Origin: a virus
Lineage: Duplodnaviria > Caudoviricetes
Virus record (IMG/VR): IMGVR_UViG_2840949845_000002
Coordinates: 22,434 to 86,433 of that record
Strand: one strand, 5' to 3'
Length of the DNA: 64,000 nucleotides
Each line of letters starts with the position of its first letter. Position 1 is the stretch's first letter. Below, piece by piece: positions 1-64,000 of this stretch. Under the pieces are notes generated by a model. It was not told where the DNA came from. It saw only the letters and a program-made list of their open reading frames with translations, and did not search any database. The position numbers and the translations under genes were made by a program.

Positions 1-1127
1 CGCGGCGGGGCGTAGGGGATGCCGAACTGCTTCACGATGACCTGGCGCAGCGTCTCGTCTTCGCCGGTCATCTCGAATTCGCGCTCCGCCTTGGCCTTGG
101 CGCGGGCGAGCGCGCCGATGCCGCCCAAAACGAAAGGCGACATCGTGCCGGTGATCCAGAACCCGGCGGTGGCGCGCCGCGCCCGTTCGCCGGTGACGAC
201 GCCGTCCTCCGCGATGGTTTGGCCGTCCCCCACCCAGCGACCGCTGGCGAGCATGCCACGGCGTTCCGCGTCGCTGATCCGGCATTGGCTGACCGGGCAC
301 AGCAAGCGGGCTTCGGCCTCGATGTCGTCGAGCGTGCCCTCCTCCGGGTAGTCCAGCGCCATGACGCGGGCCGCGATCGGCGCCGGTGACGACCAGGCCC
401 CGCAATGCGGACAGCGCCAGTACCAGACCCGCCGGTCGCTGTCGGCGTACATGGCCATGATTCCCTCCGACCAGTCGCGGGCGGGATTCATGCCCTTGGC
501 CTTGTCGGGGTGGCTCACGGCCAGGATCATCGACTGCCGACCGAAGGTCTGGCGGCGGATGTCCAGCAGGGCCTTGACGTCGCCCATCTCGCCATAGGCG
601 TCGATCTCGTCGGCGACGATGCGCGGCGCGGACTTGTTGATCAGGTTGCGCTTGGTCGCAGGCAGGAACTCCGCGCGCATGGTGCGGAAATTCTTGAAGT
701 GCAGGCTGTCGTCGACCGACCGCGTCCCAAGGCGGGACGCCATGTCCTCATGCGCCTCGATCATCGGGTTGATGCGCGACTTGACGTAGGCCTCCACCGC
801 CTGGTCGGTCTGCATGTACCAAAGCAGGTTGGCCGGGTCCGACGCGACGGCGTGCAGCAGCCAATTCTCCGCGATGGTGGTCTTCGCGCTCTGGCCCGGC
901 CCGATCACGGCGACGGTCAGGTGATCCAGCGAGGTCAGGCACTCCATCGGCTCGACGACGTAGGGCACCTGGTCGTTGCGCCATTTGCCGACAAAGCCGC
1001 CGCCCTCGTTGGCCAGCACCCGCCGCATCTCGGCGAACTCCGCCACAGTCCGACGCTCTGGGGGCTTCAGGGCGGCCAGGGCCTCCTCGGCCAAGACCCA
1101 AGCCGACGCGAACTCAGGTTCGGTCAT
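1..1127 (-). CDS. Phage terminase large subunit, GpA family (runs off the window edge)
   Basis: Manual translation from ATG at 1127: MTEPEFASAW...VIGPGQSAKTT (Walker A)...RIVADEID (Walker B)...WYWRCPHCG; absent from the ORF track because it has no stop in the window. Confidence 0.9.
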   Translation of the reverse strand, partial: MTEPEFASAWVLAEEALAALKPPERRTVAEFAEMRRVLANEGGGFVGKWRNDQVPYVVEPMECLTSLDHLTVAVIGPGQSAKTTIAENWLLHAVASDPANLLWYMQTDQAVEAYVKSRINPMIEAHEDMASRLGTRSVDDSLHFKNFRTMRAEFLPATKRNLINKSAPRIVADEIDAYGEMGDVKALLDIRRQTFGRQSMILAVSHPDKAKGMNPARDWSEGIMAMYADSDRRVWYWRCPHCGAWSSPAPIAARVMALDYPEEGTLDDIEAEARLLCPVSQCRISDAERRGMLASGRWVGDGQTIAEDGVVTGERARRATAGFWITGTMSPFVLGGIGALARAKAKAEREFEMTGEDETLRQVIVKQFGIPYAPP

Positions 1128-1785
1128 CCCGCAACGCCTTTTGAAGGTCGATCACCATTTGGCCGCGCAGATCGTCGACCAGTTCCCGCAACACCGGCAG
1201 GGCGTCCTCGTCCAGGCCGAGCCGCTTGACCATCAAGACGGGGATGCCGTCGATCCCCTTGGACAGGCGAGACAGCAGGGTGGCCAGCACCGTGCGCATC
1301 TCCTCCGCCTCCACCAACTCATCCCGAGAAAGGCGGAGCTTGTCCTCCAGCATCGCCGCCTGGGCGGCGTCCTTGCGCTGCTTGGCCGTGCTCTCACCGG
1401 CGTGCTGGGCGGGCGCTCGCCGACGCGCCGGGGGCGGGTCATCGTCGATCTCCTCCAGGTCGACATCGACATCGTCGCTCGGCGGAGGCGGCGCCGGGCG
1501 ACGTGGCGGCGGTCGGGGCCGGGCGGATCGGGGAGGAGGAGCGGGTGGCTCCTCTGGATCCAGATAGGCCCGGACCGCCGCCAGATCGAACTCCCAACCA
1601 CCGGCTTTCGTGCCGCGCGTCACCACCGGGAAGCGGGCGTCGGACTCCAGCCGCCGGTCCAGCTTGGGCCGGGTCCAGCCCAGCGCTTCCGCCAGGGCCG
1701 CTTTCCCGATCATCGCGGCGGGCGTGTAACGCGGCGGTGTAACGCCGGTCGATCCGGGCGTTACACGCTTCGCAGATGAGTGCAT
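1114..1785 (-). CDS. Terminase small subunit (Nu1/DUF1441-like)
   Basis: N-terminal winged HTH (KAALAEALGWTRPKLDRR...WEFDLAAV), coiled C-terminus with ELV motif, overlaps the terL start; true start may be slightly downstream. Confidence 0.8.
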   Translation of the reverse strand: MHSSAKRVTPGSTGVTPPRYTPAAMIGKAALAEALGWTRPKLDRRLESDARFPVVTRGTKAGGWEFDLAAVRAYLDPEEPPAPPPRSARPRPPPRRPAPPPPSDDVDVDLEEIDDDPPPARRRAPAQHAGESTAKQRKDAAQAAMLEDKLRLSRDELVEAEEMRTVLATLLSRLSKGIDGIPVLMVKRLGLDEDALPVLRELVDDLRGQMVIDLQKALRDDRT

Positions 1786-1839
1786 TGATTTCGCTCCGCT
1801 TTTTCCCTCCTGCGGGAGCGTGTAACGGACCGTGTAACA
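1724..1839. repeat. Five GTGTAAC(G/A) motifs in both orientations; candidate cosB/R-type terminase binding sites
   Basis: gtgtaacg 1724-1731, 1737-1744, 1820-1827; cgttacac 1759-1766; gtgtaaca 1832-1839. Confidence 0.55.
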
Positions 1840-1869
1840 CGTTTTTTTTGCTCAACGAGAGCCAGAGCC

Positions 1870-1915
1870 TGCGGTGTGCAATGCCCGCGTGTGCCAACCC
1901 CCTTGGGAAGGACCC
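1870..1915 (-). other. Putative cos region (cosQ plus cosN candidate)
   Basis: GGGTCCT (identical to lambda cosQ) on - strand at 1915-1909, then a gcgg-N10-ccgc dyad at 1871-1888 about 20 bp further on, just upstream of terS. Confidence 0.55.
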
Positions 1916-1943
1916 ATTGAGGGGGGCGCCCCCTCCGGCCCCA

Positions 1944-2651
1944 TCACTTCCTTGCTGTCGCCAGAGCCGCGCCCATGGCCTTGTCGAACTCGGCCTTCAG
2001 CGAGGCCCGCACCACGTCCTTGGCCCGCTCGCTGTAGCCCAGGCGCTGCTTGACGGGCAGCGCGTCGCCGAACCGGACCAGCAGCTTCAGCCCGGTCAGC
2101 ACGCCGTCCACCTTCCGCAGCTTGCCCTTGGTCCCGTAATCGCGCCAATAGCCGCGCTTGGGGTCCGCCCGCCGGTAGTCCCGCTTCGGTCGCCGCCAGA
2201 CCCCGCTGACCGTCTGGCCAGAGCGGAAGTTGATGGTCCCGACGAAGGTGTCGGGCCGGGCGGCCAACCGGCGGAGCTTGCCCTTGGGCAGGTTGCCGTA
2301 CTGGTTCAGATCGACCGCCTTCGGGTTGAACAGCGTGCCGCCTCGCTTGGAAGGCGGCAGGTGATGCTGACCGCCCGTCTCGAAGGGTTCCAGATACTGC
2401 GCCGCGATGTCCTTGACGAAGACCGTGGCCGTCAAGTCCGCCTTCTTCGCCGCCGTCACGCCGATCGAGCGCTGCGTGAACAGCGTCGGTCGGTCAAAGA
2501 CTTCGCTGAGAGCATCCTTTTCGGCCCTTTGGACCCGCTTCGCCACGGCGGTCAAGGCGCGGGCGGTTGCAAAGGGAATTTGCTTCTTGGCCAGATCGCT
2601 CAGCGTTGTCTGAAGCGGCTTCAGGTCCGCTTTGACATCGATGTCAAACAC
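1944..2651 (-). CDS. Conserved phage protein upstream of terminase (tail-completion/gpZ-like)
   Basis: 235 aa basic ORF, KQIPFATARALT...VFDRPT motif common upstream of GpA-type terminases. Confidence 0.6.
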   Translation of the reverse strand: MFDIDVKADLKPLQTTLSDLAKKQIPFATARALTAVAKRVQRAEKDALSEVFDRPTLFTQRSIGVTAAKKADLTATVFVKDIAAQYLEPFETGGQHHLPPSKRGGTLFNPKAVDLNQYGNLPKGKLRRLAARPDTFVGTINFRSGQTVSGVWRRPKRDYRRADPKRGYWRDYGTKGKLRKVDGVLTGLKLLVRFGDALPVKQRLGYSERAKDVVRASLKAEFDKAMGAALATARK

Positions 2652-2657
2652 AGCCCT

Positions 2658-2900
2658 TCACCGTTCACCCGTGAACGATTCCGCCAGCCGGTTCCGTCGG
2701 CGGCGGTCGCGAAAATCCAAGGCCAACAGAACCAACCGGCCAAGGACGAGAACCACCGTGCCCCAGAACGCCAGCTCCTGGGCTGGACCGCGCAGCGCGT
2801 CCAACCACAGCCCCATCGTCGAGAACAAAGCGACGATCACCCCGTCGACCGTAGCCCGACCGTTGAGACCGTGCACCAGGTCATCCAGTTGCATGGTCAT
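2658..2900 (-). CDS. Small two-TM membrane protein, holin-like
   Basis: Two hydrophobic segments, very basic tail RDRRRRNR, dual Met start MTMQ, AGGAG RBS. Confidence 0.45.
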   Translation of the reverse strand: MTMQLDDLVHGLNGRATVDGVIVALFSTMGLWLDALRGPAQELAFWGTVVLVLGRLVLLALDFRDRRRRNRLAESFTGER

Positions 2901-3688
2901 GCCGCATTCTCCTTGACCAGCCCGGCCAGTCGCTTCCAACCCGCCTCGAAATAGCGCTCGTCCCGCTCGACGCCGATGAAGCGGCGGCCACTCGACAGCG
3001 CCGCCTCCCCAGTCGAGGCGCTACCCGCGAAGCAGTCCAGAACGGTCTCGCCAACCGGGCACAGCGTGCCGATCAGGTCGGTCAGCAGCCCCACCGGCTT
3101 CTCCGTCGGATGCAGCCCCTTCCGCACCGGCGGATGACGCAGGATGTTGGCCATGTCGCGGCGCAGCGGCGGGTCGCCCTTGCCCTTGCTGAAATGGTGG
3201 ATCAGCTCGTGCTGAAGCCGGAAATGCGTCCCCATCCCGAAATAGGTTTTGTCCCACACCAGCAGCCCGACCCGACGCAGATCGGCGCTCTCCATCGCGT
3301 CCCCGGCGGCCCCGCGCAGCCACAGATCGTCCGGCGCGCCGGGATCCACCGCGTCGGCCAAATGGTCGCCCATCCGCCAATCGATGAAGCACAGGGCGTG
3401 GCCGCCGGGCTTCAGCACGCGCCGCCATTCCAGCGCGCAGCCCCGCAGCAGATGCAGGAAGCCCCGCGTGCTGAGACTGTCCGACCCGAACCACCGGGCC
3501 GGATCGCCTTTGGTCGAGCGAGTCATGGTCTTACCTAAAGCGGTGCGTCCGGCCTCGCTCGTCGCCCCGCTTGAATAAGGCACGTCGGTCAGAACCAGCG
3601 AGACGGAAGCGTCGTCCAGTTCCCGCATCCGTTCGATGCAGTCGCCCAACATCAGCGTCGCCGCGCCAACGGTCACAGTGTGAAGCAT
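2897..3688 (-). CDS. N6A/N4C DNA methyltransferase (beta class), orphan
   Basis: GDC...TDVPY (motif IV), HPTEKP, VLDCFAGSAST (motif I), GRRFIGVE. Confidence 0.85.
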   Translation of the reverse strand: MLHTVTVGAATLMLGDCIERMRELDDASVSLVLTDVPYSSGATSEAGRTALGKTMTRSTKGDPARWFGSDSLSTRGFLHLLRGCALEWRRVLKPGGHALCFIDWRMGDHLADAVDPGAPDDLWLRGAAGDAMESADLRRVGLLVWDKTYFGMGTHFRLQHELIHHFSKGKGDPPLRRDMANILRHPPVRKGLHPTEKPVGLLTDLIGTLCPVGETVLDCFAGSASTGEAALSSGRRFIGVERDERYFEAGWKRLAGLVKENAA

Positions 3689-3732
3689 GGAGATAATCCC
3701 GGTTTGCGTGCCCGGCGATCCGCCGACGCGGA

Positions 3733-4392
3733 TCAGGCGTTGGCCAGATCGAGCGTGATCGCTCGCCATGGCGATTCTTGGGAATCACGGCGGTAAAAGC
3801 GGACGTAGGTCTTGGTCCCCTCGACGCGGATGCTGTCGGAAATCGCGTCCATCGCCTGGCGCCACCGATCATCCGTGATGTCGACCCGACGCAACGCGAA
3901 GATTTTCTCCCGCGACACCTGCCCCTCTTTGTCGACGGAAAAGGCGTGATCCACCAGAACGCGGATGTTCGCGTTCACCCCCTGGCTCCAATCGCCGATG
4001 CATTCGTCAATCAAACCCTTGGCGATTTGCAGTTGCGGGCCGAACGTCATGTGATCCGCGACGGCAACCTGCACCTTGAGCTTTCCGTCCAGGCTCGTGA
4101 AGGTCATGTTTCCTTTTTTGCCGCCGCGCTTCGCTTTGTACTGATCCGTCAAAATCGCCAGGAAAGCGCCCACCTCGCTGAACACCGTCGATTTGAACGC
4201 GGCGATCAATCCCGACAGGGAATCCGCCTGATTCAGCAGATCGCGGACCAACTGGTCTTCCAGAAGATCCTGCGCTTTCACCAGCCGCGCCGGAATCATC
4301 CGGCCCCGCGCATCCTCGTAATAATCGGGGCGCGCCACCTCCGGCGTTACACCGACCTTGACGGTTTCCAATTGTGGAGCCGACTGAGACAT
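3733..4392 (-). CDS. DUF3164 family protein
   Basis: GGKKGNMTFTSLDG...LQIAKGLIDEC...W..AMDAI.DS...KTYVRFY...ITLDLA signature. Confidence 0.8.
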   Translation of the reverse strand: MSQSAPQLETVKVGVTPEVARPDYYEDARGRMIPARLVKAQDLLEDQLVRDLLNQADSLSGLIAAFKSTVFSEVGAFLAILTDQYKAKRGGKKGNMTFTSLDGKLKVQVAVADHMTFGPQLQIAKGLIDECIGDWSQGVNANIRVLVDHAFSVDKEGQVSREKIFALRRVDITDDRWRQAMDAISDSIRVEGTKTYVRFYRRDSQESPWRAITLDLANA

Positions 4393-4467
4393 CGTTGTAA
4401 TCCTTGATGTTTTTCGTGATGCGCGGGCGGAGCGTGTAACGACGATTGGTCGACCGTGTAACGTTTC

Positions 4468-4497
4468 AGCTTGCGATAATCATCCTTTTCGCAAGCT
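4468..4497. other. Putative tyrosine recombinase crossover site (12-6-12 inverted repeat)
   Basis: agcttgcgataa-tcatcc-ttttcgcaagct, one mismatch between arms, 33 bp from the recombinase stop codon. Confidence 0.65.
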
Positions 4498-4530
4498 CAG
4501 CTTTACGCTCTGAGGTGCTGAGCGGCTCCG

Positions 4531-5532
4531 TCAGTCTTCAGCGACCAAACAAGCGGTTTGACCGGCCAAATCGGCCCTGTTGTCGTCATAGCGCAGGGTC
4601 ACGCGCGGGTCTCGATGACGTGCGAAACTCTGTACGGCCCGAATGTTGCCGTTTGTTGCATCCAATGCGCTGGTGATAGCGGCATGGCGCAAGCCGTGCG
4701 GTCTCGTCTGGATCCCGATATCCTCACCAAGCAGCCGCACAATCTGGTGGACAGCCGTGCCCGTCAGACGGCCATCGCCTGCACCGGCATTGTCCAACCG
4801 GAAGAAGATTGGGCCGGGCTGACGACCGCGCACATCGATCCAACTATCCAGCGCCGCTTTGGTGGCGGCCGGCAGCGTGATCGTTTCGCGCTGGTGACGC
4901 CCTTTACCCAGAATCGACAGCGTGGCAGTTGCCGGGTCATAGTGCTCCATATTGAGGGACACCACTTCACCACGCCGCAGCGCCGTATCGTGCAACAACC
5001 GAACAATGGCAGTATCTCGCACTCCCTTGGCGTCTGCCCGATCCTGCGCATGGTTGAGGATCGCGCGCACCCCATCCCGGCCTGGGCCGCGTGTGTCGCG
5101 GTATGAGGCACCATCGACGTTCTCCACTTCAAGATCCCAGCTGACCAGGCCAATCGTGGCGCCCAGCTTGACGAGTGAACGCAGAGCAGCGAGCCGACGA
5201 TTGATGGTCGCAGGTGACAGCCCACGCGCCAGCAGCGCCGACCGATAGCCGAGTGCAAGAGCGTTGGCTTGACCAGCAGAGAGGCCCAGCAGCTCGCGGG
5301 CGACACGATCAACGGTATCGGCATACACCGCCATACCAGGTTGGCCTGCGACGAATGCTCGGAAATCCTCCAGATCGCGGCGGTAAGCCGCGATGGTATT
5401 GGCCTTTCGACCGGCCAAAAAGCTGTCGATCAACCGCTCTTGCAGAGCGCCGATGGGCAAGGCATCGCCAAGCCCGACCGGCACCCTGGCAGGCACTGTA
5501 CCGTCGGAGCGCGCATCAATATCATTGTGCAT
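4531..5532 (-). CDS. Tyrosine recombinase (XerC/Cre-like resolvase type)
   Basis: SAM-like N-domain (TINRRLAALRSL); catalytic R (ALRRGE), K (GKG), HGLRH, RH, LRY. Confidence 0.9.
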   Translation of the reverse strand: MHNDIDARSDGTVPARVPVGLGDALPIGALQERLIDSFLAGRKANTIAAYRRDLEDFRAFVAGQPGMAVYADTVDRVARELLGLSAGQANALALGYRSALLARGLSPATINRRLAALRSLVKLGATIGLVSWDLEVENVDGASYRDTRGPGRDGVRAILNHAQDRADAKGVRDTAIVRLLHDTALRRGEVVSLNMEHYDPATATLSILGKGRHQRETITLPAATKAALDSWIDVRGRQPGPIFFRLDNAGAGDGRLTGTAVHQIVRLLGEDIGIQTRPHGLRHAAITSALDATNGNIRAVQSFARHRDPRVTLRYDDNRADLAGQTACLVAED

Positions 5533-5641
5533 GAGCGAATCCAGCCAGCCCAGACAGCAGAAGACCCGCGTGGCCGTAGCCAGCGGGTCTTCATTTGGGC
5601 GGAATTTGTCCGCCTCAGTATGTCAATGGATTAACTTCCTA

Positions 5642-6427
5642 TCAAGGCATTTGTTCCCACGGTCGAGCGAGCGCGAGCAACCCTGAAATCCGGTGATCCT
5701 GCAATCGACCCGCGAGCAGTCCCATCAACCGCGTCAGCCCATCGTGCCACTCGGCATAGTCGCAGTTCGTTTCGATGATCTCCGCGTCGCTGTGCTCCGG
5801 TTCCACCGGGCACCAGCGCACCAACAGCTCTCGCCCGTCGTCCACCGCGCGAAAGCGGAATCCGTTTTCCTCTTCCACCAACCGCCGACGGCCTTGCGCG
5901 TCGAACAGAGACCGACCGCAGGCCAGATAACGCGCAGCGACCTCCGACCGCAGCGGCGTCGGCTGCCATTCCTCGGCCACTTCATGGCGGTAGCGGCCTG
6001 GCCGATCCGATGGCCGCATCGCCGCGACCAACGGCTGCTGAAGCGGCAACCAGTCCGGGCGCGTGCCGATGGAACCATGAGACCGGACCAACCGTCGTTC
6101 GCCGCTGGGCAACGCTTCAATGGCGGTTGCGACGGCCTCGGCGTCGGGGGCCAAACGTGGAGCAATCCCCCGCGTTGGCCCTTTCCCGTCCAGACGGGCG
6201 CCAATCGCCCCGATCGCTGCGACACGCACGCAGCTGTCCACGCCCCAACTGCCGGGATAGTCGGCGCCCGACAAGCGGCGGCGCTGGTTGCCGATGGCGA
6301 ACTGTGCGGCGGCCTCAACCACATGCAGCGTCGCTCCATCACGCAGGGCCTTCTGGTCGCGGCACGCCCAGACCACAAGGTCTTCCAGGTCAATAGACCG
6401 CTTGGGGGAATGGCAGGCGACGGCCAT
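5642..6427 (-). CDS. Phage hypothetical protein at the late-regulator (Q-like) position
   Basis: 261 aa, IDLEDLVVWA N-terminus and Y.EWHDGL C-terminus; heads the late gene block; function inferred from position only. Confidence 0.5.
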   Translation of the reverse strand: MAVACHSPKRSIDLEDLVVWACRDQKALRDGATLHVVEAAAQFAIGNQRRRLSGADYPGSWGVDSCVRVAAIGAIGARLDGKGPTRGIAPRLAPDAEAVATAIEALPSGERRLVRSHGSIGTRPDWLPLQQPLVAAMRPSDRPGRYRHEVAEEWQPTPLRSEVAARYLACGRSLFDAQGRRRLVEEENGFRFRAVDDGRELLVRWCPVEPEHSDAEIIETNCDYAEWHDGLTRLMGLLAGRLQDHRISGLLALARPWEQMP

Positions 6428-6430
6428 GGT

Positions 6431-6727
6431 TTAAGCCGCCGTGCCCAAGGGAGCCGACTGGCTCAACGTCGGCCCCATCAACCGCAGGATGCCCGCCACC
6501 AGGGTGTCGATGGCCTCCATCGGGATCAGGCTGGGGTCGATCCGCCCGGTGTCCTGGATGTAGCGGGCCTTGGCGAACAGATCGTCGGGCGAAACGATCT
6601 CGCCTTGGGACAAAAGACGCTCCTCGTATCCCATGATCGCGTCGACCTCTTCGGCCTCGGCGAAGGGCGCGCGCCCTTGATAGGCCATAAAGACGGGAAG
6701 CAGCGGCACGGCGGTGGACATGGACAA
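6431..6727 (-). CDS. Hypothetical protein
   Basis: 98 aa ORF, GGAGG RBS, 3 nt from the next gene. Confidence 0.6.
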   Translation of the reverse strand: MSMSTAVPLLPVFMAYQGRAPFAEAEEVDAIMGYEERLLSQGEIVSPDDLFAKARYIQDTGRIDPSLIPMEAIDTLVAGILRLMGPTLSQSAPLGTAA

Positions 6728-6880
6728 CCTCCCGAATTTCCCGCAGCGGGTTGGAAACAGCCAGAATCTAGGATTGTTTGCCCATAGATATTACCAATTC
6801 CTTTCGGATCATTACCATGATGGGAATTTATCTTTCTTCTGGTCTTTCAAGCCGCCGGAACCTCCTGTCAACCCACCAAT

Positions 6881-6895
6881 GTTCTTGAGAAGTTC
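6881..6895. promoter_or_regulatory. Alphaproteobacterial LexA (SOS) box
   Basis: GTTC-ttgagaa-GTTC (GTTC-N7-GTTC) upstream of the umuC fragment; TTGACA on the - strand at 6871-6866. Confidence 0.7.
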
Positions 6896-6942
6896 TTATT
6901 TTGAGTCATCCTGACGAACCCTGTCAGTCCACGGAGGACGCC

Positions 6943-7269
6943 GTGTGCGAACCGCAATCGCCACCGGCGCGGCCCGGCGCATCGGGCGCGGCCCGGCGCA
7001 TCGGGCGCGACGGCTTCCCGTTCGCCAAGGCGGGGGTGATCCTGTCCGGCCTGCTGCCGGTGGCGAATCGGCAACCCGATCTGCTGAACGCCGCCGACCG
7101 GCAACGCGGCGCCCGGCTGATGGCGGCGCTCGACACCATCAACCAGCGGATGGGGCGGGACACGCTGGCGCCCGCCGCCACCATGGGCCGGGCGTGGCGC
7201 ATGCGGCAGGAACAGCGGTCGCCCAGCTACACCACCAAACTGGACGATGTGCCGGTGGCGCGCGCCTGA
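6943..7269 (+). pseudogene. umuC: UmuC / Y-family Pol V C-terminal fragment (DUF4113)
   Basis: FAKAGVILSGL...QPDLL...LMAALDTINQRMGRDTL...WRMRQEQRSPSYTT; polymerase core missing; GGAGG RBS before GTG 6943. Confidence 0.75.
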
Positions 7270-7459
7270 GTCGCTCGGCGGCCAGCTTGCGGGTGATTTT
7301 TCATCGGCGGTCAAACCAAAGCTGCGATATTGTGCGTGAGCCTATCCTTTGGCGATAGCTCCTGTGTATTTAAGCAATCCATGCTTTTGAGTAAGCGGAA
7401 GACATTCTGGGTGATGCCGGCGGATCGGAAACGATCCATCTATTTTTCGAGGTGATGTC

Positions 7460-9805
7460 ATGATGGGAAGTATTGTTGGTTCTGTCTGGCGTGAACTTCG
7501 GGACCACCGGCGCAAAAACAAAGATATTATGGCGCTTTCTAGTGGATTTGGCTATAATGTATGCCGCCTATTCACCAACAAAAATTGGGTAGTACTGCCA
7601 ATTAATTTCATGCTTTATACTATTATTTCTTGCATTGCTTCAGTCTATATACCGCTTTCTCTGGAGGAGTCACAGGCTGGAACCGTCAAGGACATTGCCA
7701 GCTACATAATTTCCGCGCAGGTAACTTTGGTTGCACTTGCGATCCCAGTCATTATAGCCGGTGCTCAATTGCTGCTGAGCGCGCGGTCGGTCAAAGGGCG
7801 TGAATTCGATCTTGCTATTTTGCTTGATATTGGCAGGCCGCGTGAGATCACATCAAGCTCTCTTTTGCTCACTGCCGTGATGTTTTCTCTATTTTCATGG
7901 CCGCATGAAATCATCGCTGGTCCGATGCTAAGTGGTGCTCGTCCATATATTCTCGCTATTGCGGGGATCTGGTTTCTGGCTAACTTGGCTGGTTATGTGC
8001 ATTTCATCCATACCGCCCTTGATCTGGTCTCAAACGAGGGCCGCATCCGGCTGCGCAAGAGGGCAATTGCTTGGTTCGGATTCGATGAGGAAATAGGCGA
8101 CAATCGTCTTAGGGACCTCTGGTATGAGTTCCGCCAGGAACTTGAAGCGAGTGGTCTCGCCGGGACCTGGACCGTCGGGTGGGTGCCTCCCCTTAACGAG
8201 TCGTGGTTCGGATTTGCGCGCGCAGGTCGGATAAACGACGTCCGAACGACGGTTTTACGGATCGCGCTGCGCTGGCTTCGCTTCCGTAACGGTGACAAAT
8301 CGACGGTGGTGGGGATTGCCTTTTATTTAGGGAGTGACTGCAAGTCTGGCCAACATTTCCTCGTAGACAAGCGCCCGGATTTAATTGGTAGAATCTTACT
8401 GCGTTCATCCTTGAAAATCGGCGGGAGGGCGTCGTTTGGAAAGTCACGCTTTCGCCCAAGCGCGTTGCTGGAGGCTCTTGGGTCAGACGTGGAACATCAA
8501 ATTCTTACTGGGACCCCTGCGGACGCTGATGCGGCGTTCAGCGAATTATTGGATATGCTGCATGTACTGTTGCGGGCGTCGATGACCACGAATGGAAACT
8601 ATGCAACGAAAAATCCGATGATGTCATTGCTGAGGAATTGGGTTGATCCGGTCCATTCCTTAAGTTGGGTCGCGGCAGGCGCTCTGCAAAAATCACCGGA
8701 ATTTGCCTCTAACATCGCGGTGAAGCTGGCTCAAGCTTGTCGGCACGCGGTTACGGATAGATTCCCCCCTGAGATTGTTCGCGTCTTCGCGGAGGCGATA
8801 GGATTGCTGCTGTATCGCGTCTCTCGCCGCTCACATGAAGAAGGAAAAATTGAATCAATCGCACACCGCGAGTTCGTGAAACGGGGGGAGTGGGCGCTTG
8901 GATACCCACTGAACGCACTTTACCACGGGGCTGAATTTGACGATCCGTGGCGGGCTTTTCAACAGAGCGCCGAGACTCGGCTAATATTTGTTGGATTTCT
9001 GGCTTCCAACGTGAGCTATGTCGCATGGGTTAATGATTTGTACGCAGCAAGAAGCTATTTAACAGTATTTGCAAATTATTCTAAAGATATTGATGCATCA
9101 CGAGCGCCAATCGAATGGCGACGCATGCCCGATGATTTGTGGAAAAAGGACAGGGCGGAGGCCCGCACTATTTTGAGTGAATATGGCTCTGAGGACACGG
9201 CCATGGCTAATTGGCGGCGACAGGTATTGATAGATCGCTTGTTGCTGGCGCAGTTGGTTTGGGCGCAATGGATCGCTGAAGGCGCGCGCACGGATGATGA
9301 GTGGATAAAGCTCGTAACACGTCTTTCCAAAATTATTCGAGGTGATAAATATAGTATTTTTCGATATTTTCTCTCATTCGGTCATATCTTTCGCCGCTTC
9401 GTCGCTATGTGTGAAACAACCGACCAAGACGATCACGAGACTATCAATGAATTTGTGAGCAGTATCGACCGTGTGCGTGATTCCGATAAAGAGGGATTTT
9501 TTTATAGTGATGCTGTTCATCGAATAAAGGACCTTGTGCCTGGGTTAATCATACATGCCCTTGTCACCTTCGACGCGCAAGGGATGCAAGGAGCTGTGAA
9601 CGAAATCACGGAGGCCAAAAACTCTGGTATGATTGACGGCCAGAAAGCAAAAGAAATTTTCGATAGTCTTCATAGCATTTCTTGCGATCTGCCGAAGGGG
9701 ATCGTGGAAACGCTCAGCCCACATTTCTCCGATTGGACGGAGCGACTCGCGGCGCTTCAAGTATCTCTTCTTGCATGTAGAAGGATTTTTGACAGTGATC
9801 GTTGA
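7460..9805 (+). CDS. Large hypothetical membrane protein (moron)
   Basis: 781 aa, about 4 N-terminal TM segments, AT-richer than its flanks, opposite strand to the surrounding phage genes. Confidence 0.75.
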   Translation: MMGSIVGSVWRELRDHRRKNKDIMALSSGFGYNVCRLFTNKNWVVLPINFMLYTIISCIASVYIPLSLEESQAGTVKDIASYIISAQVTLVALAIPVIIAGAQLLLSARSVKGREFDLAILLDIGRPREITSSSLLLTAVMFSLFSWPHEIIAGPMLSGARPYILAIAGIWFLANLAGYVHFIHTALDLVSNEGRIRLRKRAIAWFGFDEEIGDNRLRDLWYEFRQELEASGLAGTWTVGWVPPLNESWFGFARAGRINDVRTTVLRIALRWLRFRNGDKSTVVGIAFYLGSDCKSGQHFLVDKRPDLIGRILLRSSLKIGGRASFGKSRFRPSALLEALGSDVEHQILTGTPADADAAFSELLDMLHVLLRASMTTNGNYATKNPMMSLLRNWVDPVHSLSWVAAGALQKSPEFASNIAVKLAQACRHAVTDRFPPEIVRVFAEAIGLLLYRVSRRSHEEGKIESIAHREFVKRGEWALGYPLNALYHGAEFDDPWRAFQQSAETRLIFVGFLASNVSYVAWVNDLYAARSYLTVFANYSKDIDASRAPIEWRRMPDDLWKKDRAEARTILSEYGSEDTAMANWRRQVLIDRLLLAQLVWAQWIAEGARTDDEWIKLVTRLSKIIRGDKYSIFRYFLSFGHIFRRFVAMCETTDQDDHETINEFVSSIDRVRDSDKEGFFYSDAVHRIKDLVPGLIIHALVTFDAQGMQGAVNEITEAKNSGMIDGQKAKEIFDSLHSISCDLPKGIVETLSPHFSDWTERLAALQVSLLACRRIFDSDR

Positions 9806-10006
9806 TGGAGTCACAGGGAACGGCAACGTTGGGGCATAGACCGTCAATTTTGGGGTGATTCGGTCTGTCAGCCCCCTACAGGCAACAACTGTCCACCAAA
9901 ACCGGATGGGTTCGTCCAATCGTCGGGACAAGAGTGCTTCAGCGGCCTCTACCGTGGGCTGGCGGTGGGATGGTCGCCGCGCCCACGGTTGGGGGTGGTG
10001 GGGTGG

Positions 10007-10819
10007 TTATTCGGTTTCTCGGTCGGGGCGGAAGGCCTTTTGCATCGCGATGGTGGCGTCGAGGATGCGCAGGCCGATGGTTCGGTCGATTTCTCTGGCG
10101 ACCAGGGTGCGCATGGTCTTGATGACGCGCAGGTCGGAATTGGTCAGGGGGCTGGACAGCAGGGGGTTGGGGTCCAGGTCGGTGTCGATGCCGCGACGCC
10201 AGAAATCCGCCGCCTTGCACGCGGCGCAGAAAGGCGGGTTGCGGGTTTCGGGGATTGAGTTCGCGCCGATCGGCGGCGTCAGCAGCGCGCGCAGCCGGAT
10301 CTGGTCGTCGCGTCCCAAGCTGCGGTAGGCCATGACCATCGATTCTTCCTCGGGCGCCAGCGTGCCGGGCAATCCGGTGGTTCTGGCGCCGGTCGCGGCG
10401 TCGAACACTTCGACCATCTGGATCGTCACCAACGCGGAGCGTTCGGTGTCCGACTTCGCCGTGATGTAGAGCGCTTGCTTTTTGGTGAGGTGGAAGGCGC
10501 CTTTGCTCGGGCGTCCACGTCGGCGGGGAAACTCCGCCGTGCGGCGGAGTTTCCGATCAGCGTCGGAAATAGGTTCATCTGGAGTGTGCGGCGCCTGCCG
10601 CGAACTGCGATTTTCCGGGACATCCCGGAAAACCTCTCCGAAGGTCATGAGCGCGGCCATGTGGCGTTCGATCAACCGACGAATATCATGAGGGTCCACC
10701 ATCCCCAACGCTTCGGCAAGCCGGAGGTCGCGGATGCGCGGCTCGTGATTGATCGTGGTGTCGATGTCGGTCGGTGATAACGCGGGCAAGGCTTGCCCGT
10801 TGTCGCCCATGATGTTCAT
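10007..10819 (-). CDS. Rha-like antirepressor/regulatory protein, copy 1
   Basis: EPRIRDLRLAEALG...IRRLIERH...GRP...HLTKKQALYITAKSDT; AGGAGG RBS; lies downstream of a C4-like RNA. Confidence 0.7.
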   Translation of the reverse strand: MNIMGDNGQALPALSPTDIDTTINHEPRIRDLRLAEALGMVDPHDIRRLIERHMAALMTFGEVFRDVPENRSSRQAPHTPDEPISDADRKLRRTAEFPRRRGRPSKGAFHLTKKQALYITAKSDTERSALVTIQMVEVFDAATGARTTGLPGTLAPEEESMVMAYRSLGRDDQIRLRALLTPPIGANSIPETRNPPFCAACKAADFWRRGIDTDLDPNPLLSSPLTNSDLRVIKTMRTLVAREIDRTIGLRILDATIAMQKAFRPDRETE

Positions 10820-10878
10820 GGCGATGGCCTCCTGTGCGGCATTGCCGACGGAGGGCTGCTTTCTAGGACAACCCTGGC

Positions 10879-10953
10879 GCCGGGGGCTAGAAACCTGTCA
10901 CAGGTCAGGCCGGACTATTCCCCTTGCGGGTCTTGTATTATCCGACCCCCGGC
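10879..10953 (-). ncRNA. C4-type antisense RNA, copy 1 (seeds CCUGUG and UUUCUAG)
   Basis: 75 nt closed by GCCGGGGG/CCCCCGGC, CCC-GCAA-GGG hairpin, GGCCUG-loop-CAGGUU stem; complementary targets at 11027-11046, 10859-10867 and 10831-10836. Confidence 0.8.
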
Positions 10954-11026
10954 AAAGGGGTATGCACCGGACGGACTCCGGGCACGAAAATGGCCGCATC
11001 GCGAAAAACGCGCGGACGGCCTGCCG

Positions 11027-11086
11027 CCTGTAAGGAGGTTTCTAAGCTCCGGGGCGAAGAATGGCTCCGCTGGGCGGCAGGGTCAA
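11027..11086 (-). promoter_or_regulatory. Promoter (-35 TTGACC) and upstream C4 target pair of cassette 1
   Basis: TTGACC at 11086-11081; targets TTAGAAAC and TTACAGG downstream on the - strand. Confidence 0.6.
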
Positions 11087-11329
11087 GGGCGTCCCGTCAA
11101 CGCGGCGTGGACTCGCGTGTATTTCTGTGAAAGAACGCAACCAATCTTTCCGGTCCTTGCACCTGGGCCAGTCGGACCGACGCGGCGAGTCAGCGCTGCG
11201 CCGGCTGGGCAACTGTCGCCCTCTGATACGGTCGCGCAACGCGGAGAAGGGGCCACCGGCGGCCGGAAAGACCATCGTTCGCGTGGCGATGGGGTGATCG
11301 CGACACCCCGCCGCGATTGCGCGCCCGGC

Positions 11330-12100
11330 TCATGCCCCCAGCGAGGCGTTGTGCAGGGCGATGACGTGACGAACGATGTCGGCGGCGGCGGGATCATGGG
11401 GCACCACCACCAGCAGCGTCAGCGCCGTGCCGGTTCCCCAATCGACCAGGATGGCCCCCGGATCGCTGGCGGCGTTGGACCAGGGGCGGTTGATCGCCGC
11501 CTGGACGCCAACCGGCTTGGGCGGCTCCACGCTGGGCGGCGGCGGCGACTCGGCGTCGATGAGCGGCGGCGGCAGGGCGGGACCGTCCGCGTTCGGCCAG
11601 ATCGCGGCGCCGGTTGGCCGCTGGGGCGGCGGTTCGGCCCCGGAAAACAGATCGGCCGGACGCGGCCCGGCAGCCGGTTCAGGCTTGGGCGCCTTGAACG
11701 CCTCCACCTCCGCGCGGGTCACGTCGGGGCGGATCACGCCCTGCGCGACCGCCTCCTCGCGCACCTCCTCAGGCAGGGTGGCTATGACGTAGAGCGTGCT
11801 GTAGGCCTCCGGCAACTGGTCCAGCGGCACCTTCCCCGCATCGACGAATTCCGCCACCTCGCGCAGCTTGCGCGCGGTGGACGGGCCGAACGGCAGGTCG
11901 GCCTGCACCATCGCCTCATACTCGCCGTGGGGCAGAGCGGCTTTCGCCTCGTTCAGCCGTCGGCCCACCTGCACGGTGGATTCCAGGGCGTTGGTCCATT
12001 CGCGGCGGATGTCGGCCACGAACTCCGCGCGGCTGGTCAGCGCGCGCGGCGCGTTCAGCATCGAAAGCCGGGTGTTCCCCAAACGGCGGGCGTTGGTCAT
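11330..12100 (-). CDS. DUF3102-like DNA-binding protein (possible ParA partner)
   Basis: VGRRLNEAKAALPHGEYEAMVQADLPFGPSTARKL motif; starts 1 nt after the parA stop. Confidence 0.65.
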   Translation of the reverse strand: MTNARRLGNTRLSMLNAPRALTSRAEFVADIRREWTNALESTVQVGRRLNEAKAALPHGEYEAMVQADLPFGPSTARKLREVAEFVDAGKVPLDQLPEAYSTLYVIATLPEEVREEAVAQGVIRPDVTRAEVEAFKAPKPEPAAGPRPADLFSGAEPPPQRPTGAAIWPNADGPALPPPLIDAESPPPPSVEPPKPVGVQAAINRPWSNAASDPGAILVDWGTGTALTLLVVVPHDPAAADIVRHVIALHNASLGA

Positions 12101-12101
12101 G

Positions 12102-12722
12102 TCAGATCCCCATCTCTTCGGCCAAATAGGCCCACAGGTCGCGGAACAAGGGGCCGGTGCGGGTTCCGGCGATCTCCGCCGTTCCCAGCCCGGCGGTGAA
12201 GCTGCGCGGCACCTCCTGAAGCTGGGGGATCATGACCGGGGCCAGAGTCCCCATCCTCCCCACGATCTCCCGCGCGTCCACGGTCTCGCGCAGGCGCGGC
12301 TGGATCTGGCTCAACAGCAACCGAATCGGGCGACGCCGGGCGCGCAGATAGGGGAGCATCGCGTCCATGCTGACCAGATCCTCCGGGCCGGGGCGCACGG
12401 GGGCCAGCACCAGATCGGCGGAGTCGAACAGGATCGCCGTCGGGCCGGGGAAGACCTCAATCGCCGTCGGCGTGTCGATCACCAGCAGATCCAGCCCGTC
12501 GGGCGTCGGGGCGCGGTCGATCGCCGACAACAATCGGTGTTCATGCGCGATCACCACCGCGTCGCCGGGCCGCTGGCCATGCCAGAAGGTCAGCGACCCT
12601 TGCGGATCCGTGTCCAGAGTTCCCACCCGCAGCCCTGCCACCGCCGCCGCCACCGCCAGATTCCGCGCCGTCGCCGTTTTCGGCCCGCCGCCCTTGCCCT
12701 GAACCACCAGGATGGTTTTCAT
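12102..12722 (-). CDS. parA: ParA family ATPase (short ParF type)
   Basis: QGKGGGPKT deviant Walker A, LDTDPQGSL, LLVIDTP, ADLVLAP. Confidence 0.85.
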   Translation of the reverse strand: MKTILVVQGKGGGPKTATARNLAVAAAVAGLRVGTLDTDPQGSLTFWHGQRPGDAVVIAHEHRLLSAIDRAPTPDGLDLLVIDTPTAIEVFPGPTAILFDSADLVLAPVRPGPEDLVSMDAMLPYLRARRRPIRLLLSQIQPRLRETVDAREIVGRMGTLAPVMIPQLQEVPRSFTAGLGTAEIAGTRTGPLFRDLWAYLAEEMGI

Positions 12723-12846
12723 CGCCGCGCCCCCCGCCGGAAACCGTTCACCGGGGAACGATTCCCCGCCCCCACCGGGCGCGCGCCGTCGCGCGTCCGG
12801 CCCATTGATCCATCGAATGGCATCTCTCGCGCTCCAAAGGCTGGAA

Positions 12847-13632
12847 TCAGTGGGACGTGAAGTGCGGAGCGCCCGCGCGCCATTGCGTGGTCTTGACCGA
12901 CAGGATTTCGCCGATCTGGTCGCGCACATCCGCCTTGCCGGTGACGTCCCACAATTCCGCCATCACCCGGTTGATCTCGACCATCAACTCCGTCGCCCGT
13001 TCCAACGCGATCTGGACGTCCACCGGCAGAGCCAGAAAGCCGGGCGCCCAGGTCGGCGGGGAGAGTCTCGACCGGATTTGCGGCCGCGCCGTCAGTTGGG
13101 GACGGCGCCGCCCCCCTTGGATGACGGGTTGGATCGGCTGGCCCCGCCGCAGCGCGTCGAGGGCGGCGCCGGTCAGCGTGTTGCGGACCCGCGTTTCCTC
13201 CAGCGCGGCGGCCATGCGGGCGCGCTCGTCGATCCGATCCAGGTCGGCCTTGGTCAGCGCCGGGACGGGCGGCGGCGACGCCCGACCGCTGGTCACGGTG
13301 TCGAACACCTCGACGATCTGGATCGTGATCTCGGTCGCCCGTTCCGTCTCGGCCTTGGTCGCGATGTAGATCGCCTGTTTCTTCGTCAGCCAGAATTCGG
13401 CGGCGGGGCGCCCGCGTCCGGGATTTTTCCGCACGGTGCGGAAAATTCCGCCAAGCCGCTCCAGCGCCTCTCGGTGGCGCTCAATCAGCGGGCGGATATC
13501 AGCGGAACGCTTGAAACCCAGCGCTTCGGCCAAGCGCAGATCCAGAATGCGCGGCTCGCCGTTGATGGTGGTGTCGATGTCGGACTGTGATAATCCGGGC
13601 AAAGCTTGCCCGTTGTCGCCCATGCTGTTCAT
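12847..13632 (-). CDS. Rha-like antirepressor/regulatory protein, copy 2
   Basis: N-terminal domain closely similar to copy 1 (MNSMGDNGQALPGLS...EPRILDLRLAEALG...WLTKKQAIYIATKAET); unrelated C-terminus. Confidence 0.7.
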   Translation of the reverse strand: MNSMGDNGQALPGLSQSDIDTTINGEPRILDLRLAEALGFKRSADIRPLIERHREALERLGGIFRTVRKNPGRGRPAAEFWLTKKQAIYIATKAETERATEITIQIVEVFDTVTSGRASPPPVPALTKADLDRIDERARMAAALEETRVRNTLTGAALDALRRGQPIQPVIQGGRRRPQLTARPQIRSRLSPPTWAPGFLALPVDVQIALERATELMVEINRVMAELWDVTGKADVRDQIGEILSVKTTQWRAGAPHFTSH

Positions 13633-13691
13633 GGCGATAGCCCCCTTGTCGGCATTGCCGGCGGAGGGCCGCTTGTCACGACGACCCTGGC

Positions 13692-13766
13692 GCCGGGGGC
13701 TGACAACCTGACAAGGACAGGCCGGACTATTTCCCTTGCGGGTGTTGCATTCATCCGTCCCCCGGC
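13692..13766 (-). ncRNA. C4-type antisense RNA, copy 2 (seeds CCUUGU and UUGUCAG)
   Basis: Same 75 nt scaffold as copy 1; targets at 13841-13860, 13673-13679 and 13644-13650; TTGACG -35 at 13902-13897. Confidence 0.8.
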
Positions 13767-13997
13767 ATAGGGGCATGCGCCGGACAGAATCCGGGCATGA
13801 AAATAGCCGCATCGCGAAAAAACGCGCGGGCGGCTTGCCGCCTTGTCATGGAGTTGTCAGGCTCCGGGGGGAAGAGTCGCTCCGTTGGGTGGGCCGCGTC
13901 AAGGGGCGCAGTGTTGCATTTTCCGCGAACGGTGCGCGGAAATTCCGGCAAACCGTTCCAAATCTCCTGCTGCAGTATTTACACGAGAAAAGCGCTT

Positions 13998-16223
13998 TCA
14001 AAGACGAACAGGAATATCAATAACCGGCGCAAGTTGCTCAAGTGTAGTTCTGTAACGGCGCACCACCTGATCGTAGATGTCTGGCACTCGTGGAGCTTTT
14101 ACAGTTACGATAAGTGCATACCTCAGCTTTTCGGCGGGCCTAAAATCTTGTCCGCCTGCTCGAGCGTTATAGTGGATATCAAAAACAGGATCTTTCAAGC
14201 TCTTTCCTCGGAATGACTGGGTATGATGCAAACAGTTATCCCACTTGTGTGCGTCGCGACGTAGTTCATCCTCAGTGGCATAGAGCTTGCCCTGCTTAAA
14301 GAAGCTTGTTGTTTTAGGGTGTATGGATTCCCCATCAATCTTATCTTTATTTGGTCGGAATAATACCTCAAGTCCTGCTCTTGTATAGTTGCTTGGGTGA
14401 TGTGGATCTACAGTGGATGCGTAGCAAATCGTTGCTGATATCTCAACCATTCCACTTAATTGATCGGCTGGGACAGGAATTTGAGCTCTGATGTATTTGG
14501 ATGCGCTTATTTCACCCTGGTAAACAACCCGAACCACGCCGGGAGCGCACACAACAATTTCCTCAAGATCCCGAGCTACGCGTCCCCAGCCAACTTCCGT
14601 ACGTGGATAGCCGCTCGGGGTGCTCGTATGAACAAGCAGTGCATTGATCGCCAACCCTCGGAGAGAATCGCCAAAGTGAGCCCTGATGCCCATCCCCATG
14701 CGCATTGTGTCTGGAGCGGCAAAGCTTGTCCCACCGGTCGGCATGAGTGTTGGGACTGAGCCAGGCCCCAGCACCAGATAGGGCTCGGCTATAGAACCAC
14801 CGAAGCTGACGAGCGAGGGCTTGACTCGACCAGGGCTTCTTCCTGGACCTATTGAACTGTAGGGTGCCCTTTTCCATGCAGAACTGCGAGAATCAGCAGC
14901 GCCAATTGATAATGCATTGACACAATCAGCTGGAACTTGAATGCGGTTGTAACCGTTATCCGCGTCGCGCTCTCCTCCATTTCCTACCGCGATAGTCGCC
15001 AGGGTTTCACCATCTGATAGGTATTCATCAAGAACTGCTGTCCACGCGTGGATCTCATCATCCTCGACTGGCAACTCTGGGCCGATACTAAAGTTGATAA
15101 AATCATAACGCTTACTTGCGAGTGCATCTTGAATACGCTGCAATGTTTCATAAAGCTCCAACGGATTTTGGTTCAGATCTCCGTCAAGAACTCTGTAGTG
15201 ATCAACTCGTGCATACGGAAGGGGTAAAGGAAGTCCAGGCGTAATATGGCCGAAAAGAGCTGCCGATGTCACATTAAGCCCGTGCTCAAGATAGTCGTCT
15301 TCAGCTGGACCAATGCCACTCGGTTCGATAGCTGTTGCCCAAGCAGAAACTGGATGATCATGAGGCAGTCCACCATCAAAGATGGCCGCCTTGATAGAAG
15401 GATCAATAGGCGGTCCTTTGGGCAATGCAATTGACGGCGTAGATGGGATTGACGACGAACGGAAAGGTGGTCGTAACAGCCGAAGCTTTGGCATTTCTCT
15501 AACCGCCCGAACAAAGCTATAGGCTGCTAGATATTCTGCTTGCTTGCGAGAAGCGCTGACAGGGACAAAGCTCACGCCCGACGATGTGATTCTATGATCA
15601 AGGTCTGGCTTAAATCCTAACCCGTGAACGTAATCAACAAAACCCTCTAGGACGAAAGAATCGACCATTGATCCGCCACCATGCAGGGCCACTTCAAAGA
15701 CAATTTCTTCCGATTCCGATGTAATACTCTTCAGTTTTTCGGCAGGTTCTGGTGCCGACAACTGTTCGATGGCGGTTAGTTCGTCAGCTCCCGACGATCC
15801 AGCCCACCAATCCGGGATTGACGTCGACCAGTCACGAAACGCTCGTCGAGATCCCGCGACGAAGAGCTCCGTCGTAAGAGCTTCCTCCGGTTCCCGGCCC
15901 TTGCTGCGCGCTGCTGGGAGTATTCTACGAGGACGACTTCCAACGGCTCGAAGGCCGACCGCTGTCAAGAGCTTGCCGGGAAAATAAGATTTCGCAATGT
16001 ATTCTGGATGCAAGGTCATCCGCATAACAGCATGATCATGCGGACAAGCTTTCTCTGGTAGCGCATCAAGGCTCCTAACCGCTGCCGATAACATTGGCGT
16101 AAGGCGCGACTGCGCTTGAAAGAACGTGTATGGGGCCTGTTTATCAGGATTTCCTGTGCGAACGATTACTGGCTCCGTTAATCGCTCACCCTTGCCCAGC
16201 AGAAAGTTTCTCTTGTTCGACAT
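13998..16223 (-). CDS. ietS: S8 (subtilisin-like) serine protease, IetS-like
   Basis: Catalytic triad motifs IFDGG, EHGLNV, GGTSFAAP; oxyanion motif AVGNGG; directly downstream of an AAA ATPase. Confidence 0.8.
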   Translation of the reverse strand: MSNKRNFLLGKGERLTEPVIVRTGNPDKQAPYTFFQAQSRLTPMLSAAVRSLDALPEKACPHDHAVMRMTLHPEYIAKSYFPGKLLTAVGLRAVGSRPRRILPAARSKGREPEEALTTELFVAGSRRAFRDWSTSIPDWWAGSSGADELTAIEQLSAPEPAEKLKSITSESEEIVFEVALHGGGSMVDSFVLEGFVDYVHGLGFKPDLDHRITSSGVSFVPVSASRKQAEYLAAYSFVRAVREMPKLRLLRPPFRSSSIPSTPSIALPKGPPIDPSIKAAIFDGGLPHDHPVSAWATAIEPSGIGPAEDDYLEHGLNVTSAALFGHITPGLPLPLPYARVDHYRVLDGDLNQNPLELYETLQRIQDALASKRYDFINFSIGPELPVEDDEIHAWTAVLDEYLSDGETLATIAVGNGGERDADNGYNRIQVPADCVNALSIGAADSRSSAWKRAPYSSIGPGRSPGRVKPSLVSFGGSIAEPYLVLGPGSVPTLMPTGGTSFAAPDTMRMGMGIRAHFGDSLRGLAINALLVHTSTPSGYPRTEVGWGRVARDLEEIVVCAPGVVRVVYQGEISASKYIRAQIPVPADQLSGMVEISATICYASTVDPHHPSNYTRAGLEVLFRPNKDKIDGESIHPKTTSFFKQGKLYATEDELRRDAHKWDNCLHHTQSFRGKSLKDPVFDIHYNARAGGQDFRPAEKLRYALIVTVKAPRVPDIYDQVVRRYRTTLEQLAPVIDIPVRL

Positions 16224-16226
16224 GTT

Positions 16227-17345
16227 TTAATCCTCAAATTTATCATGCGTTCTGCATGCGTTCCTGATGGTATCTCTGCTGATCCCCGTAAGCTCAGACA
16301 CTTGCCGTTGTGATAAGATATCTCCAAGAACCATTTCTGAAGCAATTGCCAGTCTATTAGGTTTGTCGATTTCCATTATTCGTTCTCGGAGAATTTGTTG
16401 CAGATGAATTGATAGAGGTTGCTCACTTAGCGCTGCTGCCCTTCTGGCCGCATTTACCCGTCTCTCTACGTCACTGAAAGACAGCCCATGGAAAACTATA
16501 GACATCGCTCGCACCCAATGATTTGACTTTTCAACGTGCTCAGTTAATAGGGCGTCGAGAAGAGCCTGAAGACCAGATATATCTGGCATCGGAAAATCAA
16601 CCACAATTTCAAATCGACGCCAAACGGCAGGATCTAGCAATCCAGCATGATTTGTTGCTGCAATTAGCAAACCTGTTGGCGGCCAGTCATCAATTTCTTG
16701 AAGAAGAACAGTTACAAGACGCTTTAGCTCTCCAATTTCACTTCCATCATCCCGTCTTTTTGCAATTGCATCCAGTTCATCCAAAAGAAGAACGCAATCT
16801 ATTTTCTTTGCATAATCAAGAACGTTGCGGATGTTGTTCCCTGTGCGCCCCAGGTAACTACTCATTACAGCGGCCAGATCAAGAACAAGCAGCGGCCGCC
16901 CCATTTCATGAGCAAGCCAGCGGGCTGATAGCGTTTTTCCCACACCCGGAGGGCCTGTGAAAAGCACGGTACGTGTTGGGTTGAGCCCCACAGCGGCAAG
17001 GCGGTCGGAATTGAGACGCTCAAGCATTAATTGGCTCAATCGCTCCTTGATCTGAGGGGCAAGAACCGGCGGATGATCAATGCCTGTGACCGTCTCTACT
17101 CGGAGAAGCTCCAGTCGAGAGTCCACATCGACTGGGAGAGGTTGCTCTGCCTGCCGACGGAGAGGGGAGGACCTCGTCGGCGCCTCGCGCAACAGCGATG
17201 TTAAGCCATCCCCGAGTTCAGGAACCTGTTGCCCGTACTTCTTTGCAGCACGATGGATGAAGAGTTGCACATCCTGCTGGCGCCCTGAGAGCGCCAAGCG
17301 GGAAAGGCGGACGAAATCAGACGAAATTTCCTTTTGGAAGTCCAC
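16227..17345 (-). CDS. ietA: AAA+ ATPase, IetA-like
   Basis: GPPGVGKT, LLLDELDAIAKRR, AATNH, LDPAVWRRF; 3 nt from the S8 protease; GTG start inferred. Confidence 0.85.
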   Translation of the reverse strand: MDFQKEISSDFVRLSRLALSGRQQDVQLFIHRAAKKYGQQVPELGDGLTSLLREAPTRSSPLRRQAEQPLPVDVDSRLELLRVETVTGIDHPPVLAPQIKERLSQLMLERLNSDRLAAVGLNPTRTVLFTGPPGVGKTLSARWLAHEMGRPLLVLDLAAVMSSYLGRTGNNIRNVLDYAKKIDCVLLLDELDAIAKRRDDGSEIGELKRLVTVLLQEIDDWPPTGLLIAATNHAGLLDPAVWRRFEIVVDFPMPDISGLQALLDALLTEHVEKSNHWVRAMSIVFHGLSFSDVERRVNAARRAAALSEQPLSIHLQQILRERIMEIDKPNRLAIASEMVLGDILSQRQVSELTGISRDTIRNACRTHDKFED

Positions 17346-17499
17346 TTCACACCGGCATATGAGGAAAACAGGAACGAAATGAGTATGGCGGGATGGACTA
17401 AAATTCGCAACATGTTTTGGTATGTCGTCCATTTCACCGGGCGATGCCGCGCGGTGCGCGGCGGCACGTCCAGATCCAGCCCAAGCTGCGCCGCGCCCC

Positions 17500-17751
17500 T
17501 CACGGCCCGCCCTCATCGCGCCGGTCCACCGGCGTCGTCAACCGCATCTCGCCCAGCGCCTGGGCCGCGAATCGCTTCACCTCGCTGCTGAAGGTGTAGC
17601 CGGGGGTCTGGCCGACATGGCCCGGCGGCGCGCAGGACGGGCGCAGGAAATCCCACAGCACGAACACCCGGTCGCATCGCAAAACCCGGCGGATGCTGTC
17701 GGGGAAGCGATAGACGCCGTTTTCCCAAATATCATCAGGGCTTAGGGGCAT
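17500..17751 (-). CDS. Small phage hypothetical protein
   Basis: 83 aa ORF coupled to the replication initiator. Confidence 0.5.
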   Translation of the reverse strand: MPLSPDDIWENGVYRFPDSIRRVLRCDRVFVLWDFLRPSCAPPGHVGQTPGYTFSSEVKRFAAQALGEMRLTTPVDRRDEGGP

Positions 17752-17754
17752 CGG

Positions 17755-18561
17755 TCAGGCCCTCGTTTCGGGGTGGGACCACAGGGAGGCTTGGCCGGAC
17801 AACCGGGTTTCGACTCGAACCTCGACGTTGCGGATCCGTGGCAGCTTGGCCAAATCGTCGGAAAACCGCTGGCGAATCTGATCGGCGACGAAGCGGCTGG
17901 GGGCGGCGATGAGCAGAAGCTGGTTGCCTGTGACCGACACCCGGCAATCACGGAACCACTGGCCGTGTCGGTGGCCGCCGATCCGCTGCGCGATCAGGCC
18001 GTGCAGATCGCGCTCGGTCTCGTCGGGCTGTCCGGCGCTCACGCGCTCACGCGCAAGGGCGCGCGTGGGTTCACGGGTTATATCACAGGGTTTGGGCGAC
18101 TCCGGCGTCGGGCAAAAATCCCGCGTTTTGTCGCCCAAAGCCGAAGGGTCTGTCGCCAAATCCGGGCTTTCCCCGACTCCCCGGTCGGCGACGCCGGTGT
18201 CGGCGAAAGCATCGCCCGGACCAGCGTCCAGCGCCTCCTCCCGCTCCAGCCAATCCAGGCGAAAGCGCATCCGCGTCGCCTGCCCTCGTCCGCCCGGACG
18301 ATCCCGCTCGATCACGCCGCTGGCCAGCAGGGCGGCGCGCGCCCGCTCCACGTCGCGGGTGGACAAGGCCGAGTCCTGAGCCACGGTTTCGACGCTGGCC
18401 CAGGTCAGCAGATCGCCCAGGCCGCGCCACATCTCGCGGTTCACACGGCCCAGCATGACCAGGGCGACCACCTTGTCGCGTGGCTTCAGCGCGGAACTGG
18501 AAAGCACGGCGTCACGGAAGCGGCCCACGATTTCCCGAAAGTCACAGAGTTTTGCGGTCAT
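17755..18561 (-). CDS. Replication initiator: N-terminal HTH plus C-terminal DnaA_N-like domain
   Basis: TWASVETVAQDSALSTRDVERARAALLASGVI (wHTH); QWFRDC...IAAPSRFVADQIRQRF resembles DnaA domain I. Confidence 0.7.
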   Translation of the reverse strand: MTAKLCDFREIVGRFRDAVLSSSALKPRDKVVALVMLGRVNREMWRGLGDLLTWASVETVAQDSALSTRDVERARAALLASGVIERDRPGGRGQATRMRFRLDWLEREEALDAGPGDAFADTGVADRGVGESPDLATDPSALGDKTRDFCPTPESPKPCDITREPTRALARERVSAGQPDETERDLHGLIAQRIGGHRHGQWFRDCRVSVTGNQLLLIAAPSRFVADQIRQRFSDDLAKLPRIRNVEVRVETRLSGQASLWSHPETRA

Positions 18562-19036
18562 GGCGCACCTGTCCTGTCCCCGGCAGCCTTTGGCCAGCCG
18601 GTGGCAAGGCCGTTTCCTGCGGGCGCACGATTCCGTGGCTGCAAGAAAACAGCGGAATTAATTCCTTTTTGCGGTATCCTTCAGAGCGCGCGCAGGGCTG
18701 TCCCGTTGTCGATCAACGGGTCATGGACATCCTGGGGGCGTCTGGAAGGGGGGCGGCCTGTGCAGGGCCGTCCCAATCAGGGTGGGGCGCGCGGCATCAC
18801 GGCAAAGCTCCAGGGTTCACCGCCGCGACGGGCGGCGTTGTTTCACAGACGCGCATCGCTCCCGACCGCTGTGGCGGTCGAAAGCGGCGTGGGCCTCGAT
18901 GTCGATTGGGGCGGCTGAAGGCCCGGAAATAGGCGCGACGGCGGGCCGCGCGCCCACGGCGTTTGAAAATGTCGCGGCATCAGCAAGATAGATCTGGGAT
19001 CTGGTTGGAAATGGTGGGGGATGGGGCGACGCCCCG

Positions 19037-19270
19037 TCATGCCCGGCCCTGGGTTGGCGTCGGCACAGCCCGCGCGATCACGCGCTGGTAGCCCGCCGCG
19101 CGCCGCAGGAACGCGGCGAACGCGTCCGCCTCATCGTCGGCCAACTCGGCCAGATCGGCGACGCCATAGAGCGTCTGGGTCAGCCGCTCGACCTTCGGAA
19201 CGGTGGATGGCGCGGACGCGGCAAAGGTTTCCCAGGCGGCGAGCGCGGCCTGTTGCGCGCGGGTCAGCAT
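19037..19270 (-). CDS. Hypothetical protein
   Basis: 77 aa ORF with GGAAGG RBS in the early operon. Confidence 0.5.
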   Translation of the reverse strand: MLTRAQQAALAAWETFAASAPSTVPKVERLTQTLYGVADLAELADDEADAFAAFLRRAAGYQRVIARAVPTPTQGRA

Positions 19271-19516
19271 CGCGTTGCCTTCCTTCGCGGAAACGTGAAC
19301 AGGGGGGCCGTTTGTGCATGAGAAATCGGATGGTAAGACCACCACACCCGGATGCCGCAGCCTTCCGATGAATAACCTCTGGCATGCTTGACCAGATTGC
19401 GCCGAATCAGTTCAGCGGCGCCGCTCTTGACTGCCGGGGAACGCTCCTGATGGCGTCGGTCAGACATGAGGCCATCCCCAATTGACCGGCGAGCGGCGGT
19501 CATCTCTGATTCGCCG

Positions 19517-19804
19517 TCAGCAATCACCAGCTTTCTCCCTTTGCTTGGCTGTTGCTGCGTCACGCAAAGCGAGCGATTGTTCCCCGGTCAACAACCCTGG
19601 ATGAGGGGCTGGCGTTGGAGCCACAAAATCATTTGGGACCAGGCGATCCATGGCCTCCAGCGTCTGGAGCTTTGGATTTCCAGACGGCGATAGGACTTCG
19701 TTGACGGCGTACCAGCTGATCCCAGCCGCCTTCGCTGCCTGATGGCGGTTTAGGCCAGAAGACAGGAAATAGGAGCGAATGCGGTGAACGGCTTGGTCGA
19801 TCAT
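19517..19804 (-). CDS. Cro-like HTH regulator
   Basis: LNRHQAAKAAGISWYAVNEVLS..GNPKLQTLEAM; divergent from the repressor across the operator cluster. Confidence 0.7.
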   Translation of the reverse strand: MIDQAVHRIRSYFLSSGLNRHQAAKAAGISWYAVNEVLSPSGNPKLQTLEAMDRLVPNDFVAPTPAPHPGLLTGEQSLALRDAATAKQREKAGDC

Positions 19805-19812
19805 GGTTCTAA

Positions 19813-19880
19813 TTTGCGCTATAGCGCAAACTTGTCAAGCGCCATAATCACGCTACAGCGCAATCGCGTTCTAGCGCAAA
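19813..19880. promoter_or_regulatory. OR-like triple operator
   Basis: Perfect 18-bp palindrome tttgcgctatagcgcaaa 19813-19830; variants cgctacagcgcaa 19851-19863 and tcgcgttctagcgcaaa 19864-19880. Confidence 0.8.
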
Positions 19881-19897
19881 ATCCGCACAATGGAGAT

Positions 19898-20284
19898 ATG
19901 GCTACAATAGATGTCGAAAGAGAGCGTCGCCGTTCAGCCCTGATCCAATTTTGGGAAACGAACCGGCACGCCTTGAAGAGTATCCGCCAATGGGCTGAAG
20001 CCTCGAAGGTGGGATACAATACTCTCAATGAATTTATCCGACGCAAGAAGGATAAAAACATGCTTGCTGACACCTACGAGAAACTTGCTCGTGGGGCCAG
20101 CATTCTTTTAAGCCGCGATGTAACAATTCATGAGTTGTTGAATGAGGAAGCTTTTGACGAAAAAAGCGAGGCAACTCAACGCATAGAGCGTATCGCGCTC
20201 CTTATTTCTCATCTTCCCGATCATGAGCAAGAAGCTTTCGAGGTTGTCCTCCAGGGGCGAGTTCAAGCCCTCGGGAAGTCTTAG
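19898..20284 (+). CDS. CI-like HTH repressor without an S24 peptidase domain
   Basis: SIRQWAEASKVGYNTLNEFIR HTH, 128 aa, GGAG RBS. Confidence 0.75.
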   Translation: MATIDVERERRRSALIQFWETNRHALKSIRQWAEASKVGYNTLNEFIRRKKDKNMLADTYEKLARGASILLSRDVTIHELLNEEAFDEKSEATQRIERIALLISHLPDHEQEAFEVVLQGRVQALGKS

Positions 20285-20399
20285 AAAAACGCCAAAAAGC
20301 AATTCTTTCAACTTTTTCAAGATCGGCATCAGTGAGACGTGACAGCAGCTCAATAATTTTCTTTCTTCGATTGGCCGCCCGGCTGGTCCCAGATGTCAC
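20202..20399 (-). CDS. Putative small protein resembling the repressor C-terminal helix pair
   Basis: GAGGT RBS 7 nt before GTG 20399; RRKKIIELLSRLTDADLEKVERIAFWR aligns with the CI C-terminus. Confidence 0.45.
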   Translation of the reverse strand: MTSGTSRAANRRKKIIELLSRLTDADLEKVERIAFWRFSKTSRGLELAPGGQPRKLLAHDREDEK

Positions 20400-20427
20400 T
20401 GCACTTACCTCTGCTTGCGAAATCAAA

Positions 20428-20459
20428 TTCACCCGACCGATACGCGTCGGTCGGGTGAA
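20428..20459. terminator. Perfect 13-bp hairpin (terminator/attenuator candidate)
   Basis: ttcacccgaccga-tacgcg-tcggtcgggtgaa. Confidence 0.55.
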
Positions 20460-20463
20460 CAGC

Positions 20464-20904
20464 TTATGCGGCCAATGGCTCAACCCAGAGCCAGCAGCCT
20501 TCGGGCGTAAACGGCCCTGCGTCCTTGGCGCTCACAGCCTCATCATAGGTTGGCATCTCGATTCCAGCCGCAGCAAGCGCGGCCCGCGTGTTGTCCCAGG
20601 CCGTCACGCGCTGAGGCCCTTCCGGCGGAAAGGGGTCGTGCGCAATCAAATGATCGTCACCAAAAAGCTGCTCGCTGATGCGATGCACGAAAAGATTGTC
20701 GAGAAGAAGGACATGCATGGCCTGATCCGCCGCATAGGGCAGAGCATAATAGCGGCAAGGCTGGTGCTTCTGCGCATCGCTCAAGATTGCTTTAAGGTGA
20801 CGGAAGCCGGTATCCCGTAATTCCTCTGGATGATTGAAGCGCTTCACCATGGCATTTTCATGCTTTGTGAAGTCAACATCGATGACATTCTTAGCCTTTT
20901 CCAA
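20464..20904 (-). CDS. Hypothetical protein with a DUF1399/GRDP-like motif
   Basis: LPYAADQAMHVLLLD...LFG...IAHDP resembles P..VD..WH..ILDT...FG..IHHDP; AGGAG RBS. Confidence 0.6.
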   Translation of the reverse strand: MEKAKNVIDVDFTKHENAMVKRFNHPEELRDTGFRHLKAILSDAQKHQPCRYYALPYAADQAMHVLLLDNLFVHRISEQLFGDDHLIAHDPFPPEGPQRVTAWDNTRAALAAAGIEMPTYDEAVSAKDAGPFTPEGCWLWVEPLAA

Positions 20905-20913
20905 TATGCTCTC

Positions 20914-21966
20914 CTATGATTTGCGCATCTTCGCGCGTGTTATCGCCGAAATTTTGAAGACCAACGCAGCCAAGCTGGTTAAATCTCCGGCAGCAAACTT
21001 GGTTCCTCGCAGCTTGTCTTTGATGTTCCTGATCTGCGTATAGACCGTCGCCTCGCTGGTTGACCGACGCCGGGCGATCTCACCTGGCCCAAGCCCGGAG
21101 CCAATGAGAGCTGCGACGCGGGCTTCAGCCGGGTGCAAGCCGAGCGCTCGCTCCAGCGCAGACGCGATCGCAGCATCGTCTTCTCCAAATCGAGAGATCA
21201 CAATAATTGCTGTTCCAAGTGATTGTCCGCTGGAGATTGAAGCAAAATGAACGCCACCACTGTATGACAGTGGCAATACTTTATAGAAGTCCTGGAGAGT
21301 GGCTGCGCTCGATACGGCGCAGTCCAATTTGGCGCAGTCATCCGGGTCTGTGGCTCTAATTCTTCCAAAATCATCGAACATCATGGATGTTTCAGATGAT
21401 ATCAAATCGATGAAGCTATCATTTAAATGAAATCTATTCATATTGACATCAAAAATGCCCACAGCTAAATCCAATAAATTTAATGAACAATGCATATTAT
21501 TCAAAAAATCATTGACGGTTAACATTTCCTCAAAAGAATTTCCACGAATCTTTGTATTGATGTAATTCTCAACACCAGATGTCTGAATACAGACTCGCGA
21601 TTGGACGCACGTCCCATCTCCGTATAGACGATGAGAAACAGACATCCTTCCAGATGGATATTCACTGATCCAATCCAGTCCTGTGTTAAGTCTTCGCGCA
21701 ATTCGGACGTTGGATATCCAATCGGCGGGATTGGCGACGGCAACCCTGTTTCCAATCAGGCCAGCTTCAAGGAGCTTCCAGAACAGCGATTCATGTGTCT
21801 CTGAGGTGTAGTCAGAGACAGGGGCAATTCGTCTTTGAGAACCGTTTGCCCAGATAATTTGGTCTGTCGGGCTATACACCAAAACCGCTCCTCCCAACGG
21901 CTGTGAGGCGCGGATAAAGAGAATTGCATCCAAATTCAAATCAGAAGGTAAGGGCAGATTGTCCAT
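20914..21966 (-). CDS. PAS-domain(s) plus LuxR-type HTH transcriptional regulator
   Basis: VLVYSPTDQIIWAN and AVGIFDVNMNRFHLNDSF PAS-like starts; C-terminal LHPAEARVAALIGSGLGPGEIARRRSTSEATVYTQIRNIKDKL. Confidence 0.8.
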   Translation of the reverse strand: MDNLPLPSDLNLDAILFIRASQPLGGAVLVYSPTDQIIWANGSQRRIAPVSDYTSETHESLFWKLLEAGLIGNRVAVANPADWISNVRIARRLNTGLDWISEYPSGRMSVSHRLYGDGTCVQSRVCIQTSGVENYINTKIRGNSFEEMLTVNDFLNNMHCSLNLLDLAVGIFDVNMNRFHLNDSFIDLISSETSMMFDDFGRIRATDPDDCAKLDCAVSSAATLQDFYKVLPLSYSGGVHFASISSGQSLGTAIIVISRFGEDDAAIASALERALGLHPAEARVAALIGSGLGPGEIARRRSTSEATVYTQIRNIKDKLRGTKFAAGDLTSLAALVFKISAITRAKMRKS

Positions 21967-22108
21967 TTATCACAACCGGAACTAAGACAAATTTAATGTT
22001 ACGCTACCACGTATGGAATGTGACCAGTACCAAAATTTTGGTATACGGTGTGAGAATGTCGTTTTCTGGGGCCTGGCTTTGGTTTTCCAGGCGTTATCAG
22101 GATAAAAA

Positions 22109-22158
22109 TTGCGCTATAGCGCAAACATGAGCCTTGATAAATTTGCGCTGTAGCGCGA
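22109..22158. promoter_or_regulatory. OL-like double operator
   Basis: ttgcgctatagcgcaa 22109-22124 (same core as OR) and tttgcgctgtagcgcga 22142-22158. Confidence 0.8.
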
Positions 22159-22191
22159 GCATGCCTCTTCTCCTGATGAAGGGCGAGCAAA

Positions 22192-22527
22192 ATGGATAGG
22201 CGCGACGAGACGGATTGGCATCATTCCCCCAACGGCAGCACGCCGTCCCACCGACTCAGCCTCTTCAACCAGCGGCGTGCGTCCATTGAGGCGCAATTCG
22301 CCATGGGCGCGATCGGCATCGCCAAGCGGCGCGATCTTCTGATCGCCGCGCGCGACGACGCTGGGATCACGGGCATGCGGACCAACGCCAAACCGACGGT
22401 TCCGCTGGGGTTGGGAGCGAGCGAGGAGAGTGAGCGGCGGCGGCGGCGGCGGGCGGACCAACGTCGGTACGCCCGCAAGCAGGCCAGTGATGCCGTTGCG
22501 CCGATGGAGGTGGGCAACCATGGCTGA
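22192..22527 (+). CDS. Arg-rich early hypothetical protein (N-like position)
   Basis: First ORF after OL; contains ERRRRRRADQRR. Confidence 0.45.
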   Translation: MDRRDETDWHHSPNGSTPSHRLSLFNQRRASIEAQFAMGAIGIAKRRDLLIAARDDAGITGMRTNAKPTVPLGLGASEESERRRRRRADQRRYARKQASDAVAPMEVGNHG

Positions 22528-23224
22528 GACCGCTTCCGACCGTCAGCGCGCCGCAGCGCTGCTGCGCAAGCTGCGCGCCATCACCATAGAGGCCGGCGCC
22601 AGCGAGGCCGAGGCGATGACCGCCGCCGCCATGGCCCGTCGGCTGGTTGACCAGCATGGTCTGCCCGAGAGTGGCGAGCCAGTCATTGAGGCGCGGGTCT
22701 TCGTCGGTCGGGTGCGCACCCGTCCAATCGACAAGCTGTGGTCGGCGATTGGCCGCTTCTGTCATGTGTCGGCCATTTTTTGCCCTGAGGCGCGCGGCAT
22801 AGAAATCGCCTACATCGGTCGCGCCGCCGATGTGATGCTGGCCGAGTGGCTGCACGCGGTCCTGAAGCGGCACATCGACAAAGCTCTGGCAGAATTCAAG
22901 ACGCTGGCGGAATACCGCCGTCGGAAGCCAGCCCGCCGACGCGTCGCCGCGTCGGCCTTTGTCGAGGCCATGGCCCAATCCCTGCGCACCCGGCTCGACG
23001 CCATGGCCGATCAACGGATCGCCGAGCCGAAATTGGCGGAAGCCCGTCGGTGGATCGCCAACCGTTATGGCCAGTTGGCCGACATCAAGATCGCCTCGAT
23101 CTCCGACGCGCAGGTTGACGGCGCCCGGCGTCGAGGGCGGCAGGCGGCTGCCGACGTGGCGATCAGCACGCCGGTCGCGGCACAGCCGGCGATTGCCGGC
23201 TTGATTGGAGGATCCAGAGGATGA
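22520..23224 (+). CDS. DUF2786-like phage protein
   Basis: LLRKLRAIT...EAEAMTAAAMARRLVDQHGL N-terminal motif; GGAGG RBS. Confidence 0.65.
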   Translation: MAETASDRQRAAALLRKLRAITIEAGASEAEAMTAAAMARRLVDQHGLPESGEPVIEARVFVGRVRTRPIDKLWSAIGRFCHVSAIFCPEARGIEIAYIGRAADVMLAEWLHAVLKRHIDKALAEFKTLAEYRRRKPARRRVAASAFVEAMAQSLRTRLDAMADQRIAEPKLAEARRWIANRYGQLADIKIASISDAQVDGARRRGRQAAADVAISTPVAAQPAIAGLIGGSRG

Positions 23225-23466
23225 TCGCGATCAAATCCACACCTGCGACCGATTCGACGGCCATCTTCCTGGACCGGCCCCCAGAGCCTCCGGCGACGGC
23301 CTCGCCAGCGGGCGAGGAGTCCGGCCTCGCGCAATGGCACAAAGAGGACGCCGAGAAGGCCGAGCGCGCGGCCGCACAGACTCTGTTGCCCATGCTGCGT
23401 GTCCGTTTGCTCGAAACAGCCCGCATGCATCGCGACTGCGCCGAGCTGGCGCGCGAGGGGGCCTGA
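23221..23466 (+). CDS. Hypothetical protein
   Basis: 81 aa ORF overlapping the upstream stop (ATGA). Confidence 0.5.
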   Translation: MIAIKSTPATDSTAIFLDRPPEPPATASPAGEESGLAQWHKEDAEKAERAAAQTLLPMLRVRLLETARMHRDCAELAREGA

Positions 23467-23468
23467 CT

Positions 23469-23732
23469 GTGGCAGCTAAGGTTTCGGATCTCGTTGGGCT
23501 TCCAAACTGGCCACGCATGCTCAGCCGCGATCAGGCCGCACGCTATGTCGGCGTCTCGCCAGTGCAGTTCGACCGCGAGGTTTCGACGGGCCGCTGGCCA
23601 ACGCCAGAGCGGCGCGGCAGCCGAGTCACATGGGATCGCCGACTGATCGACAGGGCGCAAGACAAGAACAGCGGCATCGTGGCAAGCTCGGAGTCGTCGG
23701 CGCACGAGCCGACGGTTGATCCGTGGGCGTGA
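23469..23732 (+). CDS. Excisionase / AlpA-like HTH
   Basis: WPRMLSRDQAARYVGVS..FDREV..GRWPTP...VTWDRRLID; directly upstream of int. Confidence 0.7.
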   Translation: MAAKVSDLVGLPNWPRMLSRDQAARYVGVSPVQFDREVSTGRWPTPERRGSRVTWDRRLIDRAQDKNSGIVASSESSAHEPTVDPWA

Positions 23733-24919
23733 CCGTGGGCAAGATTGAGGTTGATCTACCGCGCTACGTCATAGCCAAGCGTCGCGGCGACCGCTTGGCC
23801 TTCTATTTCCAGGTCCCGAAGCGCCTTCAGCCCGAGGGCTGGCCATCGGGCGCCATGCGGCTGAAGGACAGCCAAGGCGTCGCCATCGAGGAGCCAGCCG
23901 AGGCCATCAGACGTGGACGCGAGCTGAACGAGATGCTGAACCGGGCGCGCGCGCAGGTGGCCGCAGGCCCGATCCAGGGCACTTTGCCGTGGCTGATTTC
24001 CGAATACCAGCACTCGGACAAGTACCGGAACCGCGCCGAACAGACGCGCTACCAGTACGACCTGATCGCGCGGATGATGATTGCGTGGTCAAAGGAGAAG
24101 AACCACCCGCAAGTCGGGCAGATGACGGTCCCGTCGGCTTTGAAGTTCCTCGACCAGTTCGAGGACCGACCGACCTACCGGATTCGTGCCGCCGCCTTCG
24201 GATCGGTCCTCTGGAATTTCGGTCGCCGACTGGGTGTGGTGTCCGTCAACGTGTGGAAGGACCTCGACCTGGAGGCGCCGGATCCGGATGTCCATATCTG
24301 GTCCGACGAGGAGATCGCCGCCGTCGTCGCCAAGGCCGACGAGATGGCCCGCGCCAGCGTCGGCACCGCCGTGATGCTGGCCTCCGAATCCGGCCAACGG
24401 CAAGCCGACGTCCTCGACATGCGCCGTGGCCGGGAATGGGACGGCGTCACCCTCCGCCGCGTCCAGAACAAGACCAAGGCGTATGTGACGGTGCCGGCAA
24501 CCAAGCTCCTCCTTGATCGGCTCGCCAGCCTCTCGAAGGACAACCTCCTCCTCGTGGCCTCCGAAACGACCCGGCGGCAGTGGCGCCAGCAGACATTCAG
24601 CCGGACCTTCCGCGAGATCGCTGACGCCGCTGGCTTCCCCCAGATCGAATTCCGGTCCCTGCGGGCCACCTGCGTGTGCCGCCTCGCGTCGGCCGGGTGC
24701 TCGATTCCGGAAATAGCCAGCATCACCGGCCACACGCTGGTGTCCGTGCATCACATCCTGAAGCACTATTGGCGACCCGACAGCGACCAAGCCAGGAATG
24801 CGATTTCCAAGGTCGAAGCGTTCCGGCTGTACCCAGTCACTTGGACTTGGAGAGAGGTGGGATTGGGTGGGATCTGCGGGGATGTCGTGGGACGCGTTGA
24901 AAATCGGGCGTTTTCCTGA
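23723..24919 (+). CDS. int: Phage integrase (tyrosine recombinase); last ~30 codons come from the inserted Mu-like end
   Basis: SGQRQAD, QNKT, RSLRAT, ITGH, KHY catalytic motifs; the sequence after ...ISKVEAFR (24827) does not look like integrase. Confidence 0.85.
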   Translation: MGVTVGKIEVDLPRYVIAKRRGDRLAFYFQVPKRLQPEGWPSGAMRLKDSQGVAIEEPAEAIRRGRELNEMLNRARAQVAAGPIQGTLPWLISEYQHSDKYRNRAEQTRYQYDLIARMMIAWSKEKNHPQVGQMTVPSALKFLDQFEDRPTYRIRAAAFGSVLWNFGRRLGVVSVNVWKDLDLEAPDPDVHIWSDEEIAAVVAKADEMARASVGTAVMLASESGQRQADVLDMRRGREWDGVTLRRVQNKTKAYVTVPATKLLLDRLASLSKDNLLLVASETTRRQWRQQTFSRTFREIADAAGFPQIEFRSLRATCVCRLASAGCSIPEIASITGHTLVSVHHILKHYWRPDSDQARNAISKVEAFRLYPVTWTWREVGLGGICGDVVGRVENRAFS

Positions 24920-24998
24920 GGGGTGCCCACGAAGCGGCTGGAAATTTTGATTTTGGAGTAGGGCGCGAAATCGGGAGGGCGGACAGTTGAAATTGGAG
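24828..24998 (+). repeat. Mu-type left end: TGT terminus and three TTGnnnTTGGAG transposase-binding candidates
   Basis: ttggacttggag 24841-24852, ttgattttggag 24947-24958, ttgaaattggag 24987-24998; preceded by CCGGC 24823-24827. Confidence 0.7.
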
Positions 24999-25004
24999 CA
25001 TGCG

Positions 25005-25040
25005 AAGGTGGCGGGCCGGGAGAGGCGCCGCCTTTTTTGT
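25005..25040 (+). terminator. Rho-independent terminator insulating the left end
   Basis: aaggtggcg...cgccgcctt stem followed by a T-run. Confidence 0.5.
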
Positions 25041-25098
25041 TGGGTCGAGACTGCGGCCTAGGGGGCGAGTTATGATGCGGTCGTTCAACCCATGAAAG

Positions 25099-25398
25099 GT
25101 GAGTGCGATGCGACCGTGGATGCTGATCCTTCCGTTGCTTCTGGCGGTTTCCGCCGAAGCCTCCGCAGAGCTGACCAAAATGCGCCAGTACCAGCACCAA
25201 GAGGGCCGATCCCTGAAGGACTACATCAACGATGGGTATGAGATAAAAGCCATCACAAACAGGGATAACGTATCAGATTTCAACTACTTCCTGCAAAAAG
25301 GGACAGATTTTGTTCGATGCAGTGAGATGACAACAGGTCTGGCCGTGTTCAGAGAGGTTTCTTGCGCGGTTCTCATCCAGCCATTGCCATATCAATAG
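25099..25398 (+). CDS. Small secreted hypothetical protein (left-end moron)
   Basis: Signal peptide MRPWMLILPLLLAVSAEASA; two Cys; AT-richer. Confidence 0.6.
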   Translation: MSAMRPWMLILPLLLAVSAEASAELTKMRQYQHQEGRSLKDYINDGYEIKAITNRDNVSDFNYFLQKGTDFVRCSEMTTGLAVFREVSCAVLIQPLPYQ

Positions 25399-25563
25399 AT
25401 TTTCAAGCAAGACGGCAGCGACAACGGCTGTCATTCGGCTCGTTGTCGTTGTCAGGCTGCGGACTGCATACCCGATTATGCATCCAAAACGCGTATAGGG
25501 CTGATTCATTTCTCGTAAATACATTTGTACGATCATTGCGTAGGCTGGGGTTGTTTATGAGCC

Positions 25564-26112
25564 TCAAGCCCGGCGTTTGCTCGATGCGGGATCGGCGGCG
25601 GCGGCGCGGAGTTCCTGGCGAAGGGCGGCGGTGACTTCGCCGACCTCGGTCAAGCGGTCGTCGGGATCGGTCACTGTGGCGACGATCCGATCATGCTCCT
25701 TCGCCGCCCGCTCCGTTGCTTGATGGATGGCTATCGAGACGCCCATCTCCTTGTAGATCAACAAAATCTTCTCGGTTAGCCGCCCCATCAACCGGGCGTC
25801 AGTTGCGGGCGCAAACGTCTCGGCTGTGGCGGTCGGCGCAGTTGACGCAGCAGCGGCGTCGCCGGGCCGCATCGAGCCGTTTCCGGTCGCCAACCAGTCG
25901 AGTGAGATGCCGCAGACCTGAGCGGCAGCGACTATTCCGGACCAGCCAGGGTCGGACGCACCAGACAGCCACTTTTTTACACCAGACAGGGAGGCACCCG
26001 TCGCCTTCGCCAACTCCTCCTGCGTCAAACGCCCCTTCATAGCCAGTCGGAGGCGGTCGCCGAAAGCTTTCCGGTTCGAGCCAAGATCCGTAAAGCGATG
26101 ATCGTTATCCAT
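25564..26112 (-). CDS. Mu-like repressor (XRE HTH)
   Basis: LTQEELAKATGASLSGVKKWLSG.SDP...ISLDWLATG; divergent from ner. Confidence 0.85.
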   Translation of the reverse strand: MDNDHRFTDLGSNRKAFGDRLRLAMKGRLTQEELAKATGASLSGVKKWLSGASDPGWSGIVAAAQVCGISLDWLATGNGSMRPGDAAAASTAPTATAETFAPATDARLMGRLTEKILLIYKEMGVSIAIHQATERAAKEHDRIVATVTDPDDRLTEVGEVTAALRQELRAAAADPASSKRRA

Positions 26113-26200
26113 TGGTCACTTTACGGTTCTATAGAGACTTGATTTCACAGGGAAATTTACAAGGCGTGCCGTCTTCACGCCAAAAAGAACCGTAAAGTGA
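26088..26200. promoter_or_regulatory. Operator/enhancer repeats between c and ner
   Basis: tcactttacggttct 26116-26130 and its exact reverse complement 26186-26200; partial copy ccgtaaagcga 26088-26098. Confidence 0.7.
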
Positions 26201-26307
26201 TCTTTTGGCTTGCCATGGTTCCTTATAGTGCCCATAATTTCCCCGTTAGTCCAAAACGCACCACGAAATGACCGGCCTGGCGGGGCCGGTTTGACAGGGG
26301 GAGAGGC

Positions 26308-26604
26308 ATGGCGCGCACCGCCGACATGGTTCCGGCTGAAATCCGGTTCCGACTGAACAGCAAGGGCCTGACCTTCGCCGACGTCGATCGGGCCTATGGC
26401 CTGAAGGACGGCACGGCGCGCAAGGCGGCACGGCAACCGCACATCGATGGCGAACTCGCCATCGCGGAGATGCTGTCGTGCTCGCCGCGCGAGCTTTGGC
26501 CCTCGCGGTTCGGCGTCGGCGGCAAACGCCTGAAGCCTCAACCCGTGAAAAACTATACGGACCCGCCGCGCCTTTCGCACCGTCAAAAGCAGAGAGCCGC
26601 GTGA
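26308..26604 (+). CDS. ner: Ner/Nlp family DNA-binding protein
   Basis: AEIRFRLNSKGLTF...GELAIAEMLSCSPRELWPSRF. Confidence 0.85.
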   Translation: MARTADMVPAEIRFRLNSKGLTFADVDRAYGLKDGTARKAARQPHIDGELAIAEMLSCSPRELWPSRFGVGGKRLKPQPVKNYTDPPRLSHRQKQRAA

Positions 26605-26606
26605 AC

Positions 26607-27449
26607 ATGAAAACCTCTGGCATGAAATCCCTCGGGTTGCAGGACATCCCGATTTCCGACATCGACATCAGCTTCCGGCTGCGCCCCGTCGATGACGGCT
26701 ACGCCACGCTGTTGGCGGAGAACATCCAGGAGGCCGGGCGCCTGCGGCAGCCGGTCGAGGTGCGGACGGTGAAGGGCGGCGGGTTCCGCCTGATCGCTGG
26801 CGCCCATCGGTTGGCCGCCTGCACCAAGCTGGATTGGCCCACCATCCCCGCCTTCGTGTTCGAGGCGACCGAGGACGAAGCCCGGTTGGCCGAAATCGAC
26901 GAGAACCTTGTCCGGCATGAGTTGAACCCGCTGGACCGCGCGACCTTCCTGTTCGAGCGCAAGAGCATCTACGAGCGGCTGAACCCGGAGACGAAGAACG
27001 GCGCGCAAGGCGGCGTCGGCGGCAAGCGGAATGAGAACGAAACGATTTCGTTCTCAAAGGACACCGCCGCGCGCATCGGCCTGACCGACCGCACCATCCA
27101 GTTGGCGGTGAAGATCGCCACCGGCCTTGCCCCAGACGTCAAGGTGTCGGTCGCCGGAACCGCCATCGCCAAGACGCAGGCCGAACTGCTGGCGCTCGCC
27201 AAGCTGGGGCCAGCCGAACAGCGGGCGGTGTTGGGGATGTTGCTGGGGGACGAACCCAAGGCGAAGTCGGTGCGCGAGGCCATGGCGGCGCTGACGAACC
27301 GTCCGGCCAAGGTGGCGGACGGCTACGCCAAGTTGTTGACCGCGTGGCGCCACGCCGGGACGGGCGAGCGGCGGGCGTTCGTGGAGTTCCTGCGGAAGGA
27401 CGGCGCGCTGGATCAGTTCGACGCCGATGATTCGGAGGTCGCAGCATGA
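26607..27449 (+). CDS. ParB-like N-terminal domain protein
   Basis: RLRPVD...GRLRQPVEVR...LIAGAHRLAA...EIDENLVRHEL, followed by an HTH. Confidence 0.8.
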   Translation: MKTSGMKSLGLQDIPISDIDISFRLRPVDDGYATLLAENIQEAGRLRQPVEVRTVKGGGFRLIAGAHRLAACTKLDWPTIPAFVFEATEDEARLAEIDENLVRHELNPLDRATFLFERKSIYERLNPETKNGAQGGVGGKRNENETISFSKDTAARIGLTDRTIQLAVKIATGLAPDVKVSVAGTAIAKTQAELLALAKLGPAEQRAVLGMLLGDEPKAKSVREAMAALTNRPAKVADGYAKLLTAWRHAGTGERRAFVEFLRKDGALDQFDADDSEVAA

Positions 27450-27488
27450 GGTTCGCCTCCCTCATCAACGACAGGCATACCGAAGCCT

Positions 27489-27956
27489 TCACTGAGGCCA
27501 GATCGGCCCCGGATGGGTGGCTTCAGGAAGCTCGATCTGTCCTGGATCGCGCGGCTTCCACGGGAGCTTCATTTCAAGCCACCACTCCAGCACTGCGGCG
27601 GCTGTGCGGTCGCCTTCAGGCAGTTCTTGAGGAATGATCCAGATGGATTTCTCGCTGGCCGTCGCATTCGCGGTGCATACCGTCACCATCTGTAAGTGCC
27701 GCTCAAGCAACACTCGCCACGCTCCACTGCTGATGCTGTCCCACGTCGATGGCACCGGAGATCTGGAAAAGGCAATGACCGCCTCATCCGCCTCTGCTTC
27801 AAAGCGCGCGTGGTACCGAAGAGCCCTTATTCTTATCAGCTTAGGCCGGAAAACGTCGTTCATTGGCCACAAGGCTCCCAACAGATCCCATGCTGTCAAT
27901 GCCATGGGGATCCATGAGTTTTCAGGCAAACCAGTCCTCTCTTCCAGAAACACCAT
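27489..27956 (-). CDS. Hypothetical protein antisense to the early operon (moron)
   Basis: 155 aa Trp-rich ORF in an AT-richer gap of the + strand operon. Confidence 0.55.
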   Translation of the reverse strand: MVFLEERTGLPENSWIPMALTAWDLLGALWPMNDVFRPKLIRIRALRYHARFEAEADEAVIAFSRSPVPSTWDSISSGAWRVLLERHLQMVTVCTANATASEKSIWIIPQELPEGDRTAAAVLEWWLEMKLPWKPRDPGQIELPEATHPGPIWPQ

Positions 27957-28088
27957 TAAAGCCGAAAAGCCCTTTTTCACCCGATCCCCCATCGGTTGTG
28001 TTGCAGCTCCGATGGTAGGGGAGGATCGACCGACCGTCACTCGCCCCACGGGTGCGGTCGGTCGATTTTCAGCGACCTGGGGCGCGTG

Positions 28089-28544
28089 ATGGCGCCCCGG
28101 CAGCGCGACAACGGCACGCTCGACCTTCTCTCCTGGCAGCCGCCGGAGCCGGTGCGGGCGTTTCCCGCCGAGAAGGTGCGGGCGGCGTCCTTGCGCGCCG
28201 CCTTCGCCAAGGCGATCTCGCTCGCCTTGAAGGAGTGCGAGCAGGACCGCGAGGAGATCGCCGTCGCCATCGGCGAGTATTTGGGCGAGCCGTGCTCGAA
28301 AGCCATGCTGGACGCCTACGCCAGCGAGGCGCGGGAGGAGCACGTCATCAACGTCGTGCGCTTTATCGCCCTGATGCACGCCACCGGCGACCGGCGGCTT
28401 TTGCAGATGCTGGCCGAACCGTTCGGGTTGGCGGTGATCGACGCCCGTTATCTGCCCGCCATCGAAGACGCCTTGCTCGACGACAAAATCGCCGAATTGA
28501 CCCAGCGCCGCCAGTTTGCGCGGCGCAAGTGGAAGGGAGCTTGA
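28089..28544 (+). CDS. Conserved Mu-like early protein upstream of the transposase
   Basis: MLDAYASEAREEH.I...RFIALMHATGD..LL..LAEPFG motif. Confidence 0.7.
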   Translation: MAPRQRDNGTLDLLSWQPPEPVRAFPAEKVRAASLRAAFAKAISLALKECEQDREEIAVAIGEYLGEPCSKAMLDAYASEAREEHVINVVRFIALMHATGDRRLLQMLAEPFGLAVIDARYLPAIEDALLDDKIAELTQRRQFARRKWKGA

Positions 28545-28547
28545 GCT

Positions 28548-30623
28548 ATGAAGGAATGGCGCTCCGCTGCTGAATGGGCCGACTTGAAGTTGCCCGCTAT
28601 GCCGACGAGCAAAGCGGGAGTCATTCTTCGGGCCACGACTGGAAAATGGAGGTCTCGCCCCCGCGAAGAGCAAGGCGGCGGCCTGGAATACCACATGTCG
28701 TCCCTGCCCACGGCGGCGCAGGTCAAGCTGACGCTCCTGGAGAAGAAGTCCCGGCAATCCGCTGAGACCGCCGCGCCCCCCGCGAACCGGACCGAGCTGT
28801 GGCGCTGGTACGATGGCCTGCCCGACGCCAAGAAGGCCAAGGCCCGCATGCGTGCGGAAATCCTGGACGCCATCGTCGCCCTGCACCGCAACGGCGTCAC
28901 CAAGGACGTCGCCGTCATGACGGTGGCGCAGCATCACAATGTCGGTCCCAGCACGATCTACAACTGGCTGAAGCTGGTCGCCGGGCATGACCGCGCCGAT
29001 TGGCTGCCCTGCCTCGCCCCGCACCATGCCGGTCGGACGGCGACGGTCGAGTGCGATCCCGCCGCGTGGGACATGCTGAAATCCGACTATCTGCGCGCCG
29101 CCGCCCCGCCGTTCAGCGACTGCTACGAACGGATGGTCCGCGCGGCGAAGGAGCAGGGGTGGAGCGTCCCGTCCGAGCGGACCCTGTTGCGCCGCCTTAC
29201 GGCCACGGTGCATCCGGCGGTGATCGTGATGGCGCGCGAGGGGGCGGAAAAGGTCAAGCAGATGTTCCCGGCCCAGGAGCGCGACCGTTCGCACTTCACG
29301 GCGCTGGAGGCGATCAACGGCGACGGCCACCGCTGGGATCTTTGGGTCGAATGGCCGGACGGCACGGTGGCCCGCCCCAACATGGTGGCGTTTCAGGATC
29401 TCTATTCCGGCATGATCCTGGCGTGGCGGGTCGATCAGACGGCGAACAGTTGGTCGGTGCGGCTGGCGATTGGCGACTTGATCGAAGACTACGGCATTCC
29501 GAAAAAGTGCTGGCTCGACAATGGTCGCGACTTTGCCAGCAAGTGGCTGACCGGCGGCATTCCGAACCGCTACCGCTTCAAGGTGAGGGAGGAGGAGCCG
29601 GTCGGCATCCTGACGCAGCTCGGCGTCGAAATCCATTGGACCACCCCCTATTCGGGACAGTCCAAACCAATTGAACGCGCCTTCCGGGACTTCGCCAGCG
29701 ACATCTCCCGCCATCCGGCGTTCGAGGGCGCCTACACCGGCAACAGCCCGGTCAACAAGCCGGAGAATTACCGAAGCCGCGCCATCAAGTTGGAAGATTT
29801 CCTGAAGGTTCTGGCCTCGGAAATCAACCAGCACAACGACCGGATCGGGCGCATCGCTCGAAATTGTCGTGGCCGTTCCTTCCGCGACACCTTCCTCGAC
29901 AGCCACAAGGACGCCGTCGTCACCCGCGCGACCGAGGAACAGCGTCGGCTGTGGTTGCTGGCCGCCGAGGGCGTCACCGTCAGCAACCGCGACGGGGCGC
30001 TCAAGCTGTTCGGCAACCGCTATTGGGCGGATTTCCTGCATCTGCACATGGGCGAAACGGTCGCCGCGCGCTTCGATCCGGAGTTCCTGCACGACGGCGT
30101 GCATGTCTACCGGCTGGACGGCGTCTATCTTGGCCATGCGCCGGTGCTTGAGGCCGCCGGTTTCGACAGCGCCGACGCCGCCCGCGAACACGCCCGTCAG
30201 CGCCGCCGCTGGCTGAACGCCAACAAGGCGATGCTCGACGCCGAACGCCGCATGTCGGCGGCGCAGGTGGCGTCTCTGGTGCCGCTCAATCTTGGCCCCG
30301 CCGCCCCGCCGGAGGCCAAGGTGGTGCAGTTGCCGCGCCCGGTGCTGGATCTGAAGCAGACCCCAAAGCCCGATCTGACCGTCGTGCAAGAGGAACGCCG
30401 CGAAGCGCTCGTCACTGAGTTCCGTCGGCCCGACGCAACGCCCGCGAAGGATGAAAAGACCCTGCGCTTGGAAAAGGCCGCCCGGATCGAGGCGGCGATC
30501 ACCGCCGGGACGGCGGTCGAAGCCGAGGCGGCGTGGTTCACCCGCTACAGCCGCCAGCCGGAATGGAAGGCGTTCAAGCGGCTGGCCGAGGACTTCTCGA
30601 CCGACGCACAAGCGACCGCCTGA
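28548..30623 (+). CDS. MuA-type DDE transposase
   Basis: N-terminal Mu DNA-binding domain (GGGLEYHMSSLP); DDE motifs NGDGH, LDNGRDF, KPIERAF. Confidence 0.95.
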   Translation: MKEWRSAAEWADLKLPAMPTSKAGVILRATTGKWRSRPREEQGGGLEYHMSSLPTAAQVKLTLLEKKSRQSAETAAPPANRTELWRWYDGLPDAKKAKARMRAEILDAIVALHRNGVTKDVAVMTVAQHHNVGPSTIYNWLKLVAGHDRADWLPCLAPHHAGRTATVECDPAAWDMLKSDYLRAAAPPFSDCYERMVRAAKEQGWSVPSERTLLRRLTATVHPAVIVMAREGAEKVKQMFPAQERDRSHFTALEAINGDGHRWDLWVEWPDGTVARPNMVAFQDLYSGMILAWRVDQTANSWSVRLAIGDLIEDYGIPKKCWLDNGRDFASKWLTGGIPNRYRFKVREEEPVGILTQLGVEIHWTTPYSGQSKPIERAFRDFASDISRHPAFEGAYTGNSPVNKPENYRSRAIKLEDFLKVLASEINQHNDRIGRIARNCRGRSFRDTFLDSHKDAVVTRATEEQRRLWLLAAEGVTVSNRDGALKLFGNRYWADFLHLHMGETVAARFDPEFLHDGVHVYRLDGVYLGHAPVLEAAGFDSADAAREHARQRRRWLNANKAMLDAERRMSAAQVASLVPLNLGPAAPPEAKVVQLPRPVLDLKQTPKPDLTVVQEERREALVTEFRRPDATPAKDEKTLRLEKAARIEAAITAGTAVEAEAAWFTRYSRQPEWKAFKRLAEDFSTDAQATA

Positions 30624-30695
30624 TCGGCCAGCAACGACGCGGCCCCGATCCTTTGCCGAGGACCGGGGCCGCAACCTGAAACACACACCAACAGG

Positions 30696-31478
30696 ATGGA
30701 CGATATGACCGTCGCCCCCTTCCCCGTCAAGTCCGACGCCACTGCCGCCGACGCGACGGAACAACCGCTCGTCACCGCGCCGCTCGCCAACGTGTCGCTA
30801 TTCGCCGAGTTGGCGGAGCGCGTCACAGGCCGCCATCGCGGCCTGCCCGGCATGGCCGTGTGGTACGGCCCCAGCGGCTACGGCAAGACCCGCGCCGCCA
30901 TCTACGGCGCCAACCGATTCCGCGCCACCTATGTCGAGGTTGGCGCGACCTGGACGCAGGCGAAGTTCTGCCGGGCGCTGCTGACCCAGCTCGGCCTGCC
31001 GCCGACCGGCACCGTCGCCGACATGGCGGAACGGATCATCGACGCCCTGCGCGGTTCCCGCCGTCCCGTAATCATCGACGAATTCGACCATGTCGTGACG
31101 CGCAAGTACGTTGATCTGGTGCGCGAGATCCACGACCAATCCGGCGCCGCCATCATCCTGATCGGCGAGGAGATGCTGCCGCACAAGCTGAAGCTGTTCG
31201 AGCGTTTCCACAATCGTGTGCTCGACTGGTGCCCGGCGCAGCCCTGCGATGGGCGCGATGCCGGCATCCTGGTCGGGGTGTTCGCGCCGGGCATCGCGGT
31301 GGCCGCCGATCTGCTGACCCGCATCGTCAAGGAAAGCGGGGGCCGACCACGCCGCATCGCGGTCAATCTGGACCGCGTGCGGGAGTATTGCGAACTGGAG
31401 GGGCTGGACGCCATCGACGTCGCCCGTTGGGGCAGCCGCCCGCTGTTCAGCGGCGAGCCTCCGGCGCGGAGGGCGTGA
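30696..31478 (+). CDS. MuB-type AAA+ ATPase
   Basis: GPSGYGKT, VIIDEFD, ILIGEE, RFHNRV; follows the transposase. Confidence 0.9.
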   Translation: MDDMTVAPFPVKSDATAADATEQPLVTAPLANVSLFAELAERVTGRHRGLPGMAVWYGPSGYGKTRAAIYGANRFRATYVEVGATWTQAKFCRALLTQLGLPPTGTVADMAERIIDALRGSRRPVIIDEFDHVVTRKYVDLVREIHDQSGAAIILIGEEMLPHKLKLFERFHNRVLDWCPAQPCDGRDAGILVGVFAPGIAVAADLLTRIVKESGGRPRRIAVNLDRVREYCELEGLDAIDVARWGSRPLFSGEPPARRA

Positions 31479-31479
31479 G

Positions 31480-32100
31480 ATGCCGCGCAAGCCCGTCCAC
31501 ATCACAGCGAAGATCGCGGTGCGCACACCTTGCGGAGAGCAGGGATGCTGGTCGGTCATCCGCGAATTGCGCCGCTTCGACCGCCCCTTGCTGGTCTCGC
31601 GCGTCCAGGCCCACCCGACCACGGTCGCCGACTATCTGCGGCGCCTGACGCTGGCTGGCTATGTGACCCGCTCCGACAACGCCGTCTACGAGTTGGTGAA
31701 TGACCAACCCGACGCGCCGCGTCTCCGGCGCGATGGGACACCGGCAGCCGAACCGGGCATTGGGCAGGAGCAGATGTGGCGCAGCATGAAGATGCTGGGG
31801 GAGTTCTCGCCCCGCGAACTCGCCGCAGCCGCCAGCACTGACGCGGCCCGCGTCACACCGACAACCGCCGCCAGCTACGTCAAGCATCTCTGGCGCGCCG
31901 GTTATCTGCTGTGTGTGGCCGAAGCCCGGTTCGGTGTCGGCAAGGCGGGAGCGCAGGCCCGCTATCGGCTGAAACCGTCGATGAACACCGGCCCGCTGGC
32001 GCCGCAGGTTCAGCGCACCGATTGGGTCTGGGACCCCAACACCCGCAAGGCTTTGGCGCCGGAGACGCGGGATCAGGGAGGGCTTCATGCTGAGCAGTGA
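31480..32100 (+). CDS. Mu-like early winged-HTH protein
   Basis: EQMWRSMKMLGEFS...SYVKHLWRAGYL...NTGPLAP. Confidence 0.7.
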   Translation: MPRKPVHITAKIAVRTPCGEQGCWSVIRELRRFDRPLLVSRVQAHPTTVADYLRRLTLAGYVTRSDNAVYELVNDQPDAPRLRRDGTPAAEPGIGQEQMWRSMKMLGEFSPRELAAAASTDAARVTPTTAASYVKHLWRAGYLLCVAEARFGVGKAGAQARYRLKPSMNTGPLAPQVQRTDWVWDPNTRKALAPETRDQGGLHAEQ

Positions 32101-32404
32101 TCTGAAATCCCTTCGTGGCGCATTGGAATGCTACGCCGAACGGCTCGGAGGGCGCCTCTCCTTCAACGCGGCCAGCACGGCGGACCTGTTCCGGACGCTC
32201 GACGGCCTGATCGTCCAGGCCGAGGGGATGGAGGGCACGCCCTCCCCGCCCGCCGTTCGCATCGCCGGAGGCGCCTTGCCGAGCGGCGTCGCCGATTTGG
32301 CCGCCCGCCGCGCAGCCATGCGTCAGGACCGGCCAATCAAGATGGCGGATCGTATCCCGTGCTGGCCGCAACCGACCGATCCGACCGGAGGGTCAGCCGC
32401 ATGA
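32087..32404 (+). CDS. Hypothetical protein (semi-essential region)
   Basis: GGAGG RBS; translationally coupled. Confidence 0.55.
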   Translation: MLSSDLKSLRGALECYAERLGGRLSFNAASTADLFRTLDGLIVQAEGMEGTPSPPAVRIAGGALPSGVADLAARRAAMRQDRPIKMADRIPCWPQPTDPTGGSAA

Positions 32405-32793
32405 GCGCCCGCGTCCTGCCACAGCCCGACGCGTTGGTGGAGATCGACATCCCCACCAACGGACAGGCCGCTGGACACGTCGTCACGCGTCGCGTGGTGA
32501 CGATCCGCAACCACTCCGACGGACGCTACACCTGCCTGTTGGCCGATCAGTCCACGGGCGATCTGTCCGCCGCCACCATCGCACCGGCGACGGATGGTCA
32601 TTGGCTGTGCGTTGAACCGCCGGTGTCGGTTGACGCGGCGATCCACGTCGCCCGGATGGTGGCGGGTGGCGTCACCAGCCACGCCAGCGTCACCAGCCAA
32701 ATGCGGCTGTTGGCCGACGCGGTGCTGTTCCTGACGGGGCATCACCGCCCCGCCGGGCCGCTGTCGCCAACCCGCATCGTCGGTGGCCCATGA
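32401..32793 (+). CDS. Hypothetical protein
   Basis: ATGA overlap, GGAGG RBS. Confidence 0.55.
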   Translation: MSARVLPQPDALVEIDIPTNGQAAGHVVTRRVVTIRNHSDGRYTCLLADQSTGDLSAATIAPATDGHWLCVEPPVSVDAAIHVARMVAGGVTSHASVTSQMRLLADAVLFLTGHHRPAGPLSPTRIVGGP

Positions 32794-32975
32794 GCGCCGA
32801 CACCATCCAGGCCGCCCTGTTCGGCGCGTTCGGGCTGTCGCCGCCCAGCCGCCCGCCGGACCCGGCGCCCGCCGACCGCTTCCCGACCTTCACCCGTCCG
32901 GCGGCCCCGCCGGTCGCGCTCAACCCTTTGCGTCTCGCCGTCGGCGGGACCGTCACCCACTCCCCCAAGAGGTAA
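32790..32975 (+). CDS. Hypothetical protein
   Basis: ATGA overlap. Confidence 0.4.
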   Translation: MSADTIQAALFGAFGLSPPSRPPDPAPADRFPTFTRPAAPPVALNPLRLAVGGTVTHSPKR

Positions 32976-32978
32976 GCC

Positions 32979-33791
32979 ATGCCCGATCAATCACCCGTTT
33001 TTCCGTTCCAGGCACCGCTCATCCCGCTGCCGTCGGGCGCGCCGACGCTGGCCAAGCACCTGCACGCGATGTTGAGCATCGTCCGCCGCCACGCCCCCCT
33101 TGCGGGCATGCTGTCCGAGCAGGAGATCGCCGCCACCGACGCCGCCTTTGCGGCGCTGGTCGGGTTGCCCGCCGCCAAGGCCAGCGTGGAGGTGTTGAAT
33201 AGCAAGGTGTACTGGCGCGACGAAGACGAGAATTTGACGCTGGAGAGCATGGTCAAGCCCCATCGCTTTTTGGAGGATGACTTCGTCCGCACCGTCGCCA
33301 CCGCCGCCCTGTCGACGTCCATGACCCTGGCGCGGCTCAAAGCGCTCTCGTTCGCCGAAGCGCAGGCGCTGATCGACACCCTGGCGTCGGCTCATGGCGT
33401 CAAAGCGGGCGGCAGGGCCGGAAACGTCTCCTTCGTCAGTTACGACCGAGCCTTCAAGGTCCAGATCGCCGTTCAGGAGCGTCTGGCCGTGAACGCCAAC
33501 ATCGTGACGGCCAAGACGGCGCTGAACGAATGGTTGGCCGCCGCCGACGCGGGGGACGAAGTCCGCGCCCTCATCAACGCGGCGTTCGGGTTGGGCGATC
33601 AGGACGGGGTCCGTGTCGCCGAGTTGGTGCGGCTCAAGCGTCTGGTCATCAACCATCCGCTGTGGAACGCGGCCATGGCCGCGATTGATGACGCGTTGGA
33701 GGTGGCGGGCAAGGCCCAATACCTGAGGGTCTACCAGCGCGCGCCGGACGGCAAATACGTCCAAATCCCGCTCGATCTGGCCAGCGTGTGA
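32979..33791 (+). CDS. DUF3164 family protein with N-terminal extension
   Basis: GGRAGNVSFVSYD..KVQIAVQE...W.AAMAAIDDAL...YLRVYQR...IPLDLA. Confidence 0.8.
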   Translation: MPDQSPVFPFQAPLIPLPSGAPTLAKHLHAMLSIVRRHAPLAGMLSEQEIAATDAAFAALVGLPAAKASVEVLNSKVYWRDEDENLTLESMVKPHRFLEDDFVRTVATAALSTSMTLARLKALSFAEAQALIDTLASAHGVKAGGRAGNVSFVSYDRAFKVQIAVQERLAVNANIVTAKTALNEWLAAADAGDEVRALINAAFGLGDQDGVRVAELVRLKRLVINHPLWNAAMAAIDDALEVAGKAQYLRVYQRAPDGKYVQIPLDLASV

Positions 33792-33799
33792 GGTGCGCC

Positions 33800-34381
33800 A
33801 TGGATCACACCGAAGCCGTAACTGACGGCCTGACGATCCAGGTCGAGCTGGTTCAGTACCCCGAGGCGCTGAACGGCCCTGCGGGTCACGCGCTCGCCGC
33901 TCGCCTGTCGGAAGTGGCAAGCGCCGCGCTTTCCATCCGAGCGCCGGTCGCCGCTGCGGCCTTCACTTTGCTGGCCGACGCCGAACAGGAGGTCGATGAC
34001 CTGCGGTCGCTGCTTTTCACTCAGCCGCCCAGTCCGGCGGCTCGCCGGTACGCGATCCGGCTGGCGGCTGCGGCCATCGCCCTGGTCGCCGCGCTCGACG
34101 CCAGCGAGGCCGAACGGAGCGCCTCGCCGTCGCTGGAAAGCGAGGTGACGCGTTGGTTGCGCCAGACCATTGGTGAACTGGTGGGCCGAACCGCAGCGGC
34201 AGCCATCCTTGCAGTCACGCCCCGGATGCTCGTCAGCGCCGTCCTGGTCGCCCCACAAATGGACGCCTTGGAAACCGGCATCCGGCTGCGCTGGGGCGTG
34301 TCTCTGGTCATCGCCAGCAACAACAGCGTCGCCGACGTGGCCAAGGCCATTGTCGCCGCCCAAAAGAGGAGCGCCGTCTGA
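33800..34381 (+). CDS. Hypothetical protein
   Basis: GAGG RBS, Ala-rich, coupled. Confidence 0.55.
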   Translation: MDHTEAVTDGLTIQVELVQYPEALNGPAGHALAARLSEVASAALSIRAPVAAAAFTLLADAEQEVDDLRSLLFTQPPSPAARRYAIRLAAAAIALVAALDASEAERSASPSLESEVTRWLRQTIGELVGRTAAAAILAVTPRMLVSAVLVAPQMDALETGIRLRWGVSLVIASNNSVADVAKAIVAAQKRSAV

Positions 34382-34770
34382 TGGCGAAGCCCAAACCTTC
34401 CATCGTCGTCGAGATCCAGCAATCCACAGGACTTCGGCTGAGTGACGCCGCTTGGGCGGCGCTGGAAAAGCTGCTGGCCGACGTCGGCGTCATTCTGGCA
34501 TCCGAATACCACAACATCGACCGCGCGGGGCTGGCCCGGCGCACCGAAACCGCACAGGAAGGGCTGTTCCGCGCGTTCAATCGGTCGCTGGACACCGCTC
34601 ATCAAATCCAGTCGGCCCGTTCGGAGTTCATCGCCGGTGCGGCCTGCATGTTGGCGCAGGCCGCTTCGATTGATGCCACCGCTCGTGAGGCTGTGGCGGC
34701 GGGGAAGCCCGCACCGAACTCAACCTCTGCTGACGCAAGGTTCGGTCAGCCCCCGGAGGGGTCCGCATGA
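34381..34770 (+). CDS. Hypothetical protein
   Basis: TGATG coupling. Confidence 0.55.
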   Translation: MAKPKPSIVVEIQQSTGLRLSDAAWAALEKLLADVGVILASEYHNIDRAGLARRTETAQEGLFRAFNRSLDTAHQIQSARSEFIAGAACMLAQAASIDATAREAVAAGKPAPNSTSADARFGQPPEGSA

Positions 34771-34929
34771 GCAACCCTCATCCCGACATCCCGGCTTTGC
34801 TTGCCGAGGCCGACGAACTGCCCGACCCGCAAAAGTCGCTGCTGTCCCACAACGAACGAGTGCTGATCGAATTCTGTCAGCGGTTGGCGGCGGCCCTGCG
34901 GGCTTGCGCGGAAAAGGAGGTCTGACGCC

Positions 34930-35163
34930 ATGACCCTGTACCCCATTCATGCCCAGATCGCCGCCGTGGAGGCGGCGGCCAAGGCCGATCCGACCAACCG
35001 CGCGTTGGCGCAGGCTGCTTTGACCTTGGGCGCGGTGTCCGTCGCTTGCGGCGGCCCTATCAAGGACGTCGATCAATGCCCGTGCTGCGGCTCTGTTTGG
35101 GAGGTCGATGCGTGGCCGGTCGATGACCGTCTCACCCGTGCCATGGAAGGGCTGATGCCATGA
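34930..35163 (+). CDS. Small Cys-containing hypothetical protein
   Basis: AGGAGG RBS; CPCCG motif. Confidence 0.5.
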   Translation: MTLYPIHAQIAAVEAAAKADPTNRALAQAALTLGAVSVACGGPIKDVDQCPCCGSVWEVDAWPVDDRLTRAMEGLMP

Positions 35164-35804
35164 CAGCCCCGCTGCCCCGCGATCTGATCTACGAGGCCAT
35201 GAATGCGATCCAGGTCGGCGACCGCTGTGTCCAGGCCAGCTTGTTCCTCTTGGAGGCGGCATCGTCTCGCCGTCAGCAAGGTCACGCGCTGCTGCACGCA
35301 CTCGCCCGTGAGATCGCCAAGGGCGCGACGGTCGAAGCTTTGGCGCTGGCCCTGGTCTACGAGCGTCAAATCTACGCCGCCCACAGCGACGACCTTGCCA
35401 AGATACAGGCGGACCTGGATAGCATTCGCGACCACCTCAAACCCGAAGTCGCGGCTTGGAGCGCCTTTGTCAAGGTCCGCAACTATCGCGCCCGGCTGGC
35501 TGATTGGAAGGGAAGGAAACCAAGGAAACCGAAAGTGGCGGGGAAAAGGACAGGCCGCGCAGTCTCTGGTCTGACGGTTTCCGAGGAAGCTCTTCTGGTG
35601 GAGATGCTGAAGGATGCGGATCGCGGCGATGTGACGTGGTTTTTCGACAAGTCAAGACCGGCGTTGAAGGGGCTTCTGCGCCGTGGCCTTGCCGCCATGT
35701 TCACCCCGGCCATCGGCATGTGCGAAGGCGTCCCCTATGCGCTGACCGCCAAGGGGCGCGGTGATGCTCTCGCCGTTCTTCATGAGATTGGAGAAGCGCC
35801 GTGA
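35160..35804 (+). CDS. Hypothetical protein
   Basis: 214 aa, ATGA overlap. Confidence 0.55.
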   Translation: MTAPLPRDLIYEAMNAIQVGDRCVQASLFLLEAASSRRQQGHALLHALAREIAKGATVEALALALVYERQIYAAHSDDLAKIQADLDSIRDHLKPEVAAWSAFVKVRNYRARLADWKGRKPRKPKVAGKRTGRAVSGLTVSEEALLVEMLKDADRGDVTWFFDKSRPALKGLLRRGLAAMFTPAIGMCEGVPYALTAKGRGDALAVLHEIGEAP

Positions 35805-36037
35805 CCATCACCCTGTCCATCGACCTGTACGACGATGGGGCGGTTCCTGTGTTGCTGGTGGCCGGGTTGCCCGGCTACGACGGACAGGTCGCCTTCCTGA
35901 TCGACGGCCTTTCCGTTCGGACGCTCCGCCCGACGCGCGGGCTGCCCGCGCGCCTGCCCGAGCGCCCGATGGGCCGGGGCTTGCCGTCGCTGGCCGACAT
36001 TCTGCGGCAAGCCGCCCAACCGGAGGGTCAGCGATGA
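35801..36037 (+). CDS. Hypothetical protein
   Basis: GTGA overlap, GGAG RBS. Confidence 0.5.
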   Translation: MTITLSIDLYDDGAVPVLLVAGLPGYDGQVAFLIDGLSVRTLRPTRGLPARLPERPMGRGLPSLADILRQAAQPEGQR

Positions 36038-36303
36038 GCGCCGCCAAGCTGGCGATTGCCGCAGGAGCCGCCCTGCGCCGCTTGCGCCGGGGCGACGCGG
36101 CGGTGGGAGCCTTCCGGGCCGAGCTGGTCGGCGTGCTGACGGGCGTCGTCACCAGCGCGAGCAACCGCCCGCAACCCCTGCGGCTCGACACGGATCCGTG
36201 CGAGATGATCGACTTGGCGGTGGAGCTGTGCCGCGACGCTGGCGTGTCTGGTCTCGACATGGCCGCGCGCTTCAACGACGCGGTCGAGCGGAGGCGGCGC
36301 TGA
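36034..36303 (+). CDS. Hypothetical protein
   Basis: ATGA overlap, GGAGG RBS. Confidence 0.5.
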   Translation: MSAAKLAIAAGAALRRLRRGDAAVGAFRAELVGVLTGVVTSASNRPQPLRLDTDPCEMIDLAVELCRDAGVSGLDMAARFNDAVERRRR

Positions 36304-36572
36304 TGGCCAAGCAACTCCACCTGTTCCGCAAGCCGCGCCGTCCAGCCAAGTCAAATCCGCGCACGCTGCATGTGAGCGACGCGGGAAGCGCCGGTGTCGC
36401 TGGCCGCTATGGCGTCGTGACGCTGTGTTGCGACCTGTGCGGCCACGAAACGGAGTGGCTGCCCGCCCGCAGCGTCACCGTCGAACTGAAAGGCCGCGTC
36501 TGCCCCAAATGCAAGGGCGACCCGGCCACCGTCAAACCATCCGGCGGAACCGCCGACAAGGAGCCGTCATGA
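36303..36572 (+). CDS. Zn-ribbon hypothetical protein
   Basis: CDLCGH...CPKC. Confidence 0.6.
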   Translation: MAKQLHLFRKPRRPAKSNPRTLHVSDAGSAGVAGRYGVVTLCCDLCGHETEWLPARSVTVELKGRVCPKCKGDPATVKPSGGTADKEPS

Positions 36573-37054
36573 CCGCCGCAAGAACCGTCAAAAAGCCCCA
36601 AGCCCCTGACGCCCTCAAGCCGCTTGTCGCCAAGGTCCAGACCCTGCGCCGGATGGTTCCGGCCCTGTCGGACGAAGACACGTGGCGCGCCTTCTTGGCG
36701 GTCAACGCCAACGGCGTCACGTCCACCCGCGCCATGTCCGAAGGTCAGTTGTGCACCGTGGTCGAGGCCCTGCACCAAGCAGGCGCGCCGCGCAAAGCGC
36801 CCGGCGCGAAGGCTCCCGCTCGTTACGCCGACACGGCGCAAATGGCGATGATCCGGGCGCTGTGGTTGGAACTGGCCGAGCTTGGCGCCGTCAAGGATCG
36901 GTCGGAGGCGGCGCTGTCCGCCTTCATCAAGCGGCAGACCCGCCAGGATGTCGGTCGGCTGTTTCCGTCCAGCGCCGCCGCTGTGATCGAAGCGCTGAAG
37001 AGCTGGCGCGCCCGCGTCACCACCGCCAGCCCGCCGGAGGTTCCCGCGTTATGA
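36569..37054 (+). CDS. gemA: GemA / Mu gp16 (DUF1018) family
   Basis: MIRALWLELAELGAVKDRSEAALSAFIKRQT...VIEALKSW. Confidence 0.8.
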   Translation: MTAARTVKKPQAPDALKPLVAKVQTLRRMVPALSDEDTWRAFLAVNANGVTSTRAMSEGQLCTVVEALHQAGAPRKAPGAKAPARYADTAQMAMIRALWLELAELGAVKDRSEAALSAFIKRQTRQDVGRLFPSSAAAVIEALKSWRARVTTASPPEVPAL

Positions 37055-37587
37055 CCAACGACGTCCCGCCTGGCCTGACGCCCCACATCCTGCCCGGCAT
37101 CCTGCGCGACATAGCCGAGATCGCGGGCTTGCAGGCCGCTGTCGATCTGTGTCTCGCCGCGCGCGGGCGTCGCTTCTACATCCCCGCACGCGCAACCTTG
37201 ACCAAGGCGCACCCGCTGGTGCGCGCGGTCGGTTGGCAGTCGGCAAGGCTGATCGCCCAAGCCTACGGCCATGAAAGTCTGTCGATCCCCAACGCCCGCC
37301 CGGTCCTGCGCGCCTATCGCGCGCGGGTTCTGCGGACGGCGGGCTACTCGACGGCGCAGATCGCCATGTTGCTCGACATGGATCGCGGCCACGTCCAGCG
37401 CCTTGCGCCCGCCGCCGAGTACCCGCCCGGCCCGGTCGAAAAGAGGGCGGTGCGGGCGATCCTGGACGAAGCGCCCCGCCGCTTCAGCCGCATGAAGCCG
37501 GGCGAAGCGCCGTCGGCCCCGCCGCCGGTTCCGCCCCCTGGCCCATCGCCTCTGTTCCTTTGGGCGGGCGTGAAGCTGCCCGGCTGA
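37051..37587 (+). CDS. Mor/C family late transcription activator
   Basis: LPGILRDIAEIAGLQAAVDL...GRRFYIP...C-terminal HTH; last gene before the lysis module. Confidence 0.75.
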   Translation: MTNDVPPGLTPHILPGILRDIAEIAGLQAAVDLCLAARGRRFYIPARATLTKAHPLVRAVGWQSARLIAQAYGHESLSIPNARPVLRAYRARVLRTAGYSTAQIAMLLDMDRGHVQRLAPAAEYPPGPVEKRAVRAILDEAPRRFSRMKPGEAPSAPPPVPPPGPSPLFLWAGVKLPG

Positions 37588-37607
37588 CGCCGCATCCACC
37601 ACCATTA
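37588..37607 (+). promoter_or_regulatory. Late promoter motif copy 1 (Plys-like)
   Basis: cgccgcatccaccaccatta, identical to 45790-45809. Confidence 0.7.
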
Positions 37608-37639
37608 CGAGCGAGGCGGCGGCGGGCGACACTCGCCCC

Positions 37640-38230
37640 ATGACAACCACGCCCCCGACGCTCTCCGACGCCTTCCCCGCCGCCATCGCCTTTGTGCTGG
37701 GGCATGAGGGTGGATTTTCCGACGATCCCGCCGACAGCGGCGGCCCGACGCGCTGGGGCGTGTCGTTGGCTTGGCTGCGCAAGGCCGGTCTGCTCGACCT
37801 TGACCATGACGGACGCCCCGACGGCGACGTGAACGGCGACGGCGCGGTTGACGCCGAAGACGTCCGCGTCCTGCCGCGCGACCACGCCATCCGGCTGTAC
37901 CGCCTGCATTGGTGGGACGCGCTGGGCTACGCCCGGATCACGGATCCGGCCATCGCCGCCAAAACCTTCGACCTTGCCGTGAACATGGGCGCCGCCGCCG
38001 CCCACCGCTGCCTTCAGCGCGCCTTGCGCGCGGCGTGGTTCCCGGTCGCGGACGATGGCCAGCTTGGACCGAAATCCCTTGCGGCCATCAACGCCGCCGA
38101 TCCCCGCAGCCTGATGCCCGCCTTCAAATCCGAAGCGGCGGGCCATTACCGCGCCCTCATCGCCGCCCGCCCGGTTCTCGCCAAGTTCGAGAACGGCTGG
38201 CTCAACCGCGCCTACGCGCAACCCCTGTGA
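37640..38230 (+). CDS. Endolysin, glycoside hydrolase family 108 with peptidoglycan-binding domain
   Basis: HEGGFSDDPADSGGPTRWGV...FDLAVNMG...DGQLGPKSL...GWLNRA. Confidence 0.9.
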   Translation: MTTTPPTLSDAFPAAIAFVLGHEGGFSDDPADSGGPTRWGVSLAWLRKAGLLDLDHDGRPDGDVNGDGAVDAEDVRVLPRDHAIRLYRLHWWDALGYARITDPAIAAKTFDLAVNMGAAAAHRCLQRALRAAWFPVADDGQLGPKSLAAINAADPRSLMPAFKSEAAGHYRALIAARPVLAKFENGWLNRAYAQPL

Positions 38231-38865
38231 CCGGAGACGCACCATTGCCCCCCTTGTCCATCACCATCCTCGCGTCGGTCGCCCTGGCTGTCGGTCTGCT
38301 GACCGCCGGGATCCTGTCGCCGCGCCACGCTGGCCGCCGTTTGTTCGCCGCCCTGCTCGTCGCGCTGGCGCCGCTTCCGGCTCTGGCCGACGCGGCGGGC
38401 GTCAACACGGCGGTCGATTTGTCCGCCCTTGCCAGCGGCGTCATCGCCGCTCTCGGCGCCGCCGCGCTGTGGGTCGGTCGCGCCGTCACCAGCGCGTTGA
38501 TCGGCTATCTGGCGCAAAAGACCAAGCTGGAGCTGGACGACCACACCCGCGCCTATCTGGACCAAGCGCTGGAGCGCGCTGTCCAGTACGCGCAAAGCAG
38601 CGCGGAGCGTCTGGTCGGTCGCGCCGCGTCGGAGATCGACGTTCACAACGCCGTCGTGGCCCACGCGGTCAATTACGCGGTGGACCGCGTGCCGGGCGCC
38701 CTGGCCCATTTCGGCCTCACACCTGAAGCGCTGACCGGCATGGTTGAGGCGCGCATCCAGGCGAGCGCACCGACGCTGTTCGGGTCCGTCAGCCTTCGGA
38801 ATGGATCGGTGGCGTTCCAGGACGGCCCGGCCCCCTTATCCGCCGGGGCGCAGGCGGGTGGCTGA
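38227..38865 (+). CDS. Membrane protein, holin-like
   Basis: About three hydrophobic segments followed by LDQALERAVQYA...YAVDRVPGAL; follows the endolysin. Confidence 0.55.
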   Translation: MTGDAPLPPLSITILASVALAVGLLTAGILSPRHAGRRLFAALLVALAPLPALADAAGVNTAVDLSALASGVIAALGAAALWVGRAVTSALIGYLAQKTKLELDDHTRAYLDQALERAVQYAQSSAERLVGRAASEIDVHNAVVAHAVNYAVDRVPGALAHFGLTPEALTGMVEARIQASAPTLFGSVSLRNGSVAFQDGPAPLSAGAQAGG

Positions 38866-39067
38866 CGACGCCGACCGCGCCGGAGAGGCCGACCAATCCG
38901 AGGTCAGCCTCTCCGGCGCAGTCGCCCACATCCGCGACGTGCTGTCCGGGGCGGGCGCTGACTGTTGCGTCGATTGCGACGCGCCCATCCCACCCGCCCG
39001 CCGGGCCGCCTACCGGGCCGCCACCCGTTGCGTGGATTGTCAGGCCGAACATGAAGGACGCCGGTGA
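38858..39067 (+). CDS. TraR/DksA C4 zinc-finger protein
   Basis: CVDCDAPIPPARR...RCVDCQ. Confidence 0.85.
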   Translation: MADDADRAGEADQSEVSLSGAVAHIRDVLSGAGADCCVDCDAPIPPARRAAYRAATRCVDCQAEHEGRR

Positions 39068-39489
39068 TGCCCGATTGGTTGAAGGAATGGTGGCCATTTG
39101 TGGCGCTGGCGGTCGCGGTGGGATCCCCGTTGGTTCACGCCTGGGTGGGCTGGTCGGTGCGGGCGCGCTTCGCCAGCAAGGATGATCTGGCCGGTGAAGG
39201 CAAGGCGCGCGGGGAAGCGCTCGACATGGAGCGGAAGGCGCGGCACGAGCGCGAGGACGCGATGCGCGAAGCGGTCAACGCTTTGCTTGGTCGGGTTGAT
39301 CGGCTTGAAAGCGCCATCGAGCATCTGCCGACGGCGGAAGCCGTCGCGACGCTCACCCTGCAATTGACCCGCGTCGAGGGGAAGCTCGCCGTGTTCGAGG
39401 AACGGGCCAACGGCGTCGTGGCTTTGTTTGAGCGCACGGATCGGCAGGTCCAGGTGATGGATGAATTCCTGCGGAAGGTGAAAGCATGA
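39064..39489 (+). CDS. DUF2730 family (Mu gp25-like)
   Basis: N-terminal TM helix, FASKDDL, LESAIEHLPT. Confidence 0.7.
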   Translation: MMPDWLKEWWPFVALAVAVGSPLVHAWVGWSVRARFASKDDLAGEGKARGEALDMERKARHEREDAMREAVNALLGRVDRLESAIEHLPTAEAVATLTLQLTRVEGKLAVFEERANGVVALFERTDRQVQVMDEFLRKVKA

Positions 39490-39794
39490 GCAACACCAAT
39501 TTTCTGGCCCATTTGGCCGAAGACCGGCGTCTTGTCATCCTGCGGCTGTTGACCGAAGCGGGCGGGACGGCGAACGACAGCGTTCTTGAAGCCGGGCTGC
39601 AACAGCTCGGTCATCGGCGCGGCTTGACCCGCGACGTGGTGCGCGCCGACATCGACTGGTTGAAGGCGCGCCGTCTGGTGGCGGTGGAGATGGTCAAGGA
39701 CACCGTCATGGTGGCCAGCATCACGGAACGCGGTCTGAACGTCGCCGAGGGTCATGAGACCGTTGACGGCGTCAAACGCCCGTCGCTCGTCTGA
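39486..39794 (+). CDS. Mu gp26-like winged-helix protein
   Basis: EDRRLVILRLL...ANDSVL...ITERGLNVAEG...GVKRP. Confidence 0.8.
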   Translation: MSNTNFLAHLAEDRRLVILRLLTEAGGTANDSVLEAGLQQLGHRRGLTRDVVRADIDWLKARRLVAVEMVKDTVMVASITERGLNVAEGHETVDGVKRPSLV

Positions 39795-39799
39795 TCGCC

Positions 39800-40357
39800 A
39801 TGGCACGCCTTTCCGCCGCCGACAAATGGCCGACCGACATCCGCGCGCTGGTGGGCAAGCTGCGCGGGCAAGGGGCGACCATCGACCAAATCCGCGCCAA
39901 GCTGCAAGAGCTTGACGTCTCCGTTCCGCGCTCGACGCTGGGGCGCGAGATTAAGGAGTTGGATGAGGTCATCGCCGACATCCGACGGGCGCGCGAGATC
40001 GCCGAGGCCATCGGCACCCGGATCGACGAAGGGTCGGCGTCAAGCACCGCGCGCGCCAACGTCGAAATCCTGCAAGCCTTGACCCAACGGCTGCTGTTTG
40101 CGGCGCGCGGTGAAGGCGGCGAGATCGCCATTGAGGCGAAGGACGCCAAAGCCTATTCGGAAGTGCTGCGCAATCTGGCCTCCGCGTCCAAGGTCGATTT
40201 GGACCGGGAAATCAAATGGCGCGATGAGCTGCGCGCCAAGGTCGACGCCGCGCTGAAGGCCGCAGAGGCGGACGCGTCCAAAGGCGGCGGAAAGCCCGTC
40301 GATCTGAAGGAGGCGCTGGTGCGCGTTCGGCAGGAAGTCTACGGGATTTTCTCATGA
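39800..40357 (+). CDS. DUF3486 / Mu gp27-like (terminase small subunit)
   Basis: Directly upstream of terL; VPRSTLGR motif; ends IYGI-like (VYGIF). Confidence 0.7.
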   Translation: MARLSAADKWPTDIRALVGKLRGQGATIDQIRAKLQELDVSVPRSTLGREIKELDEVIADIRRAREIAEAIGTRIDEGSASSTARANVEILQALTQRLLFAARGEGGEIAIEAKDAKAYSEVLRNLASASKVDLDREIKWRDELRAKVDAALKAAEADASKGGGKPVDLKEALVRVRQEVYGIFS

Positions 40358-41730
40358 GCGCCGCCGTCCCTCTCTACACCTATCAGAAGCGCTGGCTTCA
40401 GGATAAGGCGCGCTTCAAGGTCGGCATGTTCGCGCGCCAATGCGGCAAGACCTTCACAACGACGCTGGAGGTGGTGGACGACTGCTTTGCCGCTGCGGCG
40501 GAGGGGCGGCGCGAGCGTTGGGTCATCCTGTCGCGCGGCGAGCGGCAGGCCAAAGAGGCGATGGACGAAGGAATCAAGCGCCACGCCCAAGCCTACCAGA
40601 TGAGCTTGGACGCGATGGAGTATGATTGGGTGGGGGGCAGCGCCAGTTACAAGGCGTTGGAGGTGACTTTGGAGGGCGGCAGCCGCATCACCGCCTTGCC
40701 CGCCAACCCCGACACCGCGCGCGGCTTTTCGGCCAATGTGTTTCTGGATGAGTTCGCCTTCCACGCCGACAGCCGCGCGATCTGGAAGGCGCTGTTTCCG
40801 GTCATTTCCAACGGCTGGAAACTGCGCGTCGTCTCGACGCCGAACGGCAAGGGCAACAAATTCTATGATCTTGTCACAGGGGCCGACGACGGCTGGTCGC
40901 GCCACCATGTCGATATTTATCAGGCGGTCGCTGACGGTCTGCCGCGCGACATTGACGAGCTGCGCGAGGCCATTGGGGATCCCGACGCCTGGGCGCAGGA
41001 GTTCGAGTTGCAATGGCTGGACGAAGCGTCCAGTTGGCTGAGCTATGAGGAGATCGCCGCCGTCGAGGATCCCGACGCGGGGCGTCCGGAGCTGTATCGC
41101 GGCGGTCCCGTCTATGTTGGCAACGACATCGCGCGCCGCAACGATCTGTTCGTTGTGTGGGCGTGGGAGCTGGTTGGCGACGTCTTGTGGACTCGGGAAA
41201 TCATCGAGCGCCGCCGCATCACCTTTTCCGAACAGGACGCCATCATTGACGACGTGATGCGCCGCTATCGCCCCGTCCGCTTGGCGATGGACCAGACCGG
41301 CATGGGCGAAAAGCCGGTCGAAGACACCCAGCGCCGGTGGGGAACGCATGCGGTGGAGGGCGTGCTGCTCACCGGGTCGCGCCGCCTCGACATCGCCACC
41401 TCGGCCAAACAGGCGTTCGAGGATCGCAAGGTCCGCATCCCCGCCGGTCGCCCGGAGCTGCGCGCCGATCTGCACAAGCTCAAGAAGACGGTCGGGGCCA
41501 CCGGCGCGCCGCGCTTGGTGGCGGATCGCGACGGCGACGGTCACGCTGACCGGACGTGGGCCGCCTTTCTTGGGATCGCCGCCAGGGACACCGCGCCGAT
41601 GGAATACGACTATCAACCAGCCTACGGCGCGCCCACGCCCGCTGACCGCTTTCGCCGCCCGCGTCATGACGACGATGACGGGTCGCCGTTCCATCACCAG
41701 CGCTGCCGTTTTGGCCGGGGAAGCTATTGA
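40354..41730 (+). CDS. Terminase large subunit (Mu gp28-like)
   Basis: ARQCGKT, FLDEFAFH, VSTPNGKGNKFY, GNDIAR, DQTGMG, HADRTWA. Confidence 0.9.
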   Translation: MSAAVPLYTYQKRWLQDKARFKVGMFARQCGKTFTTTLEVVDDCFAAAAEGRRERWVILSRGERQAKEAMDEGIKRHAQAYQMSLDAMEYDWVGGSASYKALEVTLEGGSRITALPANPDTARGFSANVFLDEFAFHADSRAIWKALFPVISNGWKLRVVSTPNGKGNKFYDLVTGADDGWSRHHVDIYQAVADGLPRDIDELREAIGDPDAWAQEFELQWLDEASSWLSYEEIAAVEDPDAGRPELYRGGPVYVGNDIARRNDLFVVWAWELVGDVLWTREIIERRRITFSEQDAIIDDVMRRYRPVRLAMDQTGMGEKPVEDTQRRWGTHAVEGVLLTGSRRLDIATSAKQAFEDRKVRIPAGRPELRADLHKLKKTVGATGAPRLVADRDGDGHADRTWAAFLGIAARDTAPMEYDYQPAYGAPTPADRFRRPRHDDDDGSPFHHQRCRFGRGSY

Positions 41731-43295
41731 TGCCGCCGAAATCCTTCCTGGACGTCAACGGCCAGCCCATGCGGCGGGCGGCGCTTGCGACGCCCCAGGC
41801 CACGCCAACCGTCGTCGGCCTGCGGTCGATCCTGTCAGACCATCCGGCGGGCGGCTTGACGCCGGATCGGCTGGCGCGGCTGTTGCGGGCGTCCGAGCAT
41901 GGCGACGCCACCGCCTATCTGGAATTGGCCGAGGATATGGAGGAGCGGGACTTGCATTATCGGGGCGTCCTGTCCACCCGCAAGCTGTCGGTGGCGCAGC
42001 TTGAGGTGACGGTCGAGGCCGCGTCGGACGCCGCCGACGATCAAAAAGCCGCCGCTCTGGTGCGCGACGCCATCGCCGCCTTCGACATCGAGGAGATGCT
42101 GTTCGACCTTCTGGACGGTCTGGGCAAAGGGTACAGCGTCGTCGAGATGATTTGGGACACCACCGCCGCCGATGGCTGGCGAGTGGTCGGCTTTGAGTAT
42201 CGCGACCCACGTTGGTTCCAATATGACCGCGTTGATGGGCGCACCCTGCGTCTGGTGGACGGCAGCGCCAACGGCGAGGATCTCCAACCCAACCGCTTCA
42301 TCATCCACAGACCCAAAACGAAGAGCGGCGTGCCGATCCGGGGTGGCCTAGCGCGGGTTTCCGCCTGGGCCTATCTGTTCAAGACCTTCACCATCAAGGA
42401 TTGGGTGGTGTTCGCCGAGGTCTATGGCCACCCCTTGCGGCTGGGGAAATATGGCCTCGGGGCCAGCGAGCGCGACAAGGACGTGCTGCTCGCCGCCGTC
42501 CGCGATCTGGGCAGCGACGCCGCCGCCATCATCCCGGAAAGCATGCAGATCGAATTTCAGCAGGCGTCCACCGGCAGCGTGGAATTGTGGGAGAAGCTCG
42601 CCGACTGGTTGGATCGGCAAGTGTCCAAGGCCGTCCTGGGGCAAACCACCACCACCGACGCGATCTCGGGCGGCCACGCCGTCGGCAAAGAGCATCGCCA
42701 GGTGCAAGGGGACATCGAACGGGCCGATGGCCGCCAGCTTGCCGCCACCTTGAACCGTGATTTCGTTCCGGTGCTGGTGTCGGTCAATCTTGGGCCGCGC
42801 GACCGTTATCCCAAGATCCGCATTGGCCGCCCGGACGAAGAGGACATCGGCGCGCTGGTCGAGCGCGTGGTCAAGCTGGTGCCGTTGGGCCTGAAGGTCG
42901 GCATGTCCACCATCCGAGACCGGATCGGCATTCCCGACCCGGCCCCGGATGAGGAATTGCTGACGCCCCCGTCGGCTCCACCCCCGCCGCAGAGCGTCCC
43001 AACGCCCGCCACGCAATCGGTCCAGGCGGACGCGGTTCCGTCCTTCGATCTTGACGCGGCCATCGCCGAACAGCTCGCCGCTGAAGGCTGGAACATGGCC
43101 GCCATCGTCGATCCGATCCGCGCCCTGTTGAGCGAGGCGAAAAGCCTGGAGGACGTCCAGGCGCGCCTGACGGCTCCCGAGATGGTGGCCCGCCTGTTGG
43201 GGGCGATGGACAGTTCCGGGATTGAGGAGGCACTGAGCCGGGCTGGCATCGGCGCTTGGTTGGCCGGGCGCGCGGAGGGTGGCGATGCGCCGTGA
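41727..43295 (+). CDS. Portal protein (DUF935, Mu gp29)
   Basis: MEERDLH...KGYSVVE...FAEVYGHPLRLGKY...SKAVLGQT. Confidence 0.9.
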   Translation: MMPPKSFLDVNGQPMRRAALATPQATPTVVGLRSILSDHPAGGLTPDRLARLLRASEHGDATAYLELAEDMEERDLHYRGVLSTRKLSVAQLEVTVEAASDAADDQKAAALVRDAIAAFDIEEMLFDLLDGLGKGYSVVEMIWDTTAADGWRVVGFEYRDPRWFQYDRVDGRTLRLVDGSANGEDLQPNRFIIHRPKTKSGVPIRGGLARVSAWAYLFKTFTIKDWVVFAEVYGHPLRLGKYGLGASERDKDVLLAAVRDLGSDAAAIIPESMQIEFQQASTGSVELWEKLADWLDRQVSKAVLGQTTTTDAISGGHAVGKEHRQVQGDIERADGRQLAATLNRDFVPVLVSVNLGPRDRYPKIRIGRPDEEDIGALVERVVKLVPLGLKVGMSTIRDRIGIPDPAPDEELLTPPSAPPPPQSVPTPATQSVQADAVPSFDLDAAIAEQLAAEGWNMAAIVDPIRALLSEAKSLEDVQARLTAPEMVARLLGAMDSSGIEEALSRAGIGAWLAGRAEGGDAP

Positions 43296-43307
43296 TGTTT
43301 GTGAATT

Positions 43308-43406
43308 CCCCGCCGATGGGCTGGCGGGGGCCAGGGTGTTGAAGCACCCCAGCCGCGAGGTGGAGCCTCGCACGACCGAAATCGTCCCGCCTCACCAGCG
43401 CTGGTG
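43308..43406 (+). other. Structured leader upstream of com (four-way junction candidate)
   Basis: ggcggg 43323-28 pairs with cccgcc 43386-91 and encloses three hairpins; palindrome caccagcgctggtg 43393-43406. Confidence 0.5.
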
Positions 43407-43432
43407 GACGGACACCATAGGCAGTCACACGT

Positions 43433-43627
43433 ATGGAGGAAATCCGTTGCGGCTCCTGCGCCAAACTTTTGGCGCGGGGAACCGCAGAAATGCTCGAAAT
43501 CAAGTGCTCGCGTTGCGGCACGATCAACCATGTGAGGGTCAAGAACCCCCCATCAGAGCGCCCAAGAGCGTCCGACTCGGCACAGGACACTCATGGGCAG
43601 GATCGACGGGGAGCATCCCCGCCTTAG
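43433..43627 (+). CDS. com: Com family zinc-finger translational activator
   Basis: EIRCGSCAKLLA...LEIKCSRCGTIN; overlaps the mom start. Confidence 0.9.
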   Translation: MEEIRCGSCAKLLARGTAEMLEIKCSRCGTINHVRVKNPPSERPRASDSAQDTHGQDRRGASPP

Positions 43628-44318
43628 CGCGGTTGGCGCGCGTGGTTACAGTCATGACGAGGCGGGTCGCGTCGTCGGTTTTGGCGATGCCGAATTCCGC
43701 ATCGCTGAAATTCCACGGGCAGTGGCGGCGGAGATCATCATCCGCCACCACTATTCCGGGCGCATCGTCCAGAACAGCTACATTCACCTTGGCGTGTTTC
43801 TGCGCGGCGAGCTGGTTGGCGCGCTGCAATTTGGCTACGCCATGAACCCGGCGTCGGGCAAGAGCGTGGTGGCCGGAACCGGAAACCGCGACTATCTGGA
43901 ACTCAACCGGATGTGGTTGAGCGACGTCGTCCCCCGCAACGGGGAGAGCATGGCGATCAGCTACGCGACCAAATACATCAAAGCCCGCTTTCCTGCCGTG
44001 CAATGGATCCAGTCTTTTGCCGATGAGCGGTGCGGGTGTTGGGGCGTGGTTTATCAAGCCTGCAACTTTGTCTATTGCGGCTTCCACTTCACCGACTTCT
44101 ATCAATTGGACGGTGAATGGTTTCACGAGATGCTTTTGACAGCCCACAAAAAGATGGGGACGCGAGGCGCGCGGCTGCGGGAAAATCTGCACCGCGCGAC
44201 CAAGCATCGGTTTCGGCAATTCCGTTACGTGCTGTTTCTGAAACAATCCGCGCGGAAGCGGCTGCTGCGGAAAACCGCCGCTTACCCAAAGCCGGGTTTG
44301 GGGGCTCCTCATGGCTAA
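43593..44318 (+). CDS. mom: Mom family adenine-modifying enzyme
   Basis: HHYSG...HLGVF...GALQFGYAMNP...LELNRMWL...PRNGES..IS...WIQSFADERCG..GVVYQACNF. Confidence 0.9.
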   Translation: MGRIDGEHPRLSAVGARGYSHDEAGRVVGFGDAEFRIAEIPRAVAAEIIIRHHYSGRIVQNSYIHLGVFLRGELVGALQFGYAMNPASGKSVVAGTGNRDYLELNRMWLSDVVPRNGESMAISYATKYIKARFPAVQWIQSFADERCGCWGVVYQACNFVYCGFHFTDFYQLDGEWFHEMLLTAHKKMGTRGARLRENLHRATKHRFRQFRYVLFLKQSARKRLLRKTAAYPKPGLGAPHG

Positions 44319-45534
44319 AGTTTCGCCCCTGTCGCTGCCGCCCGACCAAGCCCTTCGTTTTTTCCGCGACAAAATCACGGAAGGCTCGTTCGATCATCGG
44401 GACATCTTTGGTGGTCTGCACGCAACCTATTTCACGGTGGCCAAGGCGATGGAGTTGGATGTGCTGGAGGCCATCCGAACCGCCACCGACGCCGCCATGG
44501 CCGAGGGTCAAACCAAGGAGCGCTTCGCCGCCGATCTGACGCCCACCCTGCAAAAGCTTGGCTGGTGGGGCGCGCAGGTTCGCGTCGATCCCTTGGACGG
44601 GCAAGAAAAGCTGGTCCAGCTCGGCAGCGCGCGGCGGCTGGCCACCATCTATGACACCAACCTGCGCACCGCCTACTCCGCCGGGCGCTGGGAGCGCATC
44701 CAGTCCCGCAAGGACAGCCGCCCCTGGCTGCGCTATGTCTGCGTCCTGGATGGCCGCGAACGCCCGCAACACCGGGCATGGCACGGCACGGTGTTGCGGG
44801 TGGATGATCCGTGGTGGCGCACCCACTACCCGCCCTGCGGTTGGTTCTGCCGCTGCTCGGTGCAGCAGCTCTCCGACGATGATCTGACCCGATTGGGGCT
44901 TGAGCCGTCCGCGCGGGCGCCCGATCTGAAAAACCAGCCCTGGACCAACCCGCGCACGGGGGCCACCGTCCAACTGCCCGACGGGATTGATCCGGGCTTC
45001 GGTCACAATGTCGGGCTTGCAGCCGATCAGGCCGCGCGCGTGCGGCTGATCGAAAAGCTCGACGCAACCGATCCGCCCTTGGCGGCGGGCGTCGTCGGCG
45101 ACGGGATGAAAAGCGTGGCCTTCGTCGACTTCTTGCGTGAAGGCGCCAACCGGCTGGGTGATTGGCCGGTTGGCGTCCTGGCGCCCGGCCTCGCCGCTGA
45201 CGCCATGGCGCTGAAGGTGCGGGTGGTGCGGTTGTCCCGCGACAGCGCCGACAAGCAGGCGCGCAACCACAAAGACATTGGGGCCGCCGACTATCAAGGG
45301 CTGGCCGCCGTCTTGCGGTCGGACAAGACGCCGCTCCCCGCCAACAAACCTCGGCACTGGGCGCTGACGGGCGAGCACAACGGCAAAATTTACAAGACGA
45401 TCATCAAGACGGCGCGGTTTGGACGCGAGGCTTTCCTGCAATCCTTCCACGTCATTGACGCGGCGGAGCTTGCCCGCATCGAATTGCGCGGTTGGGCCGC
45501 CGTCGATCCCGGCCCGGAGGGTATGGTGATGTGA
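44311..45534 (+). CDS. MuF/gp30 minor head protein with C-terminal PBECR-like nuclease extension
   Basis: RLATIYDTNLRTAY...DGRERPQH...YPPCGWFCRC (MuF); C-terminal KQARNHKDI...YKTIIKTA...FLQSFH. Confidence 0.85.
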   Translation: MAKVSPLSLPPDQALRFFRDKITEGSFDHRDIFGGLHATYFTVAKAMELDVLEAIRTATDAAMAEGQTKERFAADLTPTLQKLGWWGAQVRVDPLDGQEKLVQLGSARRLATIYDTNLRTAYSAGRWERIQSRKDSRPWLRYVCVLDGRERPQHRAWHGTVLRVDDPWWRTHYPPCGWFCRCSVQQLSDDDLTRLGLEPSARAPDLKNQPWTNPRTGATVQLPDGIDPGFGHNVGLAADQAARVRLIEKLDATDPPLAAGVVGDGMKSVAFVDFLREGANRLGDWPVGVLAPGLAADAMALKVRVVRLSRDSADKQARNHKDIGAADYQGLAAVLRSDKTPLPANKPRHWALTGEHNGKIYKTIIKTARFGREAFLQSFHVIDAAELARIELRGWAAVDPGPEGMVM

Positions 45535-45633
45535 TTGGGCGGTCGGGAAGGCTCCCCCCGGAAATGGATACCGGCCTCTTCCACGCGCCCTGTCGGCTAC
45601 GGCTGGGAGTTTCACCGTGTTTCGACCGCCCAA
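45535..45633 (+). ncRNA. Candidate structured, pseudoknotted RNA directly after muF
   Basis: ttgggcggtcg 45535-45 pairs with cgaccgcccaa 45623-33; internal hairpins; ctccc 45552-56 is complementary to the loop gggag 45605-09. Confidence 0.5.
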
Positions 45634-45789
45634 ACCCACTGTAGCGCCGGAGCGGCCCGTCGGCAAGATCAGCGGGCCTTCTGGAAAGGCCGCCAAGCAC
45701 GATCTTGGGCGCTTGGGCTACCCGCGTGCCGGAAAAATCCTTTAACGCGTTTTTTAACGCCTTTCCGGCCCGTTTCAGGGGCGCCCGAC

Positions 45790-45809
45790 CGCCGCATCCA
45801 CCACCATTA
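45790..45809 (+). promoter_or_regulatory. Late promoter motif copy 2 (PI-like)
   Basis: Exact 20-bp copy of 37588-37607 upstream of the protease/head operon. Confidence 0.7.
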
Positions 45810-45841
45810 TGGCGGCGGTTCCCTGGACGCATGATGCGTCC

Positions 45842-46978
45842 ATGAATTCCCCCCGCCCCATCCAGCCGCATCCGGCGCTCCGTCTGTCGATGGCCTCCAG
45901 TTCGGGGGCCGCCGACGTCGTCGCCTTTTCCGTCCTGGTGTCGAGCCTGCCCGAACTCGCGTCGGCGACGTCGGGTTGGATCAAGCTGGCGCCGCTTGGC
46001 GTGGTGTGTGGCCGGGATGGCCGGGGGCCTTACAATTTCGGAAACCAAACGCAGGCCGCCGCCATCGTCGCGGCGTCCAAGGCCTACGCTGGGCCGACCG
46101 ATCCGTTGATCGACTACGACCACGCCTTCGATTTGTCCGCCAGCCGTGGGCTTGGCAACGCCCCCGCCGCCGGGTGGATCAAGGATCTCGATGTGCGCGC
46201 CGACGGGATTTACGCGCGGGTCGAATGGACGAAGGCCGCCGCCGTCAAGATGAAGCGCGGAGAATACCGCTACGTCAGCCCGACCTTCAATCACGCCGCC
46301 GACGGCACAGTGGTCCGCATTCTTCGCGCGGGCCTGACGAACCACCCGAATTTCAACCTTCCCGCCCTTGCTGCCGCAACCCCACACCAGGAGCCTGTGA
46401 TGGACCCCACCCTTGCGGCGCTGTGCGCCGCGCTGGGAATGCCGGTCGGGACGGACGTGAACGCGGCGATCAGCCGTGTTCACGCCCTGACCGCCGCTTC
46501 CGCCGCCGCCCGCGCCGATTTCGACCGCATCGCCACCGCCGCCGGGCTGTCCGTCGGCGCCGAACCCACGGCCATCGCCGCCGCCGTCTCCGCCGATCCC
46601 GACCCCAAGGCGTGGGTGCCGATGGCGACCTACACCGCCGCCGCCGCCACCCTGGCCGAGTTGCAAGGCCAGACGCTGGAGCGGGAAGCGACCGCCGCCG
46701 TCGATAAGGCGGTGACGGAGGGTAAGGTCGCGCCCGCCACCCGTGAGCATTTCCTCAAGGTGTACCGCGCCGACCCGTCGGGCTGGACCGCCTTCGCGGC
46801 GGCTTTGCCGGTGGTGGTGCCACCGGGCAAGACGGCGGGGGGCGGCGTTTCCGGCCAGCCGTCCGGCGGTTCCGTGACGGGCGCGCTGGATGACGGGCAG
46901 AAATCCGTCCTGGCCATGATGGGCGTGGACCCGGCCAAGGCGGCCAAGGTCATGGAAGAGATGGGGTGGGCGTCATGA
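45842..46978 (+). CDS. Mu I-type prohead protease/scaffold
   Basis: GRDGRGP...IDYDH...APAAGWI...EYRYVSPTF...AGLTNHPN; Ala-rich scaffold tail; start uncertain. Confidence 0.85.
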   Translation: MNSPRPIQPHPALRLSMASSSGAADVVAFSVLVSSLPELASATSGWIKLAPLGVVCGRDGRGPYNFGNQTQAAAIVAASKAYAGPTDPLIDYDHAFDLSASRGLGNAPAAGWIKDLDVRADGIYARVEWTKAAAVKMKRGEYRYVSPTFNHAADGTVVRILRAGLTNHPNFNLPALAAATPHQEPVMDPTLAALCAALGMPVGTDVNAAISRVHALTAASAAARADFDRIATAAGLSVGAEPTAIAAAVSADPDPKAWVPMATYTAAAATLAELQGQTLEREATAAVDKAVTEGKVAPATREHFLKVYRADPSGWTAFAAALPVVVPPGKTAGGGVSGQPSGGSVTGALDDGQKSVLAMMGVDPAKAAKVMEEMGWAS

Positions 46979-47730
46979 CGGCCTTGACCGCCCCGCGCGG
47001 GACGTTGGCGCGTTCGGGCGCGCTCCTGTCGGTCGCGCTCGCCGCCGCGACCAAAATCCAGGCGGGCGCGCTGGTCTGCGCCAACGCCTCCGGCTACGCC
47101 GTGAACGGCACGGCCATCGCCGGGCTGACGGCGCTGGGCCGGGCGGAGCAGACCATCGACAACAGCGCCGGAGCCGCTGGCGATGAACGGATCGACGTGT
47201 GTCCCGGCATTTTCCGCTGGAACAACGCGTCCAGCGGCGACGCCGTGACCTTGGCGGATCTCGGTCGGCACGCCTGGATCGTGGACAACCAAACGGTCGG
47301 ACGGACGCCGTCGGCCAGCCGCAGCCCCGCCGGTGTGGTGGTCGATGTGGATGGCGATGGGGTGTGGGTGCGCAGCGGCCCGGCGGTTCCGCGCCCGCAG
47401 CGCTATGTCCTCCCGCTGGTCATCGCCAGCCTCACCGGCGCGGGCGTCTATCGGATCGTGGCCCCGGTCGCCGGAACCATCGTGGCGATCCGCTCGGTTC
47501 TGGCGGGCGCGCTCGCCACCGGCGACGCCACGGTGACGGCGTCCATCGGCGGCGTCGCCGTGACGGGCGGCGTCCTCACGATCACGCAGGCCGGGTCCGC
47601 CGCCGGTGACGTTGACGCCGCCCTGCCCACCGCCGCCAACGCCGTGTCTGTGGGCGACGTCATCGCCCTGACGGTGGGCGGCGCCAATTCGGCCAACGTC
47701 GGCGCGTCCGCGCTGATCGACATCGTTTGA
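46975..47730 (+). CDS. Head decoration-like protein with extra C-terminal beta domain
   Basis: MTALTAPR...GYAV...GRAEQTIDNSAGAAGD...DNQTV...GVWV; located between protease and capsid genes. Confidence 0.6.
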   Translation: MTALTAPRGTLARSGALLSVALAAATKIQAGALVCANASGYAVNGTAIAGLTALGRAEQTIDNSAGAAGDERIDVCPGIFRWNNASSGDAVTLADLGRHAWIVDNQTVGRTPSASRSPAGVVVDVDGDGVWVRSGPAVPRPQRYVLPLVIASLTGAGVYRIVAPVAGTIVAIRSVLAGALATGDATVTASIGGVAVTGGVLTITQAGSAAGDVDAALPTAANAVSVGDVIALTVGGANSANVGASALIDIV

Positions 47731-47743
47731 CCGGAGAGACAGC

Positions 47744-48637
47744 ATGGAAATCAATCGCGGCAATCTCCGCATGATCTATGTCGGGTTTCGCACCGACTTC
47801 CAGGGCGCTTTTACGGCGGTTGTCCCAACATGGCCCGCCATCGCCATGTCGGTCCCCAGCGCGACGCGGGAAAACCAGTATGGCTGGCTCGGCAAATTCC
47901 CGCGCATCCGCGAATGGATCGGCGACCGGGTGGTCAACAGCATCGCGGCGTCGGATTACACGATCCGCAACAAGGATTTTGAAGGCACGATTTCGCTCGA
48001 CCGGAACGACATCGCCGACGACCTGCTTGGCGTCTACAAGCCGATTGTCCAGGAGTTCGGTCGTTCGACCGCCACGCACCCCGACGAGCTGGCCTGGGGG
48101 CTTCTGACGCGGGGCTGGGACGCCGCCTGTTACGATGGCCAGCCCTTCTTCGACACCGATCATCCGGTTCTCGACGCGGCGGGCAAGGAAACCTTCTACA
48201 GCAACAGCGGCGGCGGCAACGGCGCGCCGTGGTTCTTGATCGACGACCGCCGGGTCATCAAGCCGGTGATCTATCAGGAACGTCAGACGTTCAACTTTGT
48301 GGCGCTCGACAATCCCGACGACGCCAACGTCTTCTTCAAGAAGCAATACATCTACGGCGTGGATGGCCGTTCCAACGTTGGGTTCAGCTTTCCTCAGCTT
48401 GCCTACGGCTCCAAGCAACCGCTGACCCTGACCAGCTTCGAGACCGGCTACGTCAACATGTCGTCGCTGAAGGCGGACTATGAGCGTCCGCTCGGCATCA
48501 AGCCGACCAAGCTTGTGGTTGGGGCGTCCAACATCAAGGCCGCCAACCTGATCGCCAACAGCGAGAAGCTTGACGGCGACGTCGTCAACCCCTGGAAAGG
48601 GTTGGTCACGGTCGTGTTGTCGGAGTGGCTGCCATGA
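47744..48637 (+). CDS. Major capsid protein (Mu gpT family)
   Basis: YGWLGKFPRIREWIGDR...CYDGQPFFDTDHPV...YGVDGR...PQLAYGSK. Confidence 0.92.
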   Translation: MEINRGNLRMIYVGFRTDFQGAFTAVVPTWPAIAMSVPSATRENQYGWLGKFPRIREWIGDRVVNSIAASDYTIRNKDFEGTISLDRNDIADDLLGVYKPIVQEFGRSTATHPDELAWGLLTRGWDAACYDGQPFFDTDHPVLDAAGKETFYSNSGGGNGAPWFLIDDRRVIKPVIYQERQTFNFVALDNPDDANVFFKKQYIYGVDGRSNVGFSFPQLAYGSKQPLTLTSFETGYVNMSSLKADYERPLGIKPTKLVVGASNIKAANLIANSEKLDGDVVNPWKGLVTVVLSEWLP

Positions 48638-49056
48638 CCCCGGCCATCCGCATCCGGGCGCGGTCGCCGCGCGGCCATTGCCGTTGCGGCGTCCGGCACC
48701 CGCCAACCCCGACGTTGCATCCGCCCGGCGCCTTCAGCCCCGAACAGGTCGATGTCCTGCTCGACGACCCCGCTTTGGTGGTTGAAGTGGTTGGCGAGCT
48801 GGCGATGGGCGCGCTCACGGGGTCGGAGATCGCCACGGTGATGGCGGACGTCCTTTTCCCGGATGGCGGCGTCTTGACCGGCTGGGAAGCGCACGCGCCC
48901 AACCCGCCGCCCACCGGCGCGCCCGAGGATGGGGCGGACGGTGGGGCAGACCAACCCGACGAAGCCGCCCCGCCAAGCGTCGATGAACCCGCGCCCGCCC
49001 CGGCGGTTGAGGACGCCCCGGCCCGCGCCCCGGTCCGCAAGGCGAAGGGAACCTGA
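48634..49056 (+). CDS. HI1506-like small head-associated protein
   Basis: GHCRCG...FSPEQVDVLLDDPALVVE. Confidence 0.55.
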   Translation: MTPAIRIRARSPRGHCRCGVRHPPTPTLHPPGAFSPEQVDVLLDDPALVVEVVGELAMGALTGSEIATVMADVLFPDGGVLTGWEAHAPNPPPTGAPEDGADGGADQPDEAAPPSVDEPAPAPAVEDAPARAPVRKAKGT

Positions 49057-49057
49057 C

Positions 49058-49498
49058 ATGCCCTATGCGAGCCTGTCCGATCTGATCGACCGCTACGGCG
49101 AGCCGCTGCTGCTGCAACACGCCGACCGGAACCGCGACGGCGTCGCCGACGAGGCGGTGATCGCGCGCGCCTTGGCCGACGCCGACGCGGAGATCGACGG
49201 CTGGCTGGCCAAGCGCTGCCCGGTCCCGGTCGATCCCCCGTCGCCCCGGCTGCGGGCGTTGGCGACGGAAATCGCGTGGTATCGGCTGCACCAGGACGGG
49301 GTTGATGAAAAGACCCCGGCCCGGCTGGCTTACACCGACGCCATCGCGTATTTGCGGCGGGTGTCCGAGGGGCAGGCCGACCTGCCCGGCGCGGTCGGTC
49401 TTGTCGGCTCCGCCCCGCCGTCCAGCGCGTCGCCCGGCGGCGCGCGCGTGGCCGGAGCCGAGCGCGTGTTCAGCCGCGACCGTTTGCGGGGGTTGTGA
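49058..49498 (+). CDS. Head-tail adaptor (Mu gp36, DUF1320)
   Basis: YASLSDLIDRYG...ALADADAEIDGWL...VFSRDRLRG. Confidence 0.85.
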   Translation: MPYASLSDLIDRYGEPLLLQHADRNRDGVADEAVIARALADADAEIDGWLAKRCPVPVDPPSPRLRALATEIAWYRLHQDGVDEKTPARLAYTDAIAYLRRVSEGQADLPGAVGLVGSAPPSSASPGGARVAGAERVFSRDRLRGL

Positions 49499-50067
49499 TG
49501 ACCGGCGCCCGCATCACCCTCACCGTCGAGGACAGCGGCCTGAACGCGCTGTTCGCGCGCCTGATCGCCGCCGGGGCCGACCTTGGTCCGGTCATGGCGG
49601 AAACCGCCGGAGACATGGAGGAAACCACCCGTCGCCGCTTTGACACGGGAAGCGGACCGGGCGGCGTCGCTTGGCCGCCCTCGGCGCGCGCCAAAAAGAC
49701 GGGCGGCAAGACCCTGGTGGACAGCGGCCAATTGGAGGCGTCCATCACGTCGCGTTCCTCGGCGATGGAGGCCGAGGTGGGCACCAACAAGGAATACGCC
49801 GCGCTTCATCAATTTGGCGGCGCCATCGACCGTCCGGCGCGCACCGTCGTCACCTATCGCACGGTCAAAGGAGCCATGAATCGCTTCCAAGACTGGCGGT
49901 TCGTGAAGAAGAGCCGCGCCAACTTCGCGGAAGAGCACGCCGTCGCCGGTCACAAGGCGGTCTACCCGGCCCGCCCGTTTCTGGGGATTGACGGCGCAGA
50001 CGAGGGGCGGATCGCCCGGTTGATCGAACGCCACCTTGCGCGCGCCATCGCCGGGGGTGTGGCGTGA
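49495..50067 (+). CDS. Virion morphogenesis protein (Mu gpG-like)
   Basis: TLVDSGQL..SI...VGTNKEYAALHQFGG...PARPFLGI. Confidence 0.85.
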   Translation: MMTGARITLTVEDSGLNALFARLIAAGADLGPVMAETAGDMEETTRRRFDTGSGPGGVAWPPSARAKKTGGKTLVDSGQLEASITSRSSAMEAEVGTNKEYAALHQFGGAIDRPARTVVTYRTVKGAMNRFQDWRFVKKSRANFAEEHAVAGHKAVYPARPFLGIDGADEGRIARLIERHLARAIAGGVA

Positions 50068-50498
50068 TCCGCCGCGCGTCCGTCGTCGCCCGCCTGAAGG
50101 CGCAAGCCCCGTCCTTGCGGCTGGTCGAGGGCCTCGCCCAGTTGGCGGCGCTGAAACAGAACCCGCCCACCAACGTCCAGCCCGCCGCCTATGTGGTGCC
50201 GGTGTCGGAGACAGCCAGCGACAACCGGCTGGCCAACGGCGTGGCCCAACGCAACGCCGTCACCTTCGGCGTGGTGTTGTGCGTCACCGATCTGTCCGAT
50301 CCGCGCGGGGTGGACGCGGGGGACGCGCTGGATCGTGCGCGGGGCGAAATCCGGGCGGCGCTGGTGGGGTGGACGCCCGAGGGCGCGGACGGCCCGGCGT
50401 TGTTTCTTGGCGGTGAAACCGTCGATTTGGACAGGTTCGGCGCGCTCTGGTGGATGGACCGCTTCCGCGCGACCGAGAGCATCAGGAGGATTGGATGA
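50064..50498 (+). CDS. Tail terminator-like protein
   Basis: PAAYVVP...ALVGWTP...LWWMDRF. Confidence 0.7.
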   Translation: MIRRASVVARLKAQAPSLRLVEGLAQLAALKQNPPTNVQPAAYVVPVSETASDNRLANGVAQRNAVTFGVVLCVTDLSDPRGVDAGDALDRARGEIRAALVGWTPEGADGPALFLGGETVDLDRFGALWWMDRFRATESIRRIG

Positions 50499-50692
50499 AG
50501 GACAACCCTACGCCGGGGCGCGGCGGCTGCTACGCGCTGGACGAGGCGACCAATCAGGTCGTTGACGCCTCCGCCCCCACCGCCGCCCCGGACAGCACCG
50601 CCGAAACGGCCAACGACGGCGCGACCACCGCCGAACCAACCATCGCCTCGACGCCGGAACCCGCGCGCCGTCGCCGTCCGCAGGAGCCTTGA
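50495..50692 (+). CDS. Small hypothetical protein
   Basis: AGGAGG RBS; GGCY motif; coupled. Confidence 0.5.
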   Translation: MKDNPTPGRGGCYALDEATNQVVDASAPTAAPDSTAETANDGATTAEPTIASTPEPARRRRPQEP

Positions 50693-50695
50693 GCC

Positions 50696-51943
50696 ATGGC
50701 TGACGAGCAGTATTACGACAAGCTGGCTTTGATGGTGAAGGCGGAAACGGCGTATGGCGAAGACGCTGGCCCAAGCTCCACGGCCAACGCCATCCTGGCC
50801 CAAAATGTCCGCATCAAGCCGATGGCGGCGGAACAGATCGAACGGAAATTCTACCGCAATTTCTGGGGCGCGCGCCCCAAGCTGCGCACCGGCAGGCACG
50901 TCACCTTCGACTATGAAATCGAAGCGGCGGGTTCCGGGACACCGGGCGTCGCTCCGGCCTACGCGCCGATCCTGCGCATGGGCGCGTTGGCGCAAACGGC
51001 GGTGGTTGGCTTGGCGACCATCGCCGCCACGGCGGTTCCGGCCAACGGGGCGTTGGGGCGCTTCACCTATGCCAAAACGACGAAATTCGACGGGGCGTAC
51101 AAGCGCGCCGTCACCCTGACCTGCACGACGGCGGGCGGCAGCGGCGTGGCCGCCTTCACCGTGTCCGCGCCGCAGACGCCCGGCGACGCCGCCTACAGCG
51201 TCACCGGCGTGGTGATGACCACCGCGTCCCCGTTCACGCTTCCCGGCGGCGCGGTCATCACGCCGAGCGCCATTTCCGTCAATTTCGCGCTCGGCGACGC
51301 ACTGACCATCGCCCTGACGCCGGAGCGCGTGCTGTACACCCCGGTCAGCGGCGGCGTGGAAAGCTGCACCACCTACGCCAACCTGGACGGCACGCTGCAT
51401 GTCGGTTTGGGCTGTCACGCTGAAATCGGCCTGAAAATCAGCAAAAAGGGCTTCCCGATTTGGAACGTGCAGTCGTGGGGCCTGTTCGTGCCGATCACGG
51501 CAAGCGGTCTGCCCACCGACTGCGATTATTCCGGCTTCAAGGATCCCGATGAAAGCGCGCCGGAGACGGTGCCGGTCTTCCGCCTGGACGGCTACGCCCC
51601 AGCCCTGTCGGAATTGACGATCCAGCTCGGCAACAAGGTCGGTTTGCGCCAGGTGGTGAACAGGCGGGGCATCCGCGTGTCGGGCCGCGACGCCACCGCC
51701 AGCCTGACCATCGACGCGCCGCCGTTGGCCGAGAAGGATTATTACGCGCTGGTGGACAGCAGCGCGACGGTTCCGCTGTGGGTGCGTCACGGCACGGTCG
51801 CGGGCAACCGGATCGACGTCGAGGCGACGGCGCAGTTGCAGGAAGTCGATCTGGCCGACGACGAAAACATCAAAACGCTTCAGATCAAGGCCGGGCTGCA
51901 ACCGACGCTGGGCAACGACGAAGTCGTCTTCTCCATCCTTTGA
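50696..51943 (+). CDS. Siphovirus tail tube protein with internal beta-rich insertion
   Basis: KAETAYGEDA...EIEAAGSGTPGVAPAY..IL...HGTVAGN...PTLGNDE. Confidence 0.75.
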   Translation: MADEQYYDKLALMVKAETAYGEDAGPSSTANAILAQNVRIKPMAAEQIERKFYRNFWGARPKLRTGRHVTFDYEIEAAGSGTPGVAPAYAPILRMGALAQTAVVGLATIAATAVPANGALGRFTYAKTTKFDGAYKRAVTLTCTTAGGSGVAAFTVSAPQTPGDAAYSVTGVVMTTASPFTLPGGAVITPSAISVNFALGDALTIALTPERVLYTPVSGGVESCTTYANLDGTLHVGLGCHAEIGLKISKKGFPIWNVQSWGLFVPITASGLPTDCDYSGFKDPDESAPETVPVFRLDGYAPALSELTIQLGNKVGLRQVVNRRGIRVSGRDATASLTIDAPPLAEKDYYALVDSSATVPLWVRHGTVAGNRIDVEATAQLQEVDLADDENIKTLQIKAGLQPTLGNDEVVFSIL

Positions 51944-51968
51944 TCCTTCTTAAAACGGGGTTTTCACC

Positions 51969-52307
51969 ATGTTCATCGTCTCGAAAAAGGCCGATCCCAC
52001 CACCTTCTGGGCCACCGTCACCGGCTACGCCCCCGCCACAAAGCCCGGCGCCGCCCGCGTCAAATTCGATTTCGACATCCATTTCAAGCTGATCGACACC
52101 AAGCAGGACGACAATCAAGTCACCGATTGGGAGTGGTTTGAGGAGCATGTGATCGACTGGAAACGGGTCGAGGATGGCGAGGGGGGGCCGCTGGAGTTCT
52201 GCGAAGAGAATTTGCGCGCCGCCCACGCGATGGAATGGGCGCGGCTGCCGATCATCCAAGCCTATTACCAGGAAGTCTCCGGCACGGCGCAACGCAAAAA
52301 AAACTGA
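51969..52307 (+). CDS. Tail assembly chaperone (G)
   Basis: Between tube and TMP; ends in the slippery sequence A AAA AAC before TGA. Confidence 0.75.
   Translation: MFIVSKKADPTTFWATVTGYAPATKPGAARVKFDFDIHFKLIDTKQDDNQVTDWEWFEEHVIDWKRVEDGEGGPLEFCEENLRAAHAMEWARLPIIQAYYQEVSGTAQRKKN
52298..52304 (+). other. -1 programmed ribosomal frameshift site (G/GT)
   Basis: Heptamer A AAA AAC; the -1 frame is open into the downstream DUF1799-like ORF. Confidence 0.75.
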
Positions 52308-52771
52308 TGGCCGCCGCGCGCTGGTGGGCGCGCGGCGGCAAACCGGCGACGGCCCCGCCGTCCGTCGGCGCGGCGAAGGTGGCAAGCGATCTTGCCGCCT
52401 TCGGCGCTCCACCGGAGTTGGTGGCGCGCTGGAACAAGGCGGCGGCGGGCGCGGGCCAGGACGGGGAAACGTCAAACTTTCTCGTCCGCCCGGATTGCTG
52501 GCGCGCCGTTCGGTTGTTTTGCGCCCTGGAAACCCAATGGCATTGGGTCGGGTTGGGCCTCGTCGGGGCAAGCCGCACCGGCTTGCGCTATGAGGCCGTC
52601 GAGATCACGGCGAGGCTGTCGAAAATGACCTTGAACCCCGCGCTGTTCACCGATCTTCGCGTCATGGAACATGCCGCGCTGGACGAACTGGCGATGGCGG
52701 CCCGCGAAGACGCGCGTCGGGAGCGCGCCCAACCGGGCAAGGCTGGCAAGAAGAGGGGCAAGCGGTCGTGA
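52307..52771 (+). CDS. DUF1799-like chaperone (T part of G-T)
   Basis: V.PDCWRAVRLF..LETQW...TGLRYEAV...DLRVMEHAAL. Confidence 0.75.
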   Translation: MAAARWWARGGKPATAPPSVGAAKVASDLAAFGAPPELVARWNKAAAGAGQDGETSNFLVRPDCWRAVRLFCALETQWHWVGLGLVGASRTGLRYEAVEITARLSKMTLNPALFTDLRVMEHAALDELAMAAREDARRERAQPGKAGKKRGKRS

Positions 52772-55700
52772 CGCTTCAGCTCGCCATCAAGGTCCGCGCC
52801 GACAGCAGCGTCCCGTCCGACCTCGCGCCGTCCAGCGCGGCGCTGGATCAATTCGGCGCGCGCGCCAAGGCGTCGGCGGGCGGAAGCAGCCTGTGGGCGG
52901 CGGAGGCGCAACGCTCGGCCAACGCCGCCCAAGCGCTCCGGCAAAGCCATGAGGGCGTCGCCGCCAGCATGGCCACCGGGGCGCGTGCGGCGGTCCTGTT
53001 CGCAGCCAGCTTGGCGGCGGGCAAGCTGCTCGAATACGCCGACACCTGGACGCAGATCGGCAACCGCCTGCGTCTGGCCGCCCAAGACACCAGCCAGATG
53101 AAGGCGGTGCAGGAGCAGCTTTTCCAAGCGGCTCAGAAGGCCGGGGTTGGCATGACCTCGGTGGTCGACGTCTACAGCCGCGCGTCCCAGTCAGCCCGCG
53201 AACTCGGCGCAAGCCAGGAGCAACTGACCCGCTTTTCCGGCGGCGCCGCCCAAGCGGTGGCCTTGGGCGGGGCGAGCGCCGAAGCGGCGGCGGGCGCGCT
53301 TCAGCAGTTGGGGCAGGCGTTGGGGTCGGGAACGGTCCATGCCGAAGAGTTCAATTCGGTGTTGGATGGCGCGCCGCGCATCGCCCAAGCGGTGGCCGCC
53401 GGTCTGACCGCCACGGGCGGGTCTGTGGCCCGTCTGAAGGAAATGATTAACGACGGCAAGGTGTCGAGCAAAGAGTTCTTCGACGCCTTCCTGTCGCAAA
53501 TCCCACGGATTGAGAGCGAGTTTGGGACGGCGGCGCCCACCATGGCGCAGGCGATGACGACGCTTCAAAACGCCATGACCAAGTTGGTTGGCGAGAGCAA
53601 CAACGCGCTGGGCGTCACCGCCACCTTGGCGCAGGTCATCCAGGCGCTGGGAAAGAACCTTGACGGCGCTGCGGGCGTCGCTGGACAGATGGCGCTGGGG
53701 CTGGCCGCCATCGGCGCGGCGCGGGTTGTCCCGACCGGCATCCAGGCGTTGACCACCGCCATCGACGATCAACGGGTGGCGCTCTACGCCAAAGCCGTCG
53801 CGACAGTGGAAGCGGCGAACGCGGAGAAGCTTGCCGCCGCCCAATCGCTGATTACCGCCCAACGGGCGCAGGCGGCCACCGCCGCCACGCTGGCCGGGGC
53901 CGAGGCGGAATTCGCCGCGAAGGCCGCCGCCGCGTCCAGCGCCGCCGCTGGCGTGACGGCGGCGGAGGTGGCGCTGACGCAGGCGCGCGCCAAGACGTCG
54001 TTGACCACCAACGTCTATGTGGCCAACAAGGCGCTCGCGGCGGAACGGGAGGCTCAAGCCGCCGCAACGGCGGCGCGCGAGGCGTCGATTGCCGCTGACG
54101 CGCAAAAGGTCGCCTCGTTGACGCGGTTGCGCGCGGTTCAGGCCGAGGCCGCCGTCGCTGGCGGCGCTGTGGCCGCCGCCAACACTCACCTCACCATCGC
54201 CGCCGAGGGCGCGGCGGCGGCGTCCGGCGCGCTCGCCCAACGGGCGTCCCTGTTGAGCGCGGCATGGGGTGGAGTGAAGAGCGCCGGTACGGCGTTGGTG
54301 GGGATGTTGGGCGGACCTTGGGGGGCTGCTTTTCTCGCCGCGTCTGGGGCCGTCTATTATCTTTCGACCCGCACCACCGCCGCTGACCAAGCCCAAGACG
54401 TCTACAACAGAACCTTGGCTGAGGGGCGGAAGCGTATTGATGACCTTGCAGGCGCAACCCGTAATCAATCAGCCGCCCTTCTTGAAAAGCAACGAGGCGA
54501 TGTGGCAAGCGCTCAGGCTGAGAATGCGAAAGCTCAGGCGGCGGTTGCCGCAGCCGCCGCAATGGAGCGGCGGCCTAGCGCGCGTGGTCTCGGTGGCGCA
54601 GCCGCCTCCGCCGCCATGCTGCAAGCTTCGGAAATTGCGACGATAACGAAAAAGACCGCCGAGGCGGCGGCGGCGGCGCTTGATGGCATGATGTCCGTCA
54701 GCCAAAAGACCGGCGACGCCGTTGGTCTGGAACTGGCCAGCAAGCTGGCGCGCGGCACCGGAGCCTTTTCCGCGTTGGACAAGGCGACCAGCGACGTCAT
54801 GAAGTCGCTCGGCCTGACGATCCAGTCCGGTCGTCTGATGTCCAACGAGCAGGCCGACGTCGAGAAATCGACGCAGGTTCTGAACCGGGCGCTTGCCGCC
54901 GGTCCAGGCTTCTTGCGCAGTTGGGGGGCAAGCGCCGCTCAGATCAACCTTGTGCTCGACACGATGAGGCAGAAGATTGATCCGGTCGCCTCGGCGGTCG
55001 CCGACCTGAACCGGCAGATCGCCCAAATGCAAGTGCCGGACGGCGCGGCGCGGGCGGCGTTGACCACCCTGCAACAGATCAACCAGGAGCGCGCCAAGGC
55101 CGGACAGCAGCCGCTGACCACGGTCAGCCCGGAATATCTGACGCTGTTGGACAAGGCGAAGGAGCTGGAAACCCAGCGCGCGCAAGCGCAGGCGAACGCC
55201 CGTGCGAAGCTCATCCCTCTTGAGGAGAAGATCGCCCGCGCGCAGGCGGCGGGCAATGACGTGCTCGCCGCCAAGCTCACCCGCGAAAAAGCCATCACGG
55301 AGATGGAGGCGAAGGGCGTTGAAACGGCGGTGGCGGCGGGGCTGGCGCAGCAAGATTTCGACGTTTCCGTTACGGCGGCGGGCGCGGCGGCGGGTGAGGC
55401 CGGAAAGGGCTTTTTGCGGGCCGCCGATGGGCAGATGCGCTTGGCGCAGGCCGCTGGTCTGGGCGAAGCAGCGGCGCGTCAAGCCGCCTACGCGAACAAG
55501 CTCGCCGAAGAAGCAGCCAAGGGCAACGGCAACGTCGCCGCCCAAACCGCCGCGAACCAACGTGAAGAAGCCGCCGCCATTCTGACAATCCGCAACGAGA
55601 CGGTGCGCGGGTTGGTGTTGGAAACTGCCAACACCAACGCCCTGACCACCGCCATGGCGGCGGGCGGCGAAGCGGTGCGGGTGGCGCAGGAGAACGAATA

Positions 55701-58700
55701 CAAGCTCGGCCTGATCCGCAAGCTTGGCACCGACGCGACGGTGGCCGGAACGGCGGCGCAAAAGGCGCTGAACGACGCGCTGGACGCCTATCGCGCCAAC
55801 CGCGCGGCCAACGACAACAACAAGCTTGAGCAAGAGCGCCGCGCGGCCAACGACAATCTGGCGCTCGCTCAGCGCGAGTTGGCGTTGATGGGCGAGGCCG
55901 AGGGCGTGCGGTCACGCGCGCTCGAAACCATGCGCAACCAGCAAGAGGCCGCGCGCAAGGTCGCCGAATTGGGCGAAGAGGGCGCGCGGCAGTGGTTGGC
56001 GTGGCAAGAGCAGATCGCCGACACCCGCGCCTTGATCGATTTCCAGAAGGAGGTGAAGCAGACATCCAAGAGCATCGCCGACGATCTGGCCGCCAAGATG
56101 TTCGACAAGGGCGGGTCGATCCTGGATTGGTGGCGGAACCTTCTGAAGCGGATGGCGATTGAGATCGCCAGCACGCAGTTCATCATGCCCATCGTCCAAC
56201 AGGTGGTCGGCGCGGTCCCGCAGCTTTTCGGCATCCAGGCGCCGGCCAGCGTCGGCGGCGGGCAGACGGCGACGGGCGGCGGTCTGACGAACACGCTGAC
56301 CAACACGGCGCTGTCGAAGGCGGGCGGCTGGGCGCTGGACAAGCTGGCGCCCGGCGGCCTGATGAACGGGCTGGACGCCTGGGGCTATTCGACGTTGGGC
56401 GTCGGTTCGGCAAGCTACGGCGCGCCGATGGTTGCCAGCAACGGCCTGTTGACCGGCGGCGGGGCGACCAGCCTCGCGACGCCGACGGGCATCACGGGCG
56501 GGTTGTCGGGCTATTTCGGCGCGGCGAGCGCGGGCGCGTTCGGCGGGGCGTTGGGGGGGCTGATCGGGACGGCGACCAACAGCAAAGCCATCGGCGGGTT
56601 GTCCGGCGCGGCGCTGGGGGCTGGCTCCGCCTATCTCGCGTCGGCTTTGGGTTTCGGCGCGCTGGGCGGTCCGGTCGGCCTTGCCGTCGGGGCCATCGTC
56701 GGCGGCATCATGGGGCTGCTTGGCACCGCCAAGAAGAGCGTAGGCCCCAACTCCGCCGCGAACGTCAAGTTTACGGCGGGCGTCGCCGGGTTGGGCGACG
56801 CGGCGGCTGACAACGGCGGCGACGTGACCAAGAGCAGCAGCGCCGCGACCGCCGCCGCCGCCCTGGTCAACGGCATCGTCACCGCCGCCGGGACGTCGCT
56901 GCCCAAGTCGGTCAGCGGCGCCGTTGGCGGCATTGAGTTTTTTGAGCAGGGCAACAAGTGGATCTCGCTGGTCAGCAACGTCCGCAAGGAGTTTGGCTCT
57001 GCCGAAGAGGCCGTCACCGATTTCGGCAAGCGGTTGATCGGCGTTTTCCAAGCCGACGGCACCTTGACCGGCGTCAACGCCGACGTCGTCACCGCGTTGA
57101 GAAACAGCAAGGCGACCAGCCCTGATAAATTGTTGGAAGACGTCAACTTCGCCAGCGCCTTCCGCTCGACTTTCGATCAGATGCGCGGGGCGCTCAACCC
57201 GCTGGACAACGACATCAAGAGTTGGACCGACAGCAGCAAGGCGCTGGGCGAGCAGATCAAGACCAACATCCTGGATTGGCGCGACAAGGCGGCGGGGTTG
57301 GGGCTGGCGACCGACAGCGAGCTGAAGCCCGCGTTGACGTCGGCGCTGAACGCGATGATGGGGCTTGGCCCGGCGGTGGAGCCTTTGCGTGGCCTGGCCG
57401 CCGTCACCAAACAGGCCGAGATCAATTTCGAGGCGTTCCGACCGGCGCTGCTGTCGCTGGGGCTGTCCGCCGATGAAGTCGCGGCCAAGCTCACGGCCTA
57501 TGTCGGCGCGCAGAAGGCCGCCGCCGACGCCCAGATCGCCGAGGTGGAGCGCGTCGGCGGGCTGAGCCTGCGCGGCGCGCTGGACCCGTCGGCCCGGCTG
57601 TCGGTGACTGACGCGCTGAAAAACCTGTCGTTGGACCCGGCCAGCTTGACGCCGTTGCGGGTGGCGTTGGAGGCGTTGGACGCATCGGCCCGGCAGGGCG
57701 CGGCGGCGACTGGGCAAGTGACGACGGCGCAGGCGGCGCTGGGCGCGGCGCTTCGCGCGGGCCTGGTGCTGGGCGACCAGTATCAACAGGTCGTTACGGC
57801 CATCGCGTCCAGTTGGACCAGCTCCGCCGAGACGGCCAAGGCGCTGCTGTCCGGGCGGTCGGCCATTGAGACGGCCATCAACCCGTCCTGGCAGGCCAAC
57901 CCCGACGACGCCCTGCGTCTGGCCGGGCTGGACCCGGCGCGGGTGGGTGGATTTGCGGCGAGCTGGGGGGCGCTGTCGGCGGCGCTGACCGCTGGGGCGG
58001 CCTCTGTGGACAGCTTGCGGGCGTCGCACAGCGATTTGGTCGCGGCCTACCGGGCCGGGACGATCACTCTGGCCGAGTATCAGGCGGGCGTCGGTCTGCT
58101 GACCAACGGTTGGGACCGCCAGCGGCAATTGCTGGCCGAACAGGACGCGGCGGCCAAGACTGCGGCTGACGAGCGAGCCGCTGCGGCCAAGGCCGCCAAC
58201 GACGCGCAAGCCACCGCCAACGACGCCCAGATCAGCGCGCAGCGGTCGATTTCTGACGGCTGGTCCCGCATCCGCGAGCAGGCGCTCGCCGCTGTCACAT
58301 CGCTGCGGCTTGACGCCAACTTGTCCACGCTTGGCGCTAAAGCCCGCCTTGATCTGGCCGAAAGCGAAATGTCGTCGGCTTACAGCCGCATCTTTACGGC
58401 ATCCAACGACAACGACCGCGACAAAGCGGCCAGCGATTTCAATTCGCTCTGGCGGCCTTACTTGGAGCAATCCCGCGCCTATTACGCCGACCAGCCCGAA
58501 TATCAGGCGCGACAGGACCGCGTGCTGGCGATGCAGGCGACGCTGGCCGGTCGCGCGGGCGAGCAGGTGGATGCGGCCAGCCGCGCGCTGTCGGTGGCTG
58601 AAGCTCAACGCGACTATCTGGCGAGCATCGACGCGCGGCTGGCCAACGGCTCGACCGGCGGCGGGGCGGGGGCGACGACCACCAGCGCCGCCGGGAGCTT

Positions 58701-59115
58701 CGCGACCAGCGCGCCCGGCAATTGGAAACTGGTCCAGCACGCGGACGGCAATTGGAGCGCCGAGCGCTATGCGACCGGCGCGGCGGCGCTGGGCCAGGGC
58801 GTCTACCAGCGCCCGACCAAATTCCGTGAACTCGGCGAGGCGGGGCCGGAGGCCATCATGCCGCTGGCCAACATCGGCGGGCGGCTGGGCATCCACGCGG
58901 TGGTTTCGTCCGGCGGCAGCGCCGCGCCGGTTGATATGACGCCGGTGGTGATGGCCGTCGGAGGCACGTCGGGCGCGGTGCTGGAAATCGGCGGGCTGAT
59001 CGCCGCGCGGCTCGACACGATGATCGGCCAAAACGCCGCGATCCTGCGGGAGTTGACCGAAAGCCGCCGGATCAATCGCGACCTCGTCACGGTCCTGGAA
59101 CGGAGGGCGGCGTGA
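52768..59115 (+). CDS. Tape measure protein
   Basis: 2115 aa, Ala-rich; tape-measure domain QLGQALGSG...EEFNSVLD; C-terminal GEAGPEAIMPL. Confidence 0.92.
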   Translation: MTLQLAIKVRADSSVPSDLAPSSAALDQFGARAKASAGGSSLWAAEAQRSANAAQALRQSHEGVAASMATGARAAVLFAASLAAGKLLEYADTWTQIGNRLRLAAQDTSQMKAVQEQLFQAAQKAGVGMTSVVDVYSRASQSARELGASQEQLTRFSGGAAQAVALGGASAEAAAGALQQLGQALGSGTVHAEEFNSVLDGAPRIAQAVAAGLTATGGSVARLKEMINDGKVSSKEFFDAFLSQIPRIESEFGTAAPTMAQAMTTLQNAMTKLVGESNNALGVTATLAQVIQALGKNLDGAAGVAGQMALGLAAIGAARVVPTGIQALTTAIDDQRVALYAKAVATVEAANAEKLAAAQSLITAQRAQAATAATLAGAEAEFAAKAAAASSAAAGVTAAEVALTQARAKTSLTTNVYVANKALAAEREAQAAATAAREASIAADAQKVASLTRLRAVQAEAAVAGGAVAAANTHLTIAAEGAAAASGALAQRASLLSAAWGGVKSAGTALVGMLGGPWGAAFLAASGAVYYLSTRTTAADQAQDVYNRTLAEGRKRIDDLAGATRNQSAALLEKQRGDVASAQAENAKAQAAVAAAAAMERRPSARGLGGAAASAAMLQASEIATITKKTAEAAAAALDGMMSVSQKTGDAVGLELASKLARGTGAFSALDKATSDVMKSLGLTIQSGRLMSNEQADVEKSTQVLNRALAAGPGFLRSWGASAAQINLVLDTMRQKIDPVASAVADLNRQIAQMQVPDGAARAALTTLQQINQERAKAGQQPLTTVSPEYLTLLDKAKELETQRAQAQANARAKLIPLEEKIARAQAAGNDVLAAKLTREKAITEMEAKGVETAVAAGLAQQDFDVSVTAAGAAAGEAGKGFLRAADGQMRLAQAAGLGEAAARQAAYANKLAEEAAKGNGNVAAQTAANQREEAAAILTIRNETVRGLVLETANTNALTTAMAAGGEAVRVAQENEYKLGLIRKLGTDATVAGTAAQKALNDALDAYRANRAANDNNKLEQERRAANDNLALAQRELALMGEAEGVRSRALETMRNQQEAARKVAELGEEGARQWLAWQEQIADTRALIDFQKEVKQTSKSIADDLAAKMFDKGGSILDWWRNLLKRMAIEIASTQFIMPIVQQVVGAVPQLFGIQAPASVGGGQTATGGGLTNTLTNTALSKAGGWALDKLAPGGLMNGLDAWGYSTLGVGSASYGAPMVASNGLLTGGGATSLATPTGITGGLSGYFGAASAGAFGGALGGLIGTATNSKAIGGLSGAALGAGSAYLASALGFGALGGPVGLAVGAIVGGIMGLLGTAKKSVGPNSAANVKFTAGVAGLGDAAADNGGDVTKSSSAATAAAALVNGIVTAAGTSLPKSVSGAVGGIEFFEQGNKWISLVSNVRKEFGSAEEAVTDFGKRLIGVFQADGTLTGVNADVVTALRNSKATSPDKLLEDVNFASAFRSTFDQMRGALNPLDNDIKSWTDSSKALGEQIKTNILDWRDKAAGLGLATDSELKPALTSALNAMMGLGPAVEPLRGLAAVTKQAEINFEAFRPALLSLGLSADEVAAKLTAYVGAQKAAADAQIAEVERVGGLSLRGALDPSARLSVTDALKNLSLDPASLTPLRVALEALDASARQGAAATGQVTTAQAALGAALRAGLVLGDQYQQVVTAIASSWTSSAETAKALLSGRSAIETAINPSWQANPDDALRLAGLDPARVGGFAASWGALSAALTAGAASVDSLRASHSDLVAAYRAGTITLAEYQAGVGLLTNGWDRQRQLLAEQDAAAKTAADERAAAAKAANDAQATANDAQISAQRSISDGWSRIREQALAAVTSLRLDANLSTLGAKARLDLAESEMSSAYSRIFTASNDNDRDKAASDFNSLWRPYLEQSRAYYADQPEYQARQDRVLAMQATLAGRAGEQVDAASRALSVAEAQRDYLASIDARLANGSTGGGAGATTTSAAGSFATSAPGNWKLVQHADGNWSAERYATGAAALGQGVYQRPTKFRELGEAGPEAIMPLANIGGRLGIHAVVSSGGSAAPVDMTPVVMAVGGTSGAVLEIGGLIAARLDTMIGQNAAILRELTESRRINRDLVTVLERRAA

Positions 59116-60677
59116 CCGATGAAATCGCCTGGATCGCGGAGCTGGATTACCGGCGACCGTCCGGGGTGGCCGAGACGCTGTATTTGTCCCACGGCGCGGT
59201 GCGTCCTATGCCGTCGTCATGTCCAGACCGACCCAATCAAAAGTACGCCAACCGGATGGTTGAGGTGCCGTCCTATCAGACCCGCGCGCTGGGCGATCCG
59301 TCGCGCTTGGGCGGGTCGATTGGCGTCGGCAACCTGACCGTCTCCAACGGCGACGGATCGCTGTCCTATTTGCGCGACTGTCGGCCTGTGGCGGTGCGAC
59401 TGTGGCGTGGGCGGTCGGGCCGACCTTTGGCCGATTGGACGCCGGTCGCGACCTGCGGCGCGCGCGACCTGCGCTGGGACATTGGCGGCGAGCAAGCCGG
59501 GCGGCTGACCGCGCCGATGCTCGATGCGCGCGCCGATTTGGAGGACATGATCCAGGAGGCGACCTATGGCGGATCGAACAGCGGCGCGACGGGCTATGAA
59601 GGCGAGCCGGGCGGCATCAAAGGGCAAACCAAACCGCTGGCGCTGGGCGATCTGACCGACGCGCAAGTTCAGGGCGTGTGGGTCAATCAGGTGGCGCGGG
59701 TCGCGCAACTGCACGATGGGGTGGGCGCGGGCACCCTTGCCGCCGTCACGACGATTTGGGATCGGGGCGGCGCGGCTGGGTTGACGCTGTCGGCGGACAG
59801 CACGGGCACGGTTTTTGACGCCGCAACCCCCTCGTCAACGCAATACGCCACGGATTTGACGCGCGGCTATGTGCGCATCGGCGGGACGCTGGGGGCGCTG
59901 CCGACGTTCGGTCTGCGCGGCGCGGCAGCGGCGGGCGACACCGCGCCGTCAATCTTGCGCTGGCTGCTGACCCGGCGCGGCCATGGCGCGCGGATCGGGG
60001 CCAGCCTCGCGGCTTGGAATACGACGGCCAAGGTCGGGGTGTGGTTGGGTCAGCCCAACACCTACCGCGAGGCGTGGGACGTGGTGGCCGCGTCGGCGGC
60101 GGTCTGGGTGTTGCCCGATGCCGCTGGTCTGTGGCAGGTCGGCGCGCTCGCCGCTCCGGTTGGCGCGCCCGTTTTGGCGCTGTCTGAACGGAAGATCAAA
60201 GAGATTTCGGTGGCCGACGCCACCATCGCCCGGCCCGTTTGGAAAGTCACCGTTCGGTGGGGTCGCATCTACAAGACGTATGCGCGTAGCGATCTGGCGG
60301 GCGCGCTGGTTGGCACGGCAACGGAAGCGCGCTTGGCCGAAGAGTGGCGCTCCGCCGTGGCTTTGGCCTCGGCGGTCAAGGCGATCTGGGGCGACCAAGC
60401 GCGTGAGATCACCATCGACACCGCGCTTCGGGCTGAGGCCGACGCGGCGGCGTTGGCCGCCCAACTGCTGACGCTGTTTGGGCCGCGCCCCGATGGCTCG
60501 CCCCGCCAATTGCTGCGGGTCGCCGTCGAAATGACCGACGCGGTGCTGGCGCTGGCCCACGGCCAAGAGGTCGCGCTGTCCTATCCGCTGGAAGGTCTGA
60601 CCGGCTCTTGGGTGGTCTGGGGCAAGCGCCCCGCCGCGCCAGCGGAACACCTGATCGAATTGGAGCTGTTCGGATGA
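59112..60677 (+). CDS. Tail tip/hub protein
   Basis: 521 aa after the TMP; Y.G...EG...KGQTKPLALG motif. Confidence 0.6.
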   Translation: MTDEIAWIAELDYRRPSGVAETLYLSHGAVRPMPSSCPDRPNQKYANRMVEVPSYQTRALGDPSRLGGSIGVGNLTVSNGDGSLSYLRDCRPVAVRLWRGRSGRPLADWTPVATCGARDLRWDIGGEQAGRLTAPMLDARADLEDMIQEATYGGSNSGATGYEGEPGGIKGQTKPLALGDLTDAQVQGVWVNQVARVAQLHDGVGAGTLAAVTTIWDRGGAAGLTLSADSTGTVFDAATPSSTQYATDLTRGYVRIGGTLGALPTFGLRGAAAAGDTAPSILRWLLTRRGHGARIGASLAAWNTTAKVGVWLGQPNTYREAWDVVAASAAVWVLPDAAGLWQVGALAAPVGAPVLALSERKIKEISVADATIARPVWKVTVRWGRIYKTYARSDLAGALVGTATEARLAEEWRSAVALASAVKAIWGDQAREITIDTALRAEADAAALAAQLLTLFGPRPDGSPRQLLRVAVEMTDAVLALAHGQEVALSYPLEGLTGSWVVWGKRPAAPAEHLIELELFG

Positions 60678-61531
60678 GCGTGGATCGTAGCGCGCTCTGT
60701 CGCATCCTGGACCGCAATCTGGCGCTGGAAGGCTATCTGCGCGGCGATGGCTGGATCCACCTGGACGACGTCCTGCTGCCGACGGTCATCGAGGACGTGG
60801 CGCGCTGGACCGCCAGCGGCGTCGCCACGCTGGACATCGTGACGCCCGCGCGCGACCCGGTGACGGCGCTGATGGTGTCCGGCACCACTCTACGCCGCGA
60901 CGCCGAGGTGCGGATCACCTACGCCGCAAACGACGCCTGCACGGTTCTGGCGCCCGGCGCGCCAACGCCGGAATGGCGGCGGATTTTGGGCCGGAGCTGG
61001 CGGACGAGCGGCCTGCGTTGGACGGCCCGCAACCTGTGGTCTGGCCGACCGACGGCGCGCGATCTGGCGGGCTACGCGATCCCGGTGCTCGACCTGCCGA
61101 CGCGCTGCCGCCCGCTGGTGACGCGGGTCGAGATCGACAACAAAGGCGCGCCGTTCGACCTTGGCCACCTGTTTCTCGCCGAGGCCACGGTCCCGGAATG
61201 GGGCTTCGATTGGGGCCGCGAAATCGTGCCGGAAATCCAGTCCAAGCTGGATCGAACGCCGGGCGGTGGCCGGATCGTCGCCTACCGTCGGCCCATGCGC
61301 GTTCAGACGCTCGCCTTTGAAGATCTGACCGAAGACGAAGCGGCCCAGTTTCAGGATTTGTCGGCGCGGCTTGATCTGGTCGGGCCGGTCGCGGTGATCC
61401 CGGAGCCGACAAAGACGCGGCACCTGTGGCGCGAGGCGTTCGTGGGGTTTCTGCGCGAGGCGGTCGCCCGGCGGCAGGTGCAACCGAGCATGTGGCGGGC
61501 GTCGCTCAAAATTGAGGAGATGGTGGGATGA
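60674..61531 (+). CDS. Tail tip protein
   Basis: 285 aa, ATGA-coupled within the tail operon. Confidence 0.55.
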   Translation: MSVDRSALCRILDRNLALEGYLRGDGWIHLDDVLLPTVIEDVARWTASGVATLDIVTPARDPVTALMVSGTTLRRDAEVRITYAANDACTVLAPGAPTPEWRRILGRSWRTSGLRWTARNLWSGRPTARDLAGYAIPVLDLPTRCRPLVTRVEIDNKGAPFDLGHLFLAEATVPEWGFDWGREIVPEIQSKLDRTPGGGRIVAYRRPMRVQTLAFEDLTEDEAAQFQDLSARLDLVGPVAVIPEPTKTRHLWREAFVGFLREAVARRQVQPSMWRASLKIEEMVG

Positions 61532-61980
61532 CGATCACATGGACCGACGCGGTGGCCAAACTGGCCGCGCGCTACTGGAACAGCGAGCCGGTCAGCGCCG
61601 CAAATCCGGGCGGCTTTGATGAGGCCGTGGACGGGTCGCAGGCCGGTCACGAGGTCAATTTTCCGGCGGCGCTGGAGGCCGTGGGCGTCGCCGCCCAACA
61701 CGTCGGCGACACCGCGCAGGCGGTCGATGCGGCAGCCGCCACCGCCATCGCTCAGATGGCCATCATCCAGGCCAGCGTCGCGGGCGCGCTTGCCGCGAAC
61801 GTGCCTGTCTCGGAGACGGGCGCGCGACTGGTCGCGGCGGTCGATGCGGTAGGCGCGCGGGCGGAGATCGGCGCGGCCTCCGTCGCTGACGTCCAGGCTG
61901 CGCTGCCCGCCGGTCTCACCTACCGCATCGACCAACTCAACCGGCTGGCCGCGCTTGGCGCGGTCGGCGTCAAACTGTAA
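61528..61980 (+). CDS. Tail-associated hypothetical protein
   Basis: ATGA overlap; ANPGGF...GHEVNFPAAL. Confidence 0.55.
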   Translation: MTITWTDAVAKLAARYWNSEPVSAANPGGFDEAVDGSQAGHEVNFPAALEAVGVAAQHVGDTAQAVDAAAATAIAQMAIIQASVAGALAANVPVSETGARLVAAVDAVGARAEIGAASVADVQAALPAGLTYRIDQLNRLAALGAVGVKL

Positions 61981-61992
61981 GTGTGAGGCTGC

Positions 61993-62739
61993 ATGTCAAA
62001 TCTGCTGAATACCCCCGCTGCATTTCCACTGTTCACCGAGAACTTGATCGCCGCAAACGGCACCAATGCAAAGATCTTTGTTGACTGCCTGCCGCCATCC
62101 ATAGTCGCCGCCATCACTGGCGAGACCGCTCTGCCCGGCGAAGGCGCGGTGCGGCAGTGCATCCTGCGTGGCGGCGGTCGGGTGATTGATGGCAGCGTCT
62201 CCAGCACGGATGGCTCGGCAAAGTCGTTGTTGATCTACAATGGAGAGCGGCTGACTGACCAGAGCAACGCGGGCGTCATGTCGCTCACGACCAGCGGCGT
62301 CGCCCGCACAGCCGGGTCGTTTATCTCGGACGGCTGGACGGTGGGCAACGCTCTCATGCTGTTCGGGCCGCCCCTGGCCCGCAATATCGGTTCGGCGACC
62401 CAAGCCAACACGGGGTTGCTCGCCATCGTCACGGCGGTCTCAGCCCTGGCGCTGAGCGTCAGCGGCACGCCGTTCACGGTCGATGCCGCGCTCCCGCCCG
62501 GCGCCCGGCTGTTTCGAGTGTCCCAGCACACGCGCCGTGCGATACCTGCCTCGGCTGGCAATGCCGATGGTACGCCTCCGGTGCCGCTCATTGGTGGTAC
62601 GCAGGATCCATCGGCCCCCTCGCAGCCCGACGCCGGGTGGGAGATGGGCCAGAGCAATGCGGTGATCGTGGCGCTGGTGGCCGCCGTGTCGGCGCTGCCA
62701 GCCAGGATCGACCTGCGCGCATCCGTGGCGATCCGCTGA
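61993..62739 (+). CDS. Tail-associated hypothetical protein
   Basis: 248 aa, GAGG RBS. Confidence 0.55.
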   Translation: MSNLLNTPAAFPLFTENLIAANGTNAKIFVDCLPPSIVAAITGETALPGEGAVRQCILRGGGRVIDGSVSSTDGSAKSLLIYNGERLTDQSNAGVMSLTTSGVARTAGSFISDGWTVGNALMLFGPPLARNIGSATQANTGLLAIVTAVSALALSVSGTPFTVDAALPPGARLFRVSQHTRRAIPASAGNADGTPPVPLIGGTQDPSAPSQPDAGWEMGQSNAVIVALVAAVSALPARIDLRASVAIR

Positions 62740-63416
62740 TGACCCGCGATTTTCTAACGGGGCTACCGCGCGCGCCGCAGCTTATCGGCCAGCCAGCGGC
62801 GAGCATGCAAAACGGTGGCTGGAAGCCCGTCGCGGTCGAGCGCATCTACTTGTCCTCCTCCGAAATATACGCGCCGCTCTACCCGTGCGAGGTGGAAATC
62901 ATCGTCATTTCTCCCGGCGGTCGGGGTTTTCTAAGCGGCGGCGGGGGCGGCGGCTGCGCCTACAAGCGCCGCCGCGTGCTACCGAACGAAAAGCTCATAC
63001 TCACAATCGACCCGGGCACAACCGCCACGAACTATTACGATACGCGCGGCAGCATCTCGATTGACGGCGTGACCGTGACCGGCGGTCAAAATGGTTCGTC
63101 GTCGCAGGCCGCTGGCGACCCATTCGGCGGGATCGGTGGCGTCGCGACCGGCGGACAAATCAACAACAACGGTGGTCAAGGCGGTCGGTGGTCCGGCGGA
63201 GGCGAGCGCGGTGGGTCCGCCGCCAGCTTGACGGGGCCTGGCCTGATGGCCTCCACCGCCAGCACCGGCCCCTATAGTGGTGGCGGTGGATCCGCAGGCG
63301 GCGGGCCAAGCTCGGGCGGCGGCGGGCAGAACTACGGTGGCGGTGGCGGCGGTGGCGGTGAGGGTGGCGGCCAAGGCGGAGCGCATCTGTGCCTCCTCCG
63401 GTTTATCCCAGTTTGA
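62739..63416 (+). CDS. Glycine-rich tail fibre/receptor-binding-like protein
   Basis: SGGGGGGC...GGGGSAGG...YGGGGGG repeats. Confidence 0.6.
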   Translation: MTRDFLTGLPRAPQLIGQPAASMQNGGWKPVAVERIYLSSSEIYAPLYPCEVEIIVISPGGRGFLSGGGGGGCAYKRRRVLPNEKLILTIDPGTTATNYYDTRGSISIDGVTVTGGQNGSSSQAAGDPFGGIGGVATGGQINNNGGQGGRWSGGGERGGSAASLTGPGLMASTASTGPYSGGGGSAGGGPSSGGGGQNYGGGGGGGGEGGGQGGAHLCLLRFIPV

Positions 63417-63427
63417 AGTGAGGCACG

Positions 63428-64000
63428 ATGAACGCTATCTATCTCGAAGTCTCGCTACCGACCCGCGAACCGCGAGCCGGTACTCCGGTCGTCTTGCCGG
63501 GTTGGCTGGCAGCTCTCAACCTGTCGCCCGGCGAACTGACCGATCTGACAGATCGCGGCTACCCCGAAACAGGCTATGTGCACGTCGTTGAGGGGCCGCC
63601 TCCCGAGCCGCCGCCGGGCCACGTCGTCGAGCGCGACGGCTGGACGGTCGGCGCGACGACGGCCAGCCCGCATTGGAGCGCGCGGCCCATCACCGACGCC
63701 GAGAGATCGGTGATGGTGGCCGAGCGGATCGCACTGGTCAAAGCTGAGGCCGAGCGGCGCATCCTGAAAATCGCGCCATTGTGGCGGCAGGCAAATCTAA
63801 CCGCCCGCGCTGCCGAGCTGATGCTGCTTTACGGGGTGCGTGGCGATGATCTGCCTGAGCCGCTGCGGAGTGAATATCGCGAAGGCCAAGCCGTGTGGGA
63901 CCGGATAAAGGCCGTCCGCGCGGCGTCTGGTGTGATTGAGGAGGCGGTGGCGATGGCGGCTGATCCGACTACCGTCGATCTGTCGGTGGGCTGGCCGTGA
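63428..64000 (+). CDS. Tail fibre assembly-like protein
   Basis: VKAEAERRILKIAPLWRQANL...WDRIKAVRAAS..IE...GWP. Confidence 0.6.
   Translation: MNAIYLEVSLPTREPRAGTPVVLPGWLAALNLSPGELTDLTDRGYPETGYVHVVEGPPPEPPPGHVVERDGWTVGATTASPHWSARPITDAERSVMVAERIALVKAEAERRILKIAPLWRQANLTARAAELMLLYGVRGDDLPEPLRSEYREGQAVWDRIKAVRAASGVIEEAVAMAADPTTVDLSVGWP

Follow-up and report, generated by a model that had tools for sequence, protein, structure and literature searches.

A conserved tRNA-like RNA gene abutting the MuF gene of a Mu-like prophage, a candidate immunity partner of the MuF C-terminal nuclease domain

Directly behind the gene for the MuF minor head protein of a Mu-like prophage lies a small, pseudoknotted RNA gene with relatives in many phyla. 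Its structure and its relatives mark it as a small RNA gene of its own, tRNA-like and folded as a cloverleaf, and not as the tail of the MuF messenger. We hypothesize, tentatively and as something slightly short of probable, that this RNA is a tRNA mimic encoded on the strand opposite MuF, which would bind and inhibit the nuclease domain at the MuF C-terminus and so act as its immunity partner.

The DNA analysed here (the window) is a 64,000-nt stretch, positions 22,434-86,433, of IMG/VR record IMGVR_UViG_2840949845_000002, from a Caudoviricetes virus (Duplodnaviria). Pfam matches to Terminase_6, Portal_Mu, PF04233, Mu-like_Pro and Mu-like_gpT follow one another across the window in the order of a Mu-like prophage. 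The plus-strand gene at 44311..45534 encodes MuF, a gp30-like minor head protein of 407 aa (PF04233, E 5.7e-23, 82.2 bits), and the first gene past the gap behind it, also on the plus strand, is a Mu I-type protease/scaffold gene (45809..46978; PF10123, E 5.3e-63). By codon GC3 and Pfam there is no credible coding ORF downstream of MuF in 45535-45845: the small ORFs in this interval have a GC3 of 0.57-0.65 against 0.72-0.84 for the adjacent genes, and a 99-aa ORF behind MuF has no Pfam match. The statement of the earlier note that no credible immunity ORF follows MuF therefore holds. What the gap contains is the RNA gene, at 45535..45633, most likely on the minus strand and read from 45633 to 45535, which was recognised by CM R1, covariation and strand statistics. 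Outside the RNA element and 5' of gene I lies a direct repeat, TTTAACGCGTTT / TTTAACGCCTTT (45741..45764, plus strand; repeat search, family D7), which may be a late-activator binding site for the next late operon. A direct repeat resembling it is present at a further locus, L011.

Structure and conservation of the RNA

The element is 99 nt long (45535-45633), and its first base directly follows the MuF stop codon. It is closed by a stem, P1 (45535-45545 with 45623-45633), of 11 perfect pairs, which extends in a repeat search to an inverted repeat of 16 nt at 88%. The earlier note had given this closing stem 11-14 bp (45535-48/45620-33); the stem is present, but its perfect pairing amounts to 11 bp. 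Inside it are a T-arm-like helix, P2 (45546-45551 with 45577-45582), a CCGG hairpin that is a lineage-specific insertion (45558-61 with 45571-74), a small helix, P4 (45587-89 with 45595-97), and a D-arm-like helix, P5, of UACGG with CCGUG (45598-602 with 45615-19). A loop-loop pseudoknot pairs CUCCC (45552-56) with GGGAG (45605-09). The two hairpins, ccgg/ccgg and tacgg/ccgtg, and the CUCCC/GGGAG pairing that had been proposed earlier were thus all found, at these coordinates. A CACG/CGUG helix in place of P5 was considered and rejected, being disrupted in a Mannheimia variant in which P5 is retained. Model R1 scores the window element at 71.5 bits (E 6.8e-15), and the genome holds one copy. 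Folding-energy z-scores are unremarkable on the plus strand (-2.0) and on the minus strand (-1.6), so thermodynamics alone gives no proof of structure beyond chance; that proof comes from comparative data.

In an alignment of 34 sequences, 94.8% of cells pair, both sides have changed at 21 of 30 pairs, and none of 500 shuffles equals this; slid controls of the same alignment pair at 36-50%. With 87 distinct sequences, pairing stands at 95.4%, double changes occur at 20 of 27 pairs, including 4 of the 5 pairs of the pseudoknot, and the covariation score is reached by 0/500 shuffles. A measure of "further pair types" over the same 87 sequences does no better than shuffles (263/500). The UACGG/CCGUG helix of P5 is invariant in the pattern-selected set and covaries only in divergent relatives, as read by eye. 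Compensatory changes of this kind uphold the earlier claim of a genuine pseudoknotted RNA, and the covariation that the earlier note had suggested looking for is found in the closing stem, two to three hairpins and the pseudoknot, with the same restriction for P5.

By this comparative evidence the element belongs to a conserved RNA family, in which a 19-nt core is identical from Pseudomonadota to Nitrospirota, Bacteroidota and Campylobacterota. Rfam 15 places nothing over the element at E <= 10 in a search of window positions 44000-46500 and has no match at E <= 1 in 20 related loci, and our literature search turned up no description of such an RNA. We take this for a new RNA family, strongly conserved, pseudoknotted and tRNA-like. 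Two other identities were set aside: a self-cleaving ribozyme or riboswitch, for which there is no Rfam match, and a genome-wide repeat or MITE, since the genome holds only a single copy. A second model, R2, built for divergent forms from a seed that contained one spurious row, gained only loci L084 and L086 and gave false matches inside MuF genes. The divergent forms in L062, L140 and L142 are therefore by-eye readings.

The likeness to tRNA appears when the element is folded on the minus strand. A closing stem of 7-11 bp runs straight into the 5-bp T-arm-like helix, there are a 4-bp D-arm-like helix and a middle hairpin that is variable and has no conserved anticodon-like loop, and a 5-bp Watson-Crick helix joins the two outer loops where the D-loop/T-loop contact of a tRNA would sit. 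Sister elements at the same site, on the strand opposite MuF, match the tRNA model RF00005 at 35.6 bits (L058) and 29.6 bits (L116; cut-off 29), and ARAGORN calls the L116 element a tRNA. The window element gives neither an ARAGORN gene nor an RF00005 match. That it fails the tRNA models while its sisters pass suggests an RNA that looks, and perhaps acts, like a tRNA yet lies outside the tRNA family.

The MuF C-terminal domain and its linkage with the RNA

In MuF, aa 54-184 form a Phage_Mu_F domain, and a PBECR/RelE-like domain takes up about aa 255-395 towards the C-terminus. Searched against the Pfam PBECR models, the window protein gives no direct match at E <= 1; homologues and a fold model support the PBECR/RelE-like assignment, which the earlier note had made from the letters. 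PBECR3 (PF18812) matches 12 of 18 upstream proteins at E <= 1, three of the 18 above the Pfam cut-off of 30 bits (32.9, 31.8 and 30.7 bits), and the window C-domain is 13-38% identical to the PBECR3-matching homologues. An AF2 model of the C-domain (pLDDT 89.1) places a helix at 73-82 and then strands at 105-145. Its best Foldseek match is BrnT 3u97 (probability 0.99, TM 0.62 on the target, with a weak E of 8.8e-3), and below it come the RelE chains 2khe, 2kc8 and 3g5o, also with weak E-values. As modelled, the domain has a BECR/RelE-like fold of an N-terminal helix and a 4-5-stranded sheet.

Iyer et al. (2017, PMC5512222) describe the C-termini of Mu-type MuF proteins as PBECR domains, with an active site likened to that of colicin D, in which the helix supplies a His or an Arg and a Thr/Ser follows at the C-terminal side; the PBECR domain of phage Mu is called inactive there. 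By that account, the C-terminal extension of about 150 aa described in the earlier note is nothing unusual and corresponds to the regular MuF-C region of Mu-type F proteins. In the window protein, alignment nominates K315, H320, K366, T367 and H380 as candidate catalytic residues. Among family members either H or R occupies the helix position, and S309 and K366 are the only invariant or nearly invariant positions. The MuF C-domain of the window would be an active, toxic RNase; the variable helix residue, the lack of a direct Pfam PBECR match and the weak Foldseek E-value count against this reading.

The genomic linkage of the RNA with this domain is strong and not exclusive: the element adjoins a MuF-C gene in 56 of 89 distinct instances and does not in 32 of the 89. 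Among 95 MuF loci taken from a Pfam search of 401 genomes, R1 matches in five, all of them MuF-C-positive, with the element on the same side and -45 to +3 nt from the stop codon; by-eye reading adds divergent versions at four further MuF loci. A long closing stem at the stop codon accompanies 26 of 61 MuF genes with PBECR-type or long tails, as against 14 of 272 control windows. No such stem is found at the stop codon of 26 short-tail MuF genes, nor of four with ART, CdiA-tRNase or RNase A domains; the comparison with MuF genes lacking the domain, which the earlier note had called for, thus finds the element in 0/30. RNA classes never cross nuclease classes in the sample (9/9, 9/9, 4/4 and 7/7), and the RNA class shifts with the nuclease class even where the N-terminal MuF domains are 60-70% identical. 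At PBECR2-type MuF loci, 15 of 24 show no recognised element. Common ancestry among phage lineages, rather than function, could account for both the linkage and the class matching. The earlier idea that an RNA stands in place of a protein ORF behind a PBECR/RelE-like MuF is borne out, the pair being linked across phyla.

The earlier note had also held that a structure occurring independently of the nuclease domain would speak against the pairing, and this is in part what was found. Beyond the 32 instances that do not adjoin MuF-C, the RNA also occurs without any MuF-C match in one complete genome and in three virus records that are 69-90% complete. Two of these records have no MuF domain and the third only a sub-cut-off Pfam match to it. 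There it lies by an endolysin/holin pair, at a convergent junction past lysis genes, or among host genes. Orphan copies are found in non-Mu prophages and in chromosomes, some near HicA, Gp49/HigB-like or addiction-module genes, and tandem whole copies are confined to two orphan loci. Among named phages, the model finds the RNA in just two, Mannheimia phage 3927AP2 and Haemophilus phage SuMu; Ochrobactrum phage POA1180 has a reduced form (E 0.084). A blastn search of the element gave nothing useful against cultured-phage records and zero matches against E. coli genomes.

Such a distribution would also fit an RNA that works without MuF-C, as a decoy of phages or mobile elements, an anti-defence RNA or a host regulator. 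As a decoy it would draw off host nucleases that target tRNA, or other defence proteins that bind tRNA, and the MuF-G/I junction would merely be a favoured accessory slot. The orphan copies in non-Mu prophages and chromosomes, with their occasional HicA, Gp49/HigB-like and addiction-module neighbours, agree with this, as do the tandem copies at two loci and the element's own promoter and, where visible, terminator (see below); a core so extremely conserved over many phyla would suit binding to a conserved host factor. However, an accessory gene is expected to be sporadic, whereas the element or a class-matched relative stands behind most MuF-C genes examined and behind none of the 30 MuF genes without the domain. 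The joint change of RNA class and nuclease class over closely similar N-terminal domains likewise argues against independence, and we consider this explanation unlikely.

Strand and promoter

Statistics over related sequences make the strand opposite MuF the most likely one for the RNA. Read on the MuF strand, the mismatches in P1, P2, P4 and the pseudoknot comprise 66 A·C and 12 G·U (22 and 6 in the first alignment). On the opposite strand, 51 of 89 instances have a sigma-70-like -35/-10 pair ahead of the element, compared with 2 of 89 on the control strand. In the window, the candidate promoter read from the sequence (45639..45667, minus strand) has a -35 CTTGCC at 45667-45662, a 17-nt spacer and a -10 CTACAG at 45644-45639, and would let the transcript begin on, or close to, the first base of P1; a strict sigma-70 scan of 45000-46200 returned zero promoters. 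At orphan loci, T-rich tracts or separate terminator hairpins lie 3' of the RNA on the opposite strand, and no gene lies upstream of the element on the plus-equivalent strand.

A gene that converges on MuF and abuts or overlaps its stop codon (-45 to +3 nt) might also be a cis-antisense RNA or an insulator of the late region. Its transcription towards MuF, with full complementarity to any read-through from MuF, would then lead to processing or block the read-through between late operons, tuning MuF and the downstream head genes in the manner of 3'-overlapping type I antitoxin RNAs. The window element does sit between MuF and a separate candidate late-promoter region of gene I. In phage Mu, where F overlaps G and the element is absent, the corresponding site after G holds a terminator and then a late promoter. 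However, pure antisense action needs neither a conserved cloverleaf and pseudoknot nor a 19-nt core identical across phyla, orphan copies have no MuF opposite them, and in SuMu-type phages the element lies within the F-G unit and not at an operon end. These points make an antisense or insulator role improbable. The simpler proposal that the element is the intrinsic terminator of the MuF operon was rejected, none having been detected at the locus.

The earlier note had placed the element on the plus strand, in the untranslated 3' part of the MuF messenger, where it would serve as antitoxin or substrate; a role in processing or stability would be a further variant of this placement. The element begins directly behind the stop codon, its helices are equally possible on both strands, and the U·G pair that closes P5, present in 86 of 87 sequences, is standard on the plus strand only. 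Against this stand the preponderance of A·C mismatches, promoters on the other strand only, the tRNA matches of sister elements on that same strand, and the orphan copies with no upstream gene to supply a messenger tail; at some loci, moreover, the MuF reading frame continues into the element. We therefore abandon that placement as very improbable in favour of a small opposite-strand gene with its own promoter. A DNA-level element (a Mu-like central strong gyrase site, a recombination site or a mobile inverted-repeat element) is highly improbable: the Mu gyrase site is annotated in the same central region, just past G, and the element bears terminal inverted repeats, but four internal helices and the pseudoknot covary while loop lengths vary, the asymmetry of wobble and A·C mismatches indicates an RNA of one strand, and the genome holds one copy.

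Proposed function and comparison with known systems

We hypothesize that a small tRNA-shaped RNA of about 90-100 nt is made on the strand opposite MuF under a sigma-70-type promoter of its own, with its 3' end meeting the MuF stop codon, and that it is the cognate partner of the C-terminal PBECR (BECR/RelE-colicin D-like) RNase domain. As a tRNA mimic it would bind the nuclease and keep it harmless in the virion-producing cell. Because the promoter looks constitutive, we propose that it may further shield lysogens from the same nuclease when related phages inject it. The RNA would then be an immunity factor with a logic like that of type III antitoxins, and the orphan copies elsewhere would be orphan immunity genes. 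We also entertain, with more doubt, a broader hypothesis: that Mu-type phages possess a repertoire of tRNA-mimic RNAs with a separate class for every nuclease class. Each RNA would confer immunity to a virion-injected BECR-fold RNase carried on MuF, would be made constitutively and ahead of the toxin so as to guard both producing cells and lysogens, and would spread to other prophages and to chromosomes as orphan RNA immunity.

If the one-class-per-nuclease reading is true, these would be the first case of RNA immunity to a polymorphic-toxin-type effector, and new toxin-antitoxin-like pairs in which the antitoxin copies the tRNA substrate of the toxin. To our knowledge, no target, partner or immunity has been reported for the PBECR/MuF-C domain of Mu-type phages since its description in 2017, and the RNA provides a testable partner for it. 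Should the immunity reading hold, it would explain how a phage tolerates its own packaged RNase and would extend RNA antitoxins past type III. For annotation, the seemingly empty gap behind MuF in many prophages contains a gene, most likely on the opposite strand.

The RNA has the topology of tRNA, and of the tRNA-like domains of tmRNA and YrlA: a cloverleaf whose closing stem stacks on an arm of 5 bp, with a further arm of 4 bp and a contact between loops. Unlike a tRNA, the window RNA lacks both a 7-nt anticodon loop and a T-loop sequence, shows no free CCA end, and makes its loop-loop contact through a 5-bp Watson-Crick helix.

The type III toxin-antitoxin systems (ToxIN, CptIN, TenpIN) resemble the proposed pair in having an RNA as neutraliser of an endoribonuclease, a pseudoknot, an RNA gene beside the nuclease gene, and a setting in phages and defence. 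Antitoxins of the ToxI type consist of tandemly repeated units of about 34-45 nt, encoded ahead of the toxin gene and on its strand, and the toxin itself cleaves them apart. In the present case a lone tRNA-like unit of about 90-100 nt stands past the gene and convergent with it, most likely on the opposite strand; in the window it is a single 99-nt unit and no repeat array. Because processed tandem short repeats are absent, the RNA is not ToxI-like. The nuclease differs as well, being a BECR/RelE-like domain fused to a virion protein where type III toxins have the ToxN/AbiQ fold.

Like MuF polymorphic toxins, the window protein joins an N-terminal MuF domain to a toxin-like C-terminal domain of the variable kind. 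Earlier work (Jamet et al. 2017, PMC5576092; Iyer et al. 2017, PMC5512222) has already described PBECR domains on F proteins of the Mu type and raised the idea of a packaged, injected effector, and small downstream ORFs were taken as putative immunity proteins in 89.4% of 191 genes (PMC5576092). The available parts of these two papers mention no RNA partner. Compared with MuF toxins that have protein immunity, the window has an RNA gene, and no coding ORF, behind MuF.

Finally, the arrangement of a small RNA gene convergent with a toxin gene and meeting its 3' end is shared with 3'-overlapping type I antitoxin RNAs such as RatA/txpA and SR4/bsrG of Bacillus subtilis. RNAs of the RatA and SR4 type work through base pairing, for which a conserved tertiary fold is not required, and their toxins are small membrane peptides and not nucleases. 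In the pair proposed here, by contrast, the putative toxin is a nuclease domain and the RNA has a conserved fold.

A covarying RNA family behind MuF genes

The 99-nt element behind MuF belongs to an RNA family that is real and new. Five helices are proposed: the closing stem (P1), an adjacent 5-bp helix (P2), a pseudoknot (PK, CUCCC with GGGAG), a variable hairpin (P4) and P5 (UACGG with CCGUG). Every pairing listed in the earlier note is present in the window sequence, and the closing stem it gave as 11-14 bp has 11 perfect pairs (45535-45545 with 45623-45633). The window's CCGG hairpin is an insertion found in alphaproteobacterial forms. The folding energy is unexceptional (z = -2.0 for the plus strand, -1.6 for the minus), ARAGORN calls no tRNA in the element and Rfam 15 has no match over it at E <= 10.

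The predicted structure is upheld by covariation. Across 34 aligned sequences, 94.8% of cells hold standard pairs, and in 21 of 30 pairs both partners change; none of 500 shuffles attains any of five measures, and sliding one strand by 1-3 columns lowers pairing to 36-50%. A larger set of 104 model matches (87 distinct) gives 95.4% pairing, with double changes in 20 of 27 pairs and at 4/5 pairs of the pseudoknot. Here four of the five measures are attained by 0/500 shuffles, and on the fifth, a count of further pair types, shuffles do as well (263/500). P5 is invariant in the pattern-selected set because the search pattern fixed it; compensatory changes in this helix were recognised by eye in Mannheimia phage 3927AP2 (GCGG/CCGC), Haemophilus phage SuMu (GCGAU/AUCGC) and one genus-mate (UUGG/CCGA). 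An alternative CACG/CGUG helix was rejected, being broken in divergent relatives where P5 changes compensate.

Among 69 genomes of the same genus, a DNA search found the element at 77-92% identity in three others, one of which carries two tandem copies. The core search pattern (CTACGG, 8 free bases, TTCACCGTGTTTC) recovered 37 loci from viral contigs and 60 from one-genome-per-species contigs, the titles of the latter naming Pseudomonadota, Desulfobacterota, Campylobacterota, Nitrospirota, Bacteroidota and several candidate phyla. Twenty core-pattern loci had no Rfam match at E <= 1. Some orphan loci, where the RNA adjoins no gene for the MuF C-terminal domain, hold two tandem copies 140-230 nt apart; tandem copies lie at L010 1359-1606 (two copies), L161 347-434 and 579-666, and L177 394-496 and 505-603, the second of these weak at 17.5 bits. 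A search of the main texts of full-text papers returned no description of an RNA behind MuF genes, and a term search of the text of a preprint mapping prokaryotic noncoding sequence (10.64898/2026.10.21.760802) did not find it. Passages of the AcrIIIA1 paper (PMC11662646) bear no relation to the element.

The surrounding head module of this Mu-like prophage runs from large terminase through Mu-type portal, Mom-family gene, MuF and a gap to Mu I protease and gpT capsid protein. The element (45535..45633) forms the first 99 nt of the 274-nt gap directly 3' of MuF (44311-45534, plus strand), before the protease gene. As the earlier note had held, this gap contains no credible immunity ORF, its small ORFs having a GC3 of 0.57-0.65 vs 0.72-0.84 in neighbouring genes. 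A 535-aa antisense open frame (44089-45696, minus strand), which spans the whole MuF gene and the element, is not taken as a gene; in DNA this GC-rich, chance is expected to yield such long frames. The Mom-family gene (43593-44318, plus strand; PF25680, E 1.6e-78) lies between portal and MuF, its end overlapping the MuF start; since mom sits at the right end of the phage Mu genome, a Mom-family gene among the head genes is unusual. Gene I is preceded, at a distance of about 45 nt, by a direct repeat, TTTAACGCGTTT / TTTAACGCCTTT (45741-45764, plus strand), and a genus-mate has a like repeat, TTGAACGCG, in the corresponding position (L011, about 1700-1725); the repeat may be a binding site for a late-gene activator.

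The MuF C-terminal domain and its link to the RNA

The first 250-260 residues of the window's MuF resemble Mu gp30 (42% identity, residues 9-252), and the C-terminal 150 are common to only some phages, including POA1180, SuMu, Mannheimia 3927AP2 and Helicobacter prophages. Among 18 proteins encoded just before the RNA, 15 carry the Phage_Mu_F domain and 12 match PBECR3 at E <= 1 (3 above the Pfam cut-off). The window's MuF has no PBECR3 match at E <= 1 and aligns with the others over the whole domain. A Foldseek comparison of a structure model built from the domain alignment (pLDDT 89.1) with the PDB ranks BrnT, a RelE-like toxin, first (probability 0.99, E 8.8e-3); RelE chains come lower, and no PDB match reaches E 0.001. 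The homologues and the BrnT and RelE matches thus support the PBECR/RelE-like C-terminus (MuF-C) proposed earlier. It is a known domain and no unusual extension: Iyer et al. 2017 (PMC5512222, as excerpted) describe a C-terminal PBECR domain on Mu gp30, hold it to be inactive there and probably active in orthologues, and compare its active site to colicin D. BECR classification is the subject of a 2026 preprint (10.64898/2026.08.28.747851, likewise in excerpt).

The Pfam domain Phage_Mu_F, sought in 401 genomes of the phylum, matched 96 times in 75 of them; 95 of these loci, the window's own left out, were examined. R1, a covariance model of the RNA, had six matches at E <= 1. The five strong ones are all in loci positive for the MuF-C alignment A3, on the MuF side, and begin between -45 and +3 nt relative to the stop codon; a weak sixth lies on the other strand inside a gene. 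As for the remaining A3-positive loci, one is cut by the contig end, one has a truncated domain and no gap, and divergent versions were recognised by eye in L062, L140, L142 and L084, the last confirmed by R2, a later model for divergent forms whose seed included it.

A model-free test asked for an inverted repeat with perfect arms of 8 bp or more, the first arm starting within 14 nt of the stop codon, and a span of 60-135 nt. Such a repeat follows 0/26 short-tail MuF genes, 8/23 of PBECR2 type, 6/13 of PBECR3 or A3 type, 3/4 of MuF_C (PF18819) type and 9/21 with long tails without a Pfam match; genes with ART, CdiA-tRNase or RNase A domains gave 0/4 and control windows inside genes 14/272. 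No element class was seen with more than one domain class: the pseudoknotted cloverleaf accompanies the A3 type (9/9), a second class PBECR2 (9/9), a third an unassigned tail of ~190-210 aa (4/4) and a class with a canonical T-arm either MuF_C or an unassigned tail of 217-262 aa (7/7), counts that are descriptive only, the classes resting on short motifs picked after viewing the sequences and the genomes being related. In 15 PBECR2 loci no element was recognised. C-domain subtype and RNA class can differ between loci even at 60-70% identity of the N-terminal domains. In phage Mu, F overlaps G and there is no element.

At least two further element classes, with 9-10-bp closing stems, were seen behind MuF tails that are of PBECR2 type or unassigned; they take up the first ~98 nt past the stop in L061, L066, L068, L069, L072 and L075, and about 102 nt in L144, L145 and L150. 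An ordinary tRNA-Leu(caa) gene called by ARAGORN (L146 3526-3612, minus strand) lies in the same locus as a MuF bearing a CdiA C-terminal tRNase domain. The MuF of L057 has a single in-frame TAG within a 437-aa frame; decay to a pseudogene, sequencing error and recoding are possible causes.

From the RNA side, with MuF-C detected by an HMM from A3 at E <= 1e-3, the domain ends just before the element in 56/89 distinct exact-pattern instances; 32 have none there, some of them possibly HMM misses, and one has too little flank. In a complete genome of the window's genus the RNA lies between PhoX and a Zur/CobW pair, with no MuF-C match genome-wide. Three virus records (69%, 82% and 90% complete) also carry the RNA with no MuF-C match, two having no MuF domain at all and the third a single match below the Pfam cut-off; the RNA lies between endolysin and holin in one of those two, at a convergent junction after lysis genes in the other and near the contig end in the third. 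Further orphan copies adjoin HicA, a Gp49/HigB-like gene, an addiction-module component or ordinary host genes, and one genome has one copy behind a MuF-C gene and two tandem copies near a GemA gene. The association with the nuclease domain holds, but an exclusive link is weaker than the earlier note assumed.

Strand and proposed role

Because the helices are identical on both strands, the strand was sought in non-symmetric features. An A·C cell on either strand reads as G·U on its complement. Read on the MuF strand, the non-Watson-Crick cells of P1, P2, P4 and PK comprise 66 A·C or C·A, 12 G·U or U·G and 39 other mismatches (A·C 22 vs G·U 6 in the first alignment), although a binomial figure for this excess overstates the case, the sequences being related. 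Promoter-like -35/-10 pairs (at least 8/12 matches, A2 and T6, spacer 16-18, -10 ending 3-14 nt before the RNA) are present on the strand opposite MuF in 51/89 distinct instances (31 at >=9, 14 at >=10), against 2/89, none at >=9, in the MuF-side control. A simple scan of window positions 45000-46200 gave no terminator or promoter; the best candidate promoter by sequence is CTTGCC, 17 nt, CTACAG (45667-45639, minus strand). At least six T occur in the ten bases after the RNA in 26/89 instances vs 11/89 in the control, and orphan loci have T-runs or a separate hairpin-and-T-run terminator 3' of the RNA on the strand opposite MuF. Elements of the same size stand at the same place in other Mu-like prophages, with a canonical T-arm standing in reverse complement on the MuF strand. 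The Rfam tRNA model matches, on the strand opposite MuF, L058 (35.6 bits) and L116 (29.6 bits; cut-off 29), the latter also called a tRNA by ARAGORN, and the tRNA-Sec model matches L087 at 26.3 bits, below cut-off. However, the U·G pair closing P5 is standard only on the plus strand. We conclude that the RNA is very probably encoded on the strand opposite MuF.

In L015-L051 the MuF C-terminal tails past a conserved G-x-V-I-W-E end in a varying number of residues, many of them K, E or R. Together with the stop codon, the codons of these residues form a U-rich tract right 3' of the RNA on the opposite strand, and protein end and RNA terminator may share bases there.

A small tRNA-shaped RNA gene is kept beside a single kind of nuclease domain, and a change of domain goes with a change of RNA. 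Toxins of the BECR fold commonly cleave tRNA, rRNA or ribosome-bound mRNA (PMC5512222, as excerpted), and in the simplest reading MuF-C binds the RNA. We hypothesize that it acts as a substrate mimic that would block the putative nuclease. It would be transcribed from a predicted promoter independent of the late activator and, needing no such activator, could be present before MuF. On this reading, orphan RNA copies would be orphan immunity genes. Of 191 MuF toxin genes, 89.4% are reported to have a small downstream ORF for a putative immunity protein (Jamet 2017, PMC5576092, as excerpted).

An autonomous decoy or anti-defence RNA, a reading set between the orphan copies and the 56 instances that adjoin MuF-C, is the foremost alternative, though an unlikely one. 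Less likely still is a cis-antisense or insulator element, with the opposite-strand placement on one side and copies among unrelated genes on the other. The mRNA-strand placement of the earlier note has the P5 U·G pair in its favour and yields to the mismatch tally, the promoters and the sister tRNA matches, so that a plus-strand mRNA element is improbable. A DNA site, for which terminal inverted repeats of the element speak, is very improbable beside a covarying pseudoknot.

Likeness to tRNA

The strand, the nature of the RNA as an independent gene and its likeness to tRNA are new beyond the earlier note. On the strand opposite MuF, P1 leads through GAAA to a 4-bp helix that closes a 12-nt loop; next come the variable hairpin, nine conserved bases and a 5-bp helix, which joins the 3' half of P1 without a spacer. 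The outer loops pair as a 5-bp pseudoknot. By tRNA dimensions we read this as the same arrangement of acceptor, D, middle and T arms, differing from tRNA in that a Watson-Crick helix stands in place of the contact between D-loop and T-loop.
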